From Candidatus Methylacidiphilaceae bacterium (GTDB lineage: Bacteria > Verrucomicrobiota > Verrucomicrobiia > Methylacidiphilales > Methylacidiphilaceae), in NCBI GenBank assembly GCA_028710285.1, contig JAQTUK010000001.1, positions 1 to 59,060 of the forward strand: a stretch of 59,060 bases of DNA. Reading direction: 5' to 3'. Of the stretch, positions 1 through 59,060 are shown piece after piece. The stretch's first letter is position 1. Each line of letters opens with the position of its first letter. Under the pieces are notes generated by a model. That model searched no databases. It was not told the DNA's origin and saw only the letters and a list, made by a program, of their open reading frames with translations. The translations under genes were made by a program, and so were the position numbers.

Positions 1-138
1 CACCGTCATGGCCGACGGCTCGGAGGAGACGAGAAACACGGTGAGCCGCCTTGCCGCTCCCAACAACTCTCTCGAGGGCAGAATTCCGCACATACCTGCC
101 CGGTGGGTCGATCACGGCCCCGTCCGCAACGGGATGCC

Positions 139-954
139 ATGACAAAGGAAAAAAGAGGATTGTTTGTCGGCGGCCGGCTGTTGCTTTTCGCCGCGTGGGT
201 CGTTCTTCTCGCGGCCGATGCGGCCGCGCAGCGGATCGACCTGTTGCCGTCGCAGGCCAAGGCCATCGGCCGGCGGCTCTGGCAGAATGAGTCGGGCGGG
301 ACGTTGTCCGGGTTGACGGCTTGGAACGCCGGGGAGGATTTTGCCTCGCTCGGGATCGGCCACTTCATCTGGTATCCCACGGGAGTCCATGGCCCCTTCG
401 AGGAGAGCTTTCCCCAACTGCTCCAATTCCTCGAGCGGCGAGGGGTCTCTCTTCCCGGGTGGCTGGCGGAAGCCCGCTCTTGTCCATGGCCCGACCGCCG
501 GGCGTTTCTTGCCGCGGCCGACAGCAGTCGGATGCGCGAGCTCCGCTCCCTCCTGGCGGAAACCGTGGGGGAGCAGACCCAGTTTGCGATCGAACGACTG
601 GACGGCTCTCTGCCGAAGATGTTGACCGCCGTGCCGCCGGGGGAGCGCGCGCGGATCGAACGAAACTTCCGAGCCCTTGAGGCGGCCCCGGCAGGCCTCT
701 TTGCCCTCGTCGATTACGTCAACTTCAAAGGGGACGGCACCTTCCCGACGGAGCGCTACCGGGGAGAGGGCTGGGGACTCCTGGATGTCCTCCAGGCGAT
801 GGAGCCTGGTCCCGCCCTTCCGTCCTTCCGGCGGGCGGCGCGGCTCGTCCTGGAGCGGAGGGTGCAGAACGCGCCTCCCGGGCGACACGAGGAGCGCTGG
901 CTGCGCGGCTGGCTCAACCGTGTCGACGGCTATCGCGAGGGGAACGCGGGCTAA
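139..954 (+). CDS. Secreted conserved hypothetical protein, probable lysozyme-like fold
   Basis: ATG at 139; signal-peptide-like N-terminus (GRLLLFAAWVVLLAADAAA); motifs NESGG..SLGIGHF, ALVDYVNFKG, RWLRGWLNRV. Confidence 0.7.
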   Translation: MTKEKRGLFVGGRLLLFAAWVVLLAADAAAQRIDLLPSQAKAIGRRLWQNESGGTLSGLTAWNAGEDFASLGIGHFIWYPTGVHGPFEESFPQLLQFLERRGVSLPGWLAEARSCPWPDRRAFLAAADSSRMRELRSLLAETVGEQTQFAIERLDGSLPKMLTAVPPGERARIERNFRALEAAPAGLFALVDYVNFKGDGTFPTERYRGEGWGLLDVLQAMEPGPALPSFRRAARLVLERRVQNAPPGRHEERWLRGWLNRVDGYREGNAG

Positions 955-2090
955 TGCAACGGAGCTCCGGCGTAGCCCGTGAGCTCCACATATCCAACTC
1001 CGTGGAGCGGCTTTTCCCAGCGGGTGCCGGAAACCCGGACCGCTCCCTCCCAGTAGGCGATCTCCCCCAGCGCATGGAGGCAGAGCTCCTGGTCGGCCAT
1101 CCGGGGCGCGACTTCTAGAACCAACCCCAACGAGGGGACCCGGATCCGCCAGGCTGCCGGGTAGCGTGCTCCCGTATGGGGGCTCTTCCAGGAGCCGAGA
1201 CGTTCGAGGGTAAATTCCCCGTAGCGGAGCCCCTGCCGGGTCCCGTCCGGTTCGACCCAGCTCCCGCCGGCAGTCGCGTCGATGGAGCCATCCTTCTTCC
1301 GAAGCCCGTAGAGCATCAGCTCTTCTCCGGAATCGAGCTGGAGGGCGAACCAGTCCCAGCCGACCTGATTTTTGCCCAGGGCGCTCGAGCTGAACTCATG
1401 GTCGAACCAGCTCGTCCCGCGAAGGGGAACGGTCTTTTTTCCTAGCTCGAGCTTCCCCTGGGTTTCGAGTCGGGTGAAGGAGTAGTAGTAGGAGGCGGCT
1501 CCCGGCTCGTCGGCCTTCCGGCTCAAGCCTGCCTCTCCGTGGAGCACCGGGCGCTTGCGGGAGTGGAGCGTAAGGTCGAGCTTCTTGTCGTTCTCCGCCG
1601 CCTGCACCCGGAGCGAGCCGTCAGGCTGCTCCTCAATCCGCCAGTCCCCGACCCAGACCTCCATCTTTCCTCCGGAGCTTCCCGCCTCCCCGAGCGCCCC
1701 TCGATCGGCCCTCTCGGTGAAGAAGAACTCTTTGGCTCCCAGTTCGCTAATCGCAAAATGGCCGAAGAAGACATCCCGGATCTTCCATTGGCTCTCCCGC
1801 TCTGGGGCTTCGCGGAAGAGACCGCGGCGGAAGAGGGTGAGCTCGAAGCCGTAAGCCGCTCCGTTCGGGGAGGAGAGATTGCCGGTCAAGTACCACCATT
1901 CGATCTGGAAGTCGGGATGGTTGCCATGGTCCCGGGGAAAGCTCCAGGCCCAGGGGCTCTGCGCGAAAGCCCAGCCGCCCGCCGCGAAGGCCCTTGCCTC
2001 GCCCACGCCCCGGACTGCGGCGAGAAGGAGGAGGGCGCTCCAGATCCGGCTCATCCAGCGGACCGGGTTGCGAGCGAAGAGGGGGAGCAT
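951..2090 (-). CDS. AttH/CrtC-like lipocalin-domain secreted protein
   Basis: FPRDHGNHPDFQIEWWYLTGNL, SYYYSFTRL, WFDHEFSS, GWDWFALQL, YWEGAV, GYVELTGY; ATG at 2090 directly after the permease. Confidence 0.85.
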   Translation of the reverse strand: MLPLFARNPVRWMSRIWSALLLLAAVRGVGEARAFAAGGWAFAQSPWAWSFPRDHGNHPDFQIEWWYLTGNLSSPNGAAYGFELTLFRRGLFREAPERESQWKIRDVFFGHFAISELGAKEFFFTERADRGALGEAGSSGGKMEVWVGDWRIEEQPDGSLRVQAAENDKKLDLTLHSRKRPVLHGEAGLSRKADEPGAASYYYSFTRLETQGKLELGKKTVPLRGTSWFDHEFSSSALGKNQVGWDWFALQLDSGEELMLYGLRKKDGSIDATAGGSWVEPDGTRQGLRYGEFTLERLGSWKSPHTGARYPAAWRIRVPSLGLVLEVAPRMADQELCLHALGEIAYWEGAVRVSGTRWEKPLHGVGYVELTGYAGAPLH

Positions 2091-2101
2091 AGGGCGAAAA
2101 T

Positions 2102-4648
2102 CTATTCCATCCGCATCGCCTCGGCGACCGGAATGCGGGCGCACCGCCGTGCCGGCCAGTAGGCCGAGAGGATGGCGGTCAGGATGACGACGGGAGGAAG
2201 CTCCCAGAGGAGCTTCCAGGGCATCGTCCACCGAACCGTCCACCCGAAGAAGGAGGGATTGATCACATAGGTCAGGACCAGGGAGAGCCCCATGCCGGCG
2301 AGCAGGCCGAGCAGGGAGGAGATCGCACCGAGAAGGGCAGCTTCCCCGACCAGCATCGCCTCGACCCCGGAGCGTCCGACGCCGATCGAGCGCAAGACCC
2401 CGATTTCCCGGCGTCGCACGACGCTCAGGATCACGAAGTTGAGGAAGATCCCGCTGGCGCAGACGATCAGGGTAATCCCTTTGAGCAGCTCGGTGACGGT
2501 GAAGGTCTGGTCGAAGACCCGGAAGACCTCCTTGCGGACCTCCCGGTTCGAGTAGACGACCCAGTCGCCGACCGTCGAGATCTGCCGCTGCAGGCTCTGC
2601 CGTACCTTTTCGGGGTCCGCGCCCGGACGGAGGTAGAGCCCCAGGGTATGGCAGCGGTCCTCATCCCAATAGCGCCGGTAGGCTCCCCAGTCGATGAGGA
2701 AGAGCCCGAACTCGGTCGTGTAGTCGTAGAAGACTCCCGCGACCGTGAAAGGCCGGTCGCCCCGGGGAGTCGGGATCTCGATCGGATCGCCCTCCTGGAC
2801 ATGGAATCGCTTGGCGAAGCTCTCGTTGACGACGATGCGGTCCGATCCCGCCGATTCGGCCAGGACCCGGCTCGCGTCGCCCCGCCGCAGGGAGAGGCCA
2901 CTGTACCGGGCGGCGACCGGAAAGCGGAGTGCCGCGCACTTGACCGTCTCGCCTCGGAAGACGATCCGCTGCTCCCGGTAGCGCTCATAGGCAGCGACCG
3001 AGGGAAGAGAGGCGACCGCCTCCTCGATCGCCGGGGGGAGGGACTGCTGGGTCCCCGCCCGGACGTTGATCGCGGGGGCGACGAAGAGATCGGCCGTCAC
3101 CGTCCGGTGGAGCCAGTCGTCGACTGTCTTCCGGAAGCTGAAGATCATGACGGTGACGCTCACATACATCGCGAGCGCGGCGAGAAGAGCGGCGACGGTG
3201 ATTCCGTTGTGGTGGAGCGAATGGGCAAAATGGGCCATGGCCAGCCGCGGCAGGACCGAGCGGAAGCGGAAGGCACGGGCAATCTCCCGGCAGACCAGGG
3301 GTACAAGCAACGTGAATCCAAGGAGGGCGAAGAGGGCCGAGCCGAAGCTGAGCGCCGGCGGCCCAGTGCGGAGCGCGAACCAGGCAAACCCCGAGGCGAG
3401 CCCCCAGCAGACGACCGCCGCGACTGCCCACCAGGGCCCGGCTCGGCGGCTCTTCTCCGCCAGGGTTCCGAGAGAGAAGGCTTCGACGGGCTCGACTCCC
3501 GAGGCTTCCCTCGCTGGAAACCAGGCCGCCGCCGCCACCGCGGCGAGCCCGGCACCCGCGGCGATCGCGATCGCTCCAGCCGAGACCGAGATTCGCTCGA
3601 TGTGGAGGAGCGCGTAGATCGCGGTCACGCTCTCGGAAATCACCCCCAGGAGGCTTCGCGCCAGGAGGAGGCCGAGCGGCAGGCCCAGAAGGATCCCGAT
3701 GCCTCCCACCACGAGCGCTTCCCCGAGAAAGAGCACCTGGACCCCCGACCGTTGGAGCCCGAGGCTCCGCAAGAGCCCGATCTCCCCTCGGCGGCGGACC
3801 ACCGAGGCCTCCACCGCATTGTAGATCATGTACATCGCCACGAAGAGGGAGACCAGGGAGAGGGCCGTCAGGTTGAGCTCGAAGGCGCCGAGCATCTTTT
3901 CCACCCTCCGGCTCCGCCCCTCCGGAGTCTGCACGATCATCGAAGGAGGCAACCGGCTCCGGAGAGAGGCGGCGACCTGGCTGGGATCGGCTCCTTTCCC
4001 GAGCAGGCAGCTGATCCGCGAAAGTTTTCCGACTCTGCCGAAGCTTTCCTGGGCGCTCGCGATGTCGAGGAGGGCCAGATGCTCATCGGCTCCGACCGCT
4101 TTTCCGTGAAATTCGACCAGGTAGCGCAGCACGAAGTCGGCCGGTCCGGTCTCCGTCCGGACGGTGATCCGGTCTCCGAGGTGCAGTCCCAGCTTGTGGG
4201 CGAGCGTGGCGGTCAGCGCGATCGCCCGGGGATCCCGGAAGAATTCGAGCAGGTCGTTCTCCGAGCTTCCGCCCGCTTCCAGGGTGAAGGCCCGGAAGGG
4301 GACATTGGAAAAGAGGTCGACGCCTTCGAGCTGGAGATATTCCCCGGGGTGGTTGGCGACCAGGCAGACCTGCTCGACCAGCGGCGTGGCCGCCGCGACC
4401 CCCGGGGTGCGCCGGACCGTCCGGAGGATCTCCTCGTCCATCGGCACGCCGTCTCCCGATACCTCCAGGTTCGCCTTGCCCGCGGTGGCGTCGACCGAGG
4501 CCCGGAACGCGGCCAAGGCGCTCTGGTTGAGGACGAGGACCCCGATGAAGAGGGCGACGCCCAGGGCCACCGAGAGGACCATGACGGCCGACATCGCCGG
4601 ATGCCGCGCGATCTGGCGTCCACAGTGGCGAAGAAAAAGGGCGAGCAT
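2102..4648 (-). CDS. ABC transporter permease (FtsX/MacB-like, duplicated domains)
   Basis: 848 aa; two RRxEIGxLRSxG FtsX motifs; two large periplasmic domains. Confidence 0.9.
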   Translation of the reverse strand: MLALFLRHCGRQIARHPAMSAVMVLSVALGVALFIGVLVLNQSALAAFRASVDATAGKANLEVSGDGVPMDEEILRTVRRTPGVAAATPLVEQVCLVANHPGEYLQLEGVDLFSNVPFRAFTLEAGGSSENDLLEFFRDPRAIALTATLAHKLGLHLGDRITVRTETGPADFVLRYLVEFHGKAVGADEHLALLDIASAQESFGRVGKLSRISCLLGKGADPSQVAASLRSRLPPSMIVQTPEGRSRRVEKMLGAFELNLTALSLVSLFVAMYMIYNAVEASVVRRRGEIGLLRSLGLQRSGVQVLFLGEALVVGGIGILLGLPLGLLLARSLLGVISESVTAIYALLHIERISVSAGAIAIAAGAGLAAVAAAAWFPAREASGVEPVEAFSLGTLAEKSRRAGPWWAVAAVVCWGLASGFAWFALRTGPPALSFGSALFALLGFTLLVPLVCREIARAFRFRSVLPRLAMAHFAHSLHHNGITVAALLAALAMYVSVTVMIFSFRKTVDDWLHRTVTADLFVAPAINVRAGTQQSLPPAIEEAVASLPSVAAYERYREQRIVFRGETVKCAALRFPVAARYSGLSLRRGDASRVLAESAGSDRIVVNESFAKRFHVQEGDPIEIPTPRGDRPFTVAGVFYDYTTEFGLFLIDWGAYRRYWDEDRCHTLGLYLRPGADPEKVRQSLQRQISTVGDWVVYSNREVRKEVFRVFDQTFTVTELLKGITLIVCASGIFLNFVILSVVRRREIGVLRSIGVGRSGVEAMLVGEAALLGAISSLLGLLAGMGLSLVLTYVINPSFFGWTVRWTMPWKLLWELPPVVILTAILSAYWPARRCARIPVAEAMRME

Positions 4649-4653
4649 GGAGA

Positions 4654-5358
4654 CTAGGTCTCGGGCAAGGTCGCCGGTTCCTCTCCGAGGATCCGGCCAT
4701 CCCGCATCCGGACGACACGGGAACTGGCCGCCGCGACCTCCTGGCTGTGCGTGGCGAGCACGAGCGTCGCCCCATGCCGCCTCCCGAGATCGCGGAAGAG
4801 GCCGATCACGATCCGGCTCGCCTCCGAATCGAGGTTCCCGGTCGGCTCATCCGCCAGGACCAGTCCCGGCTCAAGCAGCAGGGCCCGCGCGACCGCGACC
4901 CGCTGCATCTCTCCCCCAGACATCTGCTCGGGCCGGTGGCGGCTCCGGTGGCCGAGGCCCACCTCTTCGAGGAGAGCCCGAGCCTTCTGCCGCGCCTCCT
5001 TGGGCGACATTCCGCGGAGGAGACCCGGCAACTCGACATTCTCCTCGGCCGTCAAGGTCGGCAGCAGGTTGAAGAACTGGAAGACGATCCCGATCTTCCG
5101 CAAACGCATCTCAGTCAGCTTCCGCTCCTCGAGCTCCGTCAGCGACTCGCCCAGGACGACGACCCTCCCCTGGCTTGGCCTGTCGATCCCCGCCATCAGA
5201 TGGAGCAGAGAGCTTTTCCCGCAGCCGCTGGGACCGACCAGCGCCACGAATTCGCCTTCCTCGATCTCCAGGCTGACCGAGCGGAGCGCGCAGGTCGCGC
5301 TCTCCCCGGAGCCGTAGGATTTGGAAACCTGATCGAGAAGGGCGACCACTCGTCTCAT
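4654..5358 (-). CDS. ABC transporter ATP-binding protein (LolD/MacB-like)
   Basis: Walker A GPSGCGKS, signature MSGGEMQRVA, Walker B LADEPTGNLD; ATG at 5358. Confidence 0.95.
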   Translation of the reverse strand: MRRVVALLDQVSKSYGSGESATCALRSVSLEIEEGEFVALVGPSGCGKSSLLHLMAGIDRPSQGRVVVLGESLTELEERKLTEMRLRKIGIVFQFFNLLPTLTAEENVELPGLLRGMSPKEARQKARALLEEVGLGHRSRHRPEQMSGGEMQRVAVARALLLEPGLVLADEPTGNLDSEASRIVIGLFRDLGRRHGATLVLATHSQEVAAASSRVVRMRDGRILGEEPATLPET

Positions 5359-5571
5359 CGAATCGCCCCTAGCCGGAGATGCCAATCCAGATCCATGCCA
5401 TGACCAACCCAACCGTACATCGAGAGCAGCAAAGAGCCATCCGGGAAAGAGCCTAGACCAAGACTCCTTTGCGTTGACAGCCGATTTTCCCGTTGGGCCG
5501 AAGAAAGCGCCGTCTCCGGCCGCTGCCCCGGTGTGGCCGGAGGGGACGGAAGAAGATCCACGGGAAAGAGG

Positions 5572-8500
5572 CTAGGGCGGAGGGCTCGACCCAGCAGAGT
5601 CCGCTTCCTCGCTCAAAAGCAGGAGATCGGGATCGCCGCTCACCGCGACATTTTGGGAAGAGACCCGTTCCACGCCGAACGCCTCCAGGTAGCGAGGTCC
5701 GCCCGACTTGGGGCCGGTGCCCGACAGGCCCTCTCCGCCGAAAGGTTGGAACGCCACGGCGGCTCCAATCATCGGTCGGTTCACATAGAGGTTGCCGACG
5801 CGCGCCCGCTCCCGAACCAAGCGAACCCGCCCGGAGAGACGGCTCTCGAGCCCCATGGTGAGTCCAAATCCCATCCGCGCGACCTGGTCGAGAACGAACT
5901 CCCATTCCTCGACGCGAAAGCGGACCACCGGAAGGAGGGGACCGAAAATCTCCCGATCGACCAGGGAGAGGGAAGGAATCTCGATCAGGCGAGGAGCAAA
6001 GTAATAGCCGCCGGGTGCGGCGGTAGGCGAAAGAGCGGCCTTGGCCAAGAGTTTTCCCTCCCGTTCCAGCCGCCAAGCCTGATTCTCAAGCTCGAGCAGG
6101 GCTGTCCGCTCGATCAAGGGCCCAACGTCGGTCGCGGGGTCCCGCGGATCTCCGACCACGAGCTCCTCCACCGCCCCGGCCAGCAGGTCGAGCAGACGCG
6201 GAGCCGCCTCGTCCTGCACCAAGAGAAGGCGAAGAGAAGAGCAGCGCTGACCCGCGCTTCGAAACGCGGAAGCGATGATATCGTCGACGGCCTGCTCCGG
6301 CGCCGCTGTCGGATCGACCAGCATCGCGTTGATCCCTCCGGTCTCGGCGATCAGCGGAGCCAAGGCTCCCTCCCGGATCGCCAGAGCCCGAGCGATCCGT
6401 GAGGCGGTGGCGCCCGAGCCGGTGAAGGCGACTCCGGAGACCCGCGGATCCCGGACGAGCGCCTCACCGACGCGCCCGTCCCCGGGCAGGAGATGGAGGA
6501 TCTCCGGGGGAATGCCCGAGGCCAGAGCAAGCCGAACCGCCTCGGCGGCGACGAGCGGGGTCTGTTCGGCCGGCTTGGCGACGACCGCGTTCCCCGCCGC
6601 CAGGGCTGCCGCGACCTGTCCCAGAAAGATCGAAAGCGGAAAATTCCAGGGACTGATGCAGGCGAAGAGTCCTCGGCCCCGCCACGAGATTTCGTTGCGT
6701 TCTCCGCAGGGTCCGCCCAGCGCCCGCGGCACCCCGAAGAGACGCCTTGCCTCGACTGCGTAGAAGCGGCAGAAGTCGATCGCCTCCTGCAGCTCCCCCT
6801 GGGCGTCCGGAAGGGTCTTTCCCGCCTCCTCCCGCAGAAGGAAGAGCAGCCGGGGGCGTTCCCTCCGGAGCCGCTCGGCAAGCGCCTCCAAGGCCTTCAC
6901 CCGCTCTCCGACCGGCACCCGTTCCCATCGAGACGCTTGCTCCGATCCGATCCGGAGCGCCTCCTCGATCTGCTTCTCCTCGGTCCAGATCACGGTTCCC
7001 AGCCGCCGCGTCGGATCGGCCGGGGAGAGAACCGGCTCTTCCTTCCCTCCCACGGACCTTCCCGCCACCAGCGGGTGGGCCCGTCCCGGGCCGCCGGCAG
7101 CCTCGACTTCGCGCTGAAGCCGCCGAACGTCCGCCGGGTCTCCCCAATCGATCCCTTCGGCCCGCTTCCAGGCGGGCTCGGACAGCTCCAGAGGCTTAGG
7201 AATCCTCGGGTGGGCGGCGGAGCCCAGCCGCGCGATCCGGCTCAGGGAAATCGGCTGGGGACGCTCCTCGCCAGGGCCCAGGAAGCCTGCTTGCCCGACG
7301 CCGTTTTCGAGGAGCCGCCGGGCCAGGTAGCCGAAGAGCTCCGCCCGGGCTCCGAAGGGAATGTAGAGCCGAACCGGGTGACCCGCCTCGCGCAAGACCG
7401 AGGAGAGAGAGTCGGCAATCCCGTAGAGCCGTTGAAACTCCCATCCTCCGCCCCGTTCTTCCGCCAAGCAGAGGATGGCCGCCGCCGTGGCCGGGTTATG
7501 AGTCGCAAACTGCGGAAAGATTCGGCCGGAGCCCTCGAGCAATCGGCTGGCGCACGCCAGGTAGGAGAGCTCGGTGAGGGCTTTCCGCGTAAAAACCGGG
7601 TAGCCGGGAAGGCCCAGGGCCTGCGCGCGCCGGATCTCCGCATCCCAGTAAGCTCCCTTGACCAGACGCACCGCAAATCGTTTCCCTTTTTCCTCGGCGG
7701 CTTCCCACAGCAGGTCGACCGCCGCCGCGGCGCGCTTCTGGTAGGCCTGGATGACGATGCCCAAGCTTGTCTCCCCCTCGAGATCGGGCTCCTCCAGGAG
7801 CCGCAGGAAGAGATGGAGAAGGGGCCAAAAGCGGTCGGACTCCTCCGCATCCAAGACAAGCCGAATGCCAGCGTTCCTTGCCTCCCGGCAGAGTTCCAAG
7901 ACGGTGGCATAGATCTCCTCCGCGATCCGCTTTTCCTGGAGCGGCTCCCACCGGGGATGGAGGGCGGAAAGCTTGAGCGAAAGCTCGGGTGACTCCGCTC
8001 CTCCCGCTCCGGCCTGGCCAAAGAAGGCGATCGCCTGCCGGTAGCGATCCCGAGCCTCTTGCGCCGCCCTTCTCGTCCGCGCGGCCTCTCCCAGCATGTC
8101 CCAGCAGAAACGGTAGCCCTGGCCGCGGAGCGGGGCGATCCTCTCCACTCCTCTGCGGAAGTCTTCCGCGAGGATGAAGCGACCGACGATCGCCTCTACG
8201 ACCCGGCGGACCGACTCCCTGGAGAGCGCCCGCATCCCCCGACGGAGCCAGCCGGGCAGGGGGGTATGGCTCTCCCATCCGGCGACCGCCCGGAGAGCGG
8301 TCAATCCCCAGGAAGCGGCACGACCGATCCCGTCTTGCGCGTCGTCCGCCCCCGAGCGCCACTCCCCTTCGAGCAGCTTCTCCGAGAGCAGGGCTTCCGC
8401 CGTGCCAACGTCCGGAATCCGGGGCAGGGCCTCGGCCAGCTGCAAAAGCAGGCGTCCCTCCTTTTGCGACAGCGGATAGCGGGCCAAGACCCGATCGACC

Positions 8501-8706
8501 CATTGCGGCCGCTCGCTCCCGCGCATCCGCTCGATCAGCCCTTCGGTCCTCCCCTCGATCTCCCGTTCGAGAGTCTCGTTCCGGGAGAGCCGGGCCAGAA
8601 GCTCATCCCGGCAGCGCTCGTCCTCCTCCGCGTGGGTGGTTCTCACCCGCTCCCGCAGCGTTTCCCACCGTTCTCCCGGGGGCTCTTTGCGCTCGATCAT
8701 CCGCAT
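5572..8706 (-). CDS. putA: Bifunctional proline dehydrogenase/glutamate-semialdehyde dehydrogenase
   Basis: DMLGEAA, LDAEE, VRLVKGAYWD, FATHN, YLARRLLENG; ALDH motifs ISPWNFP, AETGG, SAGQRCS, EIFGP; no N-terminal RHH DNA-binding domain; start 8706 or 8700. Confidence 0.95.
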   Translation of the reverse strand: MRMIERKEPPGERWETLRERVRTTHAEEDERCRDELLARLSRNETLEREIEGRTEGLIERMRGSERPQWVDRVLARYPLSQKEGRLLLQLAEALPRIPDVGTAEALLSEKLLEGEWRSGADDAQDGIGRAASWGLTALRAVAGWESHTPLPGWLRRGMRALSRESVRRVVEAIVGRFILAEDFRRGVERIAPLRGQGYRFCWDMLGEAARTRRAAQEARDRYRQAIAFFGQAGAGGAESPELSLKLSALHPRWEPLQEKRIAEEIYATVLELCREARNAGIRLVLDAEESDRFWPLLHLFLRLLEEPDLEGETSLGIVIQAYQKRAAAAVDLLWEAAEEKGKRFAVRLVKGAYWDAEIRRAQALGLPGYPVFTRKALTELSYLACASRLLEGSGRIFPQFATHNPATAAAILCLAEERGGGWEFQRLYGIADSLSSVLREAGHPVRLYIPFGARAELFGYLARRLLENGVGQAGFLGPGEERPQPISLSRIARLGSAAHPRIPKPLELSEPAWKRAEGIDWGDPADVRRLQREVEAAGGPGRAHPLVAGRSVGGKEEPVLSPADPTRRLGTVIWTEEKQIEEALRIGSEQASRWERVPVGERVKALEALAERLRRERPRLLFLLREEAGKTLPDAQGELQEAIDFCRFYAVEARRLFGVPRALGGPCGERNEISWRGRGLFACISPWNFPLSIFLGQVAAALAAGNAVVAKPAEQTPLVAAEAVRLALASGIPPEILHLLPGDGRVGEALVRDPRVSGVAFTGSGATASRIARALAIREGALAPLIAETGGINAMLVDPTAAPEQAVDDIIASAFRSAGQRCSSLRLLLVQDEAAPRLLDLLAGAVEELVVGDPRDPATDVGPLIERTALLELENQAWRLEREGKLLAKAALSPTAAPGGYYFAPRLIEIPSLSLVDREIFGPLLPVVRFRVEEWEFVLDQVARMGFGLTMGLESRLSGRVRLVRERARVGNLYVNRPMIGAAVAFQPFGGEGLSGTGPKSGGPRYLEAFGVERVSSQNVAVSGDPDLLLLSEEADSAGSSPPP

Positions 8707-8919
8707 CCTCGCTTCGGGCCGGAAAGCCCAACCATCCTTGTTTGTATACGGCAAAGCCCTCCTGGGGAAGAAAGAGGGATGAGCAGCGCCCTCCCAAAGG
8801 TTGCGGACCTTTGCCGCCCGCCGCTTCTCCGCCGGAGCGATCCCCACACAGAAAGCTTGTCAACCCGTCGTCTCTCTGGGAGAAGTTGCTGCCCTTAAAC
8901 CCTTTTTTTCGATCACCTT

Positions 8920-9738
8920 ATGCCCGATCCCTCTTCCGAATCCAGCGGAGCCGCTACCCCCGTCGGCCTCCTGCCCCCCCATCCGCCGCTTCTCTCCTAT
9001 TCCCGAGCTGGGATCCGCCGCGAGGTCTACGTGCAAGGTCTCTTCGAGGAAGTCGCTCCCGAATACGAGCGAATGGAAGGATTCATGGCGCTGGGCCGCG
9101 GCTCACGCTACCGAAATCAAGCCCTGCGTCGGGCCGGGCTCCTCCCAGGGGCCACCGTGCTCGACGTAGGCACCGGAACCGGGCTGCTCGCGCGCGAGGC
9201 GCTTGCGCTCGTCGGCCCGCACGGGCGCGTCCTGGGTGTCGACCCGAGCCCCGGCATGCTCAACGAGGTGCGCGAACCACGTCTGCAACTGCTCCGCGGG
9301 AGCGCGGAGGCGCTCCCCGTGCCCGATGCGAGCTGCGAGTTCTTGAGCATGGGCTATGCCCTACGCCATCTCCGGGATGTCCACGCGGCCTTCGCCGAGT
9401 TTTACCGGGTCCTCCGCCCGGGCGGTCGGCTGCTGCTCCTCGAAATCACCCGGCCCACGACTCCCTGGGGCCGCCACCTTCTCCGTGGCTACCTCCGCGT
9501 CGTCGTTCCCATCCTGGGCCGTTTCGCGGGCTGCTCCTCGGCGAGCAAAGAGCTCTGGCGCTACTACCACGAGACCATTGACGCTTGCGTTCCGCCTCCC
9601 GTCATTCTGGAAGCGTTGCGTGCCGCCGGGTTTGTCGAGATGCGGCGCCACGTGGAGCTCCGGTGCTTATCGGAATACACGGCCCGCCGACCCGGAAGAG
9701 ACGAGATCGACTTTCTCGACCCCGCCTTGGTGAGCTAG
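8920..9738 (+). CDS. Class I SAM-dependent methyltransferase, UbiE/MenG-like
   Basis: VLDVGTGTG, GVDPSPGML, GYALRH, RVLRPGG. Confidence 0.85.
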   Translation: MPDPSSESSGAATPVGLLPPHPPLLSYSRAGIRREVYVQGLFEEVAPEYERMEGFMALGRGSRYRNQALRRAGLLPGATVLDVGTGTGLLAREALALVGPHGRVLGVDPSPGMLNEVREPRLQLLRGSAEALPVPDASCEFLSMGYALRHLRDVHAAFAEFYRVLRPGGRLLLLEITRPTTPWGRHLLRGYLRVVVPILGRFAGCSSASKELWRYYHETIDACVPPPVILEALRAAGFVEMRRHVELRCLSEYTARRPGRDEIDFLDPALVS

Positions 9739-9948
9739 CGACCTCGGGGTGGCAAAGCAGCCTGGAGGCTTGCGGGCATTCGCCGCAGCCCATTGCCGCC
9801 TTCCTTCTCGACCGGCCAGTCGAAAAGAACCGCAAGGCCGCCTCCCTGCGCCTGTCGTCCGCCTTGAGAGCACCACGACCTGATTGCCCACCACTTGCCG
9901 AATCTTGCCCAAGCCCGGGCTCGAATTCGCAATCAATCGCATGGTCCG

Positions 9949-9965
9949 TGCGCAGTAAAGGTGCA
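9949..9965 (+). promoter_or_regulatory. Possible NtrC-like enhancer-binding site
   Basis: TGCGCA-GTAAA-GGTGCA resembles TGCACC-N5-GGTGCA, but lies unusually close to the -24 box. Confidence 0.35.
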
Positions 9966-9998
9966 GGACCGCAAATCTCTGACCTTACCCGATCCCCT

Positions 9999-10015
9999 TT
10001 GGCACGCCTCCTGCT
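9999..10015 (+). promoter_or_regulatory. sigma54 promoter of the permease
   Basis: TTGGCACGCCTCCTGCT; GG-N10-GC; about 75 bp before ATG 10089. Confidence 0.8.
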
Positions 10016-10088
10016 TTCCATAAAGGAACCAAGAAGCACGGGACAGAGACAAAGAGTCGACATAGCGCCCACACCGGAAATTTCTAAC

Positions 10089-11738
10089 ATGGACAATCCC
10101 ACACGCTCCACACCTATCGCAACTGACTCAGCAAAGCGGACGTATAATAAGTGGGTGAACAATCCGGTGCTGGAGGATTACGCTCTACGCTACGCTCCCA
10201 AGAGCTTTCGCCGGTGGAGCGAATTTGCTGTAGCGAGTTCGGCGATCGGGGGAATCGCATACCTAGCCGATTTTGCCATCGGGGGATCGATCGCGGTCTC
10301 GTACGGCTTCACCAATGCTTTATGCGCTATCCTCGCAGCGGCCGTTGTCATTTTTTTAACGGGCCTCCCGATTTCCTACTATTCCGCTAAATACAACATA
10401 GACATGGATCTGCTGACCCGTGGAGCCGGATTTGGGTACCTAGGGTCGACGCTCACCTCGCTCATTTATGCTTCCTTCACCTTCATCTACTTTTCCCTAG
10501 AAGGATCGGTAATGGCCCAAGCGCTCACGCTCTTCTTCCGCATGCCGTTAGCTGTCGCATACTTGATCTGCGCATTACTCGTCATACCGATGGTCATCTA
10601 TGGAATGACATTCATCACCAAATTGCAAATCTGGACACAGCCGATATGGCTCGCCTTGATGGGCTTGCCGTTCGTCGTGATCTTCGCAAAAGATCCCGAC
10701 ACCTTCTCGAGATGGGTCTCCTTCGCCGGAAACTCGCCGTACGGTTCGCAATTCCACTTTATCTCCTTTGGGTTGGCCTCGGGAGTCGTTCTATCCTTGA
10801 TCGCCCAGATTGGTGAGCAGGTAGACTACCTGCGCTTTATGCCGGACAAGACCCGTGCCACCAGAAACAGATGGTGGCTCGCTGTCCTGCTGGCGGGACC
10901 TGGCTGGGTCATCCTCGGCGCCATCAAGCAGCTGGGTGGAACCTGTCTTGCCTCTTACATCGCACCAAAAGTAGGCTTACACAAAGCGGACGAGCCAATC
11001 CTGATGTTTAATGAGGCTTTCAGTCAATTTATCCCCAGTACTTTTTGGGCATTGACGGTTGCTACGTTCTTCGTTGTCTTGTCCCAAATCAAGATTAACG
11101 TCACCAATGCCTATTCCGGATCGCTCTCCTGGTCCAACTTCTTTTCCCGAGTTTTTCATGCCCATCCAGGAAGAATCGTCTGGCTTTTTCTGAATGTAGG
11201 AATCGCTCTGGCTCTCATGGAGTGGGGCGTATTTGGTTTTCTGAATGCAGTTTTGGGATTCTATTCTAATGTGGCAGTTGCGTGGATTGGCGCCGTCGTG
11301 GCCGATCTCGTCATCAACAAGAATCTTCTGAAGCTCAGCCCTTCCTACGTGGAGTTTAAGCGAGCCCACTTATACAACTTCAACCCGGTCGGTTTCGGGT
11401 CGATGCTCATCGCATCTGCAGTTTCCATCGCCGCCTACTTCGGTGCTTTCGGGAAGACTGCGCAGGCATTCTCGCCTTTCCTCGCACTGGGCCTGGCATT
11501 CACGCTTTCCCCATTCATCGCCATCATCACTAGGGGGAAATTCTACATCGCGAGAGAGAACCCGTTTCTGGCAATGACGCCCGCAAGGACGACGGATACG
11601 GCGGCGCACTCGCGATGCGGGGTGTGCAGCCACGATTACGAGCATCCCGATCTCGCCCATTGCCCTTATCATTCCAACACCATTTGTTCGCTGTGCTGCA
11701 GCTTAGATAAGGACTGTCACGACGTGTGCAAGCGGTAA
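10089..11738 (+). CDS. Purine-cytosine permease/NCS1-like transporter with Cys-rich C-terminal domain; putative urea/amide transporter
   Basis: 12 or more hydrophobic helices; YNKWVNNPVLEDYALRY, IDMDLLTRGAGFGYLGS, QIGEQVDYLRFMP, QIKINVTNAYSGS; 8-Cys tail; upstream of urease. Confidence 0.75.
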   Translation: MDNPTRSTPIATDSAKRTYNKWVNNPVLEDYALRYAPKSFRRWSEFAVASSAIGGIAYLADFAIGGSIAVSYGFTNALCAILAAAVVIFLTGLPISYYSAKYNIDMDLLTRGAGFGYLGSTLTSLIYASFTFIYFSLEGSVMAQALTLFFRMPLAVAYLICALLVIPMVIYGMTFITKLQIWTQPIWLALMGLPFVVIFAKDPDTFSRWVSFAGNSPYGSQFHFISFGLASGVVLSLIAQIGEQVDYLRFMPDKTRATRNRWWLAVLLAGPGWVILGAIKQLGGTCLASYIAPKVGLHKADEPILMFNEAFSQFIPSTFWALTVATFFVVLSQIKINVTNAYSGSLSWSNFFSRVFHAHPGRIVWLFLNVGIALALMEWGVFGFLNAVLGFYSNVAVAWIGAVVADLVINKNLLKLSPSYVEFKRAHLYNFNPVGFGSMLIASAVSIAAYFGAFGKTAQAFSPFLALGLAFTLSPFIAIITRGKFYIARENPFLAMTPARTTDTAAHSRCGVCSHDYEHPDLAHCPYHSNTICSLCCSLDKDCHDVCKR

Positions 11739-12000
11739 GGCTTGTGGGCTGACCTGGAGTCTTCCTTCGGGGGCGCTGTGGCAGGGTCAGGAAGGCTGCC
11801 CCCGATGGCGCACAAGGAGGCGAACCAGCCAAGCTCGTGCAGTCGAGCCGGGGGGATGAGCCCCATCGTCGACTCACGCTGTCCGAGCCTGACTTCACCG
11901 CCCGCTCCAGTGTCGTTTCAAGGCACGGCCGCTCCCGTTCCCGACGCATTGTTCCAATGGAGTCCACCCACTGCCTACCGAAGCGGAGTTCGACAGGCCA

Positions 12001-12016
12001 TGGCACAGAAGTTGCT
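12001..12016 (+). promoter_or_regulatory. sigma54 promoter of the porin (possibly extending to urease)
   Basis: TGGCACAGAAGTTGCT, near-perfect TGGCAC-N5-TTGCW. Confidence 0.85.
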
Positions 12017-12075
12017 ATTCTTCGGGCATGTGGCACTCCTTGGAAATCGCCTACATAGACCAATGCCTTGCGAGG

Positions 12076-13677
12076 ATGAGGTGCGAGGACGCTGATTTGC
12101 CTGACCTCCCGCCTGTTTGGCTCGTGCTCTTGTTTCTCTTCTTCCGATTTGGAGCCGTCCAGGACGCGCATGCGCAGGGACAGCCTGAAGACTCAGGAAG
12201 CTTTGCCATCTCACCCAGTGAGACCACGCACGACTCCAGCTCTCGCCTTGCCAATCTGGAAAAGCGGCTCCAGTTGCTGGAGCAACACAACAGGGACCTG
12301 GAAAAAACAAATGCTCAGCTCCAGAGCCGCATCCAATCCCTGGAAGATGGGGACATTGTCGCGGTAGCGCCGAGTACAAAGGCTGCCGCCTCTAACGCTC
12401 CTGCCTTGAAAGGCAATTCCCCACTCTACCCGTCGAGCCTCTCCCTGGCGAGCGAGCCGCTTCCCCCTCTGCATGTGAAGGGCCGTGGTCCGTCCGTGTA
12501 TACAGCTCCCTCATCCACGTGGCAGCGCGAGTACGAACAAGCCCCATTGGAGGCTAAGATTCCGCAAGCCCACAAGATTCAAGTATCCGATACTACGTGG
12601 TTTGACGTTGGCATAGGCGTTCGCTCCAGCTACAGACACGAAGGTTTTGACAATTTGAACGGTGCCTACCTGGATAATACTCGTTTCTATTTCAACGGCC
12701 AAATTGCCCCGCACCTCCTGATCGAAGGAAACCTTGACTCACGTCAGGGACCATCGAGGACTCCGACTCCAGCGAATATCACGGATGTCCATCTTTTGGA
12801 TGGAATTGTCAAACTCGAGATCAACGATTACGTCAACGTGTGGGCGGGGCAACTCCTCTTGCCGATCGACCGCGACAATCTTGCGGGTTTTTTTTATCTC
12901 AACACGTTCGAGTTTCCCTTCGTCTGGGACTATCCCTCCGTTTATCAGGGAAGAGATTATGGGGCCGCTTATTGGGGCCAGCAGAAGATCGGCTCCGGCT
13001 TGCTGAAATGGCAGGCGGGAATCTTTTTTGACCGCTATCTGGGAACGGCAGCCCCAAACGAACCTGTCTTTGCGGGAAGGGTCATGTACGATTTTTGGGA
13101 CGCTGAGCCAGGTTATTATCTCGTAAATTCCTATTTTGGAGAGAAGAACATCCTGGCGATCGGCATTTCGGGGATGTTTCAGCAAGATGCCGTTTTGAAT
13201 GCTCCTTCTTCGGCATATTACGGAATGCCGCTAGCTGGATTCATGGGTGTATCCATGCTGACGCCGGAAACGGCTTCCTTTGGCAATGTCGAAGCGGATC
13301 TTCTGTTTGAAAGGAAATTCAAAGAGTTGGGAAATGGAACCATAACGTTTCAAGCCGAATACTTGGATTACATGTTCTCCAAAGATATTACGGTAAATCA
13401 ATTTGGCCTTAATGCTGGCCAAGCTTATGTAATGACGCTGCTCTATTTGTTTCCGGAGACAATCGGCATAGGCCAATTTCAACCCTACGTTCAGTGGCAG
13501 GAATTTGAGCAGCAATACACCCACCTATCCCTGGAGGAAATTCAGGCTGGCCTCAATTACGTGATCGCAAAGTTCAATGGACGAGTCTCCGCTTGGTACT
13601 CTCATGGCAACGGCGTGAGCATGGGAGTGGCCTACACCGATGCGGTTTTCGTTGGGTTGCAAGGGCAATGGTGGTAG
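12076..13677 (+). CDS. Outer-membrane porin (OprO/P- or FmdC-like) with N-terminal coiled coil
   Basis: Signal peptide ending DAHA; coiled coil LANLEKRLQLLEQ; aromatic-rich beta strands; C-terminal VGLQGQWW; start uncertain (12028 or 12076). Confidence 0.75.
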   Translation: MRCEDADLPDLPPVWLVLLFLFFRFGAVQDAHAQGQPEDSGSFAISPSETTHDSSSRLANLEKRLQLLEQHNRDLEKTNAQLQSRIQSLEDGDIVAVAPSTKAAASNAPALKGNSPLYPSSLSLASEPLPPLHVKGRGPSVYTAPSSTWQREYEQAPLEAKIPQAHKIQVSDTTWFDVGIGVRSSYRHEGFDNLNGAYLDNTRFYFNGQIAPHLLIEGNLDSRQGPSRTPTPANITDVHLLDGIVKLEINDYVNVWAGQLLLPIDRDNLAGFFYLNTFEFPFVWDYPSVYQGRDYGAAYWGQQKIGSGLLKWQAGIFFDRYLGTAAPNEPVFAGRVMYDFWDAEPGYYLVNSYFGEKNILAIGISGMFQQDAVLNAPSSAYYGMPLAGFMGVSMLTPETASFGNVEADLLFERKFKELGNGTITFQAEYLDYMFSKDITVNQFGLNAGQAYVMTLLYLFPETIGIGQFQPYVQWQEFEQQYTHLSLEEIQAGLNYVIAKFNGRVSAWYSHGNGVSMGVAYTDAVFVGLQGQWW

Positions 13678-14121
13678 CCTCCAGCGTTTACGGGACCAGC
13701 GGTGTGTGCCATGCTGTTTTCTCTCGGAGCACGCTCCGCCCCCTGGGGGACAAAACTGGAGATCCTTCTGGAGAGCGCGCCGTTCGGGAAAGGCGATGGA
13801 AGGCTTGCCGATCTTTCTGCCCGAGAACCGGACGACTGTACGGGTGCTTTTCACCATGATCCAGCGAGATCGAGGTGGCGCGACGAGTGGGTGGGGCAGC
13901 CAGGACACCTCCGCCTGGACAATGGCAGGTTACGGAGCTGAAGCTTATCGAAGATGGCAGCCTCAAACTGGTGCGGTTTGCGGTAACCCTGCCTGAGGCA
14001 TCTGACAGGTGAGCACTGATCCTTGTATGGACGAACGTGGTCCTCAGCCTCCGCGAGCAAACACTTCCGTGTTCAAAGAGTGACCCCGGGCGATGGTGAT
14101 AAAGAAACGGGGCAAAGCAAC

Positions 14122-14796
14122 ATGCATCTCACTCCGCGCGAGCAGGAAAAGCTCCTCGTCGTCGTAGCGGCAGACCTGGCCCGTCGAAGGCAGGCTCGCG
14201 GTCTGCAACTCAACTATCCGGAAGCGATCGCCATCTTGACCTACGAAATCTTGGAAGGGGCGAGGGACGGGAGATCGGTCGCGGAGCTCATGAGCTTTGG
14301 GACGACGATTCTGACAAAAGACGACGTTATGGACGGCGTATCGGAAATGATCGAAGAAGTCCAAGTGGAAGCGACTTTTCCCGATGGCACGAAACTCGTT
14401 ACGGTTCATCACCCGATTCGATCGGCCAAGAAAGCGCCGGAACAGGACGACCGGAGTGGGAGTAGGATGACCCCTGGAGAAATCCTCGCAAGTCAACCGG
14501 AAGCGCTGTTGCCAGCCAACCCTGCATGGATTGTTCGGAAGCTCATTGTTTCCAACACCGGGGATCGTCCGATCCAAGTCGGAAGTCACTTTCACTTTTT
14601 CGAAGTGAACGAAGCGCTCCAATTCGATCGTGGCGCTGCGCTTGGATTTCGGCTGCACATTCCTGCCGGGACAGCCGTCCGCTTCGAACCCGGGGACACG
14701 CGCGAAGTCGAGCTCGTGGCACTTGGCGGGGCCCGCAAGATCCACGGATTCAACAACAAAGTCAACGGACCACTGCCTGGGCTCGGCGAGCCATGA
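14122..14796 (+). CDS. ureAB: Fused urease gamma+beta subunit
   Basis: [28 protein letters not shown] in frame with [30 protein letters not shown]. Confidence 0.95.
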
Positions 14797-14833
14797 TTAT
14801 GACATTGCTCTCGTTGGGGAACGGGGAAGCCTC

Positions 14834-16606
14834 ATGTCTTTTGCGCTGACTCGTCGTGCGTACGCCGAAATATTCGGCCCAACGGTCGGAGACCGCGTCC
14901 GCTTGGGAGACACCGAACTCTTTGTCGAGATCGAGCAGGATTGGATCGTGGGGTCCGGGGGTTATGGAAACGAAGTCAAGTTTGGAGGTGGGAAGGTGAT
15001 TCGAGATGGCATGGGCCAATCTCCATTAGCCTGCGACCACGAATCCCTTGACCTTGTCCTGACTAACGCTGTGATCCTCGATCCCGAGCTGGGGATCCTG
15101 AAAGCGGATATTGGCATAAAACGTGGAAGAATCGTCGGCATTGGGCACGCAGGGAACCCGAACATTCAAGACGGGATCGGCTCACGCCTGACGGATCCCA
15201 TTGCCGGGACCATGCGCCCCAACCCCATGATCATCGGAGCGGGCACGGAGGTCATCGGAGCCGAGGGTCTCCTTGTCACCCCGGGCGGCATTGATTCGCA
15301 TGTCCACTTCATCTGCGCGCAACAGATCGACGAGGCGCTCTCGAGCGGGATTACGACGCTGATCGGAGGAGGTACAGGACCTGCTACTGGAACCAGGGCA
15401 ACGACTTGTACTCCAGGTATTTGGAACATGGAACGGATGCTTCAGGCCGCGGATGCCTTTCCCGTCAACCTCGGATTCCTCGGAAAAGGCAACTGCTCCA
15501 GCCAGGCACCGTTGCGGGAGCAGGTGCTTGCCGGAGCAATGGGTCTCAAGCTTCATGAAGATTGGGGGTCTCATCCGGCCGCGATCGATACTTGCCTCTC
15601 TGTCGCCGAAGAGATGGATGTGCAGGTAGCCGTTCATACCGACACGCTCAACGAGTCTGGCTTCGTGGAAGAGACCATCCGCGCCTTCCGAGGAAGGACC
15701 ATCCACACCTATCATTCGGAAGGGGCGGGAGGCGGTCATGCACCGGACATTCTCAAGGTCTGCTCAGAGCCTTATGTCCTGCCTTCGTCGACCAACCCGA
15801 CATTGCCCTTTACCGTCAATACCATCGATGAGCATCTCGACATGCTCATGGTTTGCCATCATCTCGATTCGAAGGTTCCCGAAGATGTGGCTTTTGCTGA
15901 ATCTCGCATTCGCCCGCAGACCATGGCTGCCGAAGACCGGTTGCATGATATGGGAGCAATCGCGATGACTGCGAGTGATAGCCAAGCCATGGGGAGAGTT
16001 GGTGAAGTTATCTTGCGCACCTGGCAAACCGCCCACATGATGAAGTCGCAATTTGGTGCGCTCCCTTCTCCGGATCACGGGGCGGCAGACAACTTCCGGG
16101 TGCTGCGCTATCTGGCGAAGTATACGATTAACCCGGCGATCACCCACGGAATCCGCCATGAGGTCGGTTCTCTCCAAATCGGGAAATTGGCCGACCTGGT
16201 GATCTGGAAACCGGCTTTTTTTGGCGTCAAACCCGAATTGGTTCTCAAAGGCGGGATGATTGCCTGGGCCAACATGGGAGATCCGAATGCGTCGATACCG
16301 ACGCCGCAACCGACGCTGTACCGCCCGCAGTTTGCCGCTTGCGGAGCCGCCCGCTTCGAAACTTCGGTTACTTTTGTGAGCCGGCAGTCGTTGGAATCGG
16401 ATCGCTTAAGCAGGTTGCAACTGCAGAAGCGGCTTGTTGCGATCAGGGGCACCCGGCAACTGACGAAAAAGGACCTCATCTGGAATGAGGCGACTCCGAA
16501 AATTGAGGTGGATCCCGAAACCTACGTGGTAAGAGCGGATGGAGAGATCCTGGAATGCGTGCCGGCCCGAATGCTTCCCCTGGCCCAGCGGTATTTTCTT
16601 TTCTGA
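14834..16606 (+). CDS. ureC: Urease alpha subunit
   Basis: [58 protein letters not shown]. Confidence 0.98.
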
Positions 16607-16643
16607 TCCAGCCCACGTATGGAGTCCTAGTCCGTTGCGACGT

Positions 16644-17084
16644 ATGAAAGTTGTGCAAACCCCACTTTCCGAGAGCGACGTTTCTCTGCCGATCGTATGG
16701 ATTTCGGTCGATCGCCGGACCTTGACGAAGAGGATTTGGCGCGCTCGGGCGGCAGATGACCGCGAATTTGCGTTTCACGTAAGGCAACCCCTGCAACATG
16801 GAGCCACCGTCCTCCAGGCCGAAGGGAAACGCTACGTACTCCGTCAGGAGCCGGAACCCGTTTTAGAGGTGGACCTTCCCACAGACCCTAGAGAGGCTGC
16901 ACGGGTCGGTTGGGCGATCGGCAACCTTCACCTTGGCTGCCAATTTGGGGCTTCGTGGATCCGAATACCGGAGAGCCCCGAAGTACGAACGTGTCTACAA
17001 AAACTCGGCTATTCTGGCCGATCCATAGTGGCGATTTTCCAGTCGGATTCTCCATCTACGCAAGCGCACACGCATGACGGATGA
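16644..17084 (+). CDS. ureE: Urease accessory protein UreE
   Basis: AARVGWAIGNLH motif; short His tail AHTH; position after ureC. Confidence 0.85.
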   Translation: MKVVQTPLSESDVSLPIVWISVDRRTLTKRIWRARAADDREFAFHVRQPLQHGATVLQAEGKRYVLRQEPEPVLEVDLPTDPREAARVGWAIGNLHLGCQFGASWIRIPESPEVRTCLQKLGYSGRSIVAIFQSDSPSTQAHTHDG

Positions 17085-17784
17085 CACCGACCAATCCTTT
17101 TCCTCCTGGTTGGGAGTCGTTCTACAGACCTCGGATTCGGCTTATCCCCTCGGAACGTTCAGCCATTCCTTTGGGCTGGAGGGCCTGTGGCAAATGGGCG
17201 AGGTTGACTCGGTCGCGGACCTGGAAGCTCAATTGCGCCGCACCTTTATTCCGATGGTCCTCCGTGTGGACGTTCCATTGTTGGTACGCGCAAGGAGAGC
17301 TGCGAAGGACCAAAGCTGGAGTTCCTTGCAGGAAATCGATCGACTCAGCGCCGCCCTGCGATGGTCAAGCGAACAGCGCGAGGCAGCAAGTCGGATGGGA
17401 GCTCGGCGGCTGAGATTGCTCAAGCGAGTCCTTCACCCCCCAGCGATCCAGGAGCATTTCGCGTTCCTCGCGGGCAGTTTACCCTACACCCAGGCTTGTG
17501 TTGTAGCCGGGGCCGAAGCGGCGCTGCTGGCGATCCCCGCCAAGGCTTCGGCGATCGCCTTCGGTTATCAAGCGATGGCCGGGATCGTCCTCGCAGCGGT
17601 AAAGCTCTTGCGGATCGGTCCGTTCGAGGGGCAGAAGCTTCTGCAGCAGTCCGTGGCGGAAATTCTCGCTGGGCTGGACCGAGTCCTGGACTTTCGCGAA
17701 GAAGAGATAGGATGGTTTGCTCCCTCGCTCGATATCGCATCCGCAAGACACGCGCGAGCGAACGAAAGGCAGTTTCTTACTTAG
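17074..17784 (+). CDS. ureF: Urease accessory protein UreF
   Basis: [20 protein letters not shown]; C-terminal DIASARH..RQFLT. Confidence 0.92.
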
Positions 17785-17785
17785 A

Positions 17786-18397
17786 GTGAAACCGATTTGC
17801 CTAGGAGTCGGTGGTCCGGTCGGATCGGGGAAGACGATGCTCGTCCTTCGATTGTGCGAATGCCTGCGGGATCGCATCCGGATGGCCGTGGTGACTAACG
17901 ATATTTACACCCGAGAGGACGCTGAGTTCCTGGCCCGTCAAGGAGCCTTGCCCCCGGACAGAATCATTGGAGTAGAAACAGGTGGATGTCCGCACACGGC
18001 GATCCGGGATGACACGAGTGAAAACGAAGAGGCGATTGCCACACTGGAGCATCGTTTTAAAGATCTTCAACTCGTCTTGCTCGAAAGCGGGGGCGACAAC
18101 CTAGCGGCTACGTTTTCGCCGGAATTGGTCGATGCGTTTCTCTACGTGGTCGATGTGGCAGAAGGTGACAAAATTCCGCGCAAGGGGGGTCCGGCGATTC
18201 GCTTTAGCGACCTGCTGGTGATCAACAAAATCGATCTCGCCCCGTACGTCGGTGCGGACTTGGCAATTATGAACCGGGACGCAAAGAGGATGCGAGGAGA
18301 TCGGCCTTTCGTGTTTTGCGACCTAAAACGCGGCGTCGGGCTGGTCCAGATTCTCTCCTGGATCGAAGAGAATCTGCTTTTTGCTCTGAAGGAATGA
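17786..18397 (+). CDS. ureG: Urease accessory GTPase UreG
   Basis: GTG start; [27 protein letters not shown]. Confidence 0.97.
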
Positions 18398-19197
18398 ACC
18401 CTCTGTGCGGTCGCCTTCGCTTAGTCTGTGCCTGCGAGCGAGAAGACAGGAGCGTATTGCGCGAAAGCAGCGCGTCCGGAACCTTTCATGTGAGCAAGCC
18501 CTATTGGGACGGCAACGTCTTGCAGGTTCAGATTTCCAACCCGACTGCAGGCATTCTGGAAGGGGACCGCTTGGAGTGCTACGTCCGCGTCGAGGAAAAG
18601 GCGCGTCTGTTTCTTACCCCGACCAGTGCGATGCGGCTCCACTCGATGGACGCGCACACTGCTGAATCTCGAGGAACGTTTTTTGTCGAGAGTGACGGAT
18701 GGCTGGAAGTCTTCCCGGAACTCCTGATTCCCCAAGCAAAGGCCCGGTTCCGGCAGCGCAACGAAATCCGGATCGCTCCGGGAGGGGAGCTTTACTTCGC
18801 CGAAACGCTGGCACCCGGCCGTCTCGCGAAAGGAGAACTTTACGCCTTCCATGCACTCGACCTGCGCACCGACCTCATTTTCAATGGTGGCACCATTGCC
18901 TCGGATCGCTGCCGCCTTTGCCCGGATGCCCTTCCTCTTTCTCCTTGGCCCTCATGGTACTACGCGACCATCTGGATTGTTTCCGAAAAACTCAGGCAGC
19001 ATGCGAATATCTGGGAGCGGATCGAGGCCCTTAGCAGCAAGACGCTTCGTGTTGGATGCTCGGAGCTTCTCGAGACCGGATGGGGAATCAAGATGTTGGC
19101 TGCGGATAGCATGACCCTGCGCTCGGCTTTGCAGGAAATCCGGAGCCTGGTCGCAGAGACATTGCCGTGTCTTCGCCTGCAGCCTCGCAAATGGTGA
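18394..19197 (+). CDS. ureD: Urease accessory protein UreD
   Basis: [23 protein letters not shown]; ATGA overlap with ureG. Confidence 0.9.
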
Positions 19198-19558
19198 AAG
19201 GACACGCATCCAGTTCCAAGGACGGAGCCCGCTTCCGCCGTCGGGTCTGCATGTGTGGATGGTGCAGGAAACGCACTCGGCTCGTGCGGATCAAACGCGC
19301 TCAACCAATGGAGCATGGAGTTTGGCGTGCATCCGGCCGTGATCCGCGGCTGAAAAGGGAAGCGCTCCTGGCCCGCCTGAGGTCTTTGCCAGCGGGCAGA
19401 GCGCGAACTCCTCGAGCGGATCGGGCAGTTGGCGGTGGAAACCCGCCGGCTTAAAAAAGCCCGGCCCTCGTGCTTGAGGGCCGTCGCGCCATGATTGACT
19501 GCCGGCCCGAACTGTCTGTGCGCGGCCCGTGCGACCTCCGATGCGCTGAAACGGAGGA

Positions 19559-19575
19559 TTGGCATACCAAATGCT
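19559..19575 (+). promoter_or_regulatory. sigma54 promoter of the truncated globin
   Basis: TTGGCATACCAAATGCT; GG-N10-GC. Confidence 0.8.
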
Positions 19576-19631
19576 GTTATCGCTTACACAACGTCTTGTA
19601 TACATTACTAACCATTTCAAATCTCTGCCCC

Positions 19632-20234
19632 ATGGATCACGACGGCCTAAACCCAAACGAAGATGCGATCTCTTTTCGGAACGACACGGGCCATTGCCGC
19701 TCCATCGAGCACGGAGCGTCCGCCGGATCGCCGCGGGAGAGGGAAGAACGCCATGTCTGCGGTTCCAAGGTGGATTTCGTTTATCCCGAAGTCCCTTTTC
19801 CTTCCGCGCGGGTGTTCGCCGCGACCGGGGAGGAGGCGCTTCGCCAACTCGTGGACCGGCATCATCAATACCTTCTGAAGAGCCCGATTCACTATCTGTT
19901 CCCCCCGGACAAGGAAGCCCTCGAAAAGCTGGTGAGGCGCTCGGCGGACTTCGTCGTCGAAATGTGCGGAGGCCCGCGCTACTACACCTCGACGAGGGGA
20001 GAGCCGCGGATGCGGTCGCGCCACTTCCCGACAACGATCGACGAGAGGGCGAGGGAAGTCTGGCTGATCTGCTACCGGGACGCCTTGAAAGAGACCGGGT
20101 TCCCCTTGCCGATCCTCGAAGAGTTCTGGAACTGGATCGAGCCGTTTTCCATCCGGATGATCAACCGCAGGACGACGTGGGACCCGCCGCGGCGAGTGCC
20201 GTTCGCTTCGATCCGGGATGCGTTCGTTCCCTGA
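19632..20234 (+). CDS. Group II-like truncated (2/2) hemoglobin with N-terminal extension
   Basis: CGGPRYY..GEPRMRSRHF (proximal His); DRHH at B9/B10; EVWL (Trp G8). Confidence 0.88.
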   Translation: MDHDGLNPNEDAISFRNDTGHCRSIEHGASAGSPREREERHVCGSKVDFVYPEVPFPSARVFAATGEEALRQLVDRHHQYLLKSPIHYLFPPDKEALEKLVRRSADFVVEMCGGPRYYTSTRGEPRMRSRHFPTTIDERAREVWLICYRDALKETGFPLPILEEFWNWIEPFSIRMINRRTTWDPPRRVPFASIRDAFVP

Positions 20235-20464
20235 CGAAGGTCGATCGCGAGAGATTCCAGGCTACGGTCCTCCCTCTGGAGACAGGAGCCGATCTTTTCC
20301 CCCGGCGTCAGGTCTTCCCGCTTCCTGCGTGTCGCTGCCGCTTGTTTGCTTGGTGCGTCGACGTTACGAAAGGCGCGGTTTGGATCCTGGGAGAGAAGTC
20401 TCGGCTGCTCCCGATGGTTGTGGCGGACGGCAGCACGAACCCAGTGCCCACTCCAGGATGAAAG

Positions 20465-20555
20465 TGGCGGAGCCGGAGGGATTCGAACCCTCGGTACCCT
20501 TTTGGGGTACAACGGTTTAGCAAACCGTCCCTTTCAGCCGCTCAGGCACAGCTCC
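20465..20555 (-). tRNA. tRNA-Ser(GCT)
   Basis: GGAGCTG..anticodon arm ACGGT-TTGCTAA-ACCGT; long variable arm; GGTTCGAATCC T-loop; encoded CCA. Confidence 0.97.
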
Positions 20556-20687
20556 GGGAGATTCCCTCACTTCTGCGCCCGCCTTGCGCCGTTGTCAAGG
20601 AGACAGAGAAGCGGGCTTCCCTCTTGACGGCCTTCTCCGGCCCTGCAAGCCTGTGCTGCGCCGCGGATGCGGCAGGAGAGAGCCCGA

Positions 20688-21632
20688 ATGAACCAACCGG
20701 AACAGGATAAGGGAGACCGAGGGCGGATCGGCCTAGGGAAGCGGCTCGTCCTCAGCATTATCGCGGGCCTGCTTGGCTATGCGGCGACCCGGCTCATGCT
20801 GGGAGGGCAGGGGGATTTTGTCTCGACCCAGGATTCGTTTCTGAGCGCCCATGCGGTTCGGATCGCCCCGAAGGTCTCCGGGTATCTGGAGCGGCTCCTC
20901 ATCGACGACAACACGCGGGTCGAGCAGGGGCAACTTCTCGGTCTGATCGACCCCAGGGACAACCAGGCCCGGGTCGCGGTCGCCGATGCGATCCGCCTCT
21001 TGGCGGGAACCGAGTGGTTTCGCATGCACCGGCTCGTCATGGCTCACGCGACACCCGAGTTGAATCTCGACACGGCGGTTGCCGTGAATTCCACGACCGA
21101 GGCGGTGCTCCGTTTGGAAACGCTCACCCTCGGCTATAGCGAGCTTCGCGCCCCGATCTCCGGAAAGATTTCCGGCCGCAGGGTTGATCAGGGGAATTAC
21201 GTCGCGCCGGGGCAGTTTCTCTTCTCGATCGTTCCGGCTGGCGTCTGGGTGACGGCCAACTTCCGGGAGAGGGAGCTCGGCCACATTCGGCCGGGGCGCC
21301 CCGCGGAAATTCGAATCTGGGCGCAGCCCGGCCGTGTCTATCGCGGCCACGTGGAGAGCATCCAGCGCGGCACCCGGTCGGCCTTGAGTCCCTATCCCTT
21401 GCTGGATATGCGGCTCAATTACGTCAAGCCGGAGCAGCGCATTCCGGTGAAAATCCTTTTCGACGAACCAGCGGTCGCCACATCGGAGCTGGGTCCCTGG
21501 ATGACCGCCGCCGTGCGGATCCCGACCAGCTCGGCGAAGTCGGCCATGGGCTGGGCGATCCTCCTGGGGGCGGGAGCCGCGCTTGCTGCTTTTGCTTTCA
21601 GTCCCCGTCTGCTCCGGCGGACGGCTGGATGA
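20688..21632 (+). CDS. HlyD/EmrA-family membrane fusion protein (orphan)
   Basis: IAPKVSGY..DNTRVEQGQLL, LRAPISG, WVTANFRE, QRIPVKI; N- and C-terminal hydrophobic helices. Confidence 0.85.
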   Translation: MNQPEQDKGDRGRIGLGKRLVLSIIAGLLGYAATRLMLGGQGDFVSTQDSFLSAHAVRIAPKVSGYLERLLIDDNTRVEQGQLLGLIDPRDNQARVAVADAIRLLAGTEWFRMHRLVMAHATPELNLDTAVAVNSTTEAVLRLETLTLGYSELRAPISGKISGRRVDQGNYVAPGQFLFSIVPAGVWVTANFRERELGHIRPGRPAEIRIWAQPGRVYRGHVESIQRGTRSALSPYPLLDMRLNYVKPEQRIPVKILFDEPAVATSELGPWMTAAVRIPTSSAKSAMGWAILLGAGAALAAFAFSPRLLRRTAG

Positions 21633-21639
21633 GGAGGTC

Positions 21640-22308
21640 TCATCCGCCCATGTTTGCTTCCTCCGCGGCGGCGCGCAGTTCGCGCAGGGGATCCTCCTCT
21701 CCTCTGTGGAGGAGATGGCTCTCGAGAACGACGCGGTCGGCGCCGTGGATGACGACCGAGGCCAGGCTCTCCCGGCTCACCCCGCCTTCGACCGCGATTT
21801 CATAGGCGAAGTTGCCCTCCTCCCGGCAGCTCTTTGCCTGCGCAACTTTCTTTAGGGTCTCCGGGATGAGCGGCTGACGGGGCCCCGGGTTGGAGGTGAG
21901 GCAGAGAAGGTGGTGAATGCGAGGAAGATGCTTGAGGGCTTTCTCCAAGAGTGTGAGAGGATTGAGGGCGAGTCCGCAGCGACATCCCATCGACCGAATC
22001 AGTTCCATCGTCTTGCGCACGTCGTGACGTGCTTCCAGGTGAACCGTTACGATGTCCGCGCCGGCTTCGATAAAGGCTCGGGCGTAGCGATCCGGCTGCT
22101 CGATCCGAAGATGGACCTCGATGGGAAGCTCCGTCGTTGCGCGAAGCGCGGCGACGAAGTCGGGTCCGCCGCCCAGGTTCGGCACGAAATGACCATCCAT
22201 GACCTCCACGTGGAGCAGATCGATTCCGGCCATCTCGAGTTCACGCACTTCGCTCTCCGTCTGGCAGGGCTTGGCCCCGACGACCGCGGTAAATCGCACG
22301 GATCTCAC
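21640..22308 (-). CDS. Ribulose-phosphate 3-epimerase-like protein with altered catalytic residues
   Basis: HVEVMDGHFVPNL, EVHL, TVHLE, GLALNPLT, VEGGV. Confidence 0.8.
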   Translation of the reverse strand: MRSVRFTAVVGAKPCQTESEVRELEMAGIDLLHVEVMDGHFVPNLGGGPDFVAALRATTELPIEVHLRIEQPDRYARAFIEAGADIVTVHLEARHDVRKTMELIRSMGCRCGLALNPLTLLEKALKHLPRIHHLLCLTSNPGPRQPLIPETLKKVAQAKSCREEGNFAYEIAVEGGVSRESLASVVIHGADRVVLESHLLHRGEEDPLRELRAAAEEANMGG

Positions 22309-22320
22309 GTAAAAAGTCTC

Positions 22321-22704
22321 CTACGCTCTCTTTCGTTCGATCAGCTCGATCTCGTACCCTTCCGGTCCGTCGATGAATGCGAAGCGCGTCCCGGAGCTGC
22401 TGGTCGTGGGTCCATCGGAAAAGGGATAACCCTTGGCCGATGCCCACTTGCCGAATTCCTCGAGGCTGTCGACCTCGAAAGCCAGATGGGTTAAATCGGG
22501 CGGCACGACGACCGGCCCCGACGCCGGATAGTGGCAAATTTCGAGCAGCTCCTCGCTTTCGGGAGCCTTCAGGAAGACCAAGGTCGAGCCCCGAGGGGAG
22601 GTCGACCGGCTCACTTCCTCAAGGCCGAGCACTTCGGTAAAAAAGGCGACGATCTTTCCTAAGTCGTTTACCCGATATCGCGTATGCAGCAGCCGACGCA
22701 CCAT
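22321..22704 (-). CDS. VOC/glyoxalase I family protein
   Basis: LLHTRYRVNDL, FFTEVLG, HLAFEV, DGPEGYEIELIE. Confidence 0.9.
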   Translation of the reverse strand: MVRRLLHTRYRVNDLGKIVAFFTEVLGLEEVSRSTSPRGSTLVFLKAPESEELLEICHYPASGPVVVPPDLTHLAFEVDSLEEFGKWASAKGYPFSDGPTTSSSGTRFAFIDGPEGYEIELIERKRA

Positions 22705-22819
22705 AAGCAGCGTTCTCCCGTTTCTCTCGCAAAATCGAGAGGGTGTCCTTGAATCAATCCCTCGGGCGGACAATGGTCACGCGGCAAACGGAAGCTTGAG
22801 GAGCCCGGATTTCCCATGC

Positions 22820-23890
22820 CTACCACGACTGCCGGAAGCTTTCGTCCCGCTTGAGATCGCCCAAGAAAAGGCTAAGCCAGTCCGCCAGCGTTTCGAGGTC
22901 CTGGAGATGGACGACCTCGACGGGGCTGTGCATGTACCGGTTGGGAATGCCGAGAGCGGCGGTGGGAATGCCCCCGCGCTGCAGGAAGATGGCATCCGCA
23001 TCGGTGCCCGAGCGGCGAGGGTCGATTCCCTGCTGGTAGGTGATCCCGTGGGTGTCCGCGACCTCCGCCAACCGGCGGACGAGCAGAGGATGGTTCACGC
23101 TCCCGCGGCTGAGGATCGGGCCCTTGCCGAGCTGCACGTCGCCATGGCGCTTCTTGTCGGCAATCGGGATGTCGGTGGCATGGCCGACGTCGACCACGAC
23201 GGCGGCATCGGGATGGGCCGAGTAGCCGACCATGGCGGCTCCAAAAAGGCCGTTTTCTTCCTGAATCGTCGAAGCCGCGATGACGCAGGCCTGCAACGTC
23301 TCCCTCCGGGCGGCGGTTCTCCGGAGGGCCTCGGCGACCACGAAGGCTCCCACGCGATCGTCGCAGGCTCTGCCCACCCACAACTCCCCATGGAGCGGAG
23401 CAAAGCCCGAATCGTAAGTCACCAAGTCGCCGATGGAGACGCGCTCAAGGGCTTCCTTCTGGTTCTGAGCTCCGATGTCGATGAAGAGTTCGTGCCACTT
23501 GGGCGGCTCCTGCTTGCCTTCGCGATCCTGCAGGTGAATGGCGAGGGAGCCGATGACTCCCAGGACGGCTTTTCCCTGGTGATGGATCCGCACCCGCTGG
23601 CCTCTGGCCAACAGCGGATCGGAGCCGCCCACCGTCGTAAAGTAGAGGAAGCCGCGATCGTCGACATATTGCACTTGAAAGCCGATCTCGTCGATGTGGG
23701 CCGCCAGGAGGATCTTGGGGGAGCCCTCCGGATGAAGCAGGGCGAGGGCATTGCCGTAAGCGTCGGTCTCGACCCGGTCCGCGTAGGGCTTGACGTATTC
23801 GATCCAGGAGTGTTGCGCGACGCCCTCCTGGCTCGAGGGGCTGGGAGTCTCGATCAAGGTCCGAAGGAAATCTAGCTGTTCTTTCTGCAC
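22820..23890 (-). CDS. M42 family metallo-aminopeptidase
   Basis: AAHIDEIG, ACDDRVG, QEENG, VDV, GTDADA, RYMHSPVE. Confidence 0.93.
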   Translation of the reverse strand: MQKEQLDFLRTLIETPSPSSQEGVAQHSWIEYVKPYADRVETDAYGNALALLHPEGSPKILLAAHIDEIGFQVQYVDDRGFLYFTTVGGSDPLLARGQRVRIHHQGKAVLGVIGSLAIHLQDREGKQEPPKWHELFIDIGAQNQKEALERVSIGDLVTYDSGFAPLHGELWVGRACDDRVGAFVVAEALRRTAARRETLQACVIAASTIQEENGLFGAAMVGYSAHPDAAVVVDVGHATDIPIADKKRHGDVQLGKGPILSRGSVNHPLLVRRLAEVADTHGITYQQGIDPRRSGTDADAIFLQRGGIPTAALGIPNRYMHSPVEVVHLQDLETLADWLSLFLGDLKRDESFRQSW

Positions 23891-23932
23891 AAGCGTATCA
23901 CCGTAGCGAAGGATTCGTCTTTCCGCAACCGC

Positions 23933-24583
23933 CTACTCATTGGCAACCGGTCTCGCCCTGGCCGCTGCCCTTGCCAGCAGGATCTCCCGAGCCACCGGAA
24001 GCAGGGAAAGGGCGATGATCAGCAAGAGAAAGAGGTGGAGGTGGCTCTGGACCCCGGGGGCGCTCCCGAGGAAAAAGCCGGCGAGAAGAAAGAGGGCCAC
24101 CCACGAGATGCCCCCCGCCGCATTCCAGAAGAAGAAGCGGGAATAGGACATCGTTCCCACGCCGGCGACGAAGGGGGCGAAGGTACGCAGAACGGGAATG
24201 AACCGGGCGAGGACGATCGCCCGTGCCCCGTACCGGCGGCAGAGGGCCCGAGCGCGAATCAGGTGGCGCCGATTGAGCCAGCGGGCATGGGGATCGCGAA
24301 AGATCGCCGGGCCGGTCCGCAAGCCGATCCAGTAATTGACGCTATCCCCCAGGATCGCGGCGAGGATGAGGCCCAAAAGCAGGGTGGGCAGATGGAGCCA
24401 GCCTTGAGCGGCGAAGGCCCCCAGGAGGAAAAGAAGGCTATCTCCCGGAAGGAAGGGCAAGACGACCAGGCCCGTCTCGCAAAAGACGATCCCGAAGAGA
24501 AGGGGATAGGCCCAGACTCCATGGTCGTTCACCAGCGACCGCAGAAGATCCTCCCACGCGGCCAAGATCGCAAACCCGTGCAT
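23933..24583 (-). CDS. DedA family membrane protein
   Basis: FCETGLVVLPFLPGDSLLF, GDSVNYWIG, ARFIPVLRTFAPFVAG. Confidence 0.95.
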   Translation of the reverse strand: MHGFAILAAWEDLLRSLVNDHGVWAYPLLFGIVFCETGLVVLPFLPGDSLLFLLGAFAAQGWLHLPTLLLGLILAAILGDSVNYWIGLRTGPAIFRDPHARWLNRRHLIRARALCRRYGARAIVLARFIPVLRTFAPFVAGVGTMSYSRFFFWNAAGGISWVALFLLAGFFLGSAPGVQSHLHLFLLLIIALSLLPVAREILLARAAARARPVANE

Positions 24584-24607
24584 CTCTGTTCTTCTTCCTT
24601 CCTTGGC

Positions 24608-24635
24608 TTGACACTTTGGGTCAAGTGCCTAAGCT
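24608..24635 (+). promoter_or_regulatory. Putative sigma70 promoter of hsp20
   Basis: TTGACA-N16-TAAGCT, overlapped by an imperfect inverted repeat. Confidence 0.5.
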
Positions 24636-24711
24636 TGTCATTATCAATTGGCTGCTCTCCGAAGACTTCGGGAGTGGCCAGCATAGGAAACTCAAACGGA
24701 AGGAGAAGGCA

Positions 24712-25182
24712 ATGAATGGCTTGGTACGACGAGGTCCGGCAGGAGGTGTCTGGGATCCTTTCCGCGAGTTGGAGGAGATGCGGAAGCGGATGGCCACGCT
24801 CTGGGAGCGGCCGCTCGAGCTCCTGGAGACGCCGAGCGAGCGCTTGGAGCTCGCCGAATGGCGGCCCCTGGCCGACATCACCGAGGACGACAAGGAGTAT
24901 CTGGTAAAGCTCGAGCTTCCCGGCATGAAGCGGGAAGAGGTGAAGGTATCCATGGAGTCGGGCGTGCTTACGATATCGGGCGAGCGGAAGCTGGAAAAAG
25001 AAGAAAAGGGGAAGAAATATCACCGGGTCGAGCGGGCCTACGGCTCCTTCTCCCGGTCGTTCGTGATTCCCGACGACGTGGTGGCCGACAAGATCGATGC
25101 GCAGTTCAAGGAGGGAGTCCTCCAAGTGCATCTGCCGAAGGGAGAGCACGCGAAGCCAAAGACGATCGAGGTCAAAGGCTGA
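24712..25182 (+). CDS. Hsp20/alpha-crystallin small heat-shock protein
   Basis: WDPFREL, DITE..ELPG, LTISGER, ERAYGSFSRSF, GVLQVHLPK; SD AGGAG. Confidence 0.96.
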   Translation: MNGLVRRGPAGGVWDPFRELEEMRKRMATLWERPLELLETPSERLELAEWRPLADITEDDKEYLVKLELPGMKREEVKVSMESGVLTISGERKLEKEEKGKKYHRVERAYGSFSRSFVIPDDVVADKIDAQFKEGVLQVHLPKGEHAKPKTIEVKG

Positions 25183-25205
25183 TTCCACGCAGCTTCGGTT
25201 GGAGA

Positions 25206-25235
25206 GAAAGGCCCTTCATCAACGAAGGGCCTTTC
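25206..25235 (+). terminator. Stem-loop terminator after hsp20
   Basis: Perfect 12-bp stem GAAAGGCCCTTC-ATCAAC-GAAGGGCCTTTC. Confidence 0.75.
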
Positions 25236-25353
25236 CATTACAAGCGATGGGCGAAGGCGGGAAATCCGATTGACAGAAGCTGCGTGAGGGAGCAAAGAAA
25301 AAGGGTCGCGTTCATTGGCGCACGCAGCGCAGAGTCGGAGGAAGGAGGAGAGG

Positions 25354-26265
25354 TTGTCAAAGGGGTGGTTGCTCGGGGTTTTTCTCACCGTTCTTGCGTG
25401 CGCGTCCGCCCGCTCTGCGTCATCGCCCGCCAGTAGTCCCGATCTCGCCGAGGAAGCTCTCCAAGGTCCGGCGCTCGCCGGGGTGGATTTGAGCGAAAGC
25501 TCTGCCCAGGGAGTTGCTCCGGAAGGTGGCAAGGAAGGCGTCTCGGGAGTCTCGAATCCGTTTACCGTCAAATCGGGGCTCTACGCGGGGCTCTTCGGCG
25601 GAGGAGCCTTTTCCAACGCGGAATATGGCTATTCGGCCTATCCCGGGCCGGTGGGCCTTTCCCCTTTTACCTCAAGAGGCGGCATCGTCAACGGCGTCGG
25701 AGGTTTTGTGCTCGGCTACGAGTTCGCCGGCAATAAGATTGGAGACAGCTGGGACTTCTACTGGAGGCCCGCCGTCCAGCTCGACGCCTTCTACCTCGGC
25801 CTGACCGCCGACTCCTCGGGACCGGGCTATGGCGCCCCCGCAGTGCCGGGTGCAATCAGCAGCAACCAGAACTTCAACGCCGGGGTCATTACGGTCGACG
25901 GCCTCCTTAATTTGTACACCCCGGTCCTGACCCTCCATTTCGGAATCGGAGTCGGGGGCGCCTACATCAGCAACTCCTCGGCCTCGGCGGTGCCGAACGG
26001 GGGGCCGGCCGGGGGCCAGAACCTGCTCGGCGCAGGAATCACCACCGATTCGGGCGCCTTCGCCGTCCAGGGGATCGCCGGGATCGACCGATGGATCGGC
26101 AAGCGCTGGTCGATCTTCCTGGAATACCGCTACCTCTTGCTCACCGGAACCAACTTCAGCTACAATGGCAGTCCGGCGGTCTTCGGTCCGGGCCAGGTGG
26201 TGAGCCAGCACTTCGACCAGTTTACCGCCAACCTGGTGCTGGCCGGACTCCGGTACAAGTTCTGA
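25354..26265 (+). CDS. 8-stranded outer-membrane beta-barrel protein
   Basis: TTG after GGAGGAG SD; signal peptide; amphipathic strands; C-terminal AGLRYKF. Confidence 0.85.
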   Translation: MSKGWLLGVFLTVLACASARSASSPASSPDLAEEALQGPALAGVDLSESSAQGVAPEGGKEGVSGVSNPFTVKSGLYAGLFGGGAFSNAEYGYSAYPGPVGLSPFTSRGGIVNGVGGFVLGYEFAGNKIGDSWDFYWRPAVQLDAFYLGLTADSSGPGYGAPAVPGAISSNQNFNAGVITVDGLLNLYTPVLTLHFGIGVGGAYISNSSASAVPNGGPAGGQNLLGAGITTDSGAFAVQGIAGIDRWIGKRWSIFLEYRYLLLTGTNFSYNGSPAVFGPGQVVSQHFDQFTANLVLAGLRYKF

Positions 26266-26282
26266 TGAGGAGGCCAGTACGG

Positions 26283-26585
26283 ATGAAAAAACAGCAGCGT
26301 CTTTTCCGGGGCTTAACCCTGGCCATGGGGCTAGGCGGACTGCTTTTTCTTTCCACCTCATGGGCAGGAACGGAGTTCGAGCCGCCCATCCCCAAGTTTC
26401 CCTACGGTCCGACCGATCCCAAGGGCAATCCCTATTCCGTCGCTGCGACCGATCTGGTCTTCAGCCCGACATCGCCTTATGTCCGGGCCTCCTCGGAAGT
26501 CGCCAAGCTCGAAAAATCGAAGCGCACGACCCGTCGCGCAGCGAAGAGAAAAGCGGCGCCCACCGATTTCAAAGGGACGCCTTAG
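26283..26585 (+). CDS. Small secreted hypothetical protein with basic tail
   Basis: Signal peptide ending TSWA; GAGGAGG upstream; alternative start 26265 overlaps the OMP stop. Confidence 0.6.
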   Translation: MKKQQRLFRGLTLAMGLGGLLFLSTSWAGTEFEPPIPKFPYGPTDPKGNPYSVAATDLVFSPTSPYVRASSEVAKLEKSKRTTRRAAKRKAAPTDFKGTP

Positions 26586-28144
26586 CGGCCCAGCGAGAGA
26601 GAGTTCCGGCCTTCGGTTGACGGAACGACAGCCTGCACCTCCCCTTCCGGAGAGGGCCTTCGCATGGCGCTGGGAGGCAGGTAGACGCCGAGCAGGTAGC
26701 GCTGCCACCAGGATCCAGTGTGCTGAAGCTCGGCCCACGAGCTGAACCGGTAATCGTAAAGAAGAGCCCGGACATACGTCGGGGCAGAGCCCGGAAAGGG
26801 ATTGGAGGCGAACAGGGCGGCCACCTCCGGGCTACCCTCCAAGAGGCGCAGGACGAGCCGAGGAAACCAGGGGGTGCGCTCCGGCCCGTTCAAGGCGGCA
26901 AACCACATCTGCCAGTCGAGCCTCGGCTGATAGGGGGCGACGAACGCAGGCATCTTGCGCAGCTCCCCGGGCTTCCAACGAAACGGGTACGGCAGCCAGC
27001 TCACCCCATCGCGGCTCCCCTCGATCACGATTTCGAGACGCCGGGTCGTCATGACCGCGAAGGCTCCGTAGTCGTTGACGCTGCGAAAGGGCCCGATCGA
27101 GCGAAGCACGATCTCCAGCGACGGAGGCAGCCGGACGCCGAGGACCGCAACGAAAAGGGGCAGGCTCAAAAGAAAGAGGAGCGCGGCGAGGATGGGACTC
27201 AACCGACGCTGGAGAAGGGGAGGCGGGAGGGCTTCCAGGCTGAGGCGGGGCAGAGCTCGTCCGAGAAGGGAGTCGTCCAGGAGGCTAAAGCAGAGAACGA
27301 GGGTGAGCCAGTTGTAGAAGGCATGGTTGCCGGTCAGCAGGATGAAGATCTGCAGCAGGAGCAAGACGGTGAAGGCGAAGAGGCGTCCGAGGCGACCCGC
27401 CAGGAAGAAGAATGGGATGACCAGCTCGGTGGCAAGAACCAGGAAAGTCGAAAGCTCGTGGAACCCGAGCGGGAGATGGAAGAAAAACCAGGAAAGGGGC
27501 GAGGGGAGGGGCTGGGTTTCGTAGTGGTATTGCAACGCGGTCAGGGCACGCCAGGCGCTGTCCCCACTGGCCAGCTTGACGACGCCCGAGAGGAAGATGA
27601 CGCGAAAGAGAAGCCACTGCAGCCAGAGCTGGGCAAGGGGCGGGGGAGAGGGAGCCGCTCCGAACTGGGGCCGGAGTCGCCACGGGGCAACCAGGACGCC
27701 GAGGAGCCCGGCTTCTAAGAGAAAGCTGTCCCATTGGAAGAAAAAGAAGTCCCGGCCCAAGGAGACGAAGGAGAGGTAGATCGCCCAGAGCAACAGGGCG
27801 ATCCCGGCGGGGGCAAGATCGAAAAAGAGAAGGACGGCCAGCAGGACGCCGGTCCAGGCGAATAGCTGCAACAGAAGATCGTTTGCGCCGAGCCACCAGA
27901 AGATCGAAGGCGCTTGGAAATAGCGGGAGAACCCGAGATCGGATCTTCCCACCACCAGCGTTTCGGCGATCGGCAAGATGCCGCGGGATCCCAGAAGCCC
28001 CGGCAACTGGATCGCCAGGGCGAGAAAAGCCACGGAATAGATGGCGGCCAGCCCCCGGAGAAAGAGCCAGATCGCCAACCGGTAGGCGCAGGGGCGCCGT
28101 CCGACCGCGATCTTCGGAAAGATGGCTAGCCAGCGGAAGGCCAT
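26582..28144 (-). CDS. Lipase maturation factor (LMF1) family membrane protein
   Basis: FQWDSFLLEAG, SGVVKL, YHYETQPLP, LTGN, YGAFAVMT, PYQPRLDWQMWFAAL. Confidence 0.92.
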   Translation of the reverse strand: MAFRWLAIFPKIAVGRRPCAYRLAIWLFLRGLAAIYSVAFLALAIQLPGLLGSRGILPIAETLVVGRSDLGFSRYFQAPSIFWWLGANDLLLQLFAWTGVLLAVLLFFDLAPAGIALLLWAIYLSFVSLGRDFFFFQWDSFLLEAGLLGVLVAPWRLRPQFGAAPSPPPLAQLWLQWLLFRVIFLSGVVKLASGDSAWRALTALQYHYETQPLPSPLSWFFFHLPLGFHELSTFLVLATELVIPFFFLAGRLGRLFAFTVLLLLQIFILLTGNHAFYNWLTLVLCFSLLDDSLLGRALPRLSLEALPPPLLQRRLSPILAALLFLLSLPLFVAVLGVRLPPSLEIVLRSIGPFRSVNDYGAFAVMTTRRLEIVIEGSRDGVSWLPYPFRWKPGELRKMPAFVAPYQPRLDWQMWFAALNGPERTPWFPRLVLRLLEGSPEVAALFASNPFPGSAPTYVRALLYDYRFSSWAELQHTGSWWQRYLLGVYLPPSAMRRPSPEGEVQAVVPSTEGRNSLSLGR

Positions 28145-28668
28145 TGTCCGGCGAATGGGTCGGGGCTCTCCGTTTCTCCCTCTCTGCGCGAATCCTCGGC
28201 CGGAGGAGGGGGAAAACGACGCTGTGCTTCCAGCATGCGAAGGAGGTCTTGCGCGTGCGCGCCGACGCGCGGGTGGAGATCCCTCCAGACGATGACCCCC
28301 TCCTCGATCAGGAAGGACGCCCGCTTCACCAGTCCGAGAAAGACGGGCAGGCCGAAGGCCCGGGCGGCCTCGCCGCCCCGGTCCGAAAGGAGCAGAAAGG
28401 GCAAGGAGTGCCGACGGAGAAAGGAAGACAAGCGCTCCGGGGAATCTCTGCTGACTCCCACGACCCGCACCCCCCACGTCTCGAGGTCCTTCGCATGGTC
28501 GCGGAGGTTGCACGCCTGCCGGGTGCAGTAGGGAGTGTGAGCGCGCGGATAGAAATAGAGTAGCGTCCTGCCGGAAGCCAACCGCTCGCCCAGGGCGATC
28601 GTTCTCCCTTCGGAATCCAGGAGAGTCGGCGACGGAGCTCGCGAACCAACCGGAAGGACGCTACGCAT
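28126..28668 (-). CDS. bcp: Peroxiredoxin, BCP/PrxQ type
   Basis: YFYPRAHTPYCTRQAC, GVSRD, LLSD. Confidence 0.9.
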   Translation of the reverse strand: MRSVLPVGSRAPSPTLLDSEGRTIALGERLASGRTLLYFYPRAHTPYCTRQACNLRDHAKDLETWGVRVVGVSRDSPERLSSFLRRHSLPFLLLSDRGGEAARAFGLPVFLGLVKRASFLIEEGVIVWRDLHPRVGAHAQDLLRMLEAQRRFPPPPAEDSRREGETESPDPFAGQWPSAG

Positions 28669-28791
28669 AGGCTTGTCTTGCCACCCCAGCCGGACCATGC
28701 TGAGCGTGTCCAGGCAGTATGAGAAAGGATGAGGGGAAGGTCAAAGCCGGTCTCCGTCTCCGGAGGAACCCTCGCGGAGGAGGGGGGTAAC

Positions 28792-30156
28792 ATGGAGAGT
28801 TGGGTCCCTGGCTTTCTTGCGGCCTTTCCCGGCGGAATGGCCACCGCCGATCCCGAGGCGCTCGCCCAGAACGCGGGGGATGCGTGGCTGGCCTCGCATC
28901 TGCCACAAGCGGTTTTCTACCCGGAGAGCACGGAATCCGTCGTTCGGCTGGCTCAATGGGCCTCCCAGGCCGGAGTATCCATTACCCCGCGAGGGGCAGG
29001 CCGAGGCTACGTGGGAGGGTGCGTTCCGGTCCGCGGGGGGATTGTCGTCAACTTTTCCCGGATGAACCGGATTCGCGAAATCGATCCGCGCGACGGAGTC
29101 GCCATCGTCGAGCCCGGGGTGATCACCGCCCACCTCCAGGAGGCGGCCGCCCGGATCGGCTGGTTTTATCCGCCCGATCCCGCCAGCGCGGCGGAGAGCA
29201 GCCTGGGAGGCAATATCGCGACGAATGCCGGCGGTCCGCGCTGCCTAAAGTACGGAGTCACCCGCCACTATGTGCTCGGCTTGGAGGTCGTGCTGGCCGA
29301 TGGAACCGCCGTGCACGTCGGTGGACGCACCCACAAGAACAAGGTCGGGTTCGACCTCGTCGGCCTCTTCGTTGGCTCCGAAGGGCTTCTCGGGCTGGTG
29401 ACGGAGGCGACTCTGCGGCTGATCCCGCGTCCCCCGCAGCGGGTCTGTGCGGCAGCGGTCTTCCCTTCGATCGAGTCGGCGGCGGGCTGTGTCGAAGAGA
29501 TCTTTGGAGCCGGCCTTCTGCCATCCGCCCTCGAAATTGCCGACCGCTTCACCCTGGCGCGGGCGCGGGAATTTTGTCCGGAGCCGCTTCCGCCCGGCCA
29601 GGCACACCTTCTGGTCGAGATCGACGGCCATCCAGCAGGGGTCGACGCCGAACTGGAAGACCTCCTGCCCCTGCTTCGGCGCTCGGGCGCCGGGGAGGTC
29701 CAGATCGGTCGTGGGGAGGAAGGCTGCGAGCGGCTCTGGCGGACCCGGCGCTCCTTTTCCATGGCCCTGAAGGCCAGCGGTCTCACCAAGCTCAACGAGG
29801 ATGTCGTCGTGCCGAGAAAACGGCTCGTCGACCTCGTGCGCCTGGGAAGCGATCTGGAGCTTCGCTACGGCCTCCCCGTCGCCTGCTTCGGACACGCCGG
29901 GGACGGCAACATCCATGTCAACCTCATGGTCGACCCGAGCCAGCCCGGGGCCGACCGGCGCGCGGAGGAGGCGCTCGACCTCCTCTTCCGCCAGATCGTG
30001 GCCTGGGGAGGATCGATCACGGGAGAGCACGGCATCGGCATGGCCAAGGAGCGCTGGTGGCCTCTTGCCGTCTCCCCCGAGGTCCGCGCCCTCCACAAAC
30101 GATTAAAGGATGCTTTGGACCCAAAGGGGCTCCTCAATCCGGGAAAATTCGTTTGA
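28792..30156 (+). CDS. FAD-linked oxidase, GlcD/D-lactate dehydrogenase family
   Basis: YPPDPAS, GGNIATNAGG, GSEGLLG, FGHAGDGNIH, GEHGIG, DPKGLLNPGK. Confidence 0.92.
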   Translation: MESWVPGFLAAFPGGMATADPEALAQNAGDAWLASHLPQAVFYPESTESVVRLAQWASQAGVSITPRGAGRGYVGGCVPVRGGIVVNFSRMNRIREIDPRDGVAIVEPGVITAHLQEAAARIGWFYPPDPASAAESSLGGNIATNAGGPRCLKYGVTRHYVLGLEVVLADGTAVHVGGRTHKNKVGFDLVGLFVGSEGLLGLVTEATLRLIPRPPQRVCAAAVFPSIESAAGCVEEIFGAGLLPSALEIADRFTLARAREFCPEPLPPGQAHLLVEIDGHPAGVDAELEDLLPLLRRSGAGEVQIGRGEEGCERLWRTRRSFSMALKASGLTKLNEDVVVPRKRLVDLVRLGSDLELRYGLPVACFGHAGDGNIHVNLMVDPSQPGADRRAEEALDLLFRQIVAWGGSITGEHGIGMAKERWWPLAVSPEVRALHKRLKDALDPKGLLNPGKFV

Positions 30157-30229
30157 TTTTCTTGGCTTCGCCCGTCAGGCTACCCAATCCGATCCGGCGC
30201 TCGCGCGGGGAGCCGGATTCCAGGAACCT

Positions 30230-30754
30230 ATGTCGTTCGAGGACACCTTTTCCTACTCGCTCGAATCGAGCCGTGTCGTGCTGCTCCCTCGCACCCGCGT
30301 GGCGACGTTCCGCACCTCTCTGATCCACTACACGCTCATGACGGAAGCAATGGACAGAGCGGGCACGACCTTCGTCCGCGAGGGGCATCTCGAGGCGGAT
30401 CGCCCGCAGATTATTCTGCCGAAGACCATGGAAAAGCTGCTCTTGGAAGGATTCGGTGAAAAGGCCCGCGCCTATGGGGAATGGCTGAGCGCGCAGCCCG
30501 ACTCCCTTTCGTTTCTGCGTTACGGATTTCAACTCCGCAAGGAGGATGTCCGCTTTCGCCAAGTCGATGCCCCCATCGAGTCGGTGACTCAGGCCGTGAA
30601 GCGAGAAGTGCAGGAACGGGAAGATCCCTTCGCGGCGATCCTCGTCGGCGTCGAGGATGGCTGGGAAATCTCGCTCTTGCGCTTTTTCCTCGAATGGGTG
30701 AAAAAATCCCTTCCTCGCAATGTGAACGATCTGCGCCAAGAGGGGTTTTTATAG
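30230..30754 (+). CDS. Conserved hypothetical protein
   Basis: Fills operon gap with typical codon usage; SD AGGA; no recognised motif. Confidence 0.7.
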   Translation: MSFEDTFSYSLESSRVVLLPRTRVATFRTSLIHYTLMTEAMDRAGTTFVREGHLEADRPQIILPKTMEKLLLEGFGEKARAYGEWLSAQPDSLSFLRYGFQLRKEDVRFRQVDAPIESVTQAVKREVQEREDPFAAILVGVEDGWEISLLRFFLEWVKKSLPRNVNDLRQEGFL

Positions 30755-30804
30755 GAATGGTCTTGATCGATTAGGGCTCCCTTGACCAGAGGGCGCCTCC
30801 GGAA

Positions 30805-31569
30805 ATGGAGCGGTATTACTTGCCCCGGCGGGACGAGAATCTCCTCGGGCCTCAGGAGTCGGACCACGCCCTGCGGGTGATGCGCCGGCGAGCCGGCGAC
30901 CGAATTCTTCTCTTCGACGGCGCGGGCACCGAATGGACGGCCGAGATCACTGGGCGGAGCGGCCGCCGGCTCGCCTTCCGCAAGATCGCGGAGAGGAAGG
31001 TGGCTCCCCCTCCCGGGAAGATCGGCATCGCCCAGGGATTGCTGAAGTCCAAGGCGATGGATCTTTTTTTTCAGAAAGCGACCGAGCTGGGAGTCACGGA
31101 GATCTTTCCGGTGCTCTGCGCCCGCTCGGTCGAATGGCGGGAAGGAATGGAGCGCAAGCAAGCCCGCTGGATCGAAATCACGGTCGCCGCGGCCAAGCAG
31201 AGCCAGCGAGCCTGGCTCCCGACGATCCATCCTCCGGTCGAGATCGGCGAACTGGGCCGGAAGACTTCCTCCTATCCGCTGAGGCTCCTCGGATCTCTTC
31301 AAGAGGGCGCTCCGCCGCTGCGGGCTCTCTTTCCCCTCCACCGGAAGGAAGCACAGAGGGGCGTGCTTTCCTTGATCGGGCCCGAGGGCGATCTGACACC
31401 CGCAGAGCGGACGGCCTTGGAAGAAGAGGGGTTTCTCCCCGTCTCCTTGAGTCGGACGGTCTTGCGCTCGGAAACGGCGGCGCTGTTCTGCGCCGCGGTC
31501 TTCCTCTACGAGATGGCGGGCGAAGGAGCTGAGGAAAGGGAAAAAGGACTATGGCAAGAGACATTCTGA
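30805..31569 (+). CDS. rsmE: 16S rRNA m3U1498 methyltransferase
   Basis: HALRVMR, QKATELG, AAKQS, IGPEGDL, VLRSETAA. Confidence 0.95.
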   Translation: MERYYLPRRDENLLGPQESDHALRVMRRRAGDRILLFDGAGTEWTAEITGRSGRRLAFRKIAERKVAPPPGKIGIAQGLLKSKAMDLFFQKATELGVTEIFPVLCARSVEWREGMERKQARWIEITVAAAKQSQRAWLPTIHPPVEIGELGRKTSSYPLRLLGSLQEGAPPLRALFPLHRKEAQRGVLSLIGPEGDLTPAERTALEEEGFLPVSLSRTVLRSETAALFCAAVFLYEMAGEGAEEREKGLWQETF

Positions 31570-32498
31570 TCACGGGCGGAGCGGGATTCATCGGCTCGAG
31601 CCTCGCTTTGGAGATCCAGCGCCGGGAGCCGGGAGCGGAGATCTTGATCGTCGATGACTTTCGGAGCGGCTCCTTTCCCAATCTCGAAGGCTTTCGCGGA
31701 GACCTCCTGACGGCGGATGTCGGTCTCCTCGACTGGCATCGCCTCTTGGGAAACCGGTCTCCCGAGGTGGTCTTCCACCTGGCCTCCATCACCGACACGA
31801 CCGTGACCGACACCGCAACCCAGATGCGCAGCAACGTGGAAGGATGGCGCCATCTGCTCGCCTTCCTGGCCGGAAAGTCCCTCCGCCTGGTTTTCGCCTC
31901 TTCCGCCGCCGTCTATGGCATCACCGCTACTCCCCAGAATCGAGTGGGCGACCCGGAACGCCCCGCCAATGCCTACGGCTTCTCCAAGCTCCAAATGGAA
32001 CATCTGGCCCAGCGTTTTGCCGGCGAGAACCCCAAAATCGCCTTGGCCGGGCTTCGCTACTTCAATGTCTACGGCCCGCGGGAGGCGCATAAACGAAAGT
32101 CGGCCAGCATGATCCACCAGCTCGCCTGCCAGATTCGGTCGGGAAAGCGGCCGCGCCTTTTCGTCGACGGGAGCCAGAAGCGGGATTTCGTCTACGTCGC
32201 CGATGCGGTCGACGCCACGCTCGCCGCCGCCCTCGCAACGAAGGGCAATGGCGTCTTCAACGTCGGCTCGGGCCGAGGCCGATCCTTCAACGAAGTGGTC
32301 TCCTGTCTGAACGCCGCGCTCGGGACGCAAGCGGAGCCCGATTATTTTCCCTGTCCCTACCGGTTTTTCCAGCCTCACACCGAGGCCGAGCTATCGGCCA
32401 CCCAGGCCGCCTTAGGATATCAGCCTCGTTTCTCCTTGGAAAAGGGCATTGATGCTTATCGCGAATCGGGCTGGCTGGGATGCGATTGCGAACAGTAG
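31551..32498 (+). CDS. hldD: ADP-L-glycero-D-manno-heptose 6-epimerase
   Basis: ITGGAGFIGS, ASSAAVYG, NAYGFSK, RYFNVYGPREAHK, KRDFVYV. Confidence 0.88.
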   Translation: MARDILITGGAGFIGSSLALEIQRREPGAEILIVDDFRSGSFPNLEGFRGDLLTADVGLLDWHRLLGNRSPEVVFHLASITDTTVTDTATQMRSNVEGWRHLLAFLAGKSLRLVFASSAAVYGITATPQNRVGDPERPANAYGFSKLQMEHLAQRFAGENPKIALAGLRYFNVYGPREAHKRKSASMIHQLACQIRSGKRPRLFVDGSQKRDFVYVADAVDATLAAALATKGNGVFNVGSGRGRSFNEVVSCLNAALGTQAEPDYFPCPYRFFQPHTEAELSATQAALGYQPRFSLEKGIDAYRESGWLGCDCEQ

Positions 32499-32538
32499 AA
32501 TTCTTGCTTCTTTCTGAATTCTCACTCATCTTTTCTTC

Positions 32539-34104
32539 GTGAGTTCTCCGCAGTTTCCGGAAGGCGAAGAGTGGCAGCGCCGCTTCCAGGAAATGTTCCG
32601 GGCGTTTACGCCGCCGCCACAGGGAGGTCCACCCGAGAAGAAGGACGGGAAGAACCGGGAAGCCTTTGAGAAGCAGATCCGCTCCTTTACGTTTACGCCG
32701 AAGGAGCTCAAAGCCTACCTCGATCGCTTCGTGATTCAGCAGGAGGAGGCGAAGCGGGTTCTCTCCGTCGCTGTCTGCGATCACTACAACCACGTGCGCG
32801 CCGAGCTCTCCGGTGAGGAACTCCCCCACTACGTCAAACAGAACGTCCTGCTGGTGGGCCCGAGCGGGGTAGGGAAGACCTACCTGGTGCGATGTCTGGC
32901 CGAACGGATCGGGGTGCCGATGGTTCGAGGAGACGCGACAAAGTTTTCGGAAACGGGCTATGTGGGCGGAGATGTCGAAGACCTCGTCCGGGAACTGGTG
33001 CAGCAGGCGGGAGGAGATGTCTCCATCGCTCAGTACGGCATTATCTACCTGGACGAGATCGACAAGCTGGCAGGCTTCCATGCCATGGGCCGGGATGTCA
33101 GCGGGCGGGGAGTGCAAGCGAACCTTCTCAAGCTGCTCGAAGAGACCGAGGTTCCCGTGCGGGCTCCCTATGATCTGCAAGGGCAGATCCAGACGATGCT
33201 CGATTTCCAGCGGGGCAGCCGGGAGAACAAGCGAACGGTCAATACCCGACACATCCTCTTCCTGGTCAGCGGAGCCTTCACTCGCCTCCCGGAAATCGTT
33301 TCCCGCCGGATGCGCCGCGGTCACATCGGATTCCGCGCGGAGGGAGCCCAATCCGACGACCGCGAAGCGGTAAAGGAAGCTCTCACCGCCGACTTCATCG
33401 AATATGGGCTGGAGCCGGAATTTGTCGGGAGGCTTCCCGTCCGAGTCTTCTTCGAGCCCCTGAACGCGGAAGACCTCTTTCGGATCCTGCAGGAATCGGA
33501 GGGATCGATTCTCCGGCAGTATGTCGCCGCCTTCGAGGCCTACGGGATCTCGCTGCGCTTCACGGAGAGCGCTCTGCGCCGCATCGCGCAGCGCGCGGCC
33601 GAAGAAGAGACGGGGGCCCGCGGCCTGATGACCGTCGGGGAGCGGATCTTGCGCCCGTTCCGCTTCGAATGTCCCGGCTCGGGTTTGCGGGAGATTGTGA
33701 TTGACGACGATGCCGTTGAAAACCCTCAGAAGGCGCTGGATGCCGCGCTGGCGCGCTTCCGCGAAGCGGGTGGGGAAACCGCCCATGAGGTGGAAACCTT
33801 CGCCGAAGAGTTTTTCCGCGCCCACGAACTCCGCCTTCGCTTCGAGCCGGAGGCGGTTCAAGCGCTTCGCACCGAAGCCGGTGGGGAAGCCGGAGCCATC
33901 GCCGAGCTCTGCCGGAAGAAGTTCAAGGATTTTTCCTTCGGACTCCGCCTCATCCGAGCCAACACGGGACAAGAAACCTTTACGCTCCCTCCAGAAGCGG
34001 TCAAGGACCCGGAAGGGCTGCTCAGCCGCTGGGTCCTGGCCTCTTACGCGGGCTCAGGGAAGGCTGCCCCGGATCAGGAGAGGAAGAGCACCGAAGCGGA
34101 ATAA
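32539..34104 (+). CDS. ClpX-like AAA+ ATPase without zinc-binding domain, with C-terminal extension
   Basis: GPSGVGKT, GYVG pore loop, DEIDK, RDVSGRGVQ, IGF loop, PEFVGRLP, TGARGL. Confidence 0.85.
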   Translation: MSSPQFPEGEEWQRRFQEMFRAFTPPPQGGPPEKKDGKNREAFEKQIRSFTFTPKELKAYLDRFVIQQEEAKRVLSVAVCDHYNHVRAELSGEELPHYVKQNVLLVGPSGVGKTYLVRCLAERIGVPMVRGDATKFSETGYVGGDVEDLVRELVQQAGGDVSIAQYGIIYLDEIDKLAGFHAMGRDVSGRGVQANLLKLLEETEVPVRAPYDLQGQIQTMLDFQRGSRENKRTVNTRHILFLVSGAFTRLPEIVSRRMRRGHIGFRAEGAQSDDREAVKEALTADFIEYGLEPEFVGRLPVRVFFEPLNAEDLFRILQESEGSILRQYVAAFEAYGISLRFTESALRRIAQRAAEEETGARGLMTVGERILRPFRFECPGSGLREIVIDDDAVENPQKALDAALARFREAGGETAHEVETFAEEFFRAHELRLRFEPEAVQALRTEAGGEAGAIAELCRKKFKDFSFGLRLIRANTGQETFTLPPEAVKDPEGLLSRWVLASYAGSGKAAPDQERKSTEAE

Positions 34105-35249
34105 CCGTGAAGGTAGTTCAACTTTCCCACGGGTCCGATCTCGCCGTTCGCGAAGAAGCCAGCGGCGGGTAGATGGGGAAAGAGTTCCTGGATCAATCCA
34201 GCGTCCCGTCCCGCCACGCCAAAGAGTCCCTTGCCCCTCCCGGCGCAAAGGCTGACGAGAGCGGCCAGCGGCTTGCGGTCATAGAAATACTCGATCTTCT
34301 CTGCCTGAAGAAGCTTGCGCAAGGATCGCTCGGCCGAATCGGGATCGCGTAGTTGGTATTGCAGGGTCTGGCCGACCCGTACGAGCGCGCCGACGGCAAC
34401 CGCACCCGAGGAAGGATCGGCTCCCAGGATGTTGCGCACGAGGAAGTCCCCCTGCTGGAACTCATCCCGGTATTCGGAGACGGCAAGCCCGATGAAGATG
34501 TGTCCGTGCGCCTTCTCGCGCTCGCGCTCCGAAAGGGACTCGAAAGCGGTCGCCAAAGCCTGGTACGCACTTCCTGACCCGAGGGTATAGAGGATATTCC
34601 GATCCGCCCCGGTGACCGTATAGGGATCGCCGATCGGGCGACAGCCTTGGGAGACGACAACATGAAAACCGATCTCCCCCTGGAGCGCAATCGCGACGCC
34701 ACCCTCCACGGGCTTCCGATCCAGGAAGACCGCCGTCTCCCCTTCGCTGGCCCCCCCCGCCAGCCCTCCCCAAACGGGAACAGCCGGATAGGCGCGATTC
34801 CAGATCCGCAAGAGCCGCTCCACGGGGAGAACATGCGGATTGGCGAAGAGGAGCCATCCCGCCGCATCTTTCGGGCCGACACCGGTGAGCTGGTGCCAAG
34901 CCAAGGGGTCCTCCTCGGCTTCCACCTCCTCCGGAGAGAGGGCAATCGGGGTCACCCGCATCTCCGGATGGCGGAGAGCAAGCATCGAAAAGCCTTCTTC
35001 GGCCTCGAATTCCGCCCCCTCCGCAAGAAAGCCCTGTCCGGTCACGGCGACCAGCAGCGGCGCGTGGCCGTAGATGGTCAGCAGTTCGCAGAGATCGGCC
35101 AGATAGGGCGCGTACGACGGGGAAGCGAAGACCAACGCCACCGACGGGTCGCCACCGAGCTTGGCGCGCAGATCTTCGGCAAGCGATCGGCTTGCCGCTT
35201 CGGAAAAAGAACCGGAATAGGCTGCGGAGACCGCGCGAGGAGCAACCAT
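34074..35249 (-). CDS. Stand-alone FIST (N+C) domain protein
   Basis: GGLAGG, VSQGCRPIG, FLVRNILG, CAGRG, GFFANGEIGP. Confidence 0.9.
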   Translation of the reverse strand: MVAPRAVSAAYSGSFSEAASRSLAEDLRAKLGGDPSVALVFASPSYAPYLADLCELLTIYGHAPLLVAVTGQGFLAEGAEFEAEEGFSMLALRHPEMRVTPIALSPEEVEAEEDPLAWHQLTGVGPKDAAGWLLFANPHVLPVERLLRIWNRAYPAVPVWGGLAGGASEGETAVFLDRKPVEGGVAIALQGEIGFHVVVSQGCRPIGDPYTVTGADRNILYTLGSGSAYQALATAFESLSEREREKAHGHIFIGLAVSEYRDEFQQGDFLVRNILGADPSSGAVAVGALVRVGQTLQYQLRDPDSAERSLRKLLQAEKIEYFYDRKPLAALVSLCAGRGKGLFGVAGRDAGLIQELFPHLPAAGFFANGEIGPVGKLNYLHGYSASVLFLS

Positions 35250-35279
35250 AGAGAAATCATCATTTTTTTTGGTTCTCTG

Positions 35280-36320
35280 TCAATGCCTGGAAACGTCAAA
35301 ATCCCCAGGCCAAATCTCTTGCGCGATCGCGAGGCTCTCCCGCATGAGCCGATAGCCGACGTGTCCTTGGGGAAAGGGGTATAAGTGGCATCCCTGCCAT
35401 GCGGCGCGGAACTCCTCTAAAAGCCGTAGCGGAACCACTTGGTCATAGATTCCTCCCAGCAGAAGGACCTCCTGTGGTTTCAGGTAAGGGCGGGAAAGAC
35501 TGGGGCAAACGAGCCGGAGGTGCGGCGCCGCCGTTTCCGGCGAAATCCCCAGATCCTCCAGCGTCTTCCGTATGCCGCGTCCGCTCGGGGATTCCCACAT
35601 GGCGTGCTCGATCCGGAAGATCGGCTCCAGGAGCATCAAGCGGTTGAAGATGGGCTCCACGCAGGCCGCCTCGGCCAGGACCCAGCCGCCGTAGCTCATC
35701 CCCCATCCGCCCATGAGCGTTGCCCCCTGGGTGCGCAGCCAGCGCACGAAGACGCGCAGATCGAGAACCCCTTGTCGCAAGGTCTCCGCCGTACGCACCA
35801 GGTCTGCCGTCACGCACAGCTCTCCGGGAAAGAGCCTCAAGGGCCTCCTGGCGTAATGGTAGGGGAGGTGCATGAAGGCCGCATTCCATCCCAGGGCGTT
35901 GAGTCGGCCGGCCCAATACCGGTAGCCGAAGTCGCTGACGGACATCAGCCCGTGCGCCATCACCATGGTAGGGCCGCTCCAGCCTTCCGGCCCTAGCCAG
36001 AGATCGAAGACCGCCGTCCGATTCTGCCGCTCTGGTCCCGGCAGCGGACTGGGAAACCGTACGCGGAGGCCATTCCCGCGCGGGAAACATTCGAGGGAGG
36101 CGGAATAACCGGGAGGAAGGCCGTAGTATTCCGGCAGGGTCGCCCCACGCCACGAGTCGACATAGTTCCCCAGCCTCTTCCGAAAGTCTGGCTCCGGACG
36201 ATGACGGGCCTGAAGCCAGGAAATCCAGGCAAAGCTTGCTTCGTCGACCAGCCCTGCCCAGCGCCGATGGAGCAGAGAAGACCAGCCACGGGCGATCCCC
36301 GAGTTTCCGTCGGCTTTCAC
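35280..36320 (-). CDS. Alpha/beta hydrolase
   Basis: HG oxyanion motif; GMSYGG nucleophile; D in YDQVVP; H in QGHVG. Confidence 0.85.
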   Translation of the reverse strand: MKADGNSGIARGWSSLLHRRWAGLVDEASFAWISWLQARHRPEPDFRKRLGNYVDSWRGATLPEYYGLPPGYSASLECFPRGNGLRVRFPSPLPGPERQNRTAVFDLWLGPEGWSGPTMVMAHGLMSVSDFGYRYWAGRLNALGWNAAFMHLPYHYARRPLRLFPGELCVTADLVRTAETLRQGVLDLRVFVRWLRTQGATLMGGWGMSYGGWVLAEAACVEPIFNRLMLLEPIFRIEHAMWESPSGRGIRKTLEDLGISPETAAPHLRLVCPSLSRPYLKPQEVLLLGGIYDQVVPLRLLEEFRAAWQGCHLYPFPQGHVGYRLMRESLAIAQEIWPGDFDVSRH

Positions 36321-36438
36321 GCCGTTTCCCTGCCACGCAGCGGTTGGCCAAGCGGACGAAGGAGAATCCGGCCGCCAGGAGCCGAGTCGCGGGTGGACGC
36401 CTCACAGCGGCCGCAAGGGCGGTCCATCCCTCCCTGGT

Positions 36439-36759
36439 TCATCCCAGCTTCGACCCCGGGGTCGGTTTGAGCAAGGACATCTCGACCGCCTCTCGGTCCA
36501 TCAACTCATTGAGCTTCGCAAGAAACCGATTCTCCCAATCGGAGCTGCCGTAGACTTCCTGGCAAATCCGCTCTCGCTCCTTCCCGTCGGCAAAGGCTCG
36601 AATCCAGACGTAACGGGTAGGCTCTCCCGGGACCGTGAAGGAGCCGATCACCTTGACTCCCTTGCTTGCTTGGAAGGGCAAAAGCTCTTCGTCCATGAAG
36701 CGGACGAACTCGTCCAGGCGTCCGGCCTTGATCCGGTATTCACGCAACTCGTAGATCAT
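36439..36759 (-). CDS. NIPSNAP family protein
   Basis: MIYELREY, YVWIRAF, LKPTPGS. Confidence 0.9.
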   Translation of the reverse strand: MIYELREYRIKAGRLDEFVRFMDEELLPFQASKGVKVIGSFTVPGEPTRYVWIRAFADGKERERICQEVYGSSDWENRFLAKLNELMDREAVEMSLLKPTPGSKLG

Positions 36760-36881
36760 CGGGTGATGCTAGAGGCTTCTTCTCAGGAATGCAATGGGGC
36801 CGAGCACCCGCGGATTGCCTCCCGCTTCTTTCGGCTTGCCTTTCCGCGTCAGCGAGAGAGAGGCTTTCTCAGAGAGCCCGA

Positions 36882-37184
36882 ATGCACTACCAGGAGTTTC
36901 TTCAAACGCTGGAAGATCCGGCGGCAGGCGTCCCCCCTGGCTTGCGTGCGCCACTTGCGGCCCTCTGGCACGAACGGGCAGGAGAATGGGATCGAGCGCA
37001 CCGGATCGTGCAGGCCGAGGAAGACTCCTCTTCCGCCTGGGTCCATGCCTATCTCCACCGCCGGGAAGGAGACCGGAGTAACGCCCGGTACTGGTATGCC
37101 CGCGCAGGGAAACCGGAAGCCACCGTTCCCCTCGACCGGGAATGGGAGGAGATCGTCCGGGCGCTGCTGGAGGAAGGGGTCTAG
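36882..37184 (+). CDS. Conserved small helical hypothetical protein
   Basis: WDRAHRIVQ, AWVHAYLHRREGDRSNARYWYARAG. Confidence 0.8.
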   Translation: MHYQEFLQTLEDPAAGVPPGLRAPLAALWHERAGEWDRAHRIVQAEEDSSSAWVHAYLHRREGDRSNARYWYARAGKPEATVPLDREWEEIVRALLEEGV

Positions 37185-37262
37185 TCGACCCGTCTCGCAA
37201 GCTTTCTCCGGAGAGGATCCCTGCCGCCCGGCTTTCTCTTTGCCAGACCGGCGGCAAATCCC

Positions 37263-39575
37263 TTAGTCCTCCATTTCCTCTTCTTCCTTGCTATCCGGTT
37301 GCAGAGAGCCGGCACGCTCCACGAGGGCGAGGAAAGAGCTTCGGTAGCCGTAAGGATCTTTCCCTTGGCCCTCTTGGGCAAGCCTCCGCACCAGCTTCCA
37401 ACTGCTCTCGCCTCTCAGCGGCGACTTTTTCAGCATCTGTCCGAAGGCCGCGACGGCGGCGGCAAAGCGGAACTCCTCCGAGCTACTCTCCCACTCTTGC
37501 CCGCGATCCGTGAACGGGAACTCCAACCGCTGGCTCTTCTCCTCGTCGGGCTTCTTAAATCGGATCTTCACCGTGAGCAGCTCGTTCGAAGCGGCTGGAT
37601 CGACAGACGAACTGCCCCCGCCTCCCGTTTCTTGCGAATTGGGCTGATACTTGAGCGGATCCACTTCCGAATGGGACGGCTGCCTGCCCTCCGCGGGAAT
37701 GATCTCATAGAGCGCGGTCACGGTGTGACCCGCTCCGATCTCCCCCGCGTCCTTGGTGTCGTCGTTGAAGTCCTCCTTGGCCAATCGCCTCTTCTCGTAG
37801 CCAATCAGCCGGTGGGCCGAGACCTTCCTGGGGTTGAACTCAACCTGGAATTTCACGTCTTTGGCCACGGTGTAGAGAGTCTTGTGCAGGTCCTCTCCGA
37901 ACACCTTGTGCGCCTCCTGGAGGTTGTCGATGTAGCCGTAGTTGCCGTTTCCCCGGTCGGCGAGCTTGACCAGCATCGAGTCGTTCAGGTTGTCCATGCC
38001 GAAGCCAAGGACTGTCAGGTAGATCTTCTGTTTGGCCTTCTTCGCGATCAGGGCGAGCAGTTCGCTCTGGCTCGTGGTTCCCACGTTCCAGTCGCCATCC
38101 GTCGCCAGGATGACCCGGTTGTTCCCCTCCTTGAGGAAGTTCTTCTCCGCCAGGTCGTAGGCCATCTCGATGCCCGAGGCCCCGTTGGTCGACCCTCCAC
38201 CTTCCAGTGCCGCGAGCGCATGCCGGATCTTCCTCTTGTCGCTGGTCGGCAGGAGGACGCAGCCGCTCGCCCCCGCATAGACCACGATCCCCACCTGGTC
38301 TTTTTCTCCGAGCCGATCGACCAGGTAGCCGAGGCTCTTCTTGAGCAGGGGGAGCTTTTTGGGCATGGCCATCGAGCCGGAGACATCGATCAGGAAAACG
38401 AGGTTGCTCGGCGGAACTGCTTCCCGAGGCAACTCTCTCGCCTTGATCCCGATCCGGACCAGCCTGTGCTTCGGAGCCCAGGGACAGGAGGCGGACTCCA
38501 TGCTGACCGAGAAGGGATCGTCCCCTGTTGGTCCCGGATAATCATAGGGAAAATAGTTGATCAGCTCCTCGATCCGAACGGCTCCCTTCGGCGGCAAGGT
38601 CCTTCCCTCGAGCAGGTAGCGCCGAACGATCGCATAGCTCGCCGTGTCGACATCGGCGCTGAAGGTCGACAGAGGGTGGTCGTAGACCAGGAGGAACCGA
38701 TTCTCCTGGAGGGCGTCAACCGCATTCCGATTCCCAGCCGAGGCAGGATCTCCCGGCTCGAGAGCTTGGAAGAGGTCTGAGACGAGCGGCATCGGCATGA
38801 GACAGGCACCCGTAGCGGCAGCCATGCCGTCAGCCCACGGTACTGCCATTCCTTCCGCCTCAGCCGTCTGCTGTGCCGACGGCGCAAGCCTCTTCCGGGC
38901 ATGCCCGCCGCTCCCGGCGTGCGCTACCCGTGCCGGAGAGGACGAGGGGGGCGCCGCTGCTTTCTCGGAACGAGCCCGGACATCCGGCGGCAGCAGGGCT
39001 TGGGGACGACTCGAAGATGGGACAGGGCCAGCCACGAGATTGCCAGCTTGGGGAGGTGGAGTTGGGATGGCCGCCGCCGCGATTGACGAGGCAGGGGCCG
39101 CGGAGGCCGGTGCCGGGTTCGGCTTCGTCTCCCTCTCCGCCGCGGCAACCGGGACGCCCCGGTTTGCATCTGCGAAGCCGCTCCTTTCTTGAGAATGAGG
39201 GGAAGGGAAGGGGTCGAATAGAACGAAGACAAGGGCGACAAGCAGGGAGAAGAAGAGACCCGCTAAGGCGGGTGTGAGAAACGGACCTTGCGGACGCCAA
39301 GGAAGCCAGGCAACCCATCGGTTGGGCCAGAGCGTTTTCTCTTTCTCCAAGGAGAAAAGATTCCGTGCGGCTTTTTCCAGACGTCGCCTCTGTTCTTCCC
39401 CCAGGTGGAGCTCCTCTTGGGCGAACCCTTCCTGAAGAAGCTGAACCGCCCTGCGGATCTCCTTCACTTCCGGATTTCCGGCAAGGAGGGATTCCCACTC
39501 CTCCACCTCTTCCGGTGTCAGAATTTCCCTTTCTCCGAGAAGAAGGGCCGTAATTTTCGGATCATCTGGATTCAT
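37263..39575 (-). CDS. Membrane-anchored YfbK-like VWA protein with anti-sigma-like N-terminus (copy 1)
   Basis: TM helix; Pro/Ala linker; PLSTFSADVDTASY; MIDAS DVSGSM; LATDGD; EDFNDDTKDAGE; ATGA overlap with sigma gene. Confidence 0.9.
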   Translation of the reverse strand: MNPDDPKITALLLGEREILTPEEVEEWESLLAGNPEVKEIRRAVQLLQEGFAQEELHLGEEQRRRLEKAARNLFSLEKEKTLWPNRWVAWLPWRPQGPFLTPALAGLFFSLLVALVFVLFDPFPSPHSQERSGFADANRGVPVAAAERETKPNPAPASAAPASSIAAAAIPTPPPQAGNLVAGPVPSSSRPQALLPPDVRARSEKAAAPPSSSPARVAHAGSGGHARKRLAPSAQQTAEAEGMAVPWADGMAAATGACLMPMPLVSDLFQALEPGDPASAGNRNAVDALQENRFLLVYDHPLSTFSADVDTASYAIVRRYLLEGRTLPPKGAVRIEELINYFPYDYPGPTGDDPFSVSMESASCPWAPKHRLVRIGIKARELPREAVPPSNLVFLIDVSGSMAMPKKLPLLKKSLGYLVDRLGEKDQVGIVVYAGASGCVLLPTSDKRKIRHALAALEGGGSTNGASGIEMAYDLAEKNFLKEGNNRVILATDGDWNVGTTSQSELLALIAKKAKQKIYLTVLGFGMDNLNDSMLVKLADRGNGNYGYIDNLQEAHKVFGEDLHKTLYTVAKDVKFQVEFNPRKVSAHRLIGYEKRRLAKEDFNDDTKDAGEIGAGHTVTALYEIIPAEGRQPSHSEVDPLKYQPNSQETGGGGSSSVDPAASNELLTVKIRFKKPDEEKSQRLEFPFTDRGQEWESSSEEFRFAAAVAAFGQMLKKSPLRGESSWKLVRRLAQEGQGKDPYGYRSSFLALVERAGSLQPDSKEEEEMED

Positions 39576-40156
39576 CGATTTTCTCCGTCGCATCCAAGGG
39601 GCACCGGCTGGAGTTCGTCCTTGAGCAGTTCCCGCAGCTTTTTGAGCCCCGCGTGGAGCAGAAAGCCGACGTTGGTGACCGAAACATTCATGACTTGAGC
39701 AATCTCCTTGTAAGAGAGGTCATCTTGAAATCGGAGCCGAATGGCCTCTCTTTGCGATCGCGTCAAGCGTTCCAGACATTGACGCACGCGGTTGACGAGA
39801 TCTGCCCGCTCCAGCGCCCTTCGCGGAGTTGGGCAGGTCGAGGGGAGGCTCATCAAAACTTCCTCTGGGACCAGGGTCTTGCGCTTCCGCAAAAGGTCCA
39901 CGGCGCCATTGCGCGTAACCGTGAAAAGCCAAGCCTTCCACCGTCTCTGCTCTTCCCCATCCGCCGAGGAAGTCTCCTCGGTCGGTCGCCCTTTCCGGGC
40001 GCGTAAAGCCTTCGTAAACTTAAGGAAACTTTCCTGCACGAGGTCCCGGGCGGCCTCCACATCGCCGATGAGGGCATCCGCGTAGAGAAGCAGCTTGCTC
40101 TCGCAGGTGGACAGCAGTTCGTAAAACAAGGTCGCCTCCTCGGAGTCCCGGTTCAT
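39572..40156 (-). CDS. ECF sigma factor (copy 1)
   Basis: ARDLVQESF, KAWLFTVTRN, QREAIRLRF..LSYKEIA. Confidence 0.93.
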   Translation of the reverse strand: MNRDSEEATLFYELLSTCESKLLLYADALIGDVEAARDLVQESFLKFTKALRARKGRPTEETSSADGEEQRRWKAWLFTVTRNGAVDLLRKRKTLVPEEVLMSLPSTCPTPRRALERADLVNRVRQCLERLTRSQREAIRLRFQDDLSYKEIAQVMNVSVTNVGFLLHAGLKKLRELLKDELQPVPLGCDGENR

Positions 40157-40168
40157 AAGCCCTCAATA

Positions 40169-40196
40169 GGACAAACGGAGGAAGGGCTGTTTTCTT
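40169..40196 (-). promoter_or_regulatory. Candidate autoregulatory ECF promoter (copy 1)
   Basis: AAGAAAAC-agcccttcctc-CGTTTGTCC, conserved with copy 2. Confidence 0.45.
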
Positions 40197-40351
40197 AGAG
40201 CTTAGAATGGATATCCTCGATTCTCCGGGCGAAGGAGAGTGCCGGGAAGAGGGGAGGGAACGACGGGCCTCCCAGCCAATTCCGTTTTGCGGGCTTTCCC
40301 CTGAGGATGTCGACCTCCGCTCTTTGTCTGTTCCACCCCTGGGCAAGCCGC

Positions 40352-42796
40352 TCAGTTTTTCTTCCTGTCTTTTTTCTTGGCTTTCGCTTCCAAGGAATCA
40401 GCCCGCCCCACCAGCTCGAGGAAGGAACTTCGGTAGCCGTAGGGGTCTTTCCCTTGGCCCTCTTCGGCAAGCCGCTCGACCAGCTTCCAGCTGCTCTCGC
40501 CTCTCAGGGGCGACTTTCTCAGCAACTGTCCGAAGGTCGCGACGGCCGCGGCAAAGCGGAAGTCTTCCGAGCTCTTCTCCCACTCTTGCGCGCCATCCGT
40601 GAACGGGAACTCCAGTCGCTGGCTCTTTTCCTCGTCGGGCTTCTTGTACCGAATCTTCACCGTGAGCATCTCGGCGGGAGTCCCTCTCGCAGAACGGGAA
40701 GAGTTCTCCATCTCCTCTTCGTTCGCCTTGGGCTGATACTTGAGCGGATCCACTGCCGAATGGGGCGGCCGCTCGCCATCCGCGGGAATCACCTCGTAGA
40801 GCACGGTCACCGTGTGTCCCGCTCCGACCTCTCCCGCATCCTTGGTGTCATCGTTGAAATCCTCCTTGGCCAAGAGCCTCTTCTCATAGCCGATCAGCCG
40901 GTAGGCTGAAACCTCCTTCGGGTTGAACTCGACCTGAAGCTTCACGTCCTTGGCCACGGTGAAGAGGGTTTTGTGCAGGGCCTCTCCAAAGACCTTGTGC
41001 GCCTCCTCCAGGCTGTCGATGTAGGCGTAGTTGCCGTTTCCCCGGTCGGCGAGCTTGACCAGCATCGAGTCGTTCAGGTTGTCCATGCCGAAGCCCAGGA
41101 CCGTCAGATAGATCTTCTTTTGGGCCTTCTTCGCAATCAGGTCGAGCAGCTCGCTCTGGCTCGTGGTTCCCACGTTCCAGTCGCCATCCGTCGCCAGGAT
41201 GACCCGGTTGTTCCCCTCCTTGAGGAAGTTCCTTTCCGCCAGGTCGTAGGCCATCTCGATGCCCGAGGCCCCGTTGGTCGACCCTCCAGCTTCCAACCGG
41301 TCGAGAGCCTCTCGGATCTCGTTCCTGTCGCTGGTCGGCAGGAGGACGCAGCCGCTCGCCCCCGCATAGACCACGATCCCCACCTGGTCCTTTTCCCCGA
41401 GCTGATCGACCAGATAGTCCAGGCTCTTCTTGAGTAGCGGAAGCTTGTTCGGCATGGCCATCGAGCCGGAGACATCGATCAGGAAAACGAGGTTGCTCGC
41501 CGGTACCGAGCCCGGGGGCAACTCTCTCGCCTTGATGCCGATCCGGACCAGCCTATGCTTCGGAGCCCAAGGACAGGACGCGGACTCCATGCTGACCGAG
41601 AACGGTTCGTTCTCCTTTGGTCCCGGATAGGCGTAGGGAAAATAGTTGATCAGCTCCTCGATCCGAACGGCTCCCTTCGGCGGCAAGGTCTTTTCATCGA
41701 GCAGATAACGTCGGACAATCGCATAGCTCGCCGTGTCCACGTCGGCGCTGAAGGTTGAGAGAGGGTGATCGCGCACCAGGAGGAAGCGATTTTCCTCGAT
41801 GGCGTCGAAGGAGCTCCGGTTCCACTCCCCATGGAAGCTCCGGTCCCAATCCCGGTCCCTGCCGATGCCCTCCGCAAGGTGCTTGTGGCTTGACATGAAC
41901 CCGGCAATGAATGGTAACGCCCCCCCGGTGTACGGTATAACGCCCGCGCCCGTCGCACCCTCCATAGCCCCCAAGACTTCTGGAGTGGATGCCGCCTCTT
42001 CCCCTGCCAAGGGCATGGGCGTCTGAGCAGCCTCGTTCCTGGCGGCCCGTGCGGCATTGGCCTGAGCCCGCCTCGGCTGCGCTGCCTCCACCGCCTTGGA
42101 CACCTGCGCTTGTGCCGTCTGTGGAATCGCGTGGTTCGAGTCCCCGCTTTCCGCTTGGGCACCTTGTGGCTGAGGACGGGATTGAGCCGCCATCGCCTCC
42201 TGCGAACGAGCCCGGACATCTGGCGGCAGCACGTCTTGGGGACGCGCAGGAGAAGCTGCGGCGCTGGCGATGGCCTTACCGGTCAGCTCCGGCTGGGCGC
42301 TTATGGCGCTGCGGGCCGGTTGAGGAACGGATGCGACCGCTGGCGCAGGCGGCGAGTCGATTTTTCGGTCCATGGATGCGACCGGGGCACTTTTTTGCCC
42401 CTCTGCCACGGGCACGGTGTTTCTTTGCCGCGAAGACCAGGGATGCAAAACCCAGAGGGCGAGCAAGGCGAGGGAGATCGGCACCAACGCAGGCGCCCAG
42501 CCATAGACCAAAGGGCGCCGCGGGTTCCAGGCAAGCGATCGGCTCGGTTCCCGCGCTTGCTCTTCCTTGGGCTGGAAAAGCTTCTCCGCTGTCTTTTGGA
42601 TGAATCGTCTCTGTTCTTCCCGCAGGTGGACTTGCTCTTGGGAGAACCCCTCCTCAAGGAGCCGAACCGCCTTGTGAAGCTCCCTTCCTTCCTCGTGGCT
42701 GGCAACGAGCGATGCGATCGCCGCAGCATCCTCTGGAGCGAGGTCGTCCTCTTCTCCAAAAAGAAAGTTCGTCACTTTGGGATCATGTGGATTCAT
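40352..42796 (-). CDS. Membrane-anchored YfbK-like VWA protein with anti-sigma-like N-terminus (copy 2)
   Basis: Same architecture as copy 1; ATGA overlap with sigma copy 2. Confidence 0.9.
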   Translation of the reverse strand: MNPHDPKVTNFLFGEEDDLAPEDAAAIASLVASHEEGRELHKAVRLLEEGFSQEQVHLREEQRRFIQKTAEKLFQPKEEQAREPSRSLAWNPRRPLVYGWAPALVPISLALLALWVLHPWSSRQRNTVPVAEGQKSAPVASMDRKIDSPPAPAVASVPQPARSAISAQPELTGKAIASAAASPARPQDVLPPDVRARSQEAMAAQSRPQPQGAQAESGDSNHAIPQTAQAQVSKAVEAAQPRRAQANAARAARNEAAQTPMPLAGEEAASTPEVLGAMEGATGAGVIPYTGGALPFIAGFMSSHKHLAEGIGRDRDWDRSFHGEWNRSSFDAIEENRFLLVRDHPLSTFSADVDTASYAIVRRYLLDEKTLPPKGAVRIEELINYFPYAYPGPKENEPFSVSMESASCPWAPKHRLVRIGIKARELPPGSVPASNLVFLIDVSGSMAMPNKLPLLKKSLDYLVDQLGEKDQVGIVVYAGASGCVLLPTSDRNEIREALDRLEAGGSTNGASGIEMAYDLAERNFLKEGNNRVILATDGDWNVGTTSQSELLDLIAKKAQKKIYLTVLGFGMDNLNDSMLVKLADRGNGNYAYIDSLEEAHKVFGEALHKTLFTVAKDVKLQVEFNPKEVSAYRLIGYEKRLLAKEDFNDDTKDAGEVGAGHTVTVLYEVIPADGERPPHSAVDPLKYQPKANEEEMENSSRSARGTPAEMLTVKIRYKKPDEEKSQRLEFPFTDGAQEWEKSSEDFRFAAAVATFGQLLRKSPLRGESSWKLVERLAEEGQGKDPYGYRSSFLELVGRADSLEAKAKKKDRKKN

Positions 42797-43377
42797 AGGG
42801 TTTCTCCGTCGCATCCGAAGGACATTGCCTGTAGCTCGTCTTGCAGAAGTTCCCTCAGCTTTTTGAGCCCCGCGTGGAGCAGAAAGCCGACGTTGGTGAC
42901 CGAAACGTTCATGACTTGAGCAATCTCCTTGTAAGAGAGGTCGTCTTGAAAGCGGAGCCGAATGGCCTCTCTTTGCGATCGCGTCAAGCGCTCCAGACAT
43001 TGAAGGATGCGGTTGACGAGATCTGCGCGCTCCAGCGCTCTTCGCGGAGTCGGACAGGCCGAGGGGAGGCTCATCAAAACCTCTTCCGGGACTATGGTCT
43101 TGCGCTTCCGCAGATGGTCCAAGGCGCCATGGCGCGTGACCGTGAAAAGCCAAGCTCTCCATCGTTTTCGGTGTTCTTCCGCCGCGAGAAGAGCCTCGCC
43201 CGACGGCTGCCGCTTCCGTTCGCGCAGGGCCTTTGCCAGTTTGATGAAGCTCGCTTGAACGATATCTCGAGCAGACTCCAAATCTCCGGTGAGGGTGCCG
43301 GCATAAAGAAGCAGCTTGCTTTCGCAGGCCGAAAACAGTTCGTAAAACAGGTTCGCTTCCTCAGAATCCGGATTCAT
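42793..43377 (-). CDS. ECF sigma factor (copy 2)
   Basis: 194-aa paralog of 39572..40156 with identical region 4 sequence. Confidence 0.93.
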   Translation of the reverse strand: MNPDSEEANLFYELFSACESKLLLYAGTLTGDLESARDIVQASFIKLAKALRERKRQPSGEALLAAEEHRKRWRAWLFTVTRHGALDHLRKRKTIVPEEVLMSLPSACPTPRRALERADLVNRILQCLERLTRSQREAIRLRFQDDLSYKEIAQVMNVSVTNVGFLLHAGLKKLRELLQDELQAMSFGCDGETL

Positions 43378-43389
43378 AAGCCCTCAGTA

Positions 43390-43418
43390 GGACAAACGTG
43401 GGGAAGAGGGCGTTCCTT
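43390..43418 (-). promoter_or_regulatory. Candidate autoregulatory ECF promoter (copy 2)
   Basis: GGAAC-N18-GTC, typical ECF -35/-10 geometry. Confidence 0.55.
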
Positions 43419-43538
43419 AGAAAGAATCTGCCCCGCTTCCTGGACGGATGTGACGGAGGAAAAGCGCGAAGAGGAATTGGGCTCGGCCAGTTCAGCCCAG
43501 AGGAGGGAACGAGACACCCAGCCTAAGAGCAGCGAAGT

Positions 43539-44315
43539 CTATTCCCAGCAGAGCGGAGGCGAGGGGGTATCCTCCGTCCACACATGAACGGACAGAGGGG
43601 CAAGCTTGTCCTGGTCCAGACGATCCCGGATCGCCCGTTCCGCGAGCTCAGGCCGATTGCAATCCTCGCTCAGGTGGCCCAAGACGACCGCCTCGAGCTT
43701 GCGTCGAGCCATCTCGGCCGCAATCTCCGCCGCGCTCTGGTTGGAAAGATGCCCGTGGCGGGAGAGGATTCGCTGCTTGACCGACCAGGGCCGCCGCGAA
43801 TCAGCTTGCAGAAGTCCCGGGTCGTGATTCGCTTCCAAGAGCAGCGCCCGGCACTGGCTCATCTTTTCTAAGACCAGGCGCGTGGCGTAGCCCAGGTCGG
43901 TCAAGACACCGACCGTTCCGGTCGCATGATGAAAGAGAAAGCCCACCGGATCCGCCGCATCATGCGGAACCGGAAAACTCTCGACTTCCATCTCGTCCAG
44001 CTCCAGCCGCGTCGCGGTTTCCAGTCGCCGCCAGTCGATCTTCGTCTCCTCGAAAAGGGCAAGCCAGGTCAATTCATTGCAATACAAAGGGAGGGAATGG
44101 CGCCGCAAAAAAACGCGCAAGCCGCGAGCATGGTCGGCATGCTCATGCGTCAAAAAGACTCCCGAAAGGCTCGATGGCTCAACGCCGAGCGCCTGAAGAC
44201 GTTCTTCGAGCCGACGGCCACTGAGCCCGGCATCGACCAGCCAGCGACGCCTCCCCGCCTCGAGCAGAGCCGCGTTTCCGCTGCTCCCGCTTGCGAGGAT
44301 CGTGAGCCGGAACAT
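43539..44315 (-). CDS. MBL-fold metallo-hydrolase, YycJ/WalJ-like
   Basis: LASGSSGN, THEHADH, VPHDA, TDLG, EANHD, GHLSN, GHLSEDCN. Confidence 0.92.
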   Translation of the reverse strand: MFRLTILASGSSGNAALLEAGRRRWLVDAGLSGRRLEERLQALGVEPSSLSGVFLTHEHADHARGLRVFLRRHSLPLYCNELTWLALFEETKIDWRRLETATRLELDEMEVESFPVPHDAADPVGFLFHHATGTVGVLTDLGYATRLVLEKMSQCRALLLEANHDPGLLQADSRRPWSVKQRILSRHGHLSNQSAAEIAAEMARRKLEAVVLGHLSEDCNRPELAERAIRDRLDQDKLAPLSVHVWTEDTPSPPLCWE

Positions 44316-44456
44316 CCTTTCGAGTTAGCGGAAAGGCTGGAAAGAGGCCAGCCCAAAGGAAGGAGTGGGGGGATCTTGGTCGGTGGGGAGCCGCCGGAGC
44401 CGGAGGAAGCCGCTTTTTCTCCTGGAAGGAGCGCAGCCGGATGATTAGCATATTCC

Positions 44457-45845
44457 GTGCCTTCCCTAGGCCTTTTCCAGTCTGTCCGGCTCAATCAGTC
44501 GCTCTCTCCGCAAATGCAGCAGTCTTTGGCCCTGCTGCAGGCAGCCTCGGTCGAGCTGCGTTCTGCGATTGCGCAAGAGCTCTTGGCCAACCCCGTCCTG
44601 GAAGAGGAGCTCGACGAGGTCCCCCCGGAGGAAGCGAGGGAGAATTCCCTGGAAGCCCTCGCCGAAACCGAGGAATCTTGGCGCGATTACCTGGGGCCCA
44701 CGGAGGCCAGGACCGGGATTGCCGAGGACTCCGAAGACAAACGCCAGTACTTCTTCGACTCGCAGGCGGTTCCCGAGACGCTGCCCGATTTCTTGACCCG
44801 CCAGCTCACGGCCACAACCAGCGACCGGGATCTGCTCCGCGCGGGGTTCGAGATCATCGGCAATCTCGACGCCCGAGGCTATTTGCGGGTCGACCTCGAA
44901 GAGGTCGCAAGCCGGACGGAACTCCCGCCAGACAAAACGGAGGAAGCGCTCCATCTGGTCCAAAACTTTGACCCGGCGGGGGTCGCCGCTCGCAACCTGC
45001 AAGAGTGCCTTCTCATCCAGCTCCGCCGACAGGGCAAGGGGCAGGAAGTGGAAGCCAGGATCGTGGAAGATCACCTGGAGCTCCTTGCCCGCAAAAAGCT
45101 TTCTGAAATCGCCAAGCTGCTTCGCGTTCCGCTCCCTCGAATCGCGGCCGCTGCCGGTTTCATTCGTGCCCTCCAGCCCAATCCCGGCGGCAGCTTCCGC
45201 CGAACCGAGCGGGAGGCGATCGTCGAAGTCGATCTTCGCGTGGAGAGGGTCGATGGGAAATGGACTGTCCTCACGAGCGAGGCAGCCATCCCGCGGCTAC
45301 GAATTAGCGGAGCGTATAAAGACCTCTTGCATGCCAATGGACAAGATCCCGGCTTGCGAAACTATCTCAAGGAAAAGATCCGGTCCGGCCGTTTCCTTCT
45401 TAAGTGCCTGCGCCTTCGCCAACAGACCCTTTCGGAAGTCGCTTCGGCGATCGTCGACTGCCAGACCGAGTTTTTCGATCACGGGCTCAGCCGTCTACGA
45501 CCGCTCACCATGGGAGAGATCGCCCGCCGGATTGGCATTCACGAAACAACGGTGAGCCGGGCGATCGCCAACAAGCATGTCGAAACTCCTCATGGGATTT
45601 TCGAGCTCAAGTACTTTTTCCGCCCTGGCTATCAAACAGCCAAGGGCGATCATCTTTCCAATCAGACCGTCAAGGCGGCCATCGAAGAGATGGTCCGCAA
45701 GGAAGACCCGAGAAATCCGCTTTCCGATCAGGATATCGTCGAGGTCTTCCGCCAGAAGGGGATTGCCCTTGCTCGCCGAACCGTAGCCAAATACCGGACG
45801 GCGTTGAAGATCCTTCCCTCCCACCTGCGTCGTTCGGCGGCGTGA
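44457..45845 (+). CDS. rpoN: RNA polymerase sigma54 factor
   Basis: Gln/Leu-rich region I; HETTVSRA; RpoN box ARRTVAKYR. Confidence 0.98.
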   Translation: MPSLGLFQSVRLNQSLSPQMQQSLALLQAASVELRSAIAQELLANPVLEEELDEVPPEEARENSLEALAETEESWRDYLGPTEARTGIAEDSEDKRQYFFDSQAVPETLPDFLTRQLTATTSDRDLLRAGFEIIGNLDARGYLRVDLEEVASRTELPPDKTEEALHLVQNFDPAGVAARNLQECLLIQLRRQGKGQEVEARIVEDHLELLARKKLSEIAKLLRVPLPRIAAAAGFIRALQPNPGGSFRRTEREAIVEVDLRVERVDGKWTVLTSEAAIPRLRISGAYKDLLHANGQDPGLRNYLKEKIRSGRFLLKCLRLRQQTLSEVASAIVDCQTEFFDHGLSRLRPLTMGEIARRIGIHETTVSRAIANKHVETPHGIFELKYFFRPGYQTAKGDHLSNQTVKAAIEEMVRKEDPRNPLSDQDIVEVFRQKGIALARRTVAKYRTALKILPSHLRRSAA

Positions 45846-45884
45846 AGGGAATCCAGCGGCTGCCGCGCAAGACAAAAGCGTGAC

Positions 45885-46931
45885 CTAACGGGCGTTTCCT
45901 TCGTGAATGATCGTTGGATCCAGCGGCCCGGTGACCAAAAGCTCCCCTCCCAATCCCTTCTCCTGCCTGGCGAAAAAGTGGTCGACGAGGGGATACGTCC
46001 CCGGAACCTTCGGAACGAATTCAACAAATCCGGCTCCCCCTGCCGGGACAAAAATCGAACAGCTATTCTCCATGGGGGGGGTCGCGATGCTGCCGTCCTC
46101 ATAGATGCGTTCGAAGATCGCTCCGAGCGCGTGCAGGTTGGAGGAGAAGTTCGGGCCAGCGTTCCCGAAATAAATCCGCACCTTCTGGCCGACGCGGGCG
46201 CGAAGGGGATGGCGGAGCAGCGAACCAACCGAGCCATTGAACACAAAGTAGTCCGGTTGCGCCTGCAGGATTTTCGAGAGATCGGACGCCAGCGGACCGG
46301 AGGCGCCGAAGGGGCCGGAAGTATAGATCTCCCCTTGCATGAAGTAGAATTCCCGGTCTGCCTTGGGGAGGCCGGCCGCCGGTTCCACCAGGATGAGGCC
46401 GTACATCCCGTTGGCGATGTGCTGCGAGATCACGGGCGTCCCGCAGTGGTATAGGTAGAGGCCGGGATTTAGGGCACGGAAGGTGAATACCTTCTCCGCC
46501 CCCGGGGCCGCCTGGGTGAGCGTAGCCCCACCCGAGTACCCCCACGCCGCGTGGAGGTCCACGGAGTGCACCATTCGGCTTCCGGGCTCGTTGAGAAGGT
46601 GGACCTCGACGGTGTCACCGACGCGGATCCGCAGGAAGGGGCCCGGCACTTTTCCGTCGAAGGTCCAGTACCGGAAGGTGGCCCCATCCGTCAGTCTCCC
46701 CTCGATTTCGCGAGCTTGCAGGTCGATTCGAACCAGCTTCGGGGCTCTCCTCGGCAGGGGTCCCGGAAGATCGGAAGGGTCCCGGCTGATATCGGCGGCC
46801 AGGGTGCGGGTCTCGGTTTCGGAGGCTCGACCGAGCGGGAGGGACATAGCCGGCACAATGCCGCTCAGCAACAAAAGGAGAATCCGCGTATTCCTCCACC
46901 GGGACCCGGGAGCTCCCTGTCGCGCATGCAT
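45885..46931 (-). CDS. nirK: Copper-containing nitrite reductase (NO-forming)
   Basis: HSVDLH, YLYHCGTPVISQHIANGMYG, SSNLHALG, YPLVDH; signal-like N-terminus; start uncertain. Confidence 0.92.
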   Translation of the reverse strand: MHARQGAPGSRWRNTRILLLLLSGIVPAMSLPLGRASETETRTLAADISRDPSDLPGPLPRRAPKLVRIDLQAREIEGRLTDGATFRYWTFDGKVPGPFLRIRVGDTVEVHLLNEPGSRMVHSVDLHAAWGYSGGATLTQAAPGAEKVFTFRALNPGLYLYHCGTPVISQHIANGMYGLILVEPAAGLPKADREFYFMQGEIYTSGPFGASGPLASDLSKILQAQPDYFVFNGSVGSLLRHPLRARVGQKVRIYFGNAGPNFSSNLHALGAIFERIYEDGSIATPPMENSCSIFVPAGGAGFVEFVPKVPGTYPLVDHFFARQEKGLGGELLVTGPLDPTIIHEGNAR

Positions 46932-47091
46932 CGTCACCGAGCATAGCCCTCCGAAGAGGGGAGTCAATGACCCAGTTCCTCTCTGGAGGGAGGCGATGTG
47001 CCCGTCTGCTTCCTCCGAGCTTGATCCTCTTCCTGCCGCAGGTCGACCGGCCATTCCCCGGCAAAAGCGACGCGGAGGCGGAGTTGCCCTT

Positions 47092-47131
47092 GCTATTCGA
47101 CCGTTGGCAACCGCTGCATCTCTTCGGCGGC
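47092..47131. repeat. 40-bp direct repeat, left copy (displaced gene 3' end, att-like)
   Basis: GCTATTCGACCGTTGGCAACCGCTGCATCTCTTCGGCGGC; 39/40 identical to 57541..57580. Confidence 0.95.
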
Positions 47132-47147
47132 TCGCACGCCTATCCCT

Positions 47148-48101
47148 TTAGGAGCACGCTGGATGAGCTGGCGAAGCATTCTCCGCCCTGTCCCGGATGA
47201 GCTGCGGAATGATCGAGCGGCAGAGTTCAAGGAAGGCGCGCTCTGCTAATCCCGGTCGTTTCCCCTTGAGGCTGAGAAGACCCCAGCTCCGCCGGAGCGG
47301 GCTCCGTCCTAAGGGTACCGCCACCACCTTCCCGTCCTCGACGGTTCTCGGAATCGCCCAACGAGGTAGAATGCCGATTCCCAGTCCGTACGCCGTCATG
47401 GCGCGAATCGCCTCGACGCTTCCCAGTTCCGCCAAGGTCCTCAACCGCAAGCCCTGTCGAGCAAAGTAGCGATCGACCAGCTGGTAGGTTTCACTCTCCT
47501 TTAGAGGGAGAAGGAATGCATAGCGCTCGATATCGCGCGGCGGCGCCTTTCGCCCCGCAGCCCATGGGTGAGAAGGGTTGACCGCAAAGACAAGCTCCTC
47601 TTCAAAGAGCCGCTCGAAGCGAACGGAGGCCGGCAGCCGCAGTGGGCGGGTCACCAGTGCGACTTCCACGCTCTTTCCCCTAATCAGCTCGAGGGCCGGA
47701 ATTGCGCTGACCGGCGTGATGGCCCAGGTACTCGCGGGAAAGCTCTCCTTAAACTCCCGGAGCACAGCGGGTAGCAGATCGTCGCAAGCGCTCGGGTCGG
47801 CGGCGAGCCGCAGGGATCCCGTTCCTAGGTGCTCCGATGCCTGGAGCTCCTCTCGCAAGAGGACTGTCTCCGCCAAAAGGCGCCGGCCGCGGGATAGCAG
47901 CGTCTGGCCCGCACTCGTCAGCGAAACCTGCCTCCCCGATCTCTCGAGCAACCGGGCGCCGATCTCTTGTTCCAACGCCGCCACGGCTCGGCTCACGGCC
48001 GGCTGGCTCAAGTGGAGCCGCCGACTCGCTTGCGTGAAGCTTCCGCTTTCCGCCACGGCGATGAACGCGCACACCTGCCGAAGATCGATCAGGGCTTCCA
48101 T
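47148..48101 (-). CDS. LysR-type transcriptional regulator
   Basis: AESGSFTQASRRLHLSQPAVS..LE, LTSAG; divergent from the NrtA-like gene. Confidence 0.96.
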   Translation of the reverse strand: MEALIDLRQVCAFIAVAESGSFTQASRRLHLSQPAVSRAVAALEQEIGARLLERSGRQVSLTSAGQTLLSRGRRLLAETVLLREELQASEHLGTGSLRLAADPSACDDLLPAVLREFKESFPASTWAITPVSAIPALELIRGKSVEVALVTRPLRLPASVRFERLFEEELVFAVNPSHPWAAGRKAPPRDIERYAFLLPLKESETYQLVDRYFARQGLRLRTLAELGSVEAIRAMTAYGLGIGILPRWAIPRTVEDGKVVAVPLGRSPLRRSWGLLSLKGKRPGLAERAFLELCRSIIPQLIRDRAENASPAHPACS

Positions 48102-48166
48102 CAATGTCCATTGCTTATCGCAGTTATGTTCGATCCGCAACATTGGGAATCCCGACCGAAGGCTCC

Positions 48167-48183
48167 CTGGCATAGTCCCTGCT
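48167..48183 (+). promoter_or_regulatory. sigma54 promoter of the NasS/NrtA-like gene
   Basis: CTGGCATAGTCCCTGCT; GG-N10-GC. Confidence 0.75.
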
Positions 48184-48202
48184 TCCGTGGATGCGGACCT
48201 CT

Positions 48203-49258
48203 ATGGCACAGTCTCACCGTTTCCCCGGGCGACCGAGCGTACGGGTGGGCTTTGTCCCGCTGGTCGACTGTGCTCCTTTTGCTGTTGCTGAGGAGATGGG
48301 CATTTTTCACCGCTGGGGGCTGCAGGTCCGACTCGAGCCGCAGCCGGGCTGGGCCACGATCCGGGACAAGGTACTCTACCGGGAGATCGATGCGGCACAT
48401 GCGGCCTGCGGTCTGCCCTATTCGGCGCTCCTCGGGATTGGTTGTGTCCCATCTCCGGCTCTGGTGAGCCTCGTCCTAAACCTGCAGGGAAATGTGCTCG
48501 TCCTTTCTAAGCGTCTGTGGGAAGAGGGCGTCCGAGATTCCCGCGCCTTCCGGCTCTTCGCCGCTCGGTGCGGCCGCAAGCCCGTCTTGGCCGTGGTTTC
48601 TCGCTTTTCTACGCACCATTTTCTGCTGCACTCCTGGCTCCGGAGCGGGGGGATCGACCCCGATCGGGATGTCTATATGCCGGTCCTCCCACCGGCGCAG
48701 ATGGCGGTACACTTGAAGGAGGGCTACCTCGATGGATATTGCGTCGGAGAGCCGTGGGGGTCCGCAGCGCTGGTGGAAGGCTTCGGCGCCTGCGTCGCCA
48801 CCAGCGCCGACTTGGCGCCCAACCATCCAGAAAAGGTTCTTCTCGTCCATCCCCGCTTCGCGCTCGACAATCCGGAGGCGCATACCGCCTTGGTCGGGTC
48901 CCTCCTGGAAGCCTGCTCCTGGTGCGATCTTCCGGAGAATCGCCCAGTTTTGGTCGATCTGCTCGCGAGCCGACGCTGGCTCCACCTCCCCAGAGATTGG
49001 CTGGCACCTAGCTTGTGCGGCCCCTATCCCGGTCAAGCGAGCCTCGTTGCCGGAAGCCGGTTTATGATCTTTTCGGGGGCGACGGCCAATGATCCGGGTC
49101 CCGAGCGGGAAGAGTGGATCTGGCGCAATCTCGTGGCGACCGGAGTCGTCTCCCCGACTACGACGCGCCCTTCGGCGATCTTCTGGCGGGACGCCTACCT
49201 GGCCGCCAAACGCCGGGTGCAGGTGTCGAGTGCTGCCTCCGCCGCCGCGGTCTCATAG
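48203..49258 (+). CDS. CmpA/NrtA-family nitrate-binding protein lacking signal peptide (NasS-like sensor)
   Basis: GFVPLVDCAP, WATIRD, LNLQGN, STHH, GYCVGEPW, HPEK. Confidence 0.85.
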   Translation: MAQSHRFPGRPSVRVGFVPLVDCAPFAVAEEMGIFHRWGLQVRLEPQPGWATIRDKVLYREIDAAHAACGLPYSALLGIGCVPSPALVSLVLNLQGNVLVLSKRLWEEGVRDSRAFRLFAARCGRKPVLAVVSRFSTHHFLLHSWLRSGGIDPDRDVYMPVLPPAQMAVHLKEGYLDGYCVGEPWGSAALVEGFGACVATSADLAPNHPEKVLLVHPRFALDNPEAHTALVGSLLEACSWCDLPENRPVLVDLLASRRWLHLPRDWLAPSLCGPYPGQASLVAGSRFMIFSGATANDPGPEREEWIWRNLVATGVVSPTTTRPSAIFWRDAYLAAKRRVQVSSAASAAAVS

Positions 49259-49340
49259 GAACTGCAGGAAGGAGTCATCCTTCCCTTCGTCCTTTTCCCA
49301 GGAATAGCCCGTCGACTTCGCAACCATTCTTGGACCGTAG

Positions 49341-49388
49341 ATATGCGTAATACGCATATAACATATCTGAACTATGCATATATAGCAT
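49341..49388. promoter_or_regulatory. Two ATGC-N7-GCAT (T-N11-A) LysR-type operator boxes
   Basis: Perfect palindrome ATATGCGTA-A-TACGCATAT at 49341-49359; ATGCATATATAGCAT at 49374-49388; cores 31 bp apart. Confidence 0.7.
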
Positions 49389-49406
49389 CCTTTCCAGGCG
49401 GAGAGA

Positions 49407-49422
49407 TGGCATGGCGCCTGCT
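49407..49422 (+). promoter_or_regulatory. sigma54 promoter of the nitrate/nitrite reductase operon
   Basis: TGGCATGGCGCCTGCT; GG-N10-GC. Confidence 0.8.
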
Positions 49423-49433
49423 TTTTTGAGTTC

Positions 49434-51632
49434 GTGCATTCTTCTGCGCCATTGTGGGTGGATCGAAAGAAAGATCTGGCGGCTCGGCGGCCAACGGGAA
49501 GCGGGACAGCGACTCACTGCCCGTACTGCGCCTTGCAATGCGGGATCAAGGTGCAGGTTGGCCCTGCGGGACCCCTGGTCCGGCCAAGACCCTTTCCCGT
49601 CAACCGGGGAGTTTTGTGTCCCAAAGGATGGGCGGCGGCAGAGTTGCTGCGCCATCCGGACAGGCTCCGCACGCCGCTTGTGCGAGAGGCCAAAGGCGCC
49701 CCGCTTTCTCCTCTTCCTTGGCCGGAAGCCCTGGATCGTACTGCGGCGGCCATCCGGCGGATCCAGTTAACCTACGGCCGCCACTCCTTTGGCCTCTTCG
49801 GTGGGGGAGGGCTCACCAACGAAAAGGTCTATCTTCTTGGAAAGTTCGCTCGGGTCGGTTTGAAAACTCGCTCGATCGACTACAACGGCCGCTTCTGCAT
49901 GTCTTCGGCCGCCGTTGCGATGAAAAGGGCCTTCGGCCTCGATCGCGGGCTGCCTTTCCCAATTGCCGACATTTCCGGGGCCGAAGTCGTCGTTCTTGTG
50001 GGAGCCAACGTCTCCGAAACCATGCCTCCCCTGGAGCAGTATCTGAAGGAGCAACGGAGTCGAGGAGGCTCTCTTATTGTGATCGACCCAAGGAGAACGT
50101 CGACAGCGTGCCATGCGGATCTTCACCTTCCGCTCCGGCCAGGGAGCGATGCAGCTTTGGCCCTTGGTCTCCTCCACTTGATCCTTGCGGAGGATCGGGT
50201 GGACTGGGAGTTCGTGGCGAAGCGGACGGTCGGATTTGAGGAGGTCCGGAAGCAAGCCATCGCGTTTTGGCCCGAGCGCGCGGCTCGGCTGACCGGGCTC
50301 TCCCCTTCGCAGCTTCGGGAGGTGGCTTCCCTTCTGGGGAAGGCCAAAACTCTCCTCGTCCTCTCGGGCCGCGGCCAGGAGCAGCAGAGCGAGTCCGTCG
50401 GCAATCTCTCGGCGTGGATCAATCTCTGTCTTGCCTTGGGCAAGGTGGGGAAGCCCTTCTGCGGGTTTGGCTCGCTCACAGGCCAAGGCAATGGCCAGGG
50501 AGGACGAGAGCATGGGCAAAAAGCGGATCAGCTACCTGGCTATCGCAGCCTCGAGGCGGCGGAAGACCGGACCCATCTTTGCCGGTTCTGGGGGATTGCG
50601 GAGGAAGAGCTGCCCCATTCCGGACCGACAGCGGAGCCCCTTCTTCGAAGCTGTGGAGAGGCTGGCGGGCTCCAGGGCCTGCTCGTGATGGGATCGAATC
50701 CCGCGATCTCGGCTCCGAAAAGCCTGGAGGTAATGGAGCGGCTCCGAAACCTCGAATTTCTCGTCGTATCGGATTTCTTCCTATCGGAGACAGCTGCACT
50801 CGCGGATGTCGTGCTGCCTGCCGCACAGTGGGCGGAGGAGGAGGGGACCATGACCAATCTCGAAGGCCGGGTCATTCTCCGAGAGCGCGCGCTGGCCCCA
50901 CCTCCAGGGGTATGGAACGACCTGGAAATCCTCCACGCCCTCGCCGAGCGTCTCGGGTGGGGAGAAGCCTTTCCCGCGGAGGCGATTCAGGTATTTGACG
51001 AGCTGCGACGGGCGAGTGCCGGGGGAGCGGCGGATTACTCGGGAATCTCCTATCCCCGCCTCCGCCAGGGCGAAGAGCTCTTCTGGCCCTGTCCAAGCCC
51101 CGGCCATCCGGGTACTCCCCGGCCCTTTCTCGATCAATTTGCAACCCCGGATGGCAAAGCCCGATTCCATCCGATCCAGGGTTTAGGACCGGCCGAGACT
51201 CCCGACTCTGCTTTTCCTCTCTGGCTGACGACCGGACGCCTCCTTGTCCACTACCAATCGGGAACCCAGACTCGGCGATCTCCCACTCTGCTTCGCCTGG
51301 AATCGGAACCGACGGTGGCGATCCACCCAGAAATGGCTAAGGGGCTCAAGATCGAGGCCGGAGATCGGGTACGGGTCAGCACCCGCCGCGGCTTCGTGCG
51401 TGCGGTAGCGCGGATTTCCAAAGGCCTTCGGATGGATTGTCTCTTTCTCCCCTTCCACTGGGGAGGGGAAGGCTCAGCCAACCGTGTGACCAATCCGGTC
51501 CTCGATCTGGAGTCGGGCATGCCCGAGTTCAAGTGTTGCGCCGCTCGTGTGGAGCGGGAGAGCGAAGGGTGCTCGAACCCGGAGATAAACCCGTTTGAAG
51601 GGAAACCAGAAAACCTAAGGAAGAATCCATGA
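49434..51632 (+). CDS. nasA: Assimilatory nitrate reductase catalytic subunit (Mo-bisPGD, 4Fe-4S)
   Basis: HCPYCALQCG..LCPKG, NGRFCMSSA, TGQGNGQGGRE, EEGTMTNLEGR, LTTGR, PEFK; start GTG 49434 or 49458. Confidence 0.95.
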   Translation: MHSSAPLWVDRKKDLAARRPTGSGTATHCPYCALQCGIKVQVGPAGPLVRPRPFPVNRGVLCPKGWAAAELLRHPDRLRTPLVREAKGAPLSPLPWPEALDRTAAAIRRIQLTYGRHSFGLFGGGGLTNEKVYLLGKFARVGLKTRSIDYNGRFCMSSAAVAMKRAFGLDRGLPFPIADISGAEVVVLVGANVSETMPPLEQYLKEQRSRGGSLIVIDPRRTSTACHADLHLPLRPGSDAALALGLLHLILAEDRVDWEFVAKRTVGFEEVRKQAIAFWPERAARLTGLSPSQLREVASLLGKAKTLLVLSGRGQEQQSESVGNLSAWINLCLALGKVGKPFCGFGSLTGQGNGQGGREHGQKADQLPGYRSLEAAEDRTHLCRFWGIAEEELPHSGPTAEPLLRSCGEAGGLQGLLVMGSNPAISAPKSLEVMERLRNLEFLVVSDFFLSETAALADVVLPAAQWAEEEGTMTNLEGRVILRERALAPPPGVWNDLEILHALAERLGWGEAFPAEAIQVFDELRRASAGGAADYSGISYPRLRQGEELFWPCPSPGHPGTPRPFLDQFATPDGKARFHPIQGLGPAETPDSAFPLWLTTGRLLVHYQSGTQTRRSPTLLRLESEPTVAIHPEMAKGLKIEAGDRVRVSTRRGFVRAVARISKGLRMDCLFLPFHWGGEGSANRVTNPVLDLESGMPEFKCCAARVERESEGCSNPEINPFEGKPENLRKNP

Positions 51633-54115
51633 GAAACGAAATCGCTCAGTCTTTAGTTTGCCCCCAGGAACGGCCGCGGCTGATCGTGGTTGGAGCAGGC
51701 ATGGCCGCCGCTCGGCTTCTGGAAGAGATGAAAGCGGGCGGCGGTCTCGAGCAGTGGAATGTGACGCTCATTGGAGAGGAGCGATCCTGGCCTTACAATC
51801 GGATTCTGCTCTCCTCGATCGTGCAGAAGAGCTACAAGCCGAAGGAGATCCTGCTCCAGGCCCCGGAGTGGTATCGTGAGAGTGGGGTCCGCTCCCTCTT
51901 GGGGAGGCGCGTGGAGCGAATCGATCGGGCAATGGGGTTTGTCCACACCTCCGATCGGAGCCTGCCCTACGACAAGCTCATCCTGGCAACCGGCAGCCAG
52001 CCACTCCTCCCGCCGATTTCCGACCTCCAAACCGCAGGAGGCAGCCTTCGCCCGGGTGTCTTTGTCTTCCGTACGGTGGAAGATTGCCGGCGGATCATGG
52101 ACGCGGCCGGAAACTGCCGCCGGGCGATTGTGATTGGCGGAGGTCTTCTCGGTCTTGAGGCGGCTTATGGGCTGCTTGCCCACGGGTTAAGCGTCCATCT
52201 TGTCCACCTGCAGGGCCACTTAATGGAGCAGCAGCTCGACCCGACTGCAGGCGCCGTCTTACAGCAGGCCGTAGAACGGAAGGGGATCGTCGTTCATCTT
52301 CGTTCGGAGACCATGGCAATCCTCGGGGAGGGGGAGCGGGTCGAAGGGATTCGCCTGAAAGATGGGAGGACTCTTTCCGCTGACTTGGTCATCGTCGCTG
52401 CGGGCATTCGTCCGAACGTGAGCCTTGCCAAGAGCTGTGGCCTCCCGGTGGGGCGGGGAGTCATGGTTGACGACAGGCTGTCCACTCCTGATCCCCACAT
52501 TCATGCGATTGGCGACTGCTCCGAGCATAGGAATCAGGTTTATGGACTCGTGGGTCCCGCCTGGGAGCAGGCAAAGACTCTCGCCGATCTGCTCACGGGA
52601 AGAAACCCGGAGGGACGCTATCCAGGCTCCAAAATCGCAACCCGTCTCAAAATCGCCGGAATCGATCTGACCGTCCTGGGGGAGACCGAACCGAAGAGCC
52701 TAGAGGACGAACTGGTTCTGTACAGTGAACCGAACCATGGGGTCTACAAGAAGCTTCTGGTTCGCGAAAATAGGGTAGCGGGCGCCATCATCCTGGGTGA
52801 CGGCTCCAAAGGGGCCGAGCTCTTAAGCCTCTTCGATCTCCAGACTCCTCTTCCCCCCGCCCGCGCGAATCTCCTTCTGGGTCCACTCCCCGGCTCAGGA
52901 GCTCTCCAGGCGACAGCTGAGGCAGACGAACAGATCCTCTGCTTCTGCAACGGCGTCAAAAGGGGCGCAATCCGCCAAGCGGTGGAAGGAGGATGTCGAA
53001 GCCTTTGGGCGCTCGGCCAGACAACGCGAGCGACCACCGGCTGCGGCTCTTGCAAGAGCAGCGTGGCAAAGCTCCTGGAGGAGCTCTTGGGAGCCGCTCC
53101 AGAGGAGGATCCGAAGGCGCACTACTACGTGCCCGGGGTGCCCCTCCCCAAGGCCGATCTGGTCGCCGAGATCCGCCGCAGAGGCCTCCGGTCGGTTTCG
53201 GCGGTTTTTCGAGAACTTGCTGGTGGCCGCGAAGACGCTGCGAGCAAACCGGGCCTGGCCTCCCTCCTGAAGAGCCTATGGAAGGAGCAGTATGAGGACG
53301 AGCGGGATGCCAGACATACCAATGATCGGGTTCACGCGAACATTCAAAAGGACAGCAGCTATTCTGTCGTGCCCCGGATCTACGGGGGGGTCGTTACCCC
53401 CTCCGAGCTGCGCCGAATCGCGGATGTTGCGGAGAAATACAAGGTCCCGATGGTGAAGATCACCGGCGGACAACGGATCGATCTGCTCGGGATAGGAAAG
53501 GAAGAGCTGCCGGCCGTTTGGCGAGATCTCGGGATGCCATGCGGCCACGCGTACACCAAGGCATTCCGCACCTGCAAGACCTGCGTGGGTACCGAATTCT
53601 GCCGGTTTGGACTGGGAGATTCGACCTCTCTCGGTGTGGCCCTGGAAAAGCGATTTCAGGGTCTGGAGACTCCTGCCAAGGTGAAGATGGCCGTAAGCGG
53701 CTGCCCGAGAAATTGCGCCGAGGCGACCACCAAGGATCTTGGGGCCATCGCCATTGAGTCGGGTTGGCAACTCTACGTGGGCGGAGCCGCTGGATCCCGG
53801 GTTCGAGCGGGGGATCTTCTGGCGACCGTTTCCGACCCGGAGGAGGTGCTTCGGATCTCCGAGAGGTTCCTCGCCTACTATGGAGAAAATGCCCGGTATG
53901 CCGAACGGAGCTACCACTTCGTTGAGAGGATCGGGATCGAGCGTCTTCGCTCCCTCCTTGTCGAGGACGCAGAAGGGCGGGGAGAGGAGCTCGAACGCCA
54001 GATTTCCCAAGCGATCTCCGCCTATCGGGACCCTTGGCAGGAAGGAGAGCACCCGGTCGAACCGGGTCAATTTCAAGCCGTAAAGGATCTGCCTATGGTG
54101 GAGGGAGTCAAATGA
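51629..54115 (+). CDS. nirB: NAD(P)H-dependent siroheme nitrite reductase large subunit
   Basis: GAGMAA, GGGLLGLE, CFCNGV..CGSC, HANIQKD, KTCVGTEFC, SGCPRNC. Confidence 0.96.
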   Translation: MRNEIAQSLVCPQERPRLIVVGAGMAAARLLEEMKAGGGLEQWNVTLIGEERSWPYNRILLSSIVQKSYKPKEILLQAPEWYRESGVRSLLGRRVERIDRAMGFVHTSDRSLPYDKLILATGSQPLLPPISDLQTAGGSLRPGVFVFRTVEDCRRIMDAAGNCRRAIVIGGGLLGLEAAYGLLAHGLSVHLVHLQGHLMEQQLDPTAGAVLQQAVERKGIVVHLRSETMAILGEGERVEGIRLKDGRTLSADLVIVAAGIRPNVSLAKSCGLPVGRGVMVDDRLSTPDPHIHAIGDCSEHRNQVYGLVGPAWEQAKTLADLLTGRNPEGRYPGSKIATRLKIAGIDLTVLGETEPKSLEDELVLYSEPNHGVYKKLLVRENRVAGAIILGDGSKGAELLSLFDLQTPLPPARANLLLGPLPGSGALQATAEADEQILCFCNGVKRGAIRQAVEGGCRSLWALGQTTRATTGCGSCKSSVAKLLEELLGAAPEEDPKAHYYVPGVPLPKADLVAEIRRRGLRSVSAVFRELAGGREDAASKPGLASLLKSLWKEQYEDERDARHTNDRVHANIQKDSSYSVVPRIYGGVVTPSELRRIADVAEKYKVPMVKITGGQRIDLLGIGKEELPAVWRDLGMPCGHAYTKAFRTCKTCVGTEFCRFGLGDSTSLGVALEKRFQGLETPAKVKMAVSGCPRNCAEATTKDLGAIAIESGWQLYVGGAAGSRVRAGDLLATVSDPEEVLRISERFLAYYGENARYAERSYHFVERIGIERLRSLLVEDAEGRGEELERQISQAISAYRDPWQEGEHPVEPGQFQAVKDLPMVEGVK

Positions 54116-54567
54116 CTCGGTCGATTCCGCCGGGAAGGGACGCCTGGGTCGACCTTGGGCTCATCGGGGCAATCCCGCCCGGCCAGGGCCGCTGTTTCCG
54201 GGTTGCCCACTCCATGATTGCGGTTTTCCATCCGCGGAGCGGAACTCTTCGAGCACTCGATGCGGTCTGCCCTCATCAGGCGGGAAGGCTTTGCGAAGGG
54301 GTCCTGGACCAAGAAAAAGTGCTCTGCCCACTGCACGGCTTTGCCTTTTTGCTGCAGACGGGAGAGGGATCCGGGCATGCGCACTCCGTCCGCTCCTATG
54401 AGATCCGAATCACAAGCGGGCGGATTCTGGTGAGGATTCCCGTCTCTCCCTTGGAGGAAGGATCTTTGGCGGCGGAAAAAGGAGAGCAACACATCCAATC
54501 GCTTCCCGCCACCAGAAAAGGGCCACGCAGGAAATGGCAACCTGCTGCTCGAGGGAAAAAGCGATGA
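54112..54567 (+). CDS. nirD: Nitrite reductase small subunit (Rieske)
   Basis: CPHQAG..CPLHG; ATGA overlap with nirB. Confidence 0.9.
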   Translation: MTRSIPPGRDAWVDLGLIGAIPPGQGRCFRVAHSMIAVFHPRSGTLRALDAVCPHQAGRLCEGVLDQEKVLCPLHGFAFLLQTGEGSGHAHSVRSYEIRITSGRILVRIPVSPLEEGSLAAEKGEQHIQSLPATRKGPRRKWQPAARGKKR

Positions 54568-54752
54568 ACCGCACCGCCTTGGTTTTCACTCTACCGCACG
54601 GATTCCACCCTGTCGCGACCGGTTGCTTCCCAGGAAAGAGAGGAGCCTCCACGCCCTCTACGGATCTCCAGAGGATCGACCAGAATTCCAGGGATCGAGA
54701 TCCGCTCTCGGAAAAGATCGGCCTCGGTCCCCATGTGGAACAGGGAGGGTAG
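54564..54752 (+). CDS. Possible 62-aa small protein
   Basis: ATGA overlap with nirD stop; GAGGG upstream; stop abuts the globin SD. Confidence 0.3.
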   Translation: MNRTALVFTLPHGFHPVATGCFPGKRGASTPSTDLQRIDQNSRDRDPLSEKIGLGPHVEQGG

Positions 54753-54766
54753 AAGGAGATAAGCCG

Positions 54767-55234
54767 ATGGATATCAACGTCGAATTGATCAAGCAGAGTG
54801 GAAAAGCCATTCAAAGGCTGGGGCCCAGGGTCACGGAGTATTTTTACAACCACATGTTTACCCATTATCCGGAGGTTCGACCGCTATTCCCCCCGCATAT
54901 GACCGAGCAGCAGAGACGACTCTTCGAGGCGCTGCTTTTCCTTGCCGAACATGTCGACCGTACAGAGCAGCTCGTTCCCTATCTGAATAGCTTGGGCGTG
55001 AGCCATATCCAGTATAACACCCGACCCGAACATTATCCGATCGTCGGCCGGAGCCTGCTCGCAACGCTCCAACATTTTCTCGGGCCCGCGTGGACCCGAG
55101 AAATGGCGGAATCTTGGATCGCTGCCTACAACCTCGTCGCGACCATCTGCATCGAGGCGGCTTGCGCGGCAATGAAGTCCGATCGTTATCTGCCACTGAC
55201 CTTGGCCGATGCGCCCTCAATCGCCCTCCGCTAG
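54767..55234 (+). CDS. Single-domain 3/3 globin (flavohemoglobin-globin/Vgb-like)
   Basis: FY (B10), PEVRPLF (CD1), Q (E7), LGVSH (F8), PEHYPIVG, W..AY; SD AAGGAG. Confidence 0.92.
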   Translation: MDINVELIKQSGKAIQRLGPRVTEYFYNHMFTHYPEVRPLFPPHMTEQQRRLFEALLFLAEHVDRTEQLVPYLNSLGVSHIQYNTRPEHYPIVGRSLLATLQHFLGPAWTREMAESWIAAYNLVATICIEAACAAMKSDRYLPLTLADAPSIALR

Positions 55235-57275
55235 AAGCAATCCGTTTTGGGCGGACTGGCTCCCAAGAGGGAAGCGAGTCGTTTGCCACGGCGAAAGTGC
55301 GCTGAACCAAACTTCGCATCTGGCAAGCCAGACCCCCTTTTTGACTCTTTTTGCATCCTTTCTCTACTTCGACCTTAGTTTTGCGGTCTGGGTGCTCTTC
55401 GGAGCCCTCGGAAACTTCGTTGCCGCGGATTTCCGGCTCTCCCCCTGGCAGAAAGGGTTTCTTGTGGCTGTGCCCGTTTTGAGCGGAAGCCTTTTCCGAA
55501 TTGCTCTCGGGTGGGCGGAGACCCGCTTCGGCGGGAAGAGAGCGGCGCTGACCGGGCTTTGCCTCACCGCCCTTCCCCTGCTTTGGGGGTGGAAAGGAGC
55601 CTCCCACCTATGGGAGCTGCCCGCGATCGGCATCCTCCTGGGAGTGGCCGGGGCGAGTTTTGCCGTAGCACTGCCCATGGCTTCCCGCTGGTTCCCGCCA
55701 GAGAAGCAGGGCCTTGTACTTGGCCTGGCAGGGGCTGGCAATAGCGGCACGCTCTTCGCGACGCTTTTTGGCCCCTATTTGGCTTCGCGCCTCGGATGGC
55801 ATGCGGTCTTTGGATTGGCCCTCCTCCCCATTCTGCTGACGTTTCTTGTTGTGCTGGTCCTAGCGCAAGACGCTCCGGGAACAAGAGCAACGTCCAATAG
55901 GCTGAGTCAGTTCCGACAGGTTCTACGGCTGTCGGACACCTGGGTCTTTGCCCTGCTCTATAGCGTCACCTTTGGTGGCTTTATCGGCTTCACAAGCTTT
56001 CTTGCTTTTTTCTTCTTCGATCAATACGGGGTGAGTAAAGTCTCCGCCGGCCTGTTGCAGACGCTCGTGGTTGCTGCTGGCAGCTTCATGCGTCCTGTCG
56101 GAGGCTACCTAGCCGATCGCCTCGGTGGGTGGCGCCTCCTTTGCGCTCTCCTGGTCGGGGCCGCCTTCTGCTCTCTTGCGACAAGCTTTTTCCTGCCGCT
56201 CCCCATCGAGGTCGGGGCGTTTGTTGTTTTCCTCGGCTCCCTTGGGATGGGAAATGGAGCGGTCTTCCAGCTCGTGGGCATACGCTTGGGACCTCAGATC
56301 GGCCTTGTCACGGGCCTCATCGGGGCGGCAGGTGGATTGGGCGGCTTTCTGCTTCCCCTCTGCCTTGGGCTGATCAAGTCAACGACAGAGTCCTACGCCA
56401 CCGCTTTCTTCCTTTACGCAAGCGCGCTTGCGATCGCCGCGCTCATCAGCATCCGAAGCCAACGACGCGCAAAGACATTGGCCATGAAGACGTCTGCCTC
56501 AGCCGTATGCCTGATTGGCCTCGCATCGATTCCTCTTTGGGCAACGGGTCCGCTTTGGGGAGCACTGCCGAATCCTTCCCTTCCAGAAGACGACGGTGTC
56601 CTTGGTCAGGAAACGAAAACCAATCGTAAGTCACTTTCAGCCTCAATCTTCTATAACGAGCCCGACACGTCGAAGCGCGCCCCGGGCAGCTGGTTCCTGA
56701 GCATCGGAACTGGCGCCGGGTTTCCCCACTACTCAAGCGGCGACGTAGTCAATCGCGTCACCGGGGCTGTGGAGCCACTCGAAGCTAATGCCAGCTTTGC
56801 TGTCTCTTCGCTTCTCTCGATTGGGTACCGCTGGTTTAATCCGGAGCGCTGGGGCCACTGGTCCTTCGACGCTGACTTTGTAGGCGCCTACCTAGGGACA
56901 GGCGTCTCGGGCGTCCAGGTTCGGGATCACATCAATCTAGGCTTCCTGGGACTGAGGGGACGGATCGGCTATCGGGTGCTGCACGACCAGTTCGAACCAT
57001 TCCTTGGCTTTTCTGCCGGCGCGGTGATCGATAACGTGGAAACCGCCGGCCTCGATCACGGCGCGCTCTGGGGCTACTGGGTTGCTCCTACTGGTGGCAT
57101 TCGGTTGTACATTCCTCAAACACGTTGGTCGATCACCGTGGAAGGACTTTTCCGGTTCGTCGGAGGACTGAACGGGTTCGATGGAGGCCCAGGACTCGCC
57201 ATGAATGAGACACCAGGTGGTAGTCACTGGATCTATGTGCCCTTGGGGGTGGTGGCAATCGGCTATCGTTTTTGA
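55209..57275 (+). CDS. NarK/NNP-family MFS nitrate transporter fused to an outer-membrane beta-barrel
   Basis: GASFAVALPMASRWFP, GAGNSG, TFGGFIG, RPVGGYLAD, GMGNGAVFQ, GAAGGLGGF; then in frame from 56484 a signal-like segment and a barrel ending AIGYRF; start uncertain. Confidence 0.88.
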   Translation: MRPQSPSARSNPFWADWLPRGKRVVCHGESALNQTSHLASQTPFLTLFASFLYFDLSFAVWVLFGALGNFVAADFRLSPWQKGFLVAVPVLSGSLFRIALGWAETRFGGKRAALTGLCLTALPLLWGWKGASHLWELPAIGILLGVAGASFAVALPMASRWFPPEKQGLVLGLAGAGNSGTLFATLFGPYLASRLGWHAVFGLALLPILLTFLVVLVLAQDAPGTRATSNRLSQFRQVLRLSDTWVFALLYSVTFGGFIGFTSFLAFFFFDQYGVSKVSAGLLQTLVVAAGSFMRPVGGYLADRLGGWRLLCALLVGAAFCSLATSFFLPLPIEVGAFVVFLGSLGMGNGAVFQLVGIRLGPQIGLVTGLIGAAGGLGGFLLPLCLGLIKSTTESYATAFFLYASALAIAALISIRSQRRAKTLAMKTSASAVCLIGLASIPLWATGPLWGALPNPSLPEDDGVLGQETKTNRKSLSASIFYNEPDTSKRAPGSWFLSIGTGAGFPHYSSGDVVNRVTGAVEPLEANASFAVSSLLSIGYRWFNPERWGHWSFDADFVGAYLGTGVSGVQVRDHINLGFLGLRGRIGYRVLHDQFEPFLGFSAGAVIDNVETAGLDHGALWGYWVAPTGGIRLYIPQTRWSITVEGLFRFVGGLNGFDGGPGLAMNETPGGSHWIYVPLGVVAIGYRF

Positions 57276-57540
57276 CCGGTCATGCCCCGGGGGTTGCGCA
57301 GCTGGGGCCTGCGGTGAGGTCGGCAGAGGATCGCCGCCGGTACGCCAACACCGCGCCGGTCAATCGGAGAACAAAACGGACAGGGCAATTCCGGGTCCTC
57401 CCAGTGCAAATCCACCGCGAAAAAGGCCTTCACTCCGGCGTAAGGATATTTGAGTACGTTTTTCGGAGCGGATGAACGGCGTCCCCCTCGGGAATAGGAA
57501 AAAACGGGAAGCTCCAACGCAGAGGGCGCGTGCGAAAGCC

Positions 57541-57580
57541 GCTACTCGACCGTTGGCAACCGCTGCATCTCTTCGGCGGC
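57541..57580. repeat. 40-bp direct repeat, right copy (3' end of gene 57542..58420)
   Basis: GCTACTCGACCGTTGGCAACCGCTGCATCTCTTCGGCGGC encodes AAEEMQRLPTVE-stop on the minus strand. Confidence 0.95.
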
Positions 57581-58420
57581 CTTCTTTGCCCGGACGAGCT
57601 GTTCGCGGAGCGCCTTCTCGGTCGCCTTCCGCTGCGCTTCCAGCGCCCGCTCTTCCTCCCGAAGCCGGCGGTGGAGCTGTCGCTCCTGGTCCAAGAGCTC
57701 CTTCTGCTCCTCCTTCTGCTGGGCGAGCTTCTTCGTGAGGGCGATCAGCTTCTTGTCTTCGGGGAGCAAGGCTGGTTTCCGTCCGACGGGAAGCTTCTTG
57801 GGAGGGCGGACATCGTCCCGCGCCATGTTCGGCGGGCGCTTCTTGGAGATCCGAGGGGAACTCGGTGCTTCCTGCGAAGCGGGAGCGGATGGAATGATCG
57901 ACCGGGAGGGAACCGGGTGAGAGGAAGCCGGGAGCGTTGCCATGCTCTTTTTCCGGGTGAAGGTGCTCGGCAGAGGTTGAGTTTCCGCTGCAGGAGGAAA
58001 CCGGTGGACGACAAAGACGCCGTCAAGAGACTCGAGCATGTATCCGTTCGCCCGCGCGCCCGCCTTGGCCATCGAGAGGGGATCGAGGTCGTAGAAGACC
58101 GAGTTGACCATTCCCTGCACATCCGGGGTGGGGATGTAATTGGTGCCCGCCCGCTGGGCCATGGCTTGGAGAAAGGCGTTCAGCGGCATCCCGAGAATGT
58201 GATACGCCTTGGCCACGGCTTCCTCCTCCGGCTTTTCCGACGGCCGTTCAAAAGATGCGGAGGCGGCGCTCCGCCCGGGGCGAAAATCGACGTCGAATTG
58301 CGTCGGGGGGGCGGCAGCCCGCTTGCGCCATCCACCCGCCCCATCCTGTCCCCAGGAGGGAAGAAGGGAGAAGCCAAGGAGACTTCCCACTAAAAGAAGG
58401 AGCAAAGGCAGCAATTTCAT
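57542..58420 (-). CDS. Exported protein with secretin N0/STN-like domain and C-terminal coiled coil
   Basis: Signal peptide; MPLNAFLQAMAQRAGTNYIPTPDVQGMV..GYML; Pro-rich linker; long E/K/R coiled coil. Confidence 0.6.
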   Translation of the reverse strand: MKLLPLLLLLVGSLLGFSLLPSWGQDGAGGWRKRAAAPPTQFDVDFRPGRSAASASFERPSEKPEEEAVAKAYHILGMPLNAFLQAMAQRAGTNYIPTPDVQGMVNSVFYDLDPLSMAKAGARANGYMLESLDGVFVVHRFPPAAETQPLPSTFTRKKSMATLPASSHPVPSRSIIPSAPASQEAPSSPRISKKRPPNMARDDVRPPKKLPVGRKPALLPEDKKLIALTKKLAQQKEEQKELLDQERQLHRRLREEERALEAQRKATEKALREQLVRAKKAAEEMQRLPTVE

Positions 58421-59034
58421 CGTCCCGGCGAAGTAGGATCAATAAAGATCTCGTTGACCGGAGCGCCCGGCCCTCCGCTCGGGCGGGGCCAGGGGACGCG
58501 AACCTCCGTCCCTTCCTCGTCTCGAAGAACGAGGCAGTGTCGGTCGATCTGCGCGATTCGAGCTTTGCAAAGGCCGGAGGGCGTTCGAATCACGAGCGGT
58601 TCGCCTGGGTGGTAAACTCTGCCTCCCACGATCACCTCATGGCCCTCGAGATAGCCCCAAATCGGCAGGTAGGAAGCGAGGTTGGAAAGGGTGATCGGAG
58701 GTTCCGCGCTCTGCGCCGATCCGGTTTCAAACGCGCCATTCGCCGGCAACCCGAACGCATCGACTCCACCGGGAGGGGCAAGGGGCATGCTGCCCGTCGG
58801 CTTTGGCGTGGGAATGGGGACGCTCCGCAGGTCGCTTGCCGATCGTTCCCCGGCAAGATTGGCTGACGCATCCGCCTGGGCGGCTGCATGGGTTACTCTG
58901 CCAATCTCCCACCCAGGTTTTCGGTTCGGAAGGAAAAGGAGAAAGAGGAGAAGGACAATCAACCCCAGGAGAACGAGGGTTGTCGCAGACAGGGATCGTT
59001 TCACTCCCGGGAACGGGGGCTGTTCCCCTTTCAT
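58417..59034 (-). CDS. Membrane-anchored protein, GspB/PilP-like C-terminal beta domain
   Basis: N-terminal TM; VIVGGRVYHPGE..IAQIDRHCLVL; frame stays open to the window edge, so the start may lie outside. Confidence 0.55.
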   Translation of the reverse strand: MKGEQPPFPGVKRSLSATTLVLLGLIVLLLFLLFLPNRKPGWEIGRVTHAAAQADASANLAGERSASDLRSVPIPTPKPTGSMPLAPPGGVDAFGLPANGAFETGSAQSAEPPITLSNLASYLPIWGYLEGHEVIVGGRVYHPGEPLVIRTPSGLCKARIAQIDRHCLVLRDEEGTEVRVPWPRPSGGPGAPVNEIFIDPTSPGR

Positions 59035-59060
59035 CTCCTGCTGCGGATCATTCTGGTTCA

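Follow-up and report, generated by a model that had tools for sequence, protein, structure and literature searches.

NarK and a predicted outer-membrane barrel joined in one reading frame in a Methylacidiphilaceae bacterium

The window, a 59,060-nt stretch of contig JAQTUK010000001.1 from Candidatus Methylacidiphilaceae bacterium (assembly GCA_028710285.1), carries a set of nitrate-assimilation genes on its forward strand. These encode a NrtA/NasS-like nitrate-binding protein (48191..49258; PF13379, E 8.7e-70), a NasC-like catalytic subunit of assimilatory nitrate reductase (49434..51632; NF047855, E 5.3e-227, under that model's cut-off), the large subunit of nitrite reductase, NirB (51629..54115; TIGR02374, over the cut-off), and a NirD-like Rieske subunit (54112..54567; domain match), followed by a gene for a single-domain globin that immediately precedes narK (54767..55234; PF00042, E 5.2e-15). 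The narK frame that comes next (55209..57275, forward strand) reads through an internal signal-peptide-like segment and a linker into a predicted 8-stranded barrel, with 688 codons open from ATG 55209, or 657 residues if translation begins at CTG 55302. Re-reading reproduced the continuous frame of the earlier note, which runs from NarK through RSQRRAKTLA-MKTSASAVCLIGLASIPLWATGPLWGA at the join to GYRF at the C-terminal end without a stop. Between 54400 and 57700 we found no promoter-like site, and terminator-like sites occur there at chance level.

The NarK/NasA-type MFS domain (residues 45–415, 55341..56453) matches MFS_1 over residues 50–383 (E 1.9e-37; 129 bits, cut-off 33.4), and its top NCBIfam family is the NarK model TIGR00886 (E 1.7e-78), at 264 bits below the 311.7 cut-off. 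With regard to the 12-helix fold, a simple hydropathy scan gives 11 peaks over residues 45–415, and the domain can be aligned with NarK relatives over its whole length. The motifs SLFRI at 94, FMRPVGG (MRPVGG) at 293, AGAGNSG at 174 and GAAGGLGG at 372 are intact, the first two carrying what we take to be the intramembrane arginines, and the last two the glycine-rich nitrate-signature motifs, of the NarK/NasA (NNP) family; these results agree with the complete NarK/NNP domain first described. The protein thus resembles NarK/NasA porters (TIGR00886) in its MFS domain, conserved motifs and nasC–nirB–nirD neighbourhood, whereas the usual NarK continues for 83–145 residues after NGAVF (78 loci among the matches listed) and the fused NarK for 340, including the signal segment and barrel. 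It is the sole TIGR00886 match in a genome that is 96% complete and in which no NtrB permease was found, making the NarK half the only nitrate importer detected there, with an activity predicted from the cluster context.

The C-terminal end of the frame stands as originally proposed, and its start at 55209 is uncertain. ATG 55209 sits within the globin gene, and a DNA alignment of five loci places the ATG or GTG starts of the relatives at a CTG here (55302..55304), which we infer is likely the true narK start. This codon has no Shine-Dalgarno sequence, and with the query used narK went unmatched in 4 of 8 same-genus genomes, both as expected of a silent or dying gene whose weak start yields little NarK and whose fusion is tolerated at a hardly expressed locus. 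Such a gene is highly improbable, however: the narK starts of two relatives (G004 and G005) likewise lack a Shine-Dalgarno sequence, the upstream nitrate-assimilation genes are all intact, as are the transporter motifs, and the window's narK branch in the NarK tree measures 0.12, against 0.14–0.29 in relatives. The dN/dS of 0.10–0.16 covers an interval that includes pre-fusion time, and is no proof of selection on the fused form.

The C-terminal half (56685..57272) is predicted to be an OmpA/NspA-type β-barrel of eight strands ending in G-Y-R-F. Its AlphaFold2 model (mean pLDDT 71, core strands above 90) finds its closest fold in NspA (Z 20.1, rmsd 2.6, all 155 residues aligned), followed by the OmpA/OprF N-domain (Z 17.3) and OmpW/AlkL (Z 15.6), bearing out the suggestion that this half is an outer-membrane-type barrel. 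The window's barrel shares with these proteins the fold and the terminal aromatic residue, a Phe that is nearly invariant across an 18-row alignment of its own family, but is only 8–14% identical to them, has no match in a Pfam search and belongs to a family essentially restricted to one bacterial family. Weak Pfam matches (E 4.5e-4 to 0.02) occur in 2 of 18 family members, and the family profile matches AlkL at E 0.03. Paralogs are present in 13 of the 14 other genomes of the bacterial family, and this genome has four matches, the fused copy and three others; in the regions examined they adjoin opgGH, arginine and other genes, and none lies beside nitrate genes. A profile search of 1.84 billion representatives returned 19 matches to the barrel family, the single long one being an unrelated cysteine-rich protein.

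Three short segments connect the two halves. The last MFS helix is followed by the basic linker RSQRRAKTLA (56454..56483), which comparison of tail lengths identifies as a shortened narK tail, then by a signal-peptide-like segment (residues 426–451, 56484..56561) and by a hydrophilic 41-residue linker, modelled at low confidence, that contains the family's E-D-G-V motif (56562..56684). The signal segment has basic, hydrophobic and small-residue cut regions, and its best 11-residue hydropathy, 2.37, falls inside the 1.88–2.79 range of 17 stand-alone family members. MFS C-termini are cytoplasmic, a topology from which the segment's orientation would be N-in/C-out. The barrel family follows the cut pattern P-L/V/I-x-A, and the candidate cuts lie after A445 (PLWA/T, nt 56543) or after G451 (PLWG/A); the WGA/LP site put forward previously would place Trp at −3 and gives way to these two. 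Genes for both LepB and BamA are in the genome.

The signal segment begins at an internal ATG, 56484, whose lack of a clear Shine-Dalgarno sequence had been remarked on before and holds up: it has no match and reaches −1.1 kcal/mol against a generic anti-Shine-Dalgarno sequence, the 16S tail not having been found in the assembly. Three orthologous barrel starts reach −4.3, −8.4 and −5.9 kcal/mol against the same sequence. Because the internal ATG lacks the Shine-Dalgarno sequence of these orthologous starts, the barrel more likely comes from read-through.

The fusion of NarK and barrel is a real in-frame join. The junction is crossed by a contig of run X1, possibly the assembly's source run (depth 6.6), and by a contig of run X2, a second sample of the same study (depth 4.6) that carries essentially the same strain, as judged over 44400–59060, with no differing letters and no gaps. 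Contigs of a third run, X3, do not reach the junction, and a fourth, X4, gave none for this region. An assembly or sequencing artefact that deleted the narK stop is extremely unlikely. The assembly does consist of 227 contigs, and the junction is supported by low-depth contigs (4.6–6.6) of one study, not by raw reads; but the two runs, assembled separately, are identical letter for letter over the junction, which makes a sequencing error there unlikely, and the narK tail differs from those of relatives by 44–119 bases, more than a single base. Of the two alternatives raised at the outset, sequencing error is thus disfavoured, and loss of a stop codon survives as the origin of the fusion, since narK and barrel are separate in relatives.

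This separation holds in 3 of the 3 same-genus relatives that have both genes (G002, G005 and G007). The earlier note had named separate genes in all relatives as counting against its reading, and locally this is what we found: the fusion is not kept. The split pairs contain the same two orthologs, narK and then the barrel, behind the globin gene (72–79% and 65–73% identity), but there narK has its own stop and the barrel its own start with a Shine-Dalgarno sequence, in place of one continuous frame. In G002 and G005 the narK stop and barrel start overlap by four bases (ATGA/GTGA; CCA TGA in G002), whereas in G007 they are separated by a short gap and the barrel is interrupted by an insertion. 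Comparison with G002 suggests that ATGA at 56484..56487 of the window is a relic of the barrel's ancestral start, its TGA now out of frame. The relic and the split arrangement of the relatives together indicate that the fusion is derived. Between the NGAVFQ motif and the barrel ATG lie 231 nt here, against 350 in G002 and 275 in G005, and the join likely arose by shortening of the narK tail. A 642-residue frame seen in G005 lies upstream and off frame, and is not a fusion.

The only known case of fusion with this barrel comes from one strain (P0002: 1 member, 1 contig); no second fusion with its family was found in the same-genus genomes, the phylum or the 1.84 billion representatives. Across 301 genomes of the phylum, the 11 matches included no other long narK frame, and none of the 78 closed narK frames among 80 metagenome loci listed (19 of 64 parts) was fused to a downstream gene.

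As a rule, barrels of the outer membrane each have an export precursor of their own, and transporters of the inner membrane insert during their translation. From the features above, we consider it moderately likely that signal peptidase I cuts a single precursor into a NarK whose 13th helix is the retained signal and a barrel that is sent to BAM. NarK would insert co-translationally with its C-terminus in the cytoplasm; the basic linker would fix the following hydrophobic segment N-in/C-out, passing the barrel part through SecYEG into the periplasm; and LepB would cut after PLWA or PLWG. NarK, retaining the signal, would serve as nitrate importer, and the released barrel would reach BAM via its terminal G-Y-R-F, so that the join would replace translational coupling with strict 1:1 synthesis. 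The family-level hydropathy of the signal segment and its P-L-x-A/G motif count for this cleaved precursor, with which a recent stop loss is compatible; occurrence of the fusion in one strain counts against it. In this strain, tolerance of the fusion is most likely, not selection for it, and nitrate need not be the barrel's cargo.

Cleavage is to be weighed against the possibility that the chain stays whole, with the signal as an anchor tethering the outer-membrane barrel to NarK in a two-membrane nitrate conduit. The 41-residue linker between anchor and barrel is flexible, the second candidate cut has Gly instead of Ala at −1, and outer-membrane genes are repeatedly found behind narK, all of which would suit a conduit. 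Several lines of evidence nevertheless render it very unlikely. First, the fold is a small barrel, and barrels of eight strands mostly lack a wide open pore for anions. Second, the linker and signal of the fused barrel also occur in stand-alone paralogs and are thus no adaptations to tethering. Third, a tunnel or adaptor domain spanning the periplasm, as expected of trans-envelope conduits such as tripartite pumps and LetB/TamB-type bridges, is absent from the window's protein, which has only its low-confidence linker. Fourth, in P0011, a fusion with another barrel family described below, the cut motif lies just a few residues from the barrel domain. Fifth, according to PMC4817254, LamB A23D, an uncleaved outer-membrane protein tethered to the inner membrane, is toxic in E. 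coli and not assembled in the outer membrane, favouring cleavage over tethering. Small, with paralogs away from nitrate genes and a broken copy in one relative, the barrel is also an improbable dedicated nitrate channel, and the earlier proposal of an envelope-spanning conduit loses ground accordingly.

A larger share of doubt attaches to neutral read-through, in which NarK works and the barrel tail is mostly degraded in the periplasm, or the barrel is made separately from ATG 56484, after a recent stop loss heading for decay. We regard this as unlikely but a real prospect. The fusion's restriction to one strain fits it, as does the persistence of the barrel's own ATG, in a genome where 48% of 970 long ATG-started frames reach −4 kcal/mol and about half thus lack a Shine-Dalgarno sequence; so does the barrel's dispensability in G007 and the presence of three more paralog matches in this genome. 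Set against this, the barrel frame runs unbroken as far as its terminal Phe and is preceded by a signal segment that retains the family's hydropathy and a cut motif, and with the overlapping stop gone, re-initiation at ATG 56484 is lost with no Shine-Dalgarno sequence in its stead.

Joins of NarK, hydrophobic segment, small-residue cut motif and barrel also occur with three other barrel families among the matches listed: an alginate-export family barrel (P0005/P0123), an OprO/P barrel (P0008) and a 12-stranded FapF/COG4313-like barrel (P0011/P0127/P0141 and P0142). In a 44-row NarK tree, from which the near-copies P0123, P0127, L111 and L115 were excluded, the six fused rows need five changes, a number forced by the starred branches, and such joining appears to have arisen five times in all, window included. 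Both members of a Myxococcota pair (P0011 and P0141, 89% identity) are fused. In Kofleriaceae, pairs overlapped by ATGA/GTGA (L112 and L113) stand beside a fusion (L111), a path like that in the window. These cases cut both ways. P0005, P0011 and P0141 have no Met left between helix 12 and the signal segment, which tells against neutral read-through with a separate barrel start, yet L111 has GGAG and then GTG codons in that interval, where an internal start may occur, and its fused narK holds an internal TAA, which counts against the cleaved precursor and for neutral read-through. Single-member long NarK forms among the matches listed also join cytoplasmic or inner-membrane neighbours (NirB, a formate/nitrite channel and NrtA), so that a background of such read-through into neighbouring genes exists. 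Three further long open frames (G861, G700 and G596) were ruled out as barrel fusions, and two more (G443 and G445) are instead NarK–NarI-like fusions.

It is an even question whether the locus captures a split-to-fused transition soon after the event, while the ATGA overlap can still be read, and with the barrel exportable at the end of a 12-helix transporter that inserts during translation. If so, inner-membrane insertion and outer-membrane barrel export can run in series on one chain, and signal peptidase can serve as a polyprotein protease across membranes. The case is tractable, with fused and split orthologs side by side, a short junction and what appear to be five independent origins as replicates. 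Recurrence with other barrel families raises the interest of the class and lowers that of this single locus, where the fusion, confined to one strain, may be neutral. Annotators should beware that frames of this kind are recorded simply as MFS transporters, their barrels being missed.

No published description of a NarK–barrel or transporter–barrel polyprotein was found in the literature listings searched; tables of the 2019 survey of MFS fusions may list barrel fusions. In that survey by Willson et al., as relayed in PMC10710835, MFS transporters likewise carry an extra domain past helix 12, but the partners named there are cytoplasmic and regulatory (CBS, CNBD, PAS and UspA), whereas in the window the partner bears a signal for export and is modelled as an outer-membrane fold.

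A nearer parallel is the FbcH precursor of Bradyrhizobium japonicum, which yields cytochromes b and c1 from one gene. There, too, a polytopic inner-membrane protein is followed by an internal signal peptide and a second exported protein, released by cleavage. In FbcH both products stay in the inner membrane in one complex and cleavage was reportedly shown by experiment, whereas in the window the protein to be released is predicted to be an outer-membrane barrel, and its cleavage is likewise a prediction. Conservation across related species, as would be expected of an established FbcH-type precursor, is not seen here, all three same-genus relatives with both genes having them split. The window's protein is at best a precursor that works in the manner of FbcH, not an established one.

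The NarK–barrel frame (55209–57275, + strand) is open over 688 codons and contigs from two sequencing runs agree across its junction, bearing out an earlier note in which a complete NarK domain was read as running without a stop into a barrel. Residues 50–383 of the fused protein match MFS_1 above the Pfam cut-off, and its top NCBIfam model is NarK TIGR00886 (E 1.7e-78; 264 bits against a cut-off of 311.7); the C-terminal half has no match in Pfam or NCBIfam. The last MFS helix is followed by a run of basic residues and then by Met426 (ATG 56484); next come a hydrophobic segment, a linker of 41 residues and a strand-rich domain that ends in GYRF. The start codon, ATG 55209 or CTG 55302, is uncertain from sequence, because the former falls within the gene for a single-domain globin (54767–55234, + strand, between nirD and narK) and the narK starts of relatives align with the latter in a locus alignment.

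The junction is covered in two of the four sequencing runs compared. In X1, which may be the source of the assembly, it is crossed by a contig of depth 6.6, and in X2, a second sample from that study, by one of depth 4.6 (56167–56870). Each shows 0 other letters and 0 gaps, which makes an assembly artefact, or the sequencing error first entertained as an alternative, extremely improbable. The X2 strain is essentially identical to that of the window across 14.7 kb. Because these are low-depth contigs from one study, the fusion is a feature of one real strain, with no wide distribution implied.

The C-terminal half is a predicted 8-stranded outer-membrane barrel. Its AlphaFold2 model, based on an 18-sequence alignment (pLDDT averaging 71 and exceeding 90 in the core strands), matches the 8-stranded barrels NspA (Z 20.1, rmsd 2.6, 155 aligned), OmpA (Z 17.3) and OmpW (Z 15.6), and the Foldseek result is consistent with this fold. 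The β-barrel of about 8 strands with a GYRF end proposed in the earlier note is thus supported; a role as a dedicated nitrate channel is not, as an 8-stranded barrel with paralogs at other loci is not likely to pass nitrate. The paralog family was matched in 13 of the 14 other genomes of the window's family and in 0 of 26 from other families of the order; the window's genome holds 4 matches. The barrel shares 48% identity with a named Methylacidiphilum protein, which, together with the restriction of the barrel family to the window's family, makes the host a probable member of the Methylacidiphilaceae. All other inspected copies carry their own N-terminal signal-like segment. Over its best 11 residues the internal segment of the fused protein reaches a hydropathy of 2.37, within the range of 17 stand-alone family members (1.88–2.79), and it contains the family cut pattern twice (PLWA/T and PLWG/A). 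At 56530–56565, PLWA-TG-PLWG resembles an 18-base tandem duplication within this segment, giving two candidate cut sites.

A narK of this type occurs in 10 of the 15 genomes of the window's family. Three same-genus genomes (G002, G005 and G007) do not have the fusion, the orthologous barrel being a separate gene after narK; in a fourth, G004, the contig stops within narK. The narK stop and barrel start overlap as ATGA in G002 and as GTGA in G005, and are separated by a short gap in G007. The window retains ATGA at the barrel's former start, but its TGA is out of frame because the narK tail is shorter, with 231 bases from the NGAVFQ motif of NarK to the barrel ATG compared with 350 (G002) and 275 (G005). 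The three orthologous barrel starts have Shine–Dalgarno energies of −4.3, −8.4 and −5.9 kcal/mol, against −1.1 kcal/mol at the internal ATG 56484, which, as had been noticed, has no clear match. On the NarK tree the fused protein falls among split relatives, so the fusion is the derived state; the split genes of relatives speak for the recent stop-codon loss that had been suggested beside error. Pairwise dN/dS is 0.11–0.16 for narK and 0.10–0.12 for the barrel against narK-linked orthologs, values that include pre-fusion time. The barrel behind narK in G007 is broken by a MITE-like insert of ~175 bases (L211, G007:C1:1006407-1006581) with CTAG at each end and terminal inverted repeats. In all five genomes of the sister genus, narK ATGA-overlaps a TonB-dependent-receptor-like gene instead of the small barrel (L214:6509-8929, − strand, with matching places in L026–L029; receptor identity checked in one of the five); behind narK, then, the outer-membrane partner has been exchanged within the family.

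The fused narK is the last gene of an assimilatory cluster encoding an NrtA/NasS-like protein, a NasC-like nitrate reductase, NirB, NirD and the globin, whose position beside narK possibly reflects NO handling linked to nitrite reduction. In the sister genus the globin lies two genes further on, accompanied by a Roadblock domain. Directly upstream of the cluster are an rpoN-like gene (within 44457–48173), the copper nitrite reductase gene nirK (45885–47054, − strand) and a LysR regulator gene (47148–48173, − strand). Downstream, two genes on the opposite strand (57542–59034, −) have no clear Pfam match and look by eye like secretin N-terminal and pilus-assembly-type pieces.

MFS C-termini are cytoplasmic and basic residues remain on the inside, so the internal segment should sit N-in/C-out, which would export the barrel; the terminal Phe of outer-membrane barrels serves BAM. 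After cleavage NarK would retain the segment as a 13th helix, and the barrel would be released in its usual mature form. The window's genome (96% complete) has genes for signal peptidase I (LepB) and BamA; NarK is matched in it by the fused gene alone, and a search for an NtrB permease came up empty. We infer every step after translation, and favour, with some reserve, a fused precursor cleaved into NarK and barrel. Neutral read-through, with the barrel degraded or made from an internal start, has a distinctly smaller though appreciable chance, and a silent fusion gene is very unlikely. A tethered, uncleaved conduit spanning both membranes, as the earlier note had envisaged for nitrate, is also unlikely, because the linker is the same in stand-alone paralogs, the fused protein has no tunnel domain, and LamB with an uncleavable signal, in the case described in PMC4817254, is retained at the inner membrane and toxic.

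The fusion of NarK with the window's barrel is a singleton. A search for long NarK relatives (at least 621 residues) gave 450 matches, of which 120 were listed. In the 80 metagenome narK loci listed by a separate scan, the narK frame is closed in 78 (tails of 83–145 residues) and fused in none of these; across 301 genomes of the phylum, 11 matched NarK and the window alone had a long frame. About 100 of the 120 matches listed represent a conserved NarK–NarI-like fusion. These proteins (P0017–P0122, L203, L204; ~740 aa) join NarK to a membrane domain resembling NarI (nitrate reductase gamma), carry a Cys-x-x-Cys pair at the C-terminus, and occur in Acidobacteriota and two Kofleriaceae genomes. 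Several singletons among the 120 have NirB, a formate/nitrite channel or NrtA as the fusion partner of NarK and form a background attributable to read-through or misassembly.

Besides the window, three of the 120 matches listed combine NarK, a hydrophobic segment, a small-residue cut motif and a Phe-ended barrel: P0005, with an alginate-export family barrel (near-identical copy P0123 from a second source); P0008, a singleton with an OprO/P barrel; and P0011, with a Myxococcota barrel in the same signal–barrel layout. Unfused alginate-export-type barrel genes lie near narK in 4 of those 80 metagenome narK loci. With the P0011 barrel as query, 3 of 15 matches carried an MFS domain, adding P0141 (89% identical to P0011, fused in both) and P0142 (47% identity, a different junction and two more full-length cluster members). 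The P0011-type barrel is modelled (pLDDT 95) as a 12-stranded FapF/COG4313-like channel and is a candidate outer-membrane nitrate/nitrite channel, better supported than the window's barrel. Among its 80 genome loci (L111–L190), nirB, nasC or nrtA is nearby in 37 and narK lies within the locus in 11, directly upstream in 7, of which 2 are fused. The fused Kofleriaceae locus L111 can be aligned, with an altered junction, to its split neighbours L112 (ATGA overlap) and L113 (GTGA overlap), and apparently arose along the same path as the window's fusion. Two things count against function of the Myxococcota fusion: an internal TAA in the L111 narK, and the cluster member P0128 (395 residues, from a contig of 1985 bases), whose sequence stops where the two parts join, possibly as a split or truncated form. 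Across 138 Kofleriaceae genomes this NarK occurs in 14, with 2 barrel fusions, and 401 genomes of the Myxococcota phylum yielded no additional NarK–barrel fusion. In two Myxococcota genomes (L217, L218) the end of a NarK-like transporter resembles, by eye, a UspA-type domain. In a NarK tree of 44 rows, 5 changes, each forced by well-supported branches, are needed to account for the six fused rows, pointing to five independent origins of NarK–signal–barrel joins, the window included; a single origin is not plausible because four unrelated barrel families are joined to NarK.

MFS proteins have varied C-terminal fusions, the partners named in the accounts at hand being cytoplasmic regulatory domains (PMC10710835; PMC8154325). 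Porins are rarely fused according to a survey of 76 porin families, which in the portion considered here names no inner-membrane transporter as a partner (PMC4827864). Our search of the published literature found no description of a transporter–barrel polyprotein. The window's fusion is real, recent and limited here to one strain, one of five independent NarK–signal–barrel joins. The closest mechanism is that of the FbcH cytochrome b/c1 precursor, which is cleaved internally; if cleavage holds true, the novelty of the window's fusion would be an internally cleaved precursor whose products, unlike those of FbcH, are bound for two membranes.
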